Of a stretch of 4,210 nt of DNA, positions 1 to 4,210 are shown piece after piece. The notes under the pieces are model-generated. The model was given only the letters and a program-made list of their open reading frames with translations, did not search any database and was not told where the DNA came from. A program made the translations under genes and the position numbers. This stretch comes from a virus. Taxonomy: Duplodnaviria; Heunggongvirae; Uroviricota; Caudoviricetes. The number at the start of each line of letters is the position of its first letter. Position 1 is the first letter of the stretch. The stretch is from IMG/VR virus record IMGVR_UViG_2657245091_000011; one strand, 5' to 3'.

Positions 1-101
1 ATCATTACCGTGCCGCCGTACTGGTCGCGGTAAATATCACCGCGCGTAAATTTAGGGTGAGTGTTGCCACTGGCAGTTAAGCCAGAATATTTAAGTTTCA
101 T
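1..101 (-). CDS. hypothetical protein, N-terminal 33 codons only (gene runs off the window start)
   Basis: ATG at 101..99 with GGAG about 10 nt upstream; frame open to position 3 (MKLKYSGLTASGNTHPKFTRGDIYRDQYGGTVM...); starts 5 nt after the stop of the upstream same-strand ORF. Not in the supplied ORF track because it is truncated. Confidence 0.4.
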   Translation of the reverse strand, partial: MKLKYSGLTASGNTHPKFTRGDIYRDQYGGTVM

Positions 102-106
102 TATTT

Positions 107-340
107 TTATTCTCCGGTGTGCTGTTCGTTATATCTGTCGTGCAATAAGTCTATTTCCTGCAACTCTGTTATTACAGGTTCAAGGAGAGTTATCAGTGAT
201 TTAATAATCCGCGCCTTCTTTACATCACGCTCATTATCGTCAAATGTTTCCAGCCACATTTGCAATATTTCGTACATACCTTCAGCGTAAGCAAGGGCAC
301 TAAATGCGCGGTCTATTGTTTCAATGTAAATATCACGCAT
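107..340 (-). CDS. hypothetical small protein (77 aa)
   Basis: ORF in supplied track; GAGGA 8 nt upstream of ATG (340..338); start overlaps the stop of the upstream ORF (ATGCGTGA); sequence looks protein-like. No family recognised. Confidence 0.5.
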   Translation of the reverse strand: MRDIYIETIDRAFSALAYAEGMYEILQMWLETFDDNERDVKKARIIKSLITLLEPVITELQEIDLLHDRYNEQHTGE

Positions 341-566
341 GGCTTACATCCTCAGGAAATTTTCTTCTGTAACGCGCCTCTGCCACATATTCCGCATAAT
401 CGGCGGCGATATTCAGTACATCAAGTCCCGTTGATTTATATTCTTTCGTGGAAAGTAAGAAAAAAGCCGCTCTAATAAGTTCTGGCATTGACGAAAGCGC
501 ATCAGCCGCATCATCAGGAACGCCGGAAAATTCTTGTTTCAGGGAATTAAAACGATCATCACGCAT
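333..566 (-). CDS. hypothetical small protein (77 aa); possibly the C-terminal half of a frameshifted or phase-variable 155-aa protein
   Basis: ORF in supplied track; ATG at 566..564 lies 2 nt downstream of a G9 run that can act as a Shine-Dalgarno; one extra G would put it in frame with the upstream ORF. Confidence 0.5.
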   Translation of the reverse strand: MRDDRFNSLKQEFSGVPDDAADALSSMPELIRAAFFLLSTKEYKSTGLDVLNIAADYAEYVAEARYRRKFPEDVSHA

Positions 567-799
567 AACCCCCCCCCATTTTCACAATCAGTAATCAGGA
601 TGGTTTTAGCCTCATTCAGTGCCATATCAGCACTAAATTGCATAACAGCCAGTGAGTGAGGAACGAAAGCCCCGGGATATTCTGTTTCGCTGGTGGCGTG
701 CTTATGTGCCCTGTCCGCGATAACAGAAATATCAATCAGCGCGTGCATCAGCGTTTTGATGGCTTCGGCGGCTGCGTCCGGTGTGGTTTTATTGTGCAT
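539..799 (-). CDS. hypothetical small protein (86 aa from ATG 799; the track's longer form starts at GTG 841)
   Basis: Within track ORF 539..841; internal ATG at 799..797 has AGGGGG 6 nt upstream, so preferred as the start; E. coli-like codon choice (CTG, GCG, GAA, ACC); C-terminal GGG codons are the G9 tract. Confidence 0.5.
   Translation of the reverse strand: MHNKTTPDAAAEAIKTLMHALIDISVIADRAHKHATSETEYPGAFVPHSLAVMQFSADMALNEAKTILITDCENGGGLCVMIVLIP
569..577. repeat. C9 (plus) / G9 (minus) homopolymer tract at the junction of two ORFs
   Basis: Nine consecutive C at 569-577, read directly from the sequence. Confidence 0.95.
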
Positions 800-989
800 A
801 GGTTTCCCCCTGGCGAATACGGGCGGCAAATACAGCAACACAACCGGACGGGCAAAGGTTACGCGCTTCGCGTTCCGTCCAGGCGGTTACGTGGATGATT
901 TGAGATTCTCCGGCACTCAGTGCCAGAAAACGCCACACAAAGGCAGTTTGTGTGTGCGCCAGACGTGGGGTATGCTGTGTTCCAGCCAT
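789..989 (-). CDS. hypothetical small protein (66 aa), first gene of the minus-strand operon
   Basis: ATG at 989..987 with AGGAG 8 nt upstream; same frame as the 3' end of the 318-aa track ORF; its stop lies 8 nt downstream of the next ORF's ATG (coupled). Confidence 0.4.
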   Translation of the reverse strand: MAGTQHTPRLAHTQTAFVWRFLALSAGESQIIHVTAWTEREARNLCPSGCVAVFAARIRQGETYAQ

Positions 990-1019
990 AATCGTTACTC
1001 CTGTTAACGGTTTGGTTAG

Positions 1020-1053
1020 ACGCCCCGCTACTGCCGCAAACAGTTCGGGGCGT
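1020..1053 (-). promoter_or_regulatory. GC-rich hairpin in the putative 5' leader of the minus-strand operon
   Basis: ACGCCCCG (1020-1027) pairs with CGGGGCGT (1046-1053) around an 18-nt loop; sits between the putative promoter (~1087-1115) and the first ORF; no U-tract follows on the minus strand. Confidence 0.3.
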
Positions 1054-1086
1054 TGTCGTTTACATCCTCTTACTGAGGTGTGATTT

Positions 1087-1115
1087 AAATTAAATTCAAC
1101 TGAATCACAGGTCAA
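1087..1115 (-). promoter_or_regulatory. putative sigma70-type promoter for the minus-strand small-ORF operon
   Basis: On the minus strand, -35 TTGACC (plus 1110-1115), 17-bp spacer, -10 TAATTT (plus 1087-1092); hexamers identified by eye only. Confidence 0.3.
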
Positions 1116-1156
1116 GTGTTTTTTGTGATTCTTTTTTGTGTATACTGAATCACATC
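1097..1156. promoter_or_regulatory. operator-like triple repeat between divergent promoters
   Basis: ACTGAATCACA at 1099-1109 and 1144-1154 (11/11 identical), with an inverted copy TGTGATTC at 1124-1131; centres about 22-23 bp apart; the third copy overlaps the TATACT -10 (1141-1146) upstream of the RHH gene. Confidence 0.5.
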
Positions 1157-1176
1157 TTTTGTTTAGGAGAATGCAC

Positions 1177-1482
1177 ATGGCAAAAAACACTATCAACGAC
1201 AAATCAAAACAGATTTCAATTCGTATCCCACATGATGCTTTTGATGGCATGGAATCCGTAAAACTGGACGGCGAAAGCAACGCCGGATTCATAGTAACCG
1301 CCATGCGCGGGGAGATCGCCCGCCGCCAGGCAGAAGGAAGCAGTGAAAATCCTCTGATTTCTTCTCTCGATGCATTGGCGCAAGTGGAAAAAATTGGTAT
1401 TAAAGCTACGGAAGAACTCGGGCAACTTATCGCCATCGCACGCGAAGAACTCCAGCGCCGCAAGGCCAAAGAAGCGGAATAG
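1177..1482 (+). CDS. small DNA-binding protein, probably ribbon-helix-helix (CopG/Arc-like) transcriptional regulator (101 aa)
   Basis: AGGAGA 6 nt upstream of ATG 1177 (the track's GTG 1138 start is less likely); N-terminal KQISIRIPHDAFDGMESVKL...IVTAMRGEIARR fits a strand-helix-helix pattern by eye; intrinsic terminator immediately downstream. Confidence 0.6.
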   Translation: MAKNTINDKSKQISIRIPHDAFDGMESVKLDGESNAGFIVTAMRGEIARRQAEGSSENPLISSLDALAQVEKIGIKATEELGQLIAIAREELQRRKAKEAE

Positions 1483-1513
1483 TCCACCAGCAAACCACCA
1501 CACTGATCACATT

Positions 1514-1541
1514 GGCCACCGTGACAGGTGGCCTTTTCTTT
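1514..1541 (+). terminator. rho-independent terminator of the RHH gene
   Basis: GGCCACC / GGTGGCC 7-bp perfect stem, 6-nt loop, followed by TTTTCTTT. Confidence 0.7.
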
Positions 1542-1557
1542 GCCTGTTATCCGGCAA

Positions 1558-1588
1558 TTGTGGCGCTTCTTCACACAGTTGATATAAT
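1558..1588 (+). promoter_or_regulatory. extended -10 promoter (TGaTATAAT)
   Basis: TG at 1580-1581 and consensus TATAAT at 1583-1588; weak -35-like TTGTGG at 1558-1563; no protein-coding ORF downstream on this strand. Confidence 0.45.
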
Positions 1589-1594
1589 TCCCCT

Positions 1595-1667
1595 GCACTG
1601 ATCCAATTTTTCGCAGCAGGTTAATTGTTCGCAAGGGCGCTCTGGTAACGGGGCGCTTTTTGTTTTT
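1595..1667 (+). ncRNA. candidate small RNA (~70 nt) between the extended -10 promoter and an intrinsic terminator
   Basis: Promoter about 7 nt upstream; no ATG or SD in the interval; ends at a hairpin plus U-tract; possible 5' stem CCTGC (1592-1596) / GCAGG (1616-1620). Prediction only. Confidence 0.3.
1635..1667 (+). terminator. intrinsic terminator-like hairpin with GUAA tetraloop and U-tract
   Basis: GCGC 1637-1640 pairs with GCGC 1653-1656, extended by C:G and G:U pairs; loop GTAA 1645-1648; followed by TTTTTGTTTTT (1657-1667). Confidence 0.45.
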
Positions 1668-1779
1668 ACCCACCAGCACAATAAAAATCTTCATTTTCCA
1701 TTTTTGTAAAATTTCATGCTTTCCGGACGACTGGCCATATGTCATTTTTTAGCAGAAGATTTTGCCTTGCTGGTGGGTA
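1667..1779. repeat. 113-bp imperfect palindrome: 12-bp perfect inverted repeat plus 9-bp inner inverted repeat around an AT-rich 62-bp core
   Basis: TACCCACCAGCA (1667-1678) against TGCTGGTGGGTA (1768-1779); AAAATCTTC (1684-1692) against GAAGATTTT (1755-1763); 21 of about 26 arm positions pair. Confidence 0.6.
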
Positions 1780-1825
1780 GCTTCTCGGTTAACACGATGT
1801 ACCGTATAATCAGCACCGCGTGTGG

Positions 1826-2404
1826 TTACTGAATACGCTCACCAAAGTAAAACTCAGGCTGATATTCACGTATCAGCCTTTTTTCTTCTTCCTCCAGCTC
1901 ACGCTTTTTGCGCTTACATGCCTGTAGCTCCCTCCCCTTCTGACTAGCACTTAACTGATATTGCTCTTTACGGCGAGAAAAGTCCTGTAATGCGCCCCAC
2001 GGGATACCATAAGCCCCCGTTTTTCTGATTCCTGGTATCACATTCCTGAATACCCAGTTACTGAAACGATGGGCGAATGTGCCTTGCGTCGTTGCTTTGC
2101 GGCTACGGGCTATTAGTTTGTAGAAACCTGACTCAGAGATAATGCTCATATTCTGATTTCCTCCTGGGGTGTAAGTTAAATTTACTCCCTTTTCATCATC
2201 ATCAAGCATCTGCAACGCCGTACGCGAATTGGTCAGTTCCAGCGCAGCGCAGACATCCTTTGCAACAAACCACGGATCGCCGTTCAGATACACCACGCGA
2301 ACGTTCACACTATCAAAGCGCAGAACGACCAGATCACGAAAATCACAGATTTTTTTTACATGACGTGCGTCACCCTTGCCCGTCACGGCAATATTTTTAT
2401 TCAT
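1826..2404 (-). CDS. Bro-N domain protein (phage antirepressor-like N-terminal domain) with a charged C-terminal tail (192 aa)
   Basis: ORF in supplied track; N-terminal region shows Bro-N hallmarks by eye (VVYLNGDPWFVAKDVCAALELTN...DDDEK...SESGFYKLIARSRK...FSNWVFRNVIPGIRKTGAYG); GAGG about 10 nt upstream of the ATG. Confidence 0.75.
   Translation of the reverse strand: MNKNIAVTGKGDARHVKKICDFRDLVVLRFDSVNVRVVYLNGDPWFVAKDVCAALELTNSRTALQMLDDDEKGVNLTYTPGGNQNMSIISESGFYKLIARSRKATTQGTFAHRFSNWVFRNVIPGIRKTGAYGIPWGALQDFSRRKEQYQLSASQKGRELQACKRKKRELEEEEKRLIREYQPEFYFGERIQ
1856..1884 (+). terminator. plus-strand terminator-like hairpin embedded in the 3' end of the Bro-N gene
   Basis: GGCTGATA (1857-1864) / TATCAGCC (1871-1878) 8-bp perfect stem, 6-nt loop, then TTTTTT (1879-1884); the opposite orientation has an interrupted U-tract. 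Confidence 0.4.
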
Positions 2405-2424
2405 TTCTTTTTTACCTCACATAC

Positions 2425-2449
2425 AAAAAACCCCGCATTGCACGCGGGG
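2425..2449 (-). terminator. rho-independent terminator after the alpA-like gene
   Basis: On the minus strand, CCCCGC / GCGGGG stem (plus 2431-2449) with 7-nt loop followed by six U (plus A-run 2425-2430); 15 nt downstream of the alpA stop. Confidence 0.65.
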
Positions 2450-2463
2450 TATGAAAGATATTA

Positions 2464-2667
2464 TTAGTGGGGATTGGCTTGTTCTCGTTGTTTATCTAAC
2501 CATGCTTCTACATCTCTACGGTGCCAGGTATGTCGTCGTCCAATTCTGAACGGCTGAGGAAAACCATTATTCTCATCTTTCCAGAAATTGATGAATGCAC
2601 TCATTGCTCCATATCGCAAGATTTTCATTACGTCTTTAGTAAATAAAATATCTTCATTGGTATTCAT
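2464..2667 (-). CDS. alpA: AlpA-family prophage regulatory protein / excisionase-like DNA-binding protein (67 aa; track start at 2688 gives 74 aa)
   Basis: C-terminal GFPQPFRIGRRHTWHRRDVEAWL matches the AlpA/Xis-like helix-turn-helix family pattern by eye; ATG at 2667 has GAGGAGG 8 nt upstream that overlaps the integrase stop codon; typical integrase-adjacent position. Confidence 0.75.
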   Translation of the reverse strand: MNTNEDILFTKDVMKILRYGAMSAFINFWKDENNGFPQPFRIGRRHTWHRRDVEAWLDKQREQANPH

Positions 2668-2680
2668 TTGCTGAACCTCC

Positions 2681-3919
2681 TCAACCATTTACTACTCTTA
2701 AACCTTTCATACCACCGGATCTATTAATTACCCCTTTTCTCGCATCATCAAAAAAATCACCGACCCATTGCATCATGATCTTACGCTGTTCTAGATAAAT
2801 AGTTCTATTATAAATATCTCTTATTTTATCACCACTTTTATGCGCCAATGCAGCCTCGATTACATCGGGGTTAAATCCCTCCTCATTTAAAAGCGTACTC
2901 CACATTGAACGAAAACCATGTAACGTTACAATCCCTTTGAACTTACTGGCAGCAATTGGGGTCTTGATAGTATTCCTCCCCATAGGCGCATCTTTTGTTC
3001 TGGAGGAAAAAAACACATAACGCCCTCTTTTTATTTCCTGCATTGTTCTGAGGATACTAATAGCCTGTGATGACAAGGGAACAACATGTTCACGATGGCA
3101 TTTCATTTTATGCGCGGGGATAATCCACAAGCCAGAATCAAAATCAATCTCTGACCACTCTGCTTTAATCGCCTCACCTGGCCTGACCATTGTCAATATC
3201 TGGAATAAAAGTGCATTATGAGCTATTTGATAGGTATGAGGCACACTATCCCACCAGCTCAGAAATTCAGGCAATCTTTCAACAGGTAGTGCTGCTAATG
3301 ATTTATTTTTCTTTCCTGTGAATGCAGTCTTTATCTTAAGTAATGGATTTGCTTTCAATGCTCCACAATTTACAGCATAATTCATAATTTCATTTAATCT
3401 TGATATTAATTTTTTTTGCAACGCATTCTTATCGGATACGGCATCCAGAGCATTAATAGCTACTGGTGCTGTAATTTTTTCTATACTGTACTTACCAAAG
3501 AAAGGAACAAGATATTTGTATACTTCATATTCGATATTATACAGCGTAGGTTTCCGCAATTCAGATCCCTTTTTAAAAGCGAACCATGCATTAGCAACAG
3601 CTTCAAATGTCTGTAGATTTTTTAGTGACATCTCAATTTTACGATTTTTCTTCTCCGTCACTGGATCAACTCCACGTGCAATCATTCGCCGAAGTTCATC
3701 ACGTACTTCCCGTGCTTCCGCGAGTGAGAATTCAGGAAAACGTCCTATCGTGTATGTCTGCCGTTTCTTCGTTATCGGATGGCTATAACGGAAACGCCAC
3801 ACTTTCCCACCGGCTTTACTCACATTCAGCAATAAACCGAACCCATCATAAACGGCATAGTCCTTTTCACGTGGTTTCATCCCCTTAACTTCAGTCACGG
3901 TTAATGGCTTTACCGACAT
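2681..3919 (-). CDS. int: site-specific tyrosine recombinase / phage integrase, P4/CP4-like family (412 aa)
   Basis: ORF in supplied track; N-terminal arm-binding-type region (KPLTVTEVKGMKPREKDYAVYDGFGLLLNVSKAGGKVWRFRY); C-terminal catalytic motifs HGFRSMW (H-x-x-R) and IRDIYNRTIYLEQRKIMMQW containing the likely catalytic Tyr; GAGGG 6 nt upstream of the ATG. Confidence 0.93.
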   Translation of the reverse strand: MSVKPLTVTEVKGMKPREKDYAVYDGFGLLLNVSKAGGKVWRFRYSHPITKKRQTYTIGRFPEFSLAEAREVRDELRRMIARGVDPVTEKKNRKIEMSLKNLQTFEAVANAWFAFKKGSELRKPTLYNIEYEVYKYLVPFFGKYSIEKITAPVAINALDAVSDKNALQKKLISRLNEIMNYAVNCGALKANPLLKIKTAFTGKKNKSLAALPVERLPEFLSWWDSVPHTYQIAHNALLFQILTMVRPGEAIKAEWSEIDFDSGLWIIPAHKMKCHREHVVPLSSQAISILRTMQEIKRGRYVFFSSRTKDAPMGRNTIKTPIAASKFKGIVTLHGFRSMWSTLLNEEGFNPDVIEAALAHKSGDKIRDIYNRTIYLEQRKIMMQWVGDFFDDARKGVINRSGGMKGLRVVNG

Positions 3920-3981
3920 CTATCGCCCTCATTTTTTAGTCCGTCATGTAGTCCATTCAAGCCAATAACAAGCGATAAACT

Positions 3982-4028
3982 AACTCATTATCAAGCAAAG
4001 AGAGGAAACTCATAAAATCACAACTCAT
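3982..4028. repeat. three direct copies of AACTCAT upstream of the integrase gene (candidate arm-type or regulatory sites)
   Basis: AACTCAT at 3982-3988, 4007-4013 and 4022-4028 within the AT-rich int-upstream spacer. Confidence 0.3.
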
Positions 4029-4080
4029 TGAAAAGACTATGAAACGACACCAGAACATACAAACAGGTAAGAAATGTACC

Positions 4081-4210
4081 CTACATCCAAAATGACGCAA
4101 TCCGGGAGTTTCGTGGCGTTCCGGTGATACTGCCGTCCGCCGCCGCCCGTTCACCTTCACGAAGCCAGATCCCCTGGTTATTCAGTTCGCGTTTCTGCTC
4201 AGGGGCAATC
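4081..4210 (-). CDS. 3' end (last 43 codons) of an unidentified gene, probably chromosomal, flanking the element
   Basis: Minus-strand frame open from the window end to TAG at 4083..4081 (...IAPEQKRELNNQGIWLREGERAAADGSITGTPRNSRIASFWM); E. coli-like codon choice; markedly higher GC than the adjacent int region. The plus-strand frame is also open, so strand assignment is not certain. Confidence 0.4.
   Translation of the reverse strand, partial: IAPEQKRELNNQGIWLREGERAAADGSITGTPRNSRIASFWM

Follow-up and report, generated by a model that had tools for sequence, protein, structure and literature searches.

A small-gene early operon with a length-variable G run in a probable helper-embedded satellite of a lambdoid prophage

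The window, by which we mean the whole 4,210-nucleotide stretch of IMG/VR virus record IMGVR_UViG_2657245091_000011 that was analysed, is 100% identical to sequence in NZ_CP031916.1. Its first 989 nucleotides carry five tiled ORFs on the minus strand, at 989-789, 799-539, 566-333, 340-107 and 101-<1, the last of which runs off the window:

789-989, minus strand: ORF1, 66 aa, Icd-like, first gene of the operon (NCBIfam NF033153)
539-799, minus strand: ORF2, 86 aa in the G9 state, acidic and helical (phrog_2512 positions 1-77 of 154)
569-577, no strand assigned: homopolymer of variable length, C9 on the plus and G9 on the coding strand, 2 nt before the ORF3 ATG (length polymorphism)
333-566, minus strand: ORF3, 77 aa, acidic and helical, with its own ATG right after the G run (phrog_2512 positions 78-154; phrog_24341)
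107-340, minus strand: ORF4, 77 aa, strongly acidic (pI 4.5) and helical (phrog_2196, 2.8e-33)
1-101, minus strand: 5' third of ORF5, a DUF4222 protein, 33 codons in the window (Pfam PF13973)

Successive ORFs overlap by 11, 28 and 8 nt (ORF1/2, 2/3 and 3/4), and a 5-nt gap precedes ORF5, just as the first-pass annotation of the window had claimed; PGAP annotates the same five CDSs. The purine-rich Shine-Dalgarno (SD) sequence that it placed before each ORF is also there, as an SD-like motif 2-8 nt upstream of each of the five ATGs: AGGAG at 8 nt for ORF1, GGGGGA at 5 nt for ORF2, the G9 run itself at 2 nt for ORF3, GAGGA at 8 nt for ORF4 and GGAGAA at 8 nt for ORF5. The five-gene order is kept, with mosaic alleles, in about 80 related IMG/VR loci, and the test for synonymous-substitution bias indicates purifying selection on all five genes, with pairwise dN/dS values of 0.37, 0.42, 0.27, 0.31 and 0.35 for ORF1 through ORF5. 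The proposal of a co-directional, translationally coupled operon of real genes, adjoining int, alpA and bro, is thus supported. The module is also common, in that roughly one in four complete E. coli genomes, O157:H7 and Nissle 1917 among them, has at least part of it (1,433 of 5,426 match part of the 1.2-kb region). The count of five genes holds for the window but is tied to its tract length; in many relatives ORF2 and ORF3 are fused, which leaves four ORFs.

Can the products be placed in known families? The early opinion was that none could be, but two of them can. ORF1 matches NCBIfam NF033153 over residues 17-60 (3.3e-18; 65.5 bits, the cut-off being 25), and it also matches PHROG 29966 and 1743. 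The Icd-like assignment is a profile assignment only, as a tblastn search of 50,697 phage records (E <= 0.01) gave no match between ORF1 and the Icd of phage P1. The lone match in those records is an induced cf-PICI, vB_KppS-Ant, where an Icd gene, small ORFs and a primase gene are laid out as they are around ORF1. A terminator-like hairpin within ORF1 (954-934) was considered as an attenuator, a reading we reject since the hairpin is missing from other Icd alleles.

The second placeable product is that of ORF5, which in NZ_CP031916.1 has a full length of 99 aa and a pI of 10.2. The full-length protein (from locus L001) matches DUF4222 (PF13973) with 82.1 bits, where the gathering threshold is 27; the 33-aa fragment in the window scores 18.5 bits. 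The ORF5 stop and the start of the replicase (helicase) gene overlap in the motif ATGA, and DUF4222 genes lie upstream of two unrelated replicase types. Structural modelling casts the basic, replicase-coupled ORF5 protein as a Tudor/SH3-like barrel; a search of BFVD with the DUF4222 model returned only uncharacterised or DUF1653 barrels. In the phage collection, the DUF4222 protein had a single, weak tblastn match, in an 8.6-kb Klebsiella record.

The three genes in between are another matter. By sequence comparison, ORF2, ORF3 and ORF4 are confined to enterobacterial satellites and are without known relatives; none were found in PDB, Pfam or PADLOC, and when PDB was queried with the sequences of ORF1, DUF4222, the fused ORF2-3 and ORF4 (as single sequence and as profile), nothing came out below E ~0.2. 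An exhaustive profile search with ORF2/ORF3 of 1.84 billion cluster representatives recovered only 63 clusters, and the eight longer or odd-length representatives that were scanned contain no Pfam domain. A scan of GTDB species representatives found one locus only, in Shigella flexneri. The small-ORF genes have no DNA match in GenBank phages; all four matches found there are short (58-74 nt) and confined to the leader/promoter portion of the query. An AlphaFold2 model of the fused ORF2-ORF3 protein (the natural 154-aa form, 20-sequence alignment) is all-helical with a mean pLDDT of 48, hence unusable, and for that reason no fold search was run on it.

ORF2 (pI 5.3) consists of a conserved module, residues 1-77, and a frame-dependent tail of nine residues. 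ORF4, joined to ORF3 by a stop-ATG overlap in the motif ATGCGTGA, has 421 close relatives, all of them E. coli 'hypothetical' proteins with a conserved length of 77 aa, and in some loci other small genes take its place. ORF3 and ORF4 were considered as paralogs, both having 77 aa, an MRD start and ATGCGTGA junctions; no similarity was detected by BLASTP or hhalign, nor was ORF4 found to be related to ORF2.

Upstream of the operon lies a compact control region:

990-1080, minus strand: operon leader; stable hairpin whose arms are 1053-1046 and 1027-1020 (inverted repeat ACGCCCCG/CGGGGCGT)
1087-1115, minus strand: operon promoter, -35 TTGACC (1115-1110), 17-nt spacer, -10 TAATTT (1092-1087) (allele comparison)
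1074-1154, no strand assigned: two operator-like inverted repeats, TGTGATT(C)..(G)AATCACA (repeat search, allele co-variation)
1177-1482, plus strand: divergent YlcI/YnfO-family ribbon-helix-helix (RHH) gene, 101 aa (NCBIfam NF041551)

The promoter stands exactly where it had been predicted, and in essentially every allele class a TTGAC(A/G/C) hexamer is fixed at +61 from the RHH start codon. The -10 element varies among alleles (TATAGT, TAAATT, TACATT, TAAAGT), each flanked by allele-specific repeats; that of the window is weak, with three of six consensus positions, which is why a generic consensus scan missed the promoter. The leader folds with -34.3 kcal/mol (z = -2.84), and its hairpin also occurs in loci carrying other RHH alleles. 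With cmscan (E <= 1) run on the whole window, neither leader nor window fell in an Rfam family; the three matches were unrelated and at chance level, and an antisense immunity RNA of the P1/P4 type (C4/CI/isrK), sought near the Icd-like gene, was not found by the Rfam cmscan.

The RHH protein matches NF041551 (2.8e-18, 65.7 bits against a cut-off of 30) and, weakly, the Pfam RHH family PSK_trans_fac. One operator-like repeat spans the operon promoter (arms 1074-1085/1103-1114) and the other the -10 (TATACT) of the RHH gene itself (arms 1124-1131/1147-1154). Across at least eight allele classes the repeat sequence co-varies with residues of the RHH β-strand, while the positions stay constant. 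Together with the fixed -35, this co-variation lends good comparative support to the earlier suggestion that the divergent gene and its operator repeats control the operon, and the RHH protein is likely the repressor. Since published work on Gram-negative phage-inducible chromosomal islands (PICIs) has AlpA, not a repressor, as the key regulator, the role suggested here for the RHH protein is new.

What kind of element carries the operon? It had been taken for an early, immunity or accessory module of a prophage. We find instead a satellite lodged inside a prophage terminase gene, with the operon, no free-standing accessory module, at the start of its replication genes (Icd-like, small ORFs, DUF4222, RepA, SSB). 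In NZ_CP031916.1 the order is int, alpA, Bro, RHH, Icd, three hypothetical genes, DUF4222, RepA, a hypothetical gene, SSB and a major capsid protein/protease gene, all between two halves of a terminase gene. In locus L001 the gene for the terminase large subunit is split into an N-terminal part (18084-19088) and a C-terminal part (6940-8070), which flank the element amid lambdoid late genes, and CATCCAA is common to both junctions. The integrase matches Arm-DNA-bind_3 and Phage_integrase and is accompanied by an HTH_17-like gene; the Bro-N match is 5.7e-20; the replication zone has an AAA_25 RepA helicase and SSB; and the late gene is a ClpP/capsid fusion, a captured protease/major capsid fusion 51% identical to that of the helper.

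Helper-embedded PICIs (HE-PICIs) are a subclass of Gram-negative PICIs (Tommasini, Mageeney & Williams 2023, NAR Genom Bioinform, PMC10111431), and all four of their ordered zones (integration, Bro, replication, late) are present in our element. As described for that class (PMC10111431), the element is about 10 kb long, lies inside and co-oriented with a lambdoid late gene, and has int/alpA at its upstream end, followed by Bro-N, helicase/SSB and the captured late gene. Unlike our element, the published description (PMC10111431) has no Icd-like gene, small ORFs, DUF4222, G tract or RHH/operator module. The genes absent from it lie between its 'Bro' and 'Replication' zones. Membership of the class would bring with it helper-dependent excision, replication and packaging.

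With moderate confidence, we regard window positions 1-989 as the promoter-proximal early/replication operon of a ~10-kb HE-PICI residing in a lambdoid prophage terminase gene, working as follows. Leftward transcription would start at the sigma-70 promoter at 1115-1087, and the putative operators for the YlcI/YnfO RHH protein, recognised by co-variation, would overlap it. Helper induction would lift repression, and a structured leader of about 90 nt followed by the tiled genes would be expressed as a coupled unit. ORF1 is predicted, from the family name alone, to arrest host cell division. ORF2, ORF3 and ORF4 would most likely bind proteins of the host or the helper, with host takeover, exclusion and anti-defence as possible roles. 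The DUF4222 protein, translationally coupled to the replicase, would probably aid the initiation of replication or its control. As to the ORF2/ORF3 junction, the SD region of ORF3 would have expanded into a run of G7-G11 within the last ORF2 codons.

The locus is mostly ordinary, with one detail that appears undescribed, namely the joining or splitting of ORF2 and ORF3 by this variable G run. The tract lengths in 67 IMG/VR loci are G7 (23 loci), G8 (18), G9 (14), G10 (4), G11 (1) and G4 (3), with four tracts interrupted; among the 737 complete genomes with the junction, exact G7 occurs in 383, G8 in 204, G9 in 182 and G10 in 28. With G7 the two genes form a 154-aa fusion and with G10 a 155-aa fusion, both found in genomes, so that the 155-aa fused product which the first-pass annotation had envisaged is a natural one. 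With G8 the ORFs share a stop-start overlap, ATGCGTGA, and ORF2 has 79 aa; with G9, as in the window, the overlap is 28 nt and ORF2 gains its 9-aa tail. The ORFs of 86 and 77 codons described initially do both exist, but they reflect states of a single junction and match the two halves of the 154-aa phrog_2512.

All the same, comparison among loci makes ORF2 and ORF3 separate genes that a G7-G11 tract fuses or splits. ORF2 occurs without ORF3 and ORF4 in loci L068 and L070. ORF3 stands alone, with CAGGGGGGTAAACATG upstream (a G6 SD), after a different gene of 127 aa in loci L053, L054, L056, L057, L059 and L066. Most of the distant cluster representatives match one half only, and distant ORF3 representatives begin, at residue 1, at profile position 79.

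Is the G tract a reversible contingency switch with three states, ORF2 and ORF3 being fused, coupled or uncoupled, each with a phenotype of its own? There are reasons to ask. The run is a pure homopolymer in most lineages although other glycine codons exist, and of 75 G/C runs of at least seven in 748 kb of related loci, 60 are at this junction. Between loci with 460-nt flanks that differ by only 1-2 bases, tract length is discordant in 93% of pairs, against 73% of random pairs, and a single protein haplotype is seen in three states (the exact 86-aa ORF2 on 244 contigs, its 79-aa G8 form on 34 and its 154-aa form on one). The tract is thus a G/C run of at least seven in coding sequence, length-polymorphic between near-identical sequences, as at known contingency loci. 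The frame change, however, does not toggle a gene on and off, because ORF3 retains its own ATG and SD in all tract phases. For the same reason all phases should be tolerated, and since the length classes (383/204/182/28) have no 3-nt periodicity, all phases being common, the frame looks nearly neutral. Nor is any phase in excess beyond what clonal sampling gives. One would expect a working switch to vary within a clone, yet the O157-type haplotype has exactly G7 in 344 genomes, with single deviants only among the sampled rows, and interrupted, locked tracts exist. The one same-strain difference looked at was that between two Nissle 1917 assemblies, G7 and G8, a candidate for phase variation; over 3 kb these assemblies are three 1-nt indels apart, two of which fall in homopolymers, and the two further indels make assembly error the best reading of the tract difference. 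Some of the length differences between assemblies are sequencing errors. An expanded SD is the simpler explanation of the G run, and we judge a switch unlikely. It is correspondingly doubtful that a poly-G switch changes how the satellite interferes with helper or host, letting a clonal population hedge between satellite phenotypes.

A different function altogether is suggested by a prophage-encoded module of E. coli strain ECOR61, where an accessory gene of a phage sets off an arrest of growth that transposon hits suppressed (Silas et al., bioRxiv 10.1101/2023.04.06.535777); the suppressor hits lay in an Icd-like gene and in the pair of small overlapping ORFs that follow (bioRxiv 10.1101/2023.04.06.535777). 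As in our element and in the induced cf-PICI vB_KppS-Ant, the ECOR61 module has an Icd-like gene, then small overlapping hypothetical ORFs, then a primase gene, and the ECOR61 genes act as a unit. That module was described as an exclusion system, in contrast to the satellite replication operon proposed here. Might the Icd-like gene and small ORFs form an abortive-infection or superinfection-exclusion module, which an incoming phage protein activates so that growth stops and the population is protected? Satellites are known to carry defence genes. However, the ECOR61 Icd-like protein has 122 aa and the small ORFs 62 and 64 aa, and are likened to ORF1-4 by layout; PADLOC-DB gave no match at E <= 0.1 for ORF1, fused ORF2-3, ORF4, DUF4222, RHH, RepA or the next small ORF. 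In nearly all satellites, these genes also lie in a single operon with the replicase, as would suit a part in the life cycle, and growth arrest on induction may be a mere by-product of satellite activation. We therefore think a dedicated exclusion module distinctly improbable.

Least credible, and very improbable, is that the ORF2/ORF3 split is decay or sequencing error in a single 154-aa gene, leaving the window with four genes, one of them broken: fused G7 is indeed the commonest single state (383 of 737 junction-bearing genomes) and complete assemblies do contain homopolymer errors, but about half of all genomes are in split states, the exact 86-aa G9 product is present on 244 contigs, the 77-aa ORF3 stands alone on 991, dN/dS is below 0.5 for both halves, and ORF3 has an ATG and an SD to itself and forms a distinct gene in other satellites as well as in most distant relatives.

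An early replication operon of an HE-PICI thus remains our preferred reading, and this placement gives experiments a concrete frame. Five genes that sit where the satellite decides to replicate are annotated merely as 'hypothetical'. ORF1 offers a candidate host-arrest protein for experiments, ORF2-4 three candidate helper- or host-binding factors, ORF5 a Tudor-like protein coupled to the replicase, and the RHH protein a candidate master repressor whose operator specificity should be predictable. A practical warning is that the locus is annotated with four or five genes according to tract length, which long-read assemblies can mis-size. If the switch were real after all, it and the allele-specific RHH repressors ('immunity types') would make two undescribed layers of PICI control.

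How does the locus compare with better-known systems? The poly-G/C contingency loci of Neisseria, Campylobacter and Helicobacter include cases of C-terminal switching (PMC2823697, PMC8355987). They likewise have a run within a coding region that varies among close relatives and alters the downstream frame; in contrast to them, no gene is turned off here, as ORF3 has its own start, and the length classes show no selection for frame.

The name Icd is reportedly that of the immI operon of phage P1, c4-icd-ant. Like immI, our operon has a small Icd-family ORF first, translationally coupled, under what we infer to be repression. Unlike immI, it has no C4/isrK-type antisense RNA detectable by Rfam, and its downstream genes are unrelated to ant. 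The similarity to P1 Icd is detectable by profile only, and inhibition of cell division is a prediction here.

In the SaPI switch of the Gram-positive PICIs, the master repressor gene stl is divergent from the str-xis-rep operon. The arrangement seen here is similar, in that a likely repressor gene is divergent from an early/replication operon, with putative operators in the shared intergenic region. The protein in that position differs, however, being a YlcI/YnfO RHH protein in place of an Stl-type HTH protein, and the models for Gram-negative PICIs use an activator, AlpA.

The left end of the window, positions 1-989, holds five small genes tiled along one strand, as the first-pass annotation had described:

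989-789, minus strand, ORF1, 66 aa
799-539, minus strand, ORF2, 86 aa
566-333, minus strand, ORF3, 77 aa
340-107, minus strand, ORF4, 77 aa
101 leftward, minus strand, ORF5, open to the window end; a complete 99-aa gene in NZ_CP031916.1

Successive overlaps from ORF1 to ORF4 are 11, 28 and 8 nt, a gap of 5 nt separates ORF4 from ORF5, and a purine-rich motif lies ahead of each of the five ATGs. E. coli O45:H2 FWSEC0003 (NZ_CP031916.1) contains the window at 100% identity, and the PGAP annotation of that genome gives the same five CDSs. Conservation and coding signal are both evident: the gene order is kept in about 80 related IMG/VR loci, and pooled pairwise dN/dS values are 0.37 for ORF1, 0.42 for the ORF2 core, 0.27 for ORF3, 0.31 for ORF4 and 0.35 for ORF5. 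At least part of the 1.2-kb region is present in 1,433 of 5,426 complete E. coli genomes. The small-gene array is also mosaic, with genes inserted or swapped between Icd and DUF4222 (L002, L015, L020, L025, L031, L038, L053-L059, L066, L068 and L070 among the compared loci); extra or alternative genes include a 70/122/127-aa family and a 77-aa family in place of ORF3 plus ORF4, and mosaic loci also have Icd-like proteins with N-terminal extensions of 120-410 aa.

What kind of element carries the array? It had been taken for a prophage early, immunity or accessory module, an assignment that we replace. The whole window is part of a satellite of about 10 kb that matches the published class of helper-embedded PICIs, which includes a terminase site group and has the zone order Integration-Bro-Replication-Late (PMC10111431); the Icd-like gene, the small ORFs and DUF4222 are not mentioned in that paper. 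The FWSEC0003 satellite encodes int, an alpA-like HTH protein, Bro-N, the RHH protein (on the opposite strand), the Icd-like protein, three hypotheticals and DUF4222, followed by a RepA-family helicase (AAA_25), a small ORF, SSB and a ClpP-protease/major-capsid fusion. It is flanked by the two halves of a lambdoid-prophage terminase large-subunit gene (6940-8070 and 18084-19088 of the FWSEC0003 locus), with CATCCAA common to both junctions; the 5' part of the interrupted gene is window 4084-4210, within the stretch 3920-4210 considered for this feature. The satellite's own ClpP-protease/major-capsid fusion (8975-10864 of the same locus) is 51% identical to that of the prophage (3260-5239), and may redirect capsid assembly.

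The same operon is found in ordinary chromosomal PICIs as well, as in O157:H7 between roxA and phoQ. The example from E. coli O157:H7 PV15-279 (1479987-1490423) has seven Gs at the ORF2/ORF3 junction and a fused ORF2-ORF3, and further encodes a PerC-family regulator, a major capsid protein, a decoration protein and a small terminase. In GenBank phage records the small-ORF genes have no DNA matches; the four matches to the query, of 58-74 nt, all lie in its leader/promoter part. By tblastn against the same phages, DUF4222 and the Icd-like protein find one match each, the latter in vB_KppS-Ant, an induced 16.5-kb capsid-forming PICI with the layout seen here, in which an Icd-like domain is followed by two small overlapping ORFs and a primase. 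The satellite context and this near absence from phage records indicate that a satellite replication operon begins with these five ORFs.

The earlier statement that no product belongs to a known family fails for the two outer genes and holds for the three between them. ORF1 scores 65.5 bits with the Icd-like profile NF033153, whose cut-off is 25; because tblastn detects no similarity to P1 Icd, "cell-division inhibitor" is a family label rather than a demonstrated property. ORF5 is a DUF4222 protein (82 bits), strongly basic (pI 10.2), whose stop overlaps the helicase start (ATGA). Its AlphaFold2 model (pLDDT 78, about 90 across residues 20-66) predicts an SH3/Tudor-like barrel of five strands with a long basic helix after it, and a BFVD search with the model returned solely uncharacterised or DUF1653 proteins. 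The gene after DUF4222 is a RepA/AAA_25 helicase in some satellites and a D5-type primase-helicase in others, so that the role of DUF4222 is not tied to a single type of replicase.

The products of ORF2, ORF3 and ORF4 are acidic (pI 5.3, 4.8 and 4.5), fall in PHROG families with no assigned function, and have no relative in Pfam, NCBIfam, PADLOC or the PDB. The ORF2-ORF3 fusion is all-helical in structure prediction, and an exhaustive profile search over 1.84 billion cluster representatives found just 63 clusters for ORF2/ORF3. Every ORF4 relative is a hypothetical protein of E. coli, exactly 77 aa long. Paralogy of ORF3 and ORF4 was rejected on sequence comparison.

ORF2 and ORF3 match one half each of a 154-aa family, phrog_2512. 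In the window they are separated by a coding-strand run of nine Gs (C9 at 569-577) that lies 2 nt upstream of the ORF3 ATG. The length of this run is polymorphic. Among 67 related loci it is G7 in 23, G8 in 18, G9 in 14, G10 in 4, G11 in 1, G4 in 3 and interrupted in 4; exact runs among 737 complete E. coli genomes with the junction are G7 (383), G8 (204), G9 (182) and G10 (28). G4, G7 and G10 give a single fused protein. With G8, ORF2 ends in GGGYA, its stop codon sharing bases with the ORF3 start in ATGCGTGA, a motif used at the ORF3/ORF4 junction too; G9, the state in the window, gives the 28-nt overlap and a 9-aa ORF2 tail. The window's exact 86-aa ORF2 product occurs on 244 contigs, the same haplotype has the G8 ending on 34 and is fused on 1, and a free 77-aa ORF3 occurs on 991. 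Where two loci have identical 460-nt flanks, run length differs in 31% of pairs; with one or two flank differences it differs in 93% of pairs, versus 73% of random pairs. Judged from these sequences, the run is changing faster than its flanks.

Is the run then a classic on/off switch? Such a switch is disfavoured by the lengths, which fall off smoothly with no 3-nt periodicity, by the ORF3 ATG, which is retained in every run-length state, and by the separate occurrence of the two halves. Other satellites carry ORF3 as a gene of its own after a different 127-aa gene, with a G6 Shine-Dalgarno-like run upstream (CAGGGGGGTAAACATG); L068 and L070 have ORF2 without ORF3; and most distant relatives match one half only, those of the C-half beginning at their own residue 1. 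Most simply, the run can be read as an expanded ribosome-binding region for ORF3 lying within the last codons of ORF2, with fusion and fission tolerated. Within the O157-type clone the run is stable: all 344 genomes with these flanks have G7. Tract lengths counted in complete genomes are exposed to homopolymer assembly error: between two assemblies of E. coli Nissle 1917 there are three 1-nt indels over 3 kb, two of them in homopolymers (A7/A8, G7/G8), and one assembly is annotated with a "frameshifted" Icd-like gene and a truncated YlcI. Given the two other indels alongside, the G7/G8 difference is best read as an assembly error, most likely of long-read homopolymers.

The proposals of a promoter at 1087-1115 and of control by the divergent RHH gene and operator repeats gain support from comparison of L002-L082. 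Two inverted repeats, TGTGATT(C)...(G)AATCACA, lie 45 nt from each other in the intergenic region (990-1176). A -35 element, TTGAC(A/G/C), lies at a constant offset (+61) from the RHH start codon in essentially every allele class; the -10 after it (TATAGT, TAAATT, TACATT and others; TAATTT here) is flanked by one repeat pair, and the second pair flanks the RHH gene's own TATACT, likewise conserved at a fixed position. The repeats (window 1074-1154) co-vary with the predicted DNA-reading β-strand residues of the RHH protein (gene at 1177-1482) in at least eight allele classes, four of them listed below.

Predicted RHH β-strands and their paired repeats
KSKQISIRIP, TGTGATTC
KSQSLTARIP, TGTAAGAC
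KSQQLNARFP, GTGAATACC
KSQALKARVP, GTGGGCCACAC

The fixed -35 and the co-variation support the proposed promoter and the view that this YlcI/YnfO-family protein represses both the operon and its own gene. They also suggest that Gram-negative PICIs, which are AlpA-activated in published models, may have a repressor and "immunity types". The leader of about 90 nt contains a stable GC-rich hairpin (arms 1053-1046/1027-1020, minus strand; ACGCCCCG-N18-CGGGGCGT; z = -2.8) that lacks a U-tract and is kept across different RHH allele classes; it has no Rfam match, and C4, CI and isrK RNAs are absent. A terminator-like hairpin inside ORF1 was discarded as allele-specific.

Several other features lie nearby. 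The stretch where RHH and Bro-N converge has three terminator-like hairpins (1514-1533, 1633-1660, 1856-1879); the last is bidirectional and falls in Bro-N coding sequence, at its 3' end. A strong intrinsic-terminator-like hairpin (2430-2450, minus strand) stands after the alpA-like gene and ahead of the Bro-N gene. The longest ORF for alpA (2464-2688, 74 aa) shares 8 nt with the end of int; the PGAP start is 21 nt later, giving 67 aa.

The operon had been rated the best candidate for something undescribed, which is only partly borne out. The element class is already published, the operon is catalogued but unstudied, and ORF1 and ORF5 belong to families that have names but no functional characterisation. 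In the literature searched we found neither the variable G-run junction nor the co-varying RHH/operator module; both are extensions of known mechanisms. The observation is sound, and the locus is of an ordinary kind with worthwhile leads.

What might the operon do? It is conserved, under selection and tightly coupled, it heads the satellite replication module, and it has repressor-type control elements. Helper induction would lift the RHH block, and the leader and genes would then be transcribed; AlpA, published as essential for PICI induction, would contribute. The Icd-like protein might restrain host division, the acidic proteins of ORF2-ORF4 might bind host or helper targets, and DUF4222 might assist or tune the replicase. 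A precedent is ECOR61, which is alike in its Icd-like gene, small ORFs and primase, the comparison being of gene layout. There, growth arrest was triggered by a phage accessory gene, transposon insertions in the Icd-like gene and the two following small ORFs suppressed it, and the effect required all six linked genes, including the primase (10.1101/2023.04.06.535777).

What the first reader, a model, noticed from the sequence alone, without database searches (positions are those of the whole stretch)
539..577. C9/G9 homopolymer sits exactly where two ORFs overlap; one extra base fuses them
The minus-strand G9 tract encodes Gly-Gly-Gly at the end of the 86-aa ORF and lies 2 nt upstream of the next ATG. 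By hand translation, G10 gives a continuous 155-aa product (...ENGGGVMRDDRF...), whereas G8 truncates the upstream ORF after GGGYA. Homopolymers of this length are prone to slipped-strand mispairing, so this could be a phase-variable switch, a programmed-frameshift-like site, a recent inactivating frameshift, or a sequencing or assembly error. The tract can also serve simply as the SD of the downstream ORF.
Basis: seen in the sequence. Interest (0 to 1): 0.6.

Follow-up and report, generated by a model that had tools for sequence, protein, structure and literature searches.

The report
Variable poly-G run joining two genes
A run of nine G's between two tiny genes of an E. coli phage-satellite island is a real, length-variable hotspot (6 to 11 G's across strains) that doubles as the ribosome-binding site of the second gene and decides whether the two genes are read separately or as one fused protein; there is no evidence yet that the switching serves a purpose.

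Summary
C9 lies at 569-577 (G9 on the minus strand). It ends the 86-aa ORF (799-539) and sits 2 nt before the ATG of the 77-aa ORF (566-333).

The window is E. coli O45:H2 FWSEC0003. The region is the early operon of a PICI-type satellite embedded in a prophage terminase gene.

The tract is polymorphic. In 90 IMG/VR loci it is G7 (23), G8 (34), G9 (18), G10 (4), G11 (2) or interrupted (9). All four lengths from G7 to G10 occur in complete E. coli genomes. Exact-protein counts show the window's G9 allele on 244 contigs, so it is not an assembly error.

- G7/G10 give one 154/155-aa protein.
- G8/G11 give the canonical 8-nt stop/start overlap (ATGCGTGA).
- G9 gives a 9-aa hydrophobic tail.

Distant homologues are separate ~75-aa genes with G5 Shine-Dalgarno junctions. 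The same downstream gene behind an unrelated upstream gene carries a G6-G10 run with the same three outcomes.

Best reading: an expanded, slippage-prone SD run at a translationally coupled junction, with all frames tolerated. Programmed frameshifting, pseudogenisation and sequencing error are not supported. Adaptive phase variation is unproven. This is a new member of a known kind, of moderate interest.

The parts
569..577 (-). G9 homopolymer (C9 on the + strand). It encodes GGG at the end of the upstream gene and is the SD-like run of the downstream gene. It is the length-variable site.
   Evidence: sequence; rare by chance. (G6-G11 in homologous loci). (anti-SD duplex of -9.6 to -12.7 kcal/mol for G5-G11).
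539..799 (-). Upstream small gene ('N-type'). In the G9 state it is 86 aa: a 74-aa core, then GGG, then a frame-dependent tail LCVMIVLIP.
   Evidence: RefSeq WP_044868570.1. (this exact protein is on 244 contigs). (phrog_5146 and the N half of phrog_2512). (pN/pS 0.51; intact in 90 of 90 loci).
333..566 (-). Downstream small gene ('C-type'), 77 aa, with its own ATG at 566-564.
   Evidence: WP_001373432.1. (stand-alone homologues start at the same position: MLDDRF, MCDDRL, MYDDRF). (pN/pS 0.44). (phrog_24341).
559..566 (-). ATGCGTGA: the start codon of the C-type gene plus the latent TGA (561-559). That TGA terminates the upstream gene in the G8/G11 frame, giving the canonical 8-nt overlap.
   Evidence: G8 tail is GGGYA*. 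(the same ...KHA*/ATGCGTGA overlap in the alternative junction with G6).
539..541 (-). TGA stop used by the upstream gene in the window's G9 frame. It lies 25 nt past the downstream ATG.
333..340 (-). The same ATGCGTGA stop/start overlap at the next junction, between the C-type gene and the third 77-aa gene (340-107). It shows the normal junction design of this gene array.
789..989 (-). Icd-like gene that opens the small-gene array. It overlaps the N-type start by 11 nt. The N-type gene's own SD is a G5 run (CAGGGGGAAACCTATG).

Best explanation
The G9 run is an expanded, slippage-prone Shine-Dalgarno run at a translationally coupled junction. The junction lies between two small early genes of a PICI-type phage satellite.

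Replication slippage (slipped-strand mispairing) changes the run's length by one or two bases at a time. The run lies inside the 3' end of the upstream gene and 2 nt before the downstream ATG. Its length modulo 3 therefore selects one of three arrangements:
- (i) G8/G11 (and G5): the canonical design. The upstream gene ends ...GGGYA* at a TGA that overlaps the downstream start (ATGCGTGA).
- (ii) G9/G6, the window's state: the upstream protein gains a 9-aa hydrophobic tail (LCVMIVLIP). Its ribosomes run 25 nt past the downstream ATG.
- (iii) G7/G10: the two genes are read as one 154/155-aa fusion.

The downstream protein can presumably still start at its own ATG in every state.

What is shown: the polymorphism, the three coding outcomes, intact ORFs in all states, the separate-gene ancestry, and the SD-like position and pairing.

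What is inferred: that slippage is the mutational mechanism, that all three states are tolerated (nearly neutral), and that coupling efficiency differs between states.

The function of the two proteins is unknown.
For: **Length polymorphism**
- The window has G9, strain 10 has G8 and O157:H7 4276 has G7. They are annotated as 86+77 aa, 79+77 aa and a single 154 aa respectively.
- 90 IMG/VR loci retrieved by their flanks only: G7 23, G8 34, G9 18, G10 4, G11 2, interrupted 9.
- Complete E. coli genomes: each of G7-G10 has full-length 100% matches. Approximate counts are 358 genomes holding G7, about 179 G8, about 167 G9 and about 20 G10, out of 650.
- Exact-protein counts on one N-type haplotype: G6 70, G7 at least 1000, G8 912, G9 140, G10 41 and G11 19 contigs.
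- Window haplotype: G9 244, G8 34, G7 1.

**The tract changes faster than its flanks**
- 7 of 11 haplotype groups with identical 467-nt flanks contain more than one length.
- A contig identical to the window's genome for 1260 nt upstream and 760 nt downstream carries G7 instead of G9.

**Two genes, not one**
- Distant homologues of each half are stand-alone proteins of about 75 aa.
- N-type genes elsewhere are followed by unrelated small genes, with G5 SDs and overlapping stop/start.
- Both halves are intact in 90 of 90 and 84 of 90 loci whatever the tract state, with pN/pS 0.51 and 0.44.
- The low-confidence AF2 model gives two helical segments either side of a stretch of pLDDT below 50 (residues 75-101) that begins at the tract. 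This is weak support only.

**SD role**
- The same C-type gene behind an unrelated upstream gene of about 140 aa has G(n)-TAAAC-ATG, with n = 6, 7, 8 or 10 and the same three outcomes. G6 is modal there and canonical.
- Anti-SD duplex energy is -9.6 to -12.7 kcal/mol, against -6.9 to -9.4 for neighbouring genes.
- G runs acting as SDs in E. coli reporter constructs are noted in PMC4066793.
Against: - There are no read-level or experimental data. Within-culture heterogeneity, switching rate and protein products are unknown.
- Some minor length classes in public assemblies could be homopolymer sequencing errors.
- The fused G7 state is the commonest in complete genomes, though O157:H7 is oversampled. 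'Canonical = two genes' therefore rests on distant homologues and junction design, not on frequency.
- A gap of 2 nt between the run and the ATG is short for an SD. Only the upstream part of the run would be at a usual distance.
- Pairs with identical flanks of +-500 to 1000 nt mostly share the same length (14 of 15 and 5 of 6). The site is therefore much slower than classical phase variation.
- Near-neutrality is inferred only from the presence of all three frames, not tested.
Confidence: 0.75

Rival explanations
1. A selected contingency locus, i.e. true phase variation. The satellite keeps a pure poly-G run because stochastic, reversible switching between the split, tail-extended and fused forms of two early proteins (or tuning of the downstream gene's translation) diversifies satellite-helper interactions. 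This would be bet-hedging.
For: - Length polymorphism between near-identical elements.
- The same toggle at an independent junction, and further variable G runs in the same gene arrays.
- The run is pure in 81 of 90 loci although the flanking genes differ at pS of about 0.4.
- Contingency loci were recently reported in coliphages T2 and T4 (bioRxiv 10.1101/2025.10.21.683753).
Against: - Elements identical over +-500 to 1000 nt usually share the same length. That implies a rate far below classical phase variation.
- All three frames and stabilised (interrupted) alleles occur, with no evident preference.
- The whole junction block (12 nt before and 16 nt after the run) is conserved. Purity of the run can therefore be explained by SD function or by homogenising recombination.
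- No phenotype or function is known for either protein.
Confidence: 0.18
2. A recent inactivating frameshift. The ancestral gene encodes one protein of about 155 aa, and G8/G9 alleles such as the window's are broken copies.
For: - The fused form is annotated as a single CDS in O157:H7 and is the commonest state in complete genomes.
- PHROGs has a 154-aa family, phrog_2512.
Against: - More distant relatives are separate proteins of about 75 aa with their own starts and stops and non-homopolymeric junctions.
- The downstream ATG and SD run are conserved.
- Both halves remain intact and constrained in G8 and G9 loci.
- G8 recreates the array's standard ATGCGTGA overlap.
- The window's G9 allele is on 244 contigs.
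Confidence: 0.07
3. Programmed recoding. In G9 (or G8) strains, -1 ribosomal frameshifting on G_GGG_GGG, or RNA-polymerase slippage on the run, makes a defined fraction of fused protein.
For: - In the window's frame the run is formally an X_XXY_YYZ heptamer, and a -1 shift would give the fusion.
- Long homopolymers can cause transcriptional slippage (general knowledge; reviewed in PMC5009743, which was listed but not read in detail).
Against: - The frame relation is not conserved. All three occur in close relatives.
- There is no stimulatory structure downstream: MFE -20.7 kcal/mol, z = -0.30.
- G_GG.G_GG.N heptamers are not among the efficient E. coli motifs. G_GG.G_GG.U gave 0.018% (PMC4066793).
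- Documented bacterial transcriptional slippage sites are A/T runs (my recall).
Confidence: 0.05
4. A sequencing or assembly artefact. The true sequence has another length, and the apparent polymorphism reflects homopolymer errors.
For: - Homopolymers are error-prone on some platforms.
- Minor classes in large databases may include errors.
Against: - The window's exact 86-aa product occurs on 244 contigs from independent assemblies.
- Lengths are lineage-consistent: identical +-500 nt flanks give the same length in 14 of 15 pairs.
- The broad distribution has G7, G8 and G9 each in many IMG isolate assemblies and in complete genomes.
Confidence: 0.02

Closest known systems
Homopolymeric-tract contingency loci (slipped-strand mispairing phase variation, e.g. 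poly-G/C tracts in Neisseria, Haemophilus, Campylobacter, Bordetella)
   Same: A G/C run of 7 or more in a coding region. Its length differs between closely related genomes and changes the reading frame.
   Different: - The host is E. coli, which is mismatch-repair proficient and, by my recall, poor in such loci.
- No ON/OFF outcome is evident. Both genes stay translatable, and the change is split versus tail-extended versus fused.
- The apparent rate is much lower, since identical elements usually share a length.
- No phenotype is known.
Phage contingency loci in T2/T4 (Gomez, Barrick and Waters, bioRxiv 10.1101/2025.10.21.683753)
   Same: Short homopolymers in a mobile viral genome of E. coli that generate frameshift variants.
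   Different: - Those were shown by deep sequencing and selection experiments in lytic phages replicated by their own polymerase.
- Here the element is an integrated satellite, and the evidence is between-strain polymorphism only.
Translationally coupled overlapping genes with the downstream SD inside the upstream gene (ATGA or ATGxxTGA overlaps in phage and operon gene arrays)
   Same: - The G8 state gives an 8-nt overlap (ATGCGTGA), identical to the next junction in the window (333-340).
- There is a G-rich SD inside the upstream gene.
- Distant homologues have G5 SDs.
   Different: The SD has expanded to a homopolymer of 7-11 nt. It is long enough to slip, so the coupling geometry is itself polymorphic.
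Programmed -1 ribosomal frameshifting or transcriptional slippage sites (dnaX, IS911/IS3, mxiE)
   Same: Two overlapping ORFs joined at a slippery homopolymer, with a fusion product possible.
   Different: There is no conserved frame relation, no stimulator, and the motif is a poor one for E. coli ribosomes.
Helper-embedded and gram-negative PICIs (PMC10111431) and EcCIEDL933-type capsid-forming PICIs (bioRxiv 10.1101/2022.09.08.507074), as context for the locus
   Same: - int, an AlpA-like HTH gene, BRO-N, an Icd-like gene, small genes, DUF4222, a RepA-type helicase, and its own protease/capsid gene.
- The island splits a prophage terminase large-subunit gene.
- The O157:H7 homologue has the same layout from the integrase to the RepA helicase.
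   Different: The small genes and their poly-G junction do not appear in any of the passages I retrieved from those papers (term searches only; the papers were not read in full).

Membership tests
SSM contingency locus (phase-variable homopolymer) | Homopolymeric tract of about 7 nt or more within or next to a coding sequence | tested here: met
   G9 at 569-577, inside the 3' end of one gene and 2 nt before the next ATG.
SSM contingency locus (phase-variable homopolymer) | Tract length differs among closely related strains or elements | tested here: met
   G6-G11 on a single protein haplotype. 7 of 11 identical-flank groups are mixed. G7 versus G9 occurs with identical flanks of 1260 and 760 nt.
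SSM contingency locus (phase-variable homopolymer) | Length change alters the reading frame or expression of a gene | tested here: met
   Three coding outcomes by length mod 3: 79/80 aa, 85/86 aa, and a 154/155-aa fusion. Expression itself was not measured.
SSM contingency locus (phase-variable homopolymer) | High-frequency, reversible switching within a clonal population | not testable with these tools
   No reads are available. Indirectly, elements identical over +-500 nt share a length in 14 of 15 pairs, which argues for a modest rate.
SSM contingency locus (phase-variable homopolymer) | A phenotype or selective benefit linked to the switch | not testable with these tools
   Both proteins are of unknown function: no Pfam or PADLOC match, and the PHROG families are 'unknown'.
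Programmed -1 ribosomal frameshift site | Slippery heptamer X_XXY_YYZ in the zero frame | tested here: met
   G_GGG_GGG in the window's frame. However, G_GG.G_GG.N motifs are absent from the list of efficient E. coli motifs (PMC4066793).
Programmed -1 ribosomal frameshift site | Downstream stimulatory structure | tested here: not met
   The 99 nt after the run fold no better than shuffles (z = -0.30).
Programmed -1 ribosomal frameshift site | Frame relation of the two ORFs conserved among homologues | tested here: not met
   All three frame relations occur among 90 close relatives.
Translationally coupled overlapping gene pair | Downstream gene has its own start codon preceded by an SD-like purine run inside the upstream gene | tested here: met
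   The ATG at 566-564 is conserved. The G run precedes it in two unrelated upstream contexts. Anti-SD pairing is -9.6 to -12.7 kcal/mol. The 2-nt spacing is short.
Translationally coupled overlapping gene pair | Upstream stop overlaps or abuts the downstream start | tested here: inconclusive
   Met in G8/G11 alleles (ATGCGTGA). In the window (G9) the stop lies 25 nt past the ATG, and in G7/G10 there is no stop.
Frameshifted pseudogene of a single ancestral gene | Full-length single-ORF homologues are the ancestral or general state, and the downstream part decays | tested here: not met
   Distant homologues are separate genes of about 75 aa. The downstream gene is intact in 84 of 90 loci, with pN/pS 0.44.
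Helper-embedded PICI (context of the locus) | PICI gene set (int, alpA-like, replication module) integrated inside a late gene of a prophage | tested here: met
   By annotation only. The island of about 10 kb lies between the N- and C-terminal fragments of a terminase large-subunit gene of a lambdoid prophage. The att sites were not mapped.

The most novel reading that the evidence does not exclude
The poly-G run is a genuine contingency locus of a phage satellite. Stochastic, reversible slippage, possibly boosted during satellite replication, keeps each population a mixture of split, tail-extended and fused versions of two early proteins. It could also set the translation level of the second. 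The result would be heterogeneous satellite-helper interactions as a bet-hedging device. The same design recurs at other G-run junctions of these gene arrays.
Probability: 0.15. Interest if true: 0.65.

Novelty: new member of a known kind. Interest (0 to 1): 0.38.

Why it matters
If the switching has a function, it would be the first contingency locus described in a phage satellite. It would also be one of the few homopolymer-based ones in E. coli, and it would act by fusing or separating two proteins rather than turning a gene on or off.

Even without a function, there are three practical consequences:
- This one site explains why annotation pipelines and family databases carry the same locus as one gene or as two (154/155 aa versus 79/86 + 77 aa; phrog_2512 versus phrog_5146 + phrog_24341).
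- It is a ready-made natural marker of slippage in E. coli islands. About 16% of complete genomes (889 of 5426) match the junction query, most of it flanking sequence from the downstream gene's start, and 650 of them match across the whole junction.
- It warns against calling such split ORFs pseudogenes or sequencing errors.

Tried and rejected
- **Function searches.** Pfam, PADLOC and Rfam gave nothing for the two genes or the region. PHROGs gave only 'unknown function' families. tblastn of the fused protein against 50,697 phage records found no match, so it is not a P4 orf151 or epsilon-type relative by sequence.
- **Structure.** The AlphaFold2 model of the fused protein, built from a shallow 26-sequence alignment, had low confidence (pLDDT 55.8, pTM 0.43). 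No fold search was run on it, because the matches would be meaningless.
- **First dN/dS attempt.** The ungapped version was invalid. Alleles differ by indels and mosaic blocks, which gave pS 0.48 and pN 0.31. It was redone on a codon alignment.
- **Megablast identity-band counts**. These are approximations. I subtracted a baseline of 239 partial matches (889 matching genomes minus 650 with 80% or more coverage). Genomes with several copies are counted under their best copy.
- Contigs for the window-haplotype G8 protein could not be fetched. The G7 variant could.
- **Species-level scan.** The genome scan found the exact junction only in Shigella flexneri besides E. coli, so it gave no out-group information.
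- **Promoter/terminator scan** near the tract: nothing relevant.
- **+ strand of 539-577.** I considered whether it carries anything. It holds only short spurious ORFs.

Full report
**1. Observation**

The + strand of the window reads ...cgcat aa ccccccccc att... The C9 lies at 569-577, which is G9 on the minus strand.

On the minus strand, the ORF 799..539 is 86 aa from its ATG and ends ...ILITDCENGGGLCVMIVLIP*. The ORF 566..333 is 77 aa (MRDDRFNSLKQE...) and starts 2 nt after the run. The two overlap by 28 nt. RefSeq annotates exactly these two CDSs.

It is the only G/C run of 6 or more in the window. A C9 or G9 appears in only 0.8% of first-order Markov simulations of the window. The hand-translated G8 and G10 products are correct and both exist in nature.

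**2. Where it sits**

The window is 100% identical to E. coli O45:H2 FWSEC0003 (NZ_CP031916.1).

The genes run in this order: integrase, AlpA-like HTH, BRO-N, a divergent YlcI/YnfO gene, an Icd-like gene, three small genes (86, 77 and 77 aa), DUF4222, a RepA-type helicase, SSB, and the island's own ClpP-protease/major-capsid fusion.

The island of about 10 kb lies between the N- and C-terminal fragments of the terminase large-subunit gene of a lambdoid prophage. This is the 'helper-embedded PICI' configuration described in PMC10111431. The gene set is that of gram-negative PICIs and of EcCIEDL933-type islands (bioRxiv 10.1101/2022.09.08.507074).

The two small genes have no Pfam, PADLOC or Rfam match. 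Their PHROG families are of unknown function.

**3. The tract is polymorphic**

- A three-way alignment shows G9 (window), G8 (strain 10, annotated 79 + 77 aa) and G7 (O157:H7 4276, annotated as one 154-aa CDS) in otherwise near-identical junctions.
- A scan of IMG/VR that required only the flanks (12 nt and 16 nt) returned 90 loci: G7 23, G8 34, G9 18, G10 4, G11 2. There were nine interrupted alleles: GGGGGTGG x3, GGGGTGGG x2, GGGGGGGGTGG x1 and GGGGAGGGGGGG x3.
- In 5,426 complete E. coli genomes, 889 match the 53-56-nt junction query and 650 match it over 80% or more of its length (run plus both flanks). Each of G7, G8, G9 and G10 has perfect full-length matches. After subtracting the 239 partial matches, about 358 genomes hold a G7 copy, about 179 G8, about 167 G9 and about 20 G10. 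These are approximate, O157:H7 is oversampled, and some genomes hold two copies of different length, e.g. E2865.
- Exact-sequence look-ups in about 15 billion proteins gave, for one N-type haplotype: G6 70 contigs, G7 at least 1000, G8 912, G9 140, G10 41 and G11 19.
- For the window's own haplotype the counts were G9 244, G8 34, G7 1 and G10 none.

The window's G9 is therefore a real lineage allele, not an assembly error.

**4. How fast does it change?**

Among haplotype groups with identical 467-nt coding flanks, 7 of 11 contain more than one tract length.

The one contig carrying the window haplotype with G7 is identical to the window's genome for 1260 nt upstream and 760 nt downstream of the run.

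However, pairs identical over +-500 nt share the length in 14 of 15 cases. Over +-1000 nt they do so in 5 of 6.

My inference is that the run changes about as often as one substitution arises per 1-2 kb. That is roughly a thousand times the per-site rate. It fits slippage at an 8-9-nt run in a mismatch-repair-proficient host (rates are from my recall). It is far slower than classical phase variation.

**5. One gene or two?**

A full HMMER scan of 1.84 billion representatives found only 53 relatives. The distant ones match either half alone and are about 75 aa long:
- N-type: P0203, P0204, P0216, P0220 and P0221, with ordinary C-termini.
- C-type: P0194, P0201, P0213, P0232 and P0237, starting at the same methionine.

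In their contigs these are again int-AlpA-...-DUF4222-primase islands. There the N-type gene is followed by unrelated small genes, with junctions such as CAGGGGGCGCACCATGCCTAA and AAGGGGGTTGATCATGCGTAG. That is a G5 SD plus overlapping stop and start.

In the E. coli loci, both halves are open in nearly all cases whatever the tract state (N-type 90 of 90; C-type 84 of 90). Both are moderately constrained, with pN/pS 0.51 and 0.44 on a codon alignment at pS of about 0.4.

The AF2 model of the fusion is of low confidence. It shows two helical segments either side of a stretch of pLDDT below 50 (residues 75-101) that begins at the tract, so it offers only weak support.

G8 restores ...GGGYA* with the stop inside ATGCGTGA. 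This is the same 8-nt overlap found at the next junction of the window (333-340).

So the basic architecture is two translationally coupled genes, and the fusion is a derived state.

**6. The run is the downstream gene's SD**

I retrieved loci by similarity to the C-type protein, which is independent of the junction sequence. Every one of the 76 junctions examined has a G-rich run before the ATG.

Most have the N-type junction. Sixteen have a different upstream gene of about 140 aa, with the junction ...GTCATTCA-G(n)-TAAAC-ATGCGTGA. Fifteen of the sixteen were analysed for frame:
- n = 6 (11 loci) gives the canonical ...QGGKHA* overlap.
- n = 7 or 10 stops at TAA just before the ATG.
- n = 8 gives a 218-aa in-frame fusion.

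Predicted pairing of the run with the 16S 3' end is -9.6 to -12.7 kcal/mol for G5-G11. That is stronger than for neighbouring genes, which range from -6.9 to -9.4. G runs acting as fortuitous SDs in E. coli constructs are noted in PMC4066793.

The N-type gene's own SD in the window is also a G5 run.

**7. Recoding**

In the window's frame the run is formally G_GGG_GGG. Three results argue against programmed frameshifting or programmed transcriptional slippage:
- All three frame relations occur among close relatives.
- The 99 nt downstream fold no better than shuffles (z = -0.30).
- G_GG.G_GG.N motifs are not among the efficient -1 motifs in E. coli. G_GG.G_GG.U gave 0.018%.

Low-level adventitious slippage cannot be excluded.

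**8. Selection on the switch?**

All three frames are common:
- IMG/VR: fused 27 of 90, canonical 42 of 90, G9-type 21 of 90.
- Stabilised, interrupted alleles exist in the canonical frame (6), in the G9 frame (3, each still holding a G7 run) and in the fused frame (P0072...CEN-GW-VMRDD).

I see no frame preference beyond lineage effects. The run is pure in 81 of 90 loci, even though the flanking genes differ at pS of about 0.4. But the whole junction block is conserved too, so SD function or mosaic recombination at a conserved boundary explains this as well as selection for mutability does.

Adaptive phase variation is therefore possible but unsupported.

**9. Verdict**

A real and unusually long G run in an E. 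coli satellite island. It is an expanded SD at a coupled gene junction. It slips, and so it toggles the locus between two genes (two variants) and one fused gene.

It works like a homopolymeric contingency locus at the DNA level and meets the sequence-level criteria. The defining population-level and phenotypic criteria could not be tested.

Compared with known systems, it is a new member of a known kind. Contingency loci have only recently been reported for coliphages. I found no description of one in a satellite among the hits of three term searches of the paper library, of which one included satellite/PICI terms.

Noticed in passing
window 2681-4210; L099 11804-23952 (NZ_CP031916.1 2489803-2501951): The whole island (integrase through its own protease/capsid gene, about 10 kb) is inserted in the terminase large-subunit gene of a lambdoid prophage. 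Window 4084-4210 is the end of the N-terminal terminase fragment. The C-terminal fragment follows the island. This matches the 'helper-embedded PICI' configuration at a terminase site described in PMC10111431.
   Followed up: partly
L116, L121-L123, L131, L134, L137, L141, L171, L173-L178 (junction just upstream of the match start in each): The same downstream (C-type) gene also occurs behind an unrelated gene of about 140 aa, with the junction GTCATTCA-G(n)-TAAAC-ATGCGTGA. In the 15 analysed loci listed here, n = 6 (11 loci, canonical overlap), 7 (1), 8 (2, a 218-aa in-frame fusion) or 10 (2). One search found 16 such junctions. This is an independent instance of the same three-state toggle.
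   Followed up: yes
L011 8905 and L032 1662 (site B); L067 3809, L029 7384, L041 6202, L052 6256, L058 401 (site C): Other G8-G10 runs occur in the same satellite family. Site B is a run 2 nt before another ATG (GATAATTAC-G8/G10-ATATGCCAAAG). Site C is a G5-G9 run inside a variant of the third small gene that shifts its frame. Variable G runs seem to be a recurring feature of these gene arrays.
   Followed up: partly
window 799-800 versus L002 1989-2222 and L003 1986-2198: The window lacks a gene of about 200-230 bp between the Icd-like gene and the N-type gene. Close relatives carry one, in two unrelated versions: 77 aa in strain 10 and 70 aa in O157:H7. In the window the Icd-like gene overlaps the N-type start directly.
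   Followed up: no
window 333-340 and 559-566: The octamer ATGCGTGA (start codon plus an overlapping stop, giving ...HA*/MRD...) recurs at successive junctions of the small-gene array. A close variant (ATGCGTAG) is found in a distant relative (L088). It may be a conserved module boundary for mosaic exchange.
   Followed up: partly
window 333-799 (PHROG hits): PHROGs carries the fused form (phrog_2512, 154 aa) and the split forms (phrog_5146 and phrog_24341) as separate families. RefSeq annotates the locus as one or two 'hypothetical proteins' depending on tract length. The database is thus split because of this one site.
   Followed up: yes
window 2350-2357 and 3410-3417: Two T8 runs on the + strand (A8 on the coding strand) lie inside the BRO-N gene and the integrase gene. 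They are potential slippage or transcriptional-slippage sites. Their variability was not examined.
   Followed up: no
window 1177-1482 (+), 1514-1533 and 1633-1660: The divergently transcribed YlcI/YnfO-family gene is followed by two terminator-like hairpins. The 190-nt divergent intergenic region (990-1176) between it and the Icd-like gene is presumably the island's regulatory region. It has no Rfam match.
   Followed up: no

Follow-up and report, generated by a model that had tools for sequence, protein, structure and literature searches.

Arc and Mnt, encoded in the immI region of phage P22, are small ribbon-helix-helix (RHH) repressors that act on overlapping divergent promoters through operators built of short repeated sites, and in Mnt the RHH domain is followed by a C-terminal helical oligomerisation domain. 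RHH dimers of the CopG type, such as those of omega from plasmid pSM19035, occupy arrays of short direct or inverted repeats. At the level of whole elements, the phage-inducible islands of Gram-positive cocci are silenced by a master repressor, and the relief of this silencing by a helper protein defines the helper-satellite relationship. For the phage-inducible chromosomal islands (PICIs) of Gram-negative bacteria, published work presents AlpA as the activator or master regulator (PMC10111431, PMC11773190, PMC13612085), and lists YlcI/YnfO genes as accessory (PMC11773190, PMC13612085), under the name 'prophage-associated protein' in the latter source. The Bro zones of helper-embedded PICIs (HE-PICIs) sometimes carry C4/isrK-type RNAs (PMC10111431).

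The DNA considered here (the window, meaning the whole stretch of 4,210 nucleotides that was analysed) is 100% identical to a chromosome segment of E. coli O45:H2 FWSEC0003 (L001). There it belongs to an island of ~10 kb (L001 about 6071-16083) that lies between the two halves of a terminase large-subunit gene in a lambdoid prophage (L001 4940-6070 and 16084-17088, each annotated as partial), and window positions 4084-4210 are the start of one of these halves. The gene order is integrase, AlpA-like HTH gene, Bro-N, a 101-aa gene on the opposite strand, Icd-like, small ORFs, DUF4222, RepA-type helicase, SSB and a prohead protease/capsid fusion. This succession of an integrase and AlpA-like end, a Bro zone, a replication zone and a late zone is the one known from Gram-negative PICIs, and the location within a lambdoid prophage, interrupting one of its late genes, is that of their helper-embedded form (PMC10111431). 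EcCICFT073, EcCIEDL933 and EcCIMP1 as well as HE-PICIs share the int/AlpA-like end, the Bro zone and the replication zone, and HE-PICIs also share insertion in a late gene of the helper (PMC10111431). The window is part of a helper-embedded PICI. While the initial annotation proposed a lysis-lysogeny or immunity switch in a phage, the element is thus a satellite embedded in its helper, and the choice to be made would be between satellite quiescence and replication, instead of between lysis and lysogeny.

The features on which our argument draws lie within and around the intergenic region at 990-1176, and are as follows.

789-989, minus strand: Icd-like gene (NCBIfam NF033153, E=3.3e-18), first in the leftward operon
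1020-1053, minus strand: conserved GC-rich hairpin in the 5' leader of the leftward operon
1079-1086, minus strand: site 1, TGTGATTt on the plus strand with the AATCACA core on the minus strand; left arm of O1
1087-1092, minus strand: -10 of the leftward promoter, TAATTT on the minus strand, with a 17-nt spacer
1099-1109, plus strand: site 2, ACTGAATCACA; right arm of O1
1110-1115, minus strand: -35 of the leftward promoter, TTGACC on the minus strand
1124-1131, minus strand: site 3, TGTGATTC; left arm of O2
1141-1146, plus strand: -10 of the rightward promoter of the 101-aa gene, TATACT
1144-1154, plus strand: site 4, ACTGAATCACA; right arm of O2
1177-1482, plus strand: 101-aa gene of the YlcI/YnfO family, with Shine-Dalgarno AGGAGA at 1165-1170
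1514-1541, plus strand: intrinsic terminator that closes the monocistronic regulator transcript

The initial annotation had reported three phased sites, namely a direct 11-bp pair with an inverted 8-bp copy between its members. We recovered both the pair (ACTGAATCACA at 1099-1109 and 1144-1154, 45 bp apart) and the inverted copy (TGTGATTC at 1124-1131, the reverse complement of GAATCACA), but the count of three overlooked a fourth copy at 1079-1086, which matches the 8-mer at 7/8 positions in a one-mismatch search and shows no change across all five class-A loci (defined below). Consequently, the 7-bp core TGTGATT/AATCACA occurs four times in alternating orientation (1079-1085, 1103-1109, 1124-1130 and 1148-1154), and the four sites pair up into O1 (1079-1109) and O2 (1124-1154), inverted repeats of 31 bp that both read TGTGATT-N17-AATCACA and whose centres lie 45 bp apart. 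The centres of successive cores are separated by 24, 21 and 24 bp, in agreement with the proposed spacing of roughly two helical turns. An AT-rich palindrome said to lie beside the sites does exist (ATTTAAAT), yet it sits at 1083-1090 instead of 1084-1091, inside O1, where it consists of part of site 1 together with the leftward -10 and is not a separate element.

This clustering is non-random: when the window was shuffled 1000 times with its dinucleotide composition preserved, a single shuffle contained four non-overlapping copies of any 7-mer within 80 bp, and 13 contained three copies of an 8-mer. Across the 28-kb locus around the window the paired pattern TGTGATT-N17-AATCACA is found only as O1 and O2 (0 expected). 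A search for further copies, as had been proposed with the original description, yielded one additional exact 8-mer in the same 28 kb, so that the sites do not belong to a dispersed repeat family; a widespread unrelated family, which had been named as the observation that would undo the idea, is not seen in this locus.

The sites, 8-11 bp long and spread over 76 bp, overlie the promoter elements of two divergent genes. A leftward promoter of the form TTGAnn-17/18-TAnnnT is equally placed in 17 of the 19 loci compared below, its -35 starting 61-65 nt before the regulator ATG and its hexamers approaching consensus in several of them; a generic promoter scan reported none in 900-1900, the leftward promoter falling below its threshold. 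Site 2 is flush with the leftward -35, as the idea of an abutting copy implied, with the amendment that it lies inside the 17-bp spacer, of which it occupies the -35-proximal part, and site 1 starts just past the leftward -10 and spans the predicted start site. To the right, the promoter of the 101-aa gene has a good -10 but no recognisable -35, and site 3 stands where a -35 would be. Site 4 covers the last 3 nt of TATACT, which bears out the predicted overlap with the rightward -10, and extends over the predicted start site. This -10 is invariant within class A, and TATACT, TATATT, TATTGT or TATAGT near -36 is the top-scoring rightward candidate in 6 of the 19 loci (L015, L020, L013, L010, L006 and L021), although in the window itself another pair outscored TATACT. 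The 101-aa ORF and its Shine-Dalgarno sequence are where they had been placed.

The leftward operon (Icd-like, small ORFs, DUF4222, RepA-type helicase and SSB) is presumably the one that the sites control. That an Icd-like gene opens it recalls icd in the immI region of P1 (c4-icd-ant), and the conserved hairpin in its leader is a further likeness to P1 and to the CI RNA of P4. This hairpin shows compensatory changes at five of nine pairs (15 loci) and is followed by the near-invariant TCTAACCA (window 1010-1019); it lacks both an Rfam match and a T-run in the transcribed strand. Unlike P1 and P4, however, the window contains no match to a C4/isrK RNA even at permissive thresholds (E<=1 for the whole stretch, and E<=10 for 960-1100 and 1540-1700), and control appears to be protein-operator based. 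An RNA-immunity reading of the region was set aside as unsupported, with no significant Rfam family under laxer filters over 960-1100 and 1540-1700.

The 101-aa protein scores 65.7 bits with the YlcI/YnfO N-terminal family of NCBIfam (NF041551), for which the curated cut-off is 30 (E=2.8e-18, residues 9-50), and the RefSeq gene name agrees with this assignment. It comprises an RHH-like N-terminal domain (~9-54), a linker and a long C-terminal helix (59-100). In an AlphaFold2 model (26 sequences, mean pLDDT 78), which represents a monomer of an obligate oligomer, residues 11-18 are extended and are followed by helices at 19-28 and 35-54, a low-confidence linker and the helix at 59-100; the first three elements reproduce the strand-helix-helix arrangement of ~45 residues that characterises the RHH (MetJ/Arc) fold. 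The modelled fold is RHH-like with a long C-terminal helix added. The best structural matches include the RHH antitoxins TacA, MazE4 and Rv0298, and no RHH protein appears among the PDB sequence-profile matches. Pfam PSK_trans_fac is matched below its cut-off (E=0.019 with the window protein; the lowest value from 26 relatives is 0.0011). With hhalign, Arc is aligned at E=0.0042 and a probability of 8% and Mnt at E=0.17, alignments too weak to establish homology to either; in the weak match to Arc, Q12/S14/R16 fall on the base-contacting residues Q9/N11/R13. R16 is invariant, positions 11-15 define the class to which a protein belongs, and every operator class keeps the outer GTG/CAC bases, which the invariant arginine could read.

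No HTH or Stl-type family was detected in the protein with Pfam, NCBIfam or PHROGs. We also considered and rejected a helix-hairpin-helix (HhH) motif, as residues 46-86 match the HhH domain of the Hef nuclease at only E=0.013 and AlphaFold2 shows one continuous helix there. The region of this weak match holds an invariant motif, L..L..vE.IG.ka.eei (residues 58-90, nt 1348-1446). A tblastn search with the protein found no match in 50,697 phage records, and returned only the gene itself from the 28 kb of island and helper prophage, thereby offering no support for a helper-encoded paralogue that would serve as a decoy.

Relatives of the protein occur throughout Enterobacterales. The family is small, since 1.8 billion proteins clustered at 50% identity contain 33 representatives of it, and DNA similarity to this locus finds it in 892 of 5426 complete E. 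coli genomes. We compared 19 loci, the prototype island EcCICFT073 included, from about a dozen enterobacterial genera (Escherichia, Serratia, Yersinia, Klebsiella, Enterobacter, Erwinia, Photorhabdus, Pantoea, Lelliottia, Raoultella and Dryocola among those sampled). A protein-alignment scan of genome contigs yielded seven loci, and exact-protein look-ups and E. coli records supplied further ones. The regulator gene is divergent from an Icd-like gene in all 19. Repeated sites lie near -98, -74, -53 and -29 from its ATG in most of them, with weak or degenerate positions in a few (site 3 in three loci with short forms of the protein, and site 4 in L011). Class A, to which the window belongs, carries the strand K/R-Q-I-S-I-R-I-P; across four genera its four cores, -35 and -10 are invariant or nearly so, the leftward -35 varying at one or two positions, and the spacers and flanks diverge between loci.

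Outside class A all four sites change in concert, and they do so together with the N-terminal strand of the adjacent protein, as the following pairs illustrate.

Strand QLTTVRVP: sites GTGTTTC/GAAACAC
Strand QSLTARIP: sites GTGTAAG/CTTACAC
Strand Q[LI]KN[IV]R[IV]P: sites GTGTGTAT or GTGTGCAT
Strand QQLNARFP: sites GGTATTCA
QMTT loci: sites GTGAnnTAC

By Mantel tests, loci with similar sites (compared as 6-mers) also tend to agree in the strand decapeptide (r=0.60, p=2e-4) and in residues 1-24 (r=0.54, p=2e-4), whereas no correlation is seen with identity in residues 25-50 (r=0.10, p=0.11) or in the Icd-like protein on the other side (r=-0.12). Individual loci illustrate the exchange. In L013 the Icd-like protein is 98% identical to that of the window and the C-terminal half of the regulator 83% identical, and yet both the N-terminus, which is of class B (residues 1-24 MATTNKNAKSQLTTVRVPHDVMEG), and the operators (GTGTTTC/GAAACAC) are different. 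Conversely, L015 and L016 share the N-terminus and operators of the window, whereas their Icd-like and AlpA proteins are 23-35% identical to its own (L015 provides no Icd-like value). Near-identical AlpA proteins (L015, L016, L021 and L009) occur alongside operators of three classes, and the AlpA of the window is only 23-25% identical to those of other class-A loci. The co-variation is subject to a caveat of linkage, because the operators adjoin the N-terminal codons. However, recognition by the N-terminus is favoured in that four dispersed copies change jointly, the association ends sharply at about residue 24, and there is no correlation on the other side. The co-variation of the repeated sites with the strand residues is indirect evidence that a dimer may insert its paired strands into the major groove of these sites. 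In the QMTT class the strand residues alone do not set the inner site bases. The earlier proposal that the sites are operators of the adjacent RHH autoregulator and of the divergent operon is supported by the constant positions of the sites and of both promoter elements, and by this co-variation, over 19 loci.

Several further observations concern the form of the sites and of the protein. Site orientation differs between classes while the positions hold (as in the upstream regions of L003, L005, L006, L009, L018 and L021): it alternates in class A, runs as two direct and then two inverted copies in class D / Q-x-K-N, and is + + - + in two QMTT loci. Short forms of the protein (59-63 aa), which do not have the C-terminal helix, occur in EcCICFT073 (L023 10474-10653), L007 and L008, and in these three loci the third site is degenerate or displaced whereas sites 1, 2 and 4 remain; though the sample is small, this is what would be expected if the C-terminal helix bridges paired sites. 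EcCICFT073 itself has the layout of the window, with its short 59-aa gene, an Icd-like gene and repeated GTGTGGCCCAC sites. Downstream of the regulator, four loci have an extra same-strand ORF of 57-69 aa (L009 6576-6776, L011 3591-3800, L018 1864-2067 and L012 4000-4173), of which that in L012 has a weak Arc-family match (E=0.0079) and the other three match nothing; the window has no such ORF.

Taken with the promoter layout, these computational comparisons make it probable that the 101-aa protein binds the four-site operator as an autoregulated repressor of the Icd-like/replication operon, with specificity cassettes that can be swapped. We infer physical binding, and repression instead of activation, from the positions of the sites, and the architecture would be that of a dimer of dimers. 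One RHH dimer would occupy each site, its N-terminal beta-strand reading the bases through the residues aligned to Arc Q9/N11/R13 (Q12/S14/R16), and the long C-terminal helix would join pairs of dimers 21-24 bp apart, much as in Mnt. With O1 (sites 1 and 2) occupied, RNA polymerase would be excluded from the leftward promoter and the Icd-like/replication operon would stay off, and with O2 (sites 3 and 4) occupied, synthesis of the protein itself would be limited, resulting in negative autoregulation. The operators and the first ~24 codons would behave as a single exchangeable cassette, of which enterobacterial islands may hold at least six operator/protein classes. By their position, the neighbouring Bro-N/AntA-type genes are candidates for relieving the block.

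A potential alternative is that the protein binds the sites mainly as an antitoxin-type autoregulator, or as an activator, and does not repress the replication operon. The antitoxins TacA, MazE4 and Rv0298 among its structural matches point in this direction, as do the rightward promoter, which could need an activator given that it has no -35, and the same-strand ORF of 66-69 aa that follows the gene in some relatives. We nevertheless consider this unlikely: the window gene forms a monocistronic unit that ends at a terminator and has no partner gene after it, and none of the ORFs downstream in the relatives resembles a toxin family of Pfam. O1 sits on the leftward promoter where repressors typically act, over the spacer and start site, and the gene is paired with an Icd-like-led operon in all loci. 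A different protein might also bind the sites, the 101-aa protein then being incidental. AlpA is the experimentally established regulator of Gram-negative PICIs (PMC6092414), and the PHROG families matched by the Icd-like and Bro-N proteins are labelled 'transcriptional repressor' and 'anti-repressor', respectively. However, the sites track neither the identity of the Icd-like protein (Mantel r=-0.12, and the 98% identity in L013) nor AlpA, of which near-identical copies accompany three operator classes, and many loci that bear the sites have either no Bro-N/AntA gene or another gene in its place, making recognition by any of the three decidedly improbable.

The repeats flank ATTTAAATTAAATT in a manner reminiscent of iterons beside the AT-rich core of a replication origin, and the neighbouring operon encodes a RepA-type helicase and an SSB. 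Against such an origin, the AT-rich core is a positionally conserved -10, the sites overlie the promoter elements of two divergent genes and co-vary with the RHH N-terminus, and the type of helicase or primase (RepA helicase, DUF927, primase) varies without the sites changing to match. Moreover, the functional ori of EcCICFT073 was cloned on a rep-ori segment that includes rep (PMC6092414), and the region of that island that corresponds to ours lies ~1.4 kb upstream of the primase gene. We regard iterons as very improbable for these reasons, and give still less credence to a chance assembly or a functionless leftover of local duplication. Two exact 11-mers 45 bp apart are indeed what a recent duplication would leave, yet the cluster is reached in 1 of 1000 shuffles, the class-A sites are invariant or nearly so over four genera in which the spacers have diverged, and other classes bear other repeats at the same four positions. 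Repression by the 101-aa protein is the reading that we retain.

As regards AlpA, a strong intrinsic terminator at 2430-2450 (minus strand) lies between the AlpA-like and Bro-N genes and a weaker bidirectional hairpin at 1856-1879 follows Bro-N, such that the AlpA-like gene looks transcriptionally insulated from the genes downstream. We had considered AlpA-driven read-through, antisense over the regulator gene and into the operon, and the minus-strand terminators at 2450-2430 and 1879-1856 argue against a simple version of it. To the right of the regulator there is a candidate small RNA of ~70 nt (1580-1668, plus strand), with a perfect extended -10 (TGATATAAT, 1580-1588) and, ~45 nt further on, a strong intrinsic terminator (1633-1660 plus T-run). 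This stretch is 83-95% conserved in unannotated DNA of 305 E. coli genomes, its fold is mostly terminator, and it has no Rfam match; pairing of the candidate (1592-1670) with the leftward leader was discarded, the duplex energy being no better than that of 14% of shuffles. A run of nine C at 569-577 (nine G in the coding sense) lies between the overlapping minus-strand ORFs 539-799 and 333-566 (86 and 77 aa). Relatives have a single gene here, L013 with seven G and a fused protein of 150 aa, and PHROG 2512 covers both halves. The split may be due to a frameshift, to a slippery tract or to an error of sequencing.

Set against the systems introduced at the outset, the type of device is classical, that is, a small RHH autoregulator on divergent promoters as in Arc/Mnt, CopG and omega. 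The likeness to Arc and Mnt lies in a small RHH-like protein, divergent promoters and repeated short sites. It does not extend to sequence, in which neither Arc (probability 8%) nor Mnt (E=0.17) is significantly related, nor to the spacing, since the island has four sites 21-24 bp apart over 76 bp whereas the P22 sites are about 11 bp apart, nor to the controlled genes, as the island is a satellite whose operon opens with Icd-like and replication genes and that of P22 with antirepressor. With omega and CopG the island shares repeats of differing orientation, alternating in class A as opposed to two direct and two inverted in class D, but the heptads of omega are contiguous and the island sites are about two helical turns apart, which would imply either bridging through the C-terminal helix or independent binding.

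The counterpart at the level of the island is Stl/Rpr of SaPI, which is divergent from the excision/replication/packaging operon in the same relative place (PMC6092414). The 101-aa gene is likewise transcribed divergently from the main island operon, but its product matches no HTH or Stl-type family in Pfam, NCBIfam or PHROGs and its fold is RHH-like, whereas Stl proteins are larger HTH repressors that are relieved by a helper-phage protein. It may work like Stl without being a member of that group. More tentatively, the YlcI/YnfO protein might be the missing master repressor of enterobacterial PICIs in general (EcCICFT073, capsid-forming and helper-embedded), a broader proposal that we hold possible but somewhat doubtful. 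Under it, the protein would hold the Icd-like/replication operon off through the four-site operator, a cassette of ~170 bp (operators and first ~24 codons) would create at least six 'immunity' classes that do not cross-react, several islands would coexist in one cell without cross-repression, and signals from the helper phage and AlpA would have to overcome the repressor, for instance via the adjacent Bro-N/AntA-type 'antirepressor' genes.

The new part appears to be the assignment of the YlcI/YnfO gene and its operators in PICIs. In the literature searched, which left subscription journals largely uncovered so that a description may have been missed, we found no functional study of the YlcI/YnfO family and no described role for it or for these operators, and a full-text search for PICI together with ribbon-helix-helix returned nothing relevant. 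The analysis yields a candidate repressor, complete with operator coordinates, a conserved target promoter, natural swaps of specificity and a corresponding module in EcCICFT073, and with it a first functional hypothesis for the uncharacterised YlcI/YnfO family. If the specificity classes are real, they would provide orthogonal repressor/operator pairs for engineering, and would explain how multiple islands coexist.

Follow-up and report, generated by a model that had tools for sequence, protein, structure and literature searches.

The gene at positions 1177-1482 of the window (the window being the whole 4,210-nucleotide stretch analysed here) most likely encodes a sequence-specific ribbon-helix-helix (RHH) DNA-binding protein, as judged from its structural model. 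The best reading of the locus is that this protein is probably an operator-specific repressor of its own gene and of the main operon of a Gram-negative PICI, a class of phage satellite. A role as operator-binding regulator of the divergent operon has strong comparative support at the level of sequence, from related loci in which the operators change together with the predicted DNA-reading strand. The gene and its annotated neighbours are arranged as follows, with the coding features taken from RefSeq.

789-989, minus strand: Icd-like gene, 66 aa, first in the operon under the leftward promoter P_L
Downstream of 789 and past the window's left end, minus strand: three small ORFs, then DUF4222
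1165-1169, plus strand: Shine-Dalgarno sequence AGGAG, 7 nt 5' of the ATG, read from the sequence
1177-1482, plus strand: YlcI/YnfO-family gene, 101 aa (WP_044868574.1)
1514-1541, plus strand: intrinsic terminator found by hairpin scan, with a 7-bp GC-rich stem, a 6-nt loop and a T-run
1826-2404, minus strand: Bro-N protein
2464-2667, minus strand: AlpA-like HTH protein
2681-3919, minus strand: tyrosine integrase

A preliminary description had taken 1177-1482 for a well-supported plus-strand gene for a 101-aa protein, divergent from a small-ORF operon and equipped with its own terminator, and this layout was borne out. The open reading frame has a ribosome-binding site and a RefSeq entry, is the sole plus-strand coding sequence annotated in the window, and diverges from the minus-strand operon headed by the Icd-like gene. 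The protein is a member of the NCBIfam family NF041551, a model of 42 N-terminal residues (65.7 bits against a cutoff of 30, E 2.8e-18, residues 9-50), and matched phrog_6522 over its full length (E 4e-57). We found 203 homologues at E<=1e-3, nearly all of ~101 aa, in Enterobacterales. The YlcI/YnfO-like family is small, comprising 74 clusters in a profile search of 1.84 billion representatives, and many of these clusters are proteins of ~60 aa that contain the N-terminal domain only. The long form was present in at least 654 of 5426 complete E. coli genomes, and tblastn searches with the long form and one short form gave no match in 50,697 phage records. The terminator hairpin is GGCCACC-N6-GGTGGCC plus TTTTCTTT; it is one of three plus-strand terminator-like hairpins 3' of the gene, the other two being located at 1633-1667 and 1856-1890. 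The next 285 nt past the terminator (window 1540-1825) are non-coding. In several relatives, including EcCICFT073, the region 3' of the YlcI-like gene contains an ORF of 57-80 aa.

The window is identical to positions 2490681-2494890, reverse strand, of E. coli O45:H2 FWSEC0003 (NZ_CP031916.1). In this locus (L001, of which the window is 15001-19210), a satellite of ~10 kb (~9071-19083) splits the large-subunit terminase gene of a lambdoid prophage into two parts (7940-9070 and 19084-20088). Beyond the window, the next genes of the operon encode a RepA-type helicase, SSB and a protease/capsid fusion; the satellite has a ClpP-protease/capsid fusion gene of its own. Since the block lies inside the prophage terminase gene, it fits the helper-embedded PICIs reported by Tommasini et al. 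(PMC10111431).

Several further features of the element and its relatives were observed. Iteron-like direct repeats (CCCACTTTTT..., ~84 bp apart) are located between the helicase gene and the next ORF (L001 13207-13400), and may mark the satellite's replication origin. A C9 run (window 569-577) is found at the overlap of minus-strand ORFs 539-799 and 333-566, which match the two halves of one PHROG, phrog_2512 (1-77 and 78-154); a split gene, a frameshift and slippage-prone expression are all conceivable here, and the same split is seen in one relative, L014. The Rfam int-alpA RNA (RF02996) is present between int and alpA in four relatives (L003 9308-9376, L007 7461-7529, L008 8143-8211 and L013 5815-5884), whereas the window has no match to it at the gathering threshold. 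At E<=1, Rfam gave only chance-level matches in the window, with no C4 or isrK.

The intergenic region 5' of the gene contains four short repeated half-sites and two putative promoters, listed below with strand given for the promoters and the leader hairpin.

1020-1053, minus strand: conserved GC-rich leader hairpin between P_L and the Icd-like start codon
1079-1085: half-site 1, TGTGATT, spanning the start-site region of P_L
1087-1115, minus strand: P_L, putative promoter of the Icd-like/replication operon, placed by inspection and by its position across loci
1103-1109: half-site 2, AATCACA, adjoining the P_L -35 and within its spacer
1124-1131: half-site 3, TGTGATTC, 5' of the -10 in the rightward promoter P_R
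1141-1146, plus strand: TATACT, putative -10 of P_R, the gene's own promoter, placed by a five-genus alignment
1147-1154: half-site 4, GAATCACA, directly downstream of the P_R -10

The repeats had been described as flanking the gene; all four half-sites are in fact upstream of it. They start 24, 21 and 24 bp apart, about two helical turns, and the two pairs bracket the -10 elements of two back-to-back promoters. Pairs of the form TGTGATT-N10-22-AATCACA are confined to these two places within the 34 kb examined (0 expected), with no further paired sites as targets in the helper prophage. Allowing at most one mismatch, GAATCACA has 10 matches in the window against 4.2 expected, a number reached in 0 of 200 shuffles. 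P_L consists of a -35 TTGACC (1115-1110), a 17-nt spacer and a -10 TAATTT (1092-1087), and the -35 of P_R is weak and T-rich. Because a sigma-70 consensus promoter scan returned 0 sites at the tool's threshold, below which both P_L and P_R score, their assignment rests on inspection and cross-locus conservation. On the operon strand, the best sigma-70 match was found at the P_L position in 11 of the 18 loci compared (score 8-11 of 12), and the position of the P_L -35 (TTGAC) is fixed across loci. TATACT is invariant in the five-genus alignment, and most loci have TAnnnT at -36 to -31. The leader hairpin, followed by a conserved TCTAACCA motif, is kept in the 18 loci with compensatory changes at two pairs; it matched no Rfam family.

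A near-consensus -35 with half-sites over the promoter core is the layout expected of a promoter that must stay off. This layout at P_L, with its conserved position, argues against a rather unlikely alternative, and so does the Icd-like division inhibitor encoded first in the operon, whose constitutive expression would, to judge from P1 Icd, probably do harm. In this alternative, the protein is a Cro-like or fine-tuning regulator that binds the same operators and acts mainly after induction, turning P_L or P_R down or setting their level, while quiescence would depend on the absence of AlpA. That alternative draws on the good -10 and poor -35 of P_R and on the small size and predicted autoregulation of the YlcI-like protein, which recall Cro or Arc. 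It also draws on the model island EcCICFT073, which carries a YlcI-like homologue and in which AlpA is necessary and, when overexpressed, sufficient for induction (PMC6092414). The element studied here encodes an AlpA-like protein as well, so the YlcI-like protein may not be the primary switch. The preliminary description had proposed a master repressor of the element, and the layout that such a repressor should have is present here, namely divergence from the replication operon and operators over its promoter. However, the master regulator demonstrated by experiment in Gram-negative PICIs is the activator AlpA (PMC6092414), so that the YlcI-like protein can be called a plausible candidate for a master repressor and no more.

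To compare the operators among relatives, we assembled 18 loci from 12 genera, 5 from a scan of genome contigs and more through exact-protein look-ups. In all loci examined, including EcCICFT073, the YlcI-like gene alone is on the opposite strand in the interval from int-alpA-(bro/antA) to the replication operon, which across the 18 loci contains Icd-like/Ash, small ORFs, DUF4222, a primase or helicase, and SSB. Half-sites are located at about -99, -75, -53 and -30 from the ATG in all 18 loci. Their sequence falls into at least 9 classes, and the class tracks residues 11-18 of the YlcI-like protein, the predicted DNA-reading strand, and does not track the remainder of the protein. The following pairings of residues 11-18 with half-sites were observed.

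(K/R)QISIRIP: TGTGATT
QLTTVRVP: GTGTTTC
QSLTARIP: GTGTAAG
QIKNVR(V/I)P: GTGTG(C/T)AT
QQLNARFP: GGTATTCA
QALKARVP (EcCICFT073): GGTGTGGCCCAC

Four TGTGATT/AATCACA sites were found in all six (K/R)QISIRIP loci (Escherichia, Serratia, Edwardsiella, Yersinia, Klebsiella and Salmonella) and in none of the 12 others. Within this class, across five genera, the half-sites and TATACT are invariant and the spacers and flanks vary. Over residues 29-101, a Citrobacter protein (L019) shares 99% identity with the window protein, yet its strand is QLTTVRVP. As predicted beforehand, its operators are GTGTTTC/GAAACAC, as in other QLTTVRVP loci. An alignment of the strand to Arc places positions 12, 14 and 16 opposite Arc residues 9, 11 and 13, the residues with which Arc contacts bases. 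R16 is conserved throughout the family, and a GTG core is common to all listed half-site classes except GGTATTCA, in which GTG stands directly 5' of only one half-site; positions 12 and 14 appear to vary along with the rest of the site.

Since the operators adjoin the first 28 codons, the two can be inherited together, and co-inheritance of a single recombination block might account for some of the covariation. On another reading, the repeats would be the target of some other factor (from the host, the helper phage or another part of the island), and their match with the N-terminus would be co-inheritance only. We consider this very unlikely, even though one recombination block could carry both the repeats and the codons, which are only 20-100 bp apart. 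Against it, the half-sites of one class are invariant across five genera while spacers and flanks change, and the recombination joint in L019 falls just past the predicted DNA-reading segment. Moreover, the operator class tracks none of the neighbouring proteins compared (Icd-like, AlpA, Bro-N and integrase), and the predicted RHH fold is one that reads such short repeated sites.

The protein itself is predicted to be organized as follows.

Residues 1-10: N-terminal arm
Residues ~12-18: beta-strand
Residues 19-28: helix A
Residues 31-34: DGES loop
Residues 35-52: helix B
Residues 53-63: linker
Residues 64-100: long helix

An AF2 model of residues 1-58 (pLDDT 88.7) contains an extended segment followed by helices at 19-28 and 35-54. 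In the full-length AlphaFold model, the extended segment leads into helices 19-28 and 35-52; a linker of low confidence (53-63) then connects to a single long helix (64-100), which has a pLDDT of ~90 and a weak heptad pattern. The strand segment is extended and unpaired in this monomer model. These predicted elements form a beta-alpha-alpha fold of ~45 residues with an alternating polar/hydrophobic strand and a G-x-S/T/N turn opening helix B, as in RHH proteins. The family consensus has the same pattern, with R-x-P closing an alternating strand and a G-E-S turn ahead of helix B. In the strand K-Q-I-S-I-R-I-P, R16 and P18 are invariant in a 40-sequence alignment of close homologues, and R16 is nearly invariant family-wide; E33 in D-G-E-S (residues 31-34) is nearly invariant, and Gly74, inside the predicted C-terminal helix, is invariant. 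The best structural matches of the N-terminal domain were CopG, omega, CopA_SO, TacA and HicB. A Foldseek search of the PDB with the domain model gave no significant match.

Sequence searches gave no significant match to a curated RHH model or a solved RHH protein. Pfam returned no RHH family at E<=1 for the 101-aa protein, only a sub-threshold PSK_trans_fac match (E 0.019), and among relatives RHH_1 was matched weakly in 2 of 63. A phmmer search of the PDB gave 0 matches. The family profile retrieved only Arc from the PDB (E 0.8-1.6), with the strands in the expected register, and hhalign gave Arc 11% probability and Mnt nothing, with the Arc and Mnt sequences entered by hand. Since sequence methods do not show kinship with RHH proteins, it is the predicted structure and the motifs that carry the RHH assignment. 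The RHH-like N-terminus of the preliminary description is thus upheld by the predicted fold and the motifs and was not matched significantly by sequence, HHalign or Foldseek, and its helical C-terminal half can be specified as a flexible linker and one long helix. Unlike lambda CI/Cro-type regulators, the protein is not an HTH protein, its predicted fold being RHH. Of the suggested CI/Cro-like role, regulation of the divergent operon through operator binding is supported by covariation in the 18 loci.

The antitoxin-like role that had also been suggested found no counterpart in the locus: the terminator directly follows the gene, with no downstream ORF and no co-transcribed toxin gene, and a type II antitoxin was rejected on this account. 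Such a reading, in which an RHH antitoxin neutralises a toxin (Icd-like or other) through its C-terminal helix and binds DNA for autoregulation only, is most improbable, for while the weak match to the antitoxin family PSK_trans_fac and the annotation of the divergent gene as a cell-division inhibitor speak for it, the Icd-like gene is on the other strand at the head of the replication operon, which is not a toxin-antitoxin layout, near-identical Icd-like proteins pair with different N-terminal classes, the C-terminal helix is absent from many homologues, and the small ORFs 3' of the gene in some relatives matched no Pfam family and no toxin family.

If the protein is the operator-specific repressor that we favour, residues ~11-17 from both chains of a dimer would make up a two-stranded beta-ribbon that enters the major groove wherever one of the four half-sites lies, and RNA polymerase would be blocked at P_L and P_R while the sites are occupied. 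P_L would drive the main operon, with the Icd-like division inhibitor, the small ORFs, DUF4222, the helicase/primase, SSB and the capsid gene, and P_R, as the gene's own promoter, would make the protein autoregulated. The linker and the C-terminal helix (64-100) probably serve to tie together dimers that occupy different half-sites, or else to contact a partner protein. Derepression may come from leftward transcription that starts on the int-alpA-bro side and passes, antisense, through the repressor gene into the operon. Such transcripts could run through, since the terminators are on the plus strand and the minus strand has only one weak terminator-like hairpin (1879-1856, inside the 3' end of bro). 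They would be driven by AlpA or, in the helper-embedded case, by antiterminated late transcription of the helper; the Discussion of PMC10111431 treats the helper's late promoter in such an embedded arrangement.

By analogy, the closest known systems would be P22 Mnt/Arc in mechanism and layout and SaPI Stl in role. As in the immI region of P22, a small protein is predicted to read, with an N-terminal beta-ribbon, short repeated half-sites that overlap a promoter core; the gene is divergent from the operon it would control and probably autoregulated, and a Bro-N gene of 'anti-repressor' type is nearby. In Mnt, the RHH domain is followed by a C-terminal helix, and the helix of the window protein could likewise join dimers. 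Arc/Mnt half-sites are ~11 bp apart, against ~24 bp in the window, where four sites serve two back-to-back promoters. The element is a satellite and not a phage, and kinship with Arc (E ~1, 11% in hhalign) or Mnt (nothing) is not demonstrable from sequence. Among the structural matches, omega and CopG bind arrays of short repeats cooperatively. Unlike the loci of CopG, omega, CopA_SO, TacA and HicB, the window locus has no partner toxin, partition ATPase or plasmid replicon, and the C-terminal helix is not common to these proteins.

The E. coli K-12 proteins YlcI (lambdoid prophage DLP12) and YnfO (Qin), after which the family is named, share the NCBIfam N-terminal domain model, and YlcI reads as strand-helix-helix with a G-S-G-N loop, but they are short (YlcI, 64 aa), have no known function, and are without the C-terminal helix or the PICI context. 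The ylcI gene (L023 8252-8446) is divergent from nohD with ~390 bp between the genes, an interval that contains what we take, by eye, to be a lambda-like cos sequence. Stl proteins of SaPIs are larger HTH proteins with a fold unrelated to RHH. Stl/Rpr of Gram-positive PICIs are nevertheless alike in that one regulatory gene is divergent from the excision/replication operon of a phage-inducible island (PMC6092414), with a proposed role of keeping the island silent, and differ in that Gram-negative PICIs need the activator AlpA too. The P_L operon also has the gene order of the P4 left operon (PLE), with an Ash/Icd-like gene, small ORFs and a primase. P4 immunity is unlike the present system in that it works through an RNA causing early termination, with no divergent protein repressor (PMC10111431), and the window has only a short Icd-like gene and no C4/isrK match. 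In two relatives (L017 2436-2621 and L019 5433-5618), isrK and C4 matches (75-81 bits) are present in a long Ash-type first gene, which places a P4-like RNA immunity beside the RHH gene.

EcCICFT073 carries a 59-aa homologue (WP_000190587.1, C_RS30120) between alpA and the Icd-like gene, with the repeats in the same layout. The YlcI-like gene (L022 8474-8653) and the Icd-like gene (8853-9053) lie within NC_004431.1 1380473-1381052, and both carry late locus tags (C_RS30120 and C_RS30125), which suggests that they were added on re-annotation and may explain why the island was described as unidirectional. Fillol-Salom et al. (PMC6092414) described Gram-negative PICIs as transcribed unidirectionally, with AlpA as activator, and Tommasini et al. 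(PMC10111431) found all non-hypothetical genes of their island to be unidirectional. Our search of the literature on YlcI, YnfO, DUF3950 and a PICI repressor found no functional study; in a 2026 survey, the gene appears only as an accessory gene of cf-PICIs.

In molecular terms, the YlcI-like protein remains an ordinary type of regulator. What it offers is a conserved and overlooked opposite-strand gene at the boundary between int-alpA and the replication genes, a concrete candidate for a repressor of Gram-negative PICIs, for which none is described in the literature we searched. A broader proposal, which we put forward tentatively and hold to be possible but doubtful, is that the YlcI-like family is the missing global repressor of Gram-negative PICIs, EcCICFT073 included. 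Its 'immunity' classes, at least 9 of them, would be swapped as a cassette of the operators and the first ~28 codons, and induction would occur by convergent transcription (from AlpA or the helper's late transcript) or by a helper protein acting on the C-terminal helix. If this were true, Gram-negative PICIs would be controlled by a repressor like SaPIs, against their description as activator-only and unidirectional. The specificity classes would also predict which satellites cross-repress one another, with a bearing on satellite-helper biology and on engineered PICI vectors.

Follow-up and report, generated by a model that had tools for sequence, protein, structure and literature searches.

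Between the plus-strand regulator gene and the convergent BRO-N gene of this DNA lies a short stretch with a promoter-like motif and a hairpin, and it raises the question whether the stretch is a gene in its own right and what its product would do. The window analysed here (the whole stretch of DNA, 4,210 nucleotides long) carried an initial annotation that read promoter, non-coding interval and terminator at this place together as a small RNA unit. Here we report that this reading is supported at the sequence level, by a conserved -10 element, the hairpin and a fixed position, while the expression records consulted, which are given below, add nothing to it. We consider the unit at 1580-1667 to be probably a real, previously unannotated sRNA gene.

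The window matches the chromosome of E. coli O45:H2 FWSEC0003 at 100%. Its host element (L001), about 10 kb long, splits the terminase large-subunit gene of a lambdoid prophage into two halves, shares its orientation, and carries int, HTH/alpA, BRO-N, Icd-like, DUF4222, RepA helicase, SSB and protease-capsid fusion genes. The helper-embedded PICI configuration and the Terminase_1 class of insertion site (A:Terminase_1) have both been described (PMC10111431), and, judged by its gene content and location, the element is a Gram-negative helper-embedded PICI (HE-PICI) satellite of E. coli. The DUF4222 protein family is that of RgdR/ECs1581 on the O157 island OI-51/Sp7 (PMC3378721). The genes and signals around the unit are as follows.

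789-989, minus strand: Icd-like gene, first of the minus-strand operon (then DUF4222, RepA helicase, SSB and the protease-capsid fusion)
1177-1482, plus strand: gene of a YlcI/YnfO-family (RHH-like) regulator (NCBIfam NF041551, E=2.8e-18; RefSeq annotation)
1484-1491, plus strand: CCACCAGC, the complement of Chi (GCTGGTGG), 2 nt past the RHH stop codon, in the left flank of the cassette
1514-1541, plus strand: T1, the intrinsic terminator of the RHH gene, a stem-loop (1514-1533) followed by the U-tract TTTTCTTT
1670-1677, plus strand: CCACCAGC again (Chi complement), 3 nt past the U-tract of the unit, in the right flank of the cassette
1826-2404, minus strand: BRO-N domain gene, convergent with the cassette
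2464-2688, minus strand: AlpA-like HTH gene
2681-3919, minus strand: tyrosine integrase gene

The RHH gene is the sole plus-strand gene of the region and is always followed by the sRNA unit on its own strand; the transcripts of int, alpA and bro head toward the cassette.

Promoter, predicted RNA and terminator

The unit and the segment before it can be divided into the following parts.

1553-1579, plus strand: promoter-upstream segment, containing GGCAATTGTGGCGCTTC; not universally conserved
1580-1588, plus strand: extended -10 element TGATATAAT, with the lone TGNTATAAT of the window
1595-1667, plus strand: predicted small RNA of 67-73 nt, its start inferred 7 nt past the -10 and its 3' end placed in the U-tract 1657-1667
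1595-1611, plus strand: variable 5' segment, predicted to be unpaired, with a T-run that shows 1-nt length differences among copies
1612-1630, plus strand: conserved core CGCAGCAGGTTAATTGTTC, predicted to be largely unpaired
1633-1667, plus strand: T2, the predicted small RNA terminator, a 12-bp G+C-rich stem with a GUAA loop (1633-1660) and UUUUUGUUUUU (1657-1667)

A TGnTATAAT element had been claimed directly after the RHH terminator, with no plus-strand ORF beyond it, and both observations hold: TGATATAAT occupies 1580-1588, and between 1583 and 1659 the ORF list has no plus-strand entry of at least 30 aa. The hairpin had been placed about 70 nt downstream. The GUAA hairpin and its U-tract are present, but they lie about 38 nt from the predicted start near 1595, and the length of about 70 nt (67-73) fits the predicted transcript rather than the spacing between promoter and hairpin.

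Judged from the single sequence of the window, the -10 motif with its hairpin is a weak signal and not beyond chance. By chance TGNTATAAT is expected 0.20 times per window, and it occurred at least once in 39 of 200 shuffles; the -35 of the window's promoter is poor (a weak -35-like TTGTGG at 1558-1563, 19 nt from the -10), a generic promoter scan left the site uncalled, and the fold z-score of the unit is only -1.86. The promoter/terminator pair stands above chance because it is conserved across related loci. Copies were retrieved with a pattern of two blocks from which the -10 and the terminators were excluded; this pattern recovered 57 IMG/VR contigs, mostly satellite-sized, and 39 unique copies. 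TGATATAAT is invariant in all 39, and 1580-1588 is the single never-varying nine-column window among the 108 outside the two retrieval blocks. The columns flanking it, 1579 and 1589, are both variable, and of the other free columns just 45% show no variation. One copy found by BLAST has GGATATAAT in place of TGATATAAT. At loci L078/L087 the segment upstream of the promoter has been replaced and TGATATAAT retained.

Searching with the terminator, or via the neighbouring DUF4222 gene, uncovered three further promoter types, giving the following set.

Type I: TGATATAAT (extended -10), as in the window itself
Type II: TTCACT-17-TATAAT, as in L072
Type III: TTCACA-17-TACAAT, as in L076
Type IV: TTGCCC-17-TATCAT (L110) and TTGTCC-17-TATTAT (L073)

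The upstream and 5' sequences of types II-IV are unrelated, yet the promoter stands at the same distance, and the candidate sRNA would have a sigma-70 promoter directly upstream. The core is common to all four promoter/5' types with minor changes (CGCAGYRGGTTAATTGTTC / CGCAGYRGGTTAWYTGTTC) and is a candidate pairing or chaperone-binding region.

T2, which forms the right edge of the conserved cassette, exists as two alternative stem versions, and since MAFFT sets these in different registers, each variant was folded separately. All 15 distinct variants fold on the plus strand, with 11-12 pairs and -13.7 to -19.4 kcal/mol, against -5.4 to -13.1 kcal/mol for their reverse complements, the plus strand being 6-11 kcal/mol more stable. 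The difference between the strands comes from the G-U pairs, whose counterparts on the minus strand are C-A mismatches. Stem substitutions are of the wobble or compensatory kind, among them a C-G to U-A double change in L102/L142, and neither T1 nor T2 carries a U-tract on the minus strand. T2 has the properties expected of a strand-specific intrinsic terminator, one that would fix a short 3' end. RNAalifold found no conserved structure besides the terminator, and the idea of a 5' stem-loop was dropped. A minus-strand promoter within the core (TTGCGA-17-AAAAAT) was also rejected; it has 8 of 12 matches, its -10 falls in the variable segment, and the promoter scan left it uncalled.

The T-run within the unit counts 5, 6 or 7 T depending on the copy, and single-base indels of this kind among copies exclude a reading frame. 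Minus-strand ORFs over the cassette differ by flank type, and no Icd, Pfam-type or toxin-like ORF was found in the unit. Across the copies compared, the unit has no conserved reading frame. A type I toxin-antitoxin arrangement was considered and rejected, as the minus-strand ORF 1571-1681 (36 aa) is not hydrophobic and its N-terminus changes with each flank type.

Conservation, position and distribution of the cassette

BLAST against 5,426 complete E. coli genomes gave a match in 313, many of them over window 1514-1664/1668 only, and window 1514-1668 is conserved in differing surroundings with its flanks swapped, as in a mosaic island. Four unrelated downstream flanks occur among the 39 unique copies, each starting exactly past the U-tract GCGCTTTTTGTT(T/A)T, and the upstream flanks are of at least four kinds. 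At most loci the conserved cassette has T1 as its left boundary, and T1 shields the sRNA promoter against transcription from upstream; in one variant of its stem (GGCCACC/GGTGGCC to GGCGACC/GGTCGCC) pairing is kept via changes on both sides. At L018/L019, T1 is absent, the promoter and sRNA are retained, and similarity starts at GGCAATTG, window 1553. Because of such flank breaks, the minimal shared unit is promoter, RNA and terminator. Judged from these alignments, the cassette is a conserved, mobile and strand-specific unit. The copies, which are 80-100% identical, all come from E. coli or untyped viral contigs, and with identities confined to this range part of the conservation reflects recent spread.

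A covariance analysis across homologous loci, proposed in the initial annotation, bears out the unit. The covariance model R1 matches the window with 90.9 bits (E=5e-21; the sequence itself is in the model) at exactly 1595-1667. Each satellite locus gives a single match on the same relative strand, with E = 1e-8 to 1e-21, and unrelated controls give none.

The orientation of the cassette is identical in 84/84 loci, against both int-alpA-bro and the Icd-replication genes. Icd and DUF4222 lie upstream on the opposite strand and bro/alpA/int downstream, convergent, while an RHH homologue stands upstream on the same strand in 63 of the 84; no locus shows another arrangement. When loci spanning int to icd were picked solely via DUF4222, 49 of 53 carried the cassette. 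Among the four exceptions, L133 is a deletion and L125 has an unrelated promoter-like and terminator unit at the same place. Type IV alone occurs in 929 of the 5,426 complete E. coli genomes, which puts the cassette in at least 17% of them; O157:H7 Sakai is among the carriers, and its homologue in Sp7 (NC_002695.2, about 1,596,818-1,596,902, minus strand) is antisense to the doubtful ORF ECs_1576. T1 is missing from type IV loci, Sakai Sp7 for example, and T2 is the sole terminator of the upstream operon there. No phage records matched the cassette, and plasmid matches came to one E. coli plasmid record. In other species, searched at one genome each with a type I-specific pattern, there were only two chance matches, in Leptospira and a Dethiobacteria MAG.

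Tree et al. 2014 list 63 orphan Hfq-bound RNAs, and the Sakai homologue is not one of them; this Hfq-CRAC list, which is thresholded and comes from one condition set and a different subtype, does include RNAs antisense to annotated ORFs. Fragments of the homologue are likewise absent from the 150 novel EDL933 ncRNAs of Neuhaus et al. 2017, a thresholded list that was checked by fragments, and the EDL933 TSS supplements gave no support for the unit's transcript. Rfam placed nothing over the unit, either in the window at E up to 10 or in 14 loci at the gathering score, and we found no description in the literature of an sRNA at the corresponding place in PICIs. Esr41 (located in SpLE1), EcOnc33 (about 71 nt, in the Sp6 moron region) and PasA-D (in lambdoid late or structural regions) were ruled out as the unit by their locations. 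We regard the cassette as a candidate new family of a familiar kind, the short regulatory RNA of a mobile element.

Possible functions of the RNA

Taken as a whole, the observations are in our view best explained by an independent non-coding unit acting as an OOP-like antisense RNA, a reading that we put forward tentatively; the antisense mechanism specifically we hold with slightly more reserve still. The lambda OOP RNA is a short constitutive antisense RNA, convergent with cII. The present RNA resembles it in size class (about 70-77 nt), in having its own promoter and intrinsic terminator, in its place beside a regulatory gene of a temperate element toward which it points, and in the predicted complementarity to the 3' part of an mRNA coming from the other side. 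It differs in that the nearest convergent gene in the window ends 158 nt off, and the likeness is one of layout. The OOP-like role is favoured because the only sure complementarity is to whatever crosses the cassette from the other side.

In this mechanism, transcription from the extended -10 sigma-70 promoter TGATATAAT would begin near 1595 and yield an RNA consisting of an unstructured 5' part, the conserved core at 1612-1630 and the strong terminator at 1633-1667, and this small RNA would be made constitutively. Transcripts from the int/alpA/bro side would meet no efficient minus-strand terminator at the cassette and, for that reason, would be fully complementary to the small RNA; in a helper-embedded element they may include read-through from the helper late operon. 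Duplex formation and head-on transcription would then destabilise the incoming transcripts or cut them off, and the integration/Bro zone would stay uncoupled from the regulator/replication zone during satellite quiescence. In several flank types the stop codon of alpA or of an antirepressor lies 15-30 nt from T2 with no terminator between, and in embedded elements the helper late operon is co-oriented with the element (PMC10111431).

The initial annotation had suggested that the RNA regulates the Bro-N gene or the neighbouring operon. The first could be true only in the form of cis-antisense, and in the window it would need bro transcripts that run at least 158 nt past the stop codon. Overlap with the bro mRNA requires read-through because of the 158-nt gap between the bro stop and T2 and because of a terminator-like hairpin at the bro end (1856-1879). 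The second found no support in target prediction, in which pairing with the operon leaders was no better than that of shuffled RNAs. With RNAduplex and targets in the satellites, the best value was -33 kcal/mol, against -32 to -40 kcal/mol for shuffled RNAs, and a scan for contiguous pairing over 63 loci (satellites and flanking prophage DNA) gave 674 real matches against 767 in the null. A search for an operator shared by the sRNA promoter and the divergent RHH/icd promoter found no meaningful shared 9-mers.

The antisense reading could be extended to a family-wide "anti-induction" RNA that would pair with alpA or helper late-operon transcripts and set the threshold at which the helper switches the satellite on, an extension that we think unlikely. 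If it were true, the interchangeable 5' segments would provide element-specific control among co-resident satellites, and the RNA would form an RNA layer of PICI repression. To our knowledge, no repressor mechanism is established for PICIs.

A separate observation concerns the pattern of conservation within the RNA. The core is more conserved than the 5' part, and an antisense role leaves this difference unexplained.

The strongest rival to an antisense role is a trans-acting, chaperone-dependent sRNA, in which a conserved 3' Hfq/ProQ scaffold would be joined to a variable 5' seed for host or helper mRNAs or sRNAs; we consider this possible but rather doubtful. Four differing 5' segments are indeed joined to one conserved 3' half, the first 40 nt are predicted to be open in all variants, and the same layout of conserved 3' and variable 5' parts is known for EcOnc01-03 (PMC4104026). 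The 3' end also shows the Hfq-type feature, a strong terminator hairpin with a long U-tail (5+5 or more) and an adjacent single-stranded stretch that is U-rich in type I and A-rich in types II/III. These features have to be set against the absence of the Sakai homologue from the Hfq-CRAC orphan list and against the complementary sites in satellites and flanking prophage DNA, whose number falls within the shuffled controls (the 674 versus 767 above).

It is unlikely, to a greater degree, that the act of transcription is what matters and the short RNA a by-product. The cassette would then be an insulator or a site of transcriptional interference, T1 and T2 blocking plus-strand run-on into bro/alpA/int and the head-on promoter opposing polymerase from the int side. 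Such a role is consistent with the fixed orientation between convergent gene blocks, with the two tandem plus-strand terminators, with promoter and terminator being the best-kept parts, and with the unrelated promoter-like and terminator unit that L125 has at the same place. Neither the 19-nt core kept across four promoter types nor the fixed length of 67-85 nt would be needed for it.

Less probable again, and in our estimation very unlikely, is the possibility that there is no separate gene, in which case T2 would serve the RHH operon as a back-up (tandem) terminator or 3'-UTR element and the -10 would be fortuitous. In type IV loci without T1, such as Sakai Sp7, the RNA could be the 3' UTR of the upstream operon, and, judged from the single sequence, the promoter lacks significance; against this, no stretch of the cassette is as well conserved as the -10 block, a -10 has been re-created in three unrelated upstream sequences, and L018/L019 lost T1 and kept the promoter.

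A decayed minus-strand protein gene, as suggested by PGAP pseudogene calls ("Icd-like protein, incomplete" in RefSeq) over the homologous stretch in several genomes and by a 318-aa minus-strand ORF (789-1745) that crosses the cassette in the window, can be practically dismissed, as the match of the Icd-like profile to that ORF is confined to residues 269-312 (within the C-terminal 48 residues), which are the true icd at 789-989, with no match over the cassette, while single-base indels separate the copies and the N-terminal sequence of the ORF varies with each flank type. The "Icd-like, incomplete" calls arise because they were aligned to over-extended ORFs such as WP_423779810.

Relation to known systems and significance

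CI and C4 RNAs are processed out of the leader of the operon under their control and share its orientation, whereas the unit in the window comes with a promoter of its own and faces the operon head-on. As satellite or phage small RNAs encoded between integration and replication genes they are, together with IsrK, like the present RNA, but the window has no RF01695 or RF01394 match at E up to 10. Identity with C4, CI or IsrK was rejected on the absence of an Rfam match and on the orientation of the unit, which opposes int-alpA-bro and the Icd-replication genes at every one of the 84 loci. Locus L073 carries C4 and isrK matches besides the present RNA, elsewhere and on the opposite strand. The P4 CI, P1-P7 C4 and IsrK immunity RNAs (RF01695, RF01394) have been reported from some PICI "Bro zones" (PMC10111431).

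AgvB/AsxR (EcOnc01-03), anti-sRNAs of EHEC prophages, combine a 3' half that is conserved with a 5' segment that varies (PMC4104026). Like the present RNA they are short, belong to mobile elements, are convergent to their neighbours and have this 3'/5' layout. They differ in occupying a lambdoid moron site and in being Hfq-bound, whereas the same set of Hfq data does not contain the Sakai homologue; identity with them was rejected, given no Rfam match and a different type of element and position. The int-alpA RNA motif (RF02996) is another candidate RNA of the same element class, and is present in L072. Located on the other strand, between int and alpA, it is unrelated in sequence, and the window has no RF02996 match.

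The silencing of Gram-negative PICIs and the gating of AlpA-driven induction are poorly understood, and a conserved RNA gene at the junction between the integration/Bro and the regulator/replication zones is an obvious candidate component of PICI control. Its carriers include O157:H7 OI-51/Sp7, the island that bears the type III secretion regulator RgdR. The covariance model R1 could serve to annotate the RNA, and the cassette accounts for a recurring mis-annotation in RefSeq, namely the "Icd-like protein, incomplete" calls and over-long Icd ORFs.

The two Chi complements that flank the cassette belong to a set of five copies of CCACCAGC in the window, against 0.10 expected, and the right-hand copy (1670-1677) is the left arm of an inverted repeat at 1667-1678 / 1768-1779.

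Satellite insertion and Chi sites

The satellite interrupts the gene for the terminase large subunit in a lambdoid prophage and is co-oriented with that gene, at an insertion site also used by several relatives (L002-L004). Insertion within a prophage gene, in the same orientation, is the known arrangement of helper-embedded PICIs (PMC10111431).

Satellite landmarks and Chi sites (L001 is the locus containing the window)
L001 458-1588 and 11602-12606: halves of the split terminase gene
L001 7519-11728: the window
Window 689-696 (-), 1484-1491 (+), 1670-1677 (+), 1769-1776 (-), 3251-3258 (+): Chi sites

Counting both GCTGGTGG and its complement, the 4.2-kb window holds five Chi sequences, against 0.10 copies expected from shuffles. 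Across 45 satellite-size contigs (among loci L012-L068; 499 kb) Chi was the top-ranking 8-mer, with 494 occurrences, more than twice the count of the second-ranked 8-mer. The FWSEC0003 satellite holds 13 copies in 10 kb, whereas the adjoining prophage holds 3 in 8.3 kb; likewise, 13 lie in the 15.5 kb of Sakai Sp7 (L071 4712-20172) as compared with 2 in 10.5 kb outside it. Within the collection of papers searched, none dealt with an excess of Chi in PICIs. The small-RNA cassette is flanked by Chi copies, one per side, and the -35 element of the type IV small-RNA promoter (the type in Sakai Sp7) overlaps a Chi copy.

Inverted repeats and breaks near bro

Between the small-RNA terminator and bro, a perfect 12-bp inverted repeat, TACCCACCAGCA / TGCTGGTGGGTA (window 1667-1678 and 1768-1779), consists of two Chi sites in opposite orientation and encloses a second inverted pair of 9 bp (1684-1692 / 1755-1763). 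Together the two pairs could give a hairpin of about 113 nt, with a predicted energy of about -37 kcal/mol on either strand. The 12-bp repeat is co-inherited with the bro gene, and because it is near-invariant among 11 unique copies there is no covariation by which the putative hairpin could be assessed.

Another hairpin, terminator-like and called on both strands (1856-1879), lies within the final 20 codons of the BRO-N reading frame, whose stop codon is at 1826-1828. In many loci (L007/L008 2650-2700 and related sequences, flank type c) the small-RNA terminator is fused directly to an internal segment of the BRO-N gene, equivalent to window positions of about 2111-2150, with the junction 6 nt past the hairpin core. 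This joining of the terminator to an internal part of the gene indicates deletion or recombination with a break located at the terminator.

Alternative units and other RNAs

Some loci carry a different short unit, in which a promoter-like TTGTCC-17-TAAGAT is followed, after about 35 nt, by the hairpin GCGGTGCATACGCGCCGC and a U-tract.

Alternative unit
L125 1901-1996 (-): in place of the small RNA, at its position
L018/L019 (L019 1747-1833): in place of the RHH gene terminator T1, upstream of a type I (window-type) small RNA

This unit could be a second, unrelated candidate small RNA or merely another operon terminator.

Upstream of its Icd-like genes, the related satellite L073 has a pair of matches to C4 antisense RNA and a single match to isrK (1417-2080, -), resembling the c4-icd order of phage P1, and an int-alpA RNA motif is present in another (L072 5164-5231, -); none of the three was found in the window.

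The RHH/icd region

Within the divergent RHH/icd control region (window 1079-1154), ACTGAATCACA occurs at 1099-1109 and 1144-1154, and TGTGATT at 1079-1085 and 1124-1130. These copies form two inverted pairs, TGTGATT-N17-AATCACA, which are likely operator sites.

Very long reading frames, annotated as 'Icd-like' or hypothetical proteins, run antisense across the RHH gene and the small-RNA cassette.

Long antisense reading frames
Window 789-1745 (-)
L007 1605-2537
L071 6732-7475 (ECs_1576)

ECs_1576 matched nothing, and the Icd profile matches only about the last 48 residues of such frames, which look like over-calls that have seeded pseudogene annotations in other genomes.

Follow-up and report, generated by a model that had tools for sequence, protein, structure and literature searches.

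In E. coli, BIME or RIP elements consist of inverted REP units flanking an IHF site. DNA flanked by inward-facing Chi sites is reportedly protected from RecBCD on rolling-circle plasmids and linear fragments, in work attributed to Dabert, Ehrlich and Gruss, to Kuzminov, and to Dabert and Smith. Boundary 'linker' sequences are said to occur at the module junctions of lambdoid phages, both in the modular theory of Susskind and Botstein and in HK620 and other genomes. Also among the closest described systems are lambdoid phages without Rec modules, which are Chi-rich and grow better with RecBCD (PMC12315714). Most Chi sites of the Chi-rich phages lie in one orientation and are clustered toward the right end, and a fused protease-capsid head type has been named for LLS, mEp213 and Gifsy-2 (PMC12315714).

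The stretch of DNA analysed here (4,210 nucleotides, referred to as the window) belongs to a phage satellite of roughly 10 kb whose insertion site is the terminase large-subunit gene of a lambdoid prophage. The satellite carries genes for an integrase, an AlpA-like HTH protein, Bro-N, YlcI/YnfO, an Icd-like protein, DUF4222, a RepA helicase, SSB and a prohead-protease/capsid fusion. An imperfect palindrome sits in the 3' flank of the Bro-N gene on the minus strand, 2.2 kb from RepA. On balance, we favour the view that this palindrome is a composite, made of opposed Chi arms that work as RecBCD/Chi signals and a diverged copy of a conserved core, with the hairpin as a by-product. The features that enter the argument are the following.

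689-696 (plus strand) and 3251-3258 (minus strand): further Chi sites in the window, given as octamer positions
1484-1491, minus strand: further Chi site, just after the YlcI/YnfO gene
1633-1660, plus strand: terminator-like hairpin with T-run, belonging to the upstream candidate sRNA and adjoining the palindrome on its left
1667-1678, minus strand: left outer arm, TACCCACCAGCA, with Chi on the minus strand at 1670-1677
1684-1692, no strand assigned: left inner arm, AAAATCTTC, inside 1683-1700 (AAAAATCTTCATTTTCCA)
1706-1729, no strand assigned: left conserved block, GTAAAATTTCATGCTTTCCGGACG, family consensus CAGRATTTCRTGYTWTCCG (nhmmer, per-column information content)
1730-1741, no strand assigned: central part of the variable spacer, ACTGGCCATATG, where the sequence varies and the length is kept
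1742-1766, no strand assigned: right conserved block, TCATTTTTTAGCAGAAGATTTTGCC, family consensus TCATTTTTCAGCAAAATATTCTGC
1755-1763, no strand assigned: right inner arm, GAAGATTTT, part of the right conserved block of the core element
1768-1779, plus strand: right outer arm, TGCTGGTGGGTA, with Chi on the plus strand at 1769-1776
1826-2404, minus strand: gene for Bro-N (antirepressor-type), with 46 nt between its stop codon and the right arm

The satellite resembles the Chi-rich lambdoid phages in that the same octamer is over-represented in a temperate E. coli element without a recognisable recombinase or RecBCD inhibitor; the resident phage shares the fused protease-capsid head type with LLS, mEp213 and Gifsy-2, and the cosN sequences are similar (GGGCGGCGCGGA here and GGGCGGCGCGCT in those phages) (PMC12315714). 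No Rec/Gam-type match was found among the small proteins of the island (Pfam, PHROGs) or in the RefSeq product names of its other genes. Unlike these phages, the element is a satellite of roughly 10 kb with Chi sites in about balanced orientation, two of which form the arms of a palindrome. As with Chi-flanked protected DNA, an enzyme arriving from either side would be switched off before the enclosed segment; however, that segment is about 90 bp long, too short to be carried as recombination cargo, and the sites lie in the interior of a 10-kb genome, away from DNA ends. The locus also recalls a BIME or RIP, with inverted GC-rich units on either side of some 60 bp of AT-rich sequence, located between genes and after one of them, but its arms are Chi and not REP, and the element is not dispersed around the chromosome.

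Chi sites in the outer arms and in the satellite

Each 12-bp outer arm reads T-GCTGGTGG-GTA, in which the octamer is exactly E. coli Chi and the flanking T and GTA are the same in both arms. The two Chi copies are in opposite orientation and both point inward. Their orientation with respect to cos was inferred from the cosN-like site at 5430 in L001 coordinates and the lambda orientation rule in PMC12315714. By this rule, the left-arm Chi has the 'active' orientation relative to the satellite cos and would be read by RecBCD moving from left to right in window coordinates, and the right-arm Chi, in the opposite orientation, would be read by RecBCD moving from right to left. The cosN-like sequence at 5430 (GGGCGGCGCGGA) and its flanks nearly match a site at 16237 in the resident prophage, located between the Rz and DUF1441/terL genes. 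No cosN-like sequence shared with the helper phage occurs within 1667-1779, the shared cos-like region being L001 5370-5470 and 16237.

Chi outranks every other octamer in the 10,013-bp island: it occurs 13 times, where Markov models of orders 1-4 predict 0.26-1.9 copies. It is also the top octamer in two related satellites (10 copies over 11.0 kb in one, 8 over 10.4 kb in the other), whose flanks of 4.0-4.6 kb contain 0 and 2 copies. Orientations are about balanced in the three satellites (8:5, 5:5 and 4:4), which fits an inverted pair, and the island-wide bias of 8:5 in the satellite of the window is weak. In the related island L158, four Chi sites, all on one strand, lie no more than about 400 bp from this intergenic region. 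Since Chi is the most over-represented octamer of the satellite, selection for Chi accounts for the outer arms no less than selection for a hairpin would.

If the arms work as Chi, RecBCD would enter at a free DNA end, for example an open cos end or a rolling-circle tail, and on meeting Chi from the 3' side would stop degrading the DNA and load RecA. The left arm would serve enzymes moving from left to right, the direction expected from the satellite cos, and the right arm would serve those moving from right to left. We infer that RecBCD acts on the arm Chi sites in vivo. An inward-facing pair has no obvious special advantage over two Chi sites located anywhere. The palindrome is more than two independent Chi sites, because identity between the outer arms extends over 4 bases outside the octamer, and 9 further pairs come from the inner arms; this extra complementarity means that some duplication event, or selection for pairing, took place.

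Fold and conservation of the palindrome

The sequence-only reading had described a 113-bp imperfect palindrome with 12-bp and 9-bp arms and a 62-bp AT-rich core, directly after the candidate sRNA. All of this was confirmed on reading the sequence, the terminator-like hairpin of the sRNA ending at 1660. The outer arms (1667-1678, TACCCACCAGCA, and 1768-1779, TGCTGGTGGGTA) are perfect 12-bp reverse complements, and the inner arms (1684-1692, AAAATCTTC, and 1755-1763, GAAGATTTT) are perfect 9-bp reverse complements. Between inner and outer arms lies an asymmetric 5 x 4 nt internal loop, and with this offset of one base the palindrome is not gapless. The 62 bp between the inner arms (1693-1754) are AT-rich and contain CATTTT-like repeats.

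The same reading had considered such arms unlikely to arise by chance. As RNA, the 126-nt stretch has a predicted energy of -37 kcal/mol on the plus strand (z = -4.5) and -36.9 kcal/mol on the minus strand (z = -4.3), and as DNA of -20.3 kcal/mol (z = -4.6), with 0 of 200 shuffles as good in each case. A perfect 12-bp inverted repeat within 150 bp appeared in 15 of 300 dinucleotide shuffles of the window; taken alone it is statistically only marginal, and the outer arms are the over-represented Chi. Of 5426 complete E. coli genomes, about 52-56 carry the full palindrome at 95-100% identity, so it cannot be put down to chance in a single sequence.

The hairpin is not kept in L162, L158, L163 or L164. 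The sequence-only reading had looked to conservation of the arms beside their flanks; L162 retains the Bro-N flank together with the core and the right arm, but its left arm has diverged (CCAATTGA, with no Chi). The left inner arm of L158 reads AAAATCCTC, without a compensating change, and L163 and L164 have no counterpart of the region, though they share the RepA/DUF4222/SSB module. Five close relatives have arms without any change; as these sequences are 91-99% identical, their intact arms say little either way. Pairs are broken in L162 and L158, and when the palindrome was scored for compensatory changes, 92 of 500 shuffles did as well. Shuffles fold as well as the core copies of other elements do (z +1.0 to -1.4), and RNAalifold on the core family gave a long-range stem on the plus strand only, which is weak (-3.5 kcal/mol). 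An intrinsic terminator in the central spacer was considered and rejected, as good hairpins are confined to the PICI type and a small number of other copies, and the 104 copies share no conserved hairpin there (mean z = -0.22). The palindrome itself was not reported by a scan for intrinsic terminators, and no U-tract follows it on either strand, the adjoining sequence being GCTTCTCGG on the plus strand and AAAACAAAAAG on the minus strand. Searches of Rfam 15 gave no match in the window (E up to 1) or in five core-carrying loci (E up to 0.1).

By eye alignment with the copies in L003 and L158 (copy 1), in which CCACCAGCA directly abuts the left block, positions 1683-1700 (AAAAATCTTCATTTTCCA) resemble a second, partial and degenerate copy of the core element's left block. 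Tandem Repeats Finder gave no scoring tandem repeat for this proposed duplication, and for that reason we only infer it. The inner arms derive from the weak dyad symmetry of the element itself, to which the partial duplication of the left half probably adds. The strong hairpin is lineage-specific and probably a by-product, perhaps of inverted duplication or of quasi-palindrome correction, and not a functional unit.

A conserved element at module junctions

The AT-rich core is a diverged copy of a non-coding element, roughly 65 bp long here. A 70-nt family profile used with nhmmer matched L001 12227-12289 (1706-1768 of the window) with E = 1.3e-13, and 104 distinct copies of the family were found. 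The spacer between the two conserved blocks differs even between close relatives (TGGCCA, TGGTAA, TGGTCA or TGCTCA) and family-wide, and its length is fixed. The right block is conserved far more strongly than neighbouring synonymous sites and must therefore have a function of its own; the copy in the window is the most diverged of the family in this block. The half-sites lie about 45 bp apart, centre to centre, and the 14-position dyad that they form pairs at 11 positions across the 104 copies, compared to 28-53% for slid controls, with one G-C to A-U double change and G.U-compatible transitions. We found no description of the element in Rfam or the searchable literature, and the block sequences used as a literature query gave no hits.

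Coding and promoter functions for the core were rejected. Small ORFs through it are not conserved on either strand, stopping after 4 codons in L004 and after 8 in the endolysin type, with the start lost in some copies, and a sigma-70 promoter across the two blocks would lack acceptable hexamers or spacing on either strand.

The element was found in Shiga-toxin and lambdoid prophages, phiP27-like phages, EcCICFT073-type PICIs and related satellites, always at a position where modules join; the K-12 prophages DLP12 and Qin have no copy. Read along the late-sense strand of the phages, equivalent to the minus strand of the window, the last lysis gene closes with its stop codon, and 1-15 nt further on the right block begins. 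A copy that the match table placed inside the lysozyme gene in fact starts 1-2 nt after its stop codon. Of 71 unique endolysin-type copies, 70 are followed on the late-sense strand by a strong intrinsic terminator, 53-62 nt past the element. At least 3 unrelated hairpin sequences supply this terminator, and L162 has the same layout of gene, element and terminator after Bro-N. In phiP27-like phages and GER2 the core has lysis genes on one side and terminase genes on the other. The orientation of the element relative to neighbouring genes differs between phages and PICIs, and it co-occurs with four different packaging systems and several replicons. No homology was found between the Bro-N gene of the window and the ant gene of Shiga-toxin phages.

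Left flanks are more varied than right flanks, with 21 kinds of the former and 10 of the latter among 170 flanked copies. At least 5 different left flanks occur opposite the endolysin flank, and at least 8 opposite the phiP27 lipoprotein flank. Like a linker, the element is a short conserved non-coding sequence located exactly where mosaic homology starts and stops. Unlike linkers, it has two blocks, a fixed spacer and a dyad, and conservation of its right block above the neighbouring coding DNA suggests a function beyond providing homology.

Alternative readings and implications

Five options for the palindrome had been listed by the sequence-only reading, none of which was chosen, and that interpretation is supported in part: a recombination site comes closest, the arms being Chi, which had gone unseen. 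A related reading, which we consider possible and less probable than the composite, is that the core is an undescribed element, widespread among temperate phages of E. coli and their satellites and with its own function, bracketed by Chi as a RecBCD-proof hotspot for module exchange. Candidate functions for the core would then be a 3'-UTR RNA of the late transcript or a docking site for a host factor, and the hotspot might drive exchange of antirepressor or immunity modules between satellites and helper-type phages. It is unlikely, in our estimate, that the palindrome acts as RNA, either as a 3'-UTR hairpin of the Bro-N mRNA (minus strand) or by read-through from the sRNA (plus strand), where it could stabilise a message, mark it for processing or insulate two convergent transcription units, with the core as a 3'-UTR element or a 3'-UTR-derived small RNA. 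The structured RNA domain proposed earlier keeps its strong predicted fold on both strands, and the terminators beyond the endolysin-type copies, the similar layout in L162, the dyad pairing above slid controls with its double change and the weak plus-strand stem are all consistent with it. It is weakened by the left arm lost in L162 beside a conserved flank, the uncompensated change in L158 and the lack of better-than-shuffle folding in other copies and in the spacer; there is also no U-tract after the palindrome on either strand and no match to an Rfam family, and the orientation of the element to its neighbour genes is not constant between phages and PICIs. In addition, the Sakai copy (1777983-1778050), which has endolysin gene ECs_1784 before it and the terminator after it, is absent from the 63 orphan Hfq-bound sites recorded in uninduced cells (Tree et al., 2014). 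Known RNAs were also rejected as the element: the AgvB and AsxR anti-sRNAs differ in location (3' of PR') and in sequence, the Pas sRNAs are set aside on their positions, and the Hfq-CRAC peaks EcOnc10, EcOnc11 and EcOnc12, whose distance from AgvB-type sRNAs had looked right, lie after Rz and 1.5 kb from the element.

A similarly low probability is given to the core being a DNA site for a protein that recognises two blocks at a fixed distance, the flanking arms being incidental. A protein-binding site, another of the options listed, may still apply to the core, given its two strongly conserved blocks, related by dyad symmetry and separated by a variable spacer of fixed length, and its occurrence with four packaging systems and several replicons argues for a generic partner. 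As the element occurs alongside unrelated regulators, the partner would probably be a host nucleoid or architectural factor. In the right block CAGCAAAATATTCTG, 14 of 15 positions agree with the reported Lrp consensus, YAGHAWATTWTDCTR. However, half-sites about 45 bp apart are unusual for a single dimer, no arrangement resembling a sigma-70 promoter was found, and the right block is most diverged in the very copy found in the window. We regard it as very improbable that the palindrome is the packaging (cos) site of the satellite or a replication origin. Its AT-rich core, short repeats and inverted-repeat flanks would suit such a role, and the position of the core between lysis and terminase genes in phiP27-like phages and GER2, and at PICI ends, had been a first lead toward cos. 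This lead was dropped, as the cos sites in question lie elsewhere: that of the satellite at L001 5370-5470, nearly matching the resident prophage site, the annotated phiP27 cos about 800 bp from the element, and the canonical lambda-type cosN of the PICIs L004 and L005 apart from it. The replication origin suggested earlier is at odds with the presence of the same core in phage late regions and PICI ends with other replicons, and with L163 and L164, which keep RepA/DUF4222/SSB and lack the palindrome. Slighter still is the probability of a MITE footprint or a chance palindrome. There are inverted termini around a short non-coding core, and a 12-bp repeat turns up in 5% of shuffles; but the search for further copies placed the element at a median of one place per genome, the extras being partial core matches in other prophages or satellites and full-length copies occurring only at the syntenic position in related satellites. 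The flanks, TTTTT and GCTTC, show no target-site duplication, and persistence in about 52-56 genomes together with a fold at z = -4.5 argues against chance.

If the arms of the composite work as Chi, the Chi-rich strategy of relying on host RecBCD would extend from phages to phage satellites, and there would be a simple way to test how satellites withstand RecBCD and how they recombine with helpers. The core is a strongly conserved non-coding element that lies right after the endolysin gene in many Shiga-toxin prophages, at the joints between modules. Its role, be it as RNA, protein site or recombination linker, would bear on late-gene expression and on the exchange of modules between Shiga-toxin phages and satellites.

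Anatomy and conservation of the palindrome

The palindrome (window 1667-1779) consists of two perfect inverted repeats, one nested in the other, whose arms were read from the window sequence:

1667-1678, outer left arm, TACCCACCAGCA
1768-1779, outer right arm, TGCTGGTGGGTA, a perfect inverted repeat with TACCCACCAGCA
1684-1692, inner left arm, AAAATCTTC
1755-1763, inner right arm, GAAGATTTT, a perfect inverted repeat with AAAATCTTC

The inner and outer repeats are connected through an asymmetric internal loop (5 x 4 nt), and together they enclose 62 AT-rich bases. The sequence-only reading had described nested 12-bp and 9-bp inverted repeats around a 62-bp AT-rich core, and this is borne out by the sequence, by the folding z-scores and by the recurrence of the full palindrome, at 95-100% identity, in ~52-56 of 5426 complete E. 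coli genomes. The same reading considered the arms unlikely to arise by chance. The arms alone are only marginally unusual, since 15 of 300 dinucleotide shuffles of the window contained a perfect 12-bp inverted repeat within 150 bp, but the fold of the 126-nt stretch as a whole is far stronger than in shuffles. Predicted RNA folding energies were -37 kcal/mol on the plus strand (z = -4.5 against shuffles) and -36.9 kcal/mol on the minus strand (z = -4.3), and the DNA fold gave z = -4.6.

The hairpin itself is probably not the functional unit. Five relatives with intact arms are 91-99% identical and hence too close to inform on pairing. Among other relatives of the satellite, L158 carries uncompensated changes in the inner arm and core, and L162 has an intact right side with a diverged left arm, CCAATTGA, which lacks Chi. 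In the alignment of relatives, 92 of 500 shuffles scored as well as the real one. The palindrome region is wholly absent from L163, and in L164 (2650-2665) a clean deletion equivalent to window 1665-2112 has removed it together with the C-terminal third of Bro-N, so that mid-Bro-N sequence now directly follows the sRNA terminator; the regulatory and replication genes of the satellite are retained in both relatives. In other elements, copies of the core show no folding advantage over shuffles (z +1.0 to -1.4), and no U-tract follows the palindrome on either strand of the window. The proposal of a structured RNA domain is thus weakened by the refuting condition that the sequence-only reading itself had set, since the arms are not conserved while the flanks are.

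The palindrome is positioned between two convergent units, a candidate sRNA to its left on the plus strand, whose terminator-like hairpin ends at 1660, and the Bro-N gene to its right on the minus strand, with its stop codon at 1826. Further features lie nearby:

789-1745, minus strand, 318-codon open frame with its ATG inside the palindrome core (1745-1743), lying antisense across both the candidate sRNA and the YlcI/YnfO gene before entering, in frame, the annotated 66-aa Icd-like gene
1095-1160, two copies of TGAATCACA and one of its complement TGTGATTC, within the divergent promoter region separating the Icd-like operon from the YlcI/YnfO gene
~1583-1660, plus strand, candidate sRNA with extended -10 (TGATATAAT), first hairpin and terminator (1633-1660)
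1805-1810, plus strand, perfect TATAAT without a good -35
1856-1890, plus strand, terminator-like hairpin and T-run, antisense to the Bro-N 3' end
2404-2464, minus strand, strong terminator-like hairpin (2450-2430, then a T-run) between the AlpA-like stop and the Bro-N start

The candidate sRNA has no Rfam match. The query is matched by 235 genomes, nearly all over the sRNA stretch (~1514-1664) and far more than carry the palindrome, with homology ending at 1664-1668. In L003, a locus bearing the core element, the sRNA has diverged and lies on the opposite side of the element; its first hairpin differs, and its overall layout is the same. Over the 318-codon frame, RefSeq annotates 'icd-like' or hypothetical pseudogenes in relatives, and phrog_29966 (188 positions) matches the Icd-like part at its C-terminal end only; the frame could be either an annotation artefact or a longer product. 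The repeats at 1095-1160 look like operator repeats. Only ~25 nt separate the hairpin at 2404-2464 from the start codon, so that Bro-N expression would need read-through or antitermination. Window 1790 to ~1855 is conserved in all Bro-N-carrying relatives (the alignment ends there), and the plus strand of 1805-1890 could encode a short antisense RNA.

Chi sites in a cos-type satellite

The window matches E. coli O45:H2 FWSEC0003 at 100% identity and is part of an ~10-kb island (4592-14604 of L001, the locus holding the island and its prophage flanks). The island encodes a tyrosine integrase, AlpA-like HTH, Bro-N antirepressor-type, YlcI/YnfO, Icd-like and DUF4222 proteins, a RepA-family helicase, an SSB and a ClpP-like prohead protease/major capsid fusion, the last being the satellite's own variant of the fused gene of the resident prophage. 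It is inserted inside the terminase large-subunit gene of this lambdoid prophage, splitting that gene into two pseudogene halves. A cosN-like sequence, GGGCGGCGCGGA, is present twice with ~90 bp of near-identical surroundings, at L001 5430 in the island and at L001 16237 in the prophage, where it sits between Rz and the DUF1441/terminase genes. Since this region is common to both, the island is a cos-type phage satellite with its packaging site outside the window. L158 and L162 also adjoin a truncated terminase large-subunit gene, a flank that suggests the same insertion site; the related satellites L216 and L217 are located in a P2-like prophage and at tRNA-Pro, respectively.

Each outer arm contains the octamer Chi, the E. 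coli recombination signal recognised by the host enzyme RecBCD:

1670-1677, minus strand, Chi GCTGGTGG in the left arm
1769-1776, plus strand, Chi 5'-GCTGGTGG-3' in the right arm

Across its 10,013 bp the island has 13 copies of Chi, its commonest octamer, where Markov models of orders 1-4 predict 0.26-1.9. Chi is also the top octamer in L216 and L217.

Chi content of three satellites and their flanks
L001 (this island), 10.0 kb, 13 Chi; flanking prophage, 14.3 kb, 8 Chi
L216, 11.0 kb, 10 Chi; flanks, 4.0 kb, 0 Chi
L217, 10.4 kb, 8 Chi; flanks, 4.6 kb, 2 Chi

No recombinase or Gam-type match was found among the island's small proteins (Pfam, PHROGs), nor such an annotation on its remaining genes. 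Lambdoid phages without a Rec module are Chi-rich, and at least one grows better with RecBCD (PMC12315714). The satellite resembles these phages in being Chi-rich without a recognised recombinase; however, they show a one-sided bias in Chi orientation (PMC12315714), whereas orientations in the three satellites are about balanced (8:5, 5:5 and 4:4). In L158 (2100-2620), four same-strand Chi sites lie within ~400 bp of non-coding DNA.

We applied the lambda orientation rule (PMC12315714) to the cos orientation of the island. RecBCD entering from the open right end would move left to right in the window and recognise the minus-strand Chi of the left arm, and the right-arm Chi would be recognised only by an enzyme moving right to left. 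Given their opposed orientations, both arms would be active under this rule when enzymes approach the core from either side. Four bases outside Chi are also common to the two arms (T...GTA), and nine further pairs come from the inner arms. These features count against the view that the hairpin is not the functional unit. The lineage has undergone an inverted duplication, a quasi-palindrome correction or some selection for pairing.

A conserved core element at module junctions

A search for distant matches to the palindrome gave 80-84% matches to window 1710-1765 in more than 200 further genomes, and placed the core in several kinds of element.

Locations of the core element
phiP27 and relatives: between a small lipoprotein gene (end of lysis cluster) and L33/HNH/terminase, 800 bp from the annotated cos
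933W/P13374-type Shiga-toxin phages and lambda-like O157 prophages: starting 1-2 nt past the stop codon of the endolysin gene, with a P22-type antirepressor gene downstream
EcCICFT073-type PICIs: beyond the last gene, and separate from the two lambda-type cosN sites of these islands
Other satellites of the present family: element also carried

Scanning viral contigs for the pattern, together with searching by profile, gathered 104 distinct copies, with the consensus CAGRATTTCRTGYTWTCCG, a variable central spacer of fixed length (~17 nt), and TCATTTTTCAGCAAAATATTCTGC. The two blocks are dyad-related: across the family 11 of 14 positions pair, whereas in slid controls 28-53% do, and a single double change from G-C to A-U is seen, in the lineage of the window. 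The 9-bp inner arms of the window represent this dyad. The left one falls within 1683-1700, a stretch resembling a degenerate copy of the left block, and CCACCAGCA directly abuts the left block in L003 and in L158 copy 1. This duplication is one that we infer, since Tandem Repeats Finder did not score it. Two direct-orientation copies of the element, ~245 bp apart, flank the sRNA gene in L158 (2100-2620), and phage GER2 has one copy after the endolysin gene and another upstream of terS. In two EcCICFT073-type PICIs (L004 and L005, both 2925-2965), four GTGAC repeats spaced ~10-11 bp stand immediately to the left of the element, close to the end of the island, and could be integrase arm-type or other protein-binding sites. 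The K-12 prophages DLP12 and Qin have no copy.

The element marks a module junction. In 170 flanked copies, 10 right-flank clusters are found against 21 left-flank clusters, the endolysin flank occurring with at least five distinct left flanks and that of the phiP27-type lipoprotein with at least eight. Within the present family, L162 has kept the core, right arm and Bro-N, and its left side is much diverged. Neighbouring genes include three antirepressor-type families (P22_AR_N, Bro-N and Rha), whose position relative to the element varies from case to case.

The facts on the core are compatible with an RNA element in a 3' UTR, with a DNA site for a host factor and with a recombination linker. 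The element looks like a 3' untranslated region on the strand corresponding to the window's minus strand: a strong intrinsic terminator lies 53-62 nt beyond it on the late-sense strand in 70 of 71 unique endolysin-type copies, and at least three unrelated hairpins, differing between phage groups, serve in this place. The order endolysin gene, element, terminator is seen in Shiga-toxin and lambda-like O157 prophages (L009 3425-3560; L215 4484-4640; many viral contigs), and the same layout follows Bro-N in L162. The O157 Sakai copy (1777983-1778050) does not appear among the 63 orphan sites reported to bind Hfq in uninduced cells, and Rfam gave no match for the core in the window or the core-bearing loci searched.

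Other identities were set aside. A cos role is ruled out by the cos-like regions at L001 5430 and 16237 and by the separate phiP27 cos and PICI cosN sites. The anti-sRNAs AgvB/AsxR are located 3' of PR' and differ in sequence, and the Pas sRNAs, positioned elsewhere, are apparently not the core. Aligned copies support no conserved ORF through the core on either strand; the core is not a sigma-70 promoter, and a terminator hairpin is not conserved in the central spacer, where the 104 copies average z = -0.22.

A proposed composite account

Taken together, we somewhat favour a composite explanation, in which two opposed Chi sites of a Chi-saturated satellite bracket a copy of a conserved junction element; its anatomical part we hold with high confidence. 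RecBCD would enter satellite DNA, linear or rolling-circle, at an exposed end and, on meeting Chi, would switch from nuclease to RecA loader. DNA past Chi would be spared and exchange stimulated there, next to sequence common to many helper-type phages and other satellites. The analysis shows directly that the arms are Chi and that Chi is enriched, where cos lies, that the core belongs to a family sited at junctions, and that the hairpin is not conserved; RecBCD activity in vivo, a part in module exchange and what the core does are what we infer.

Chi and Chi-rich phages are already known, and a Chi-saturated satellite family with Chi as palindrome arms is a new variant of this theme. The conserved post-endolysin element appears undescribed, its block sequences giving no match in the papers searched, and is a more interesting loose end than the Chi arms.
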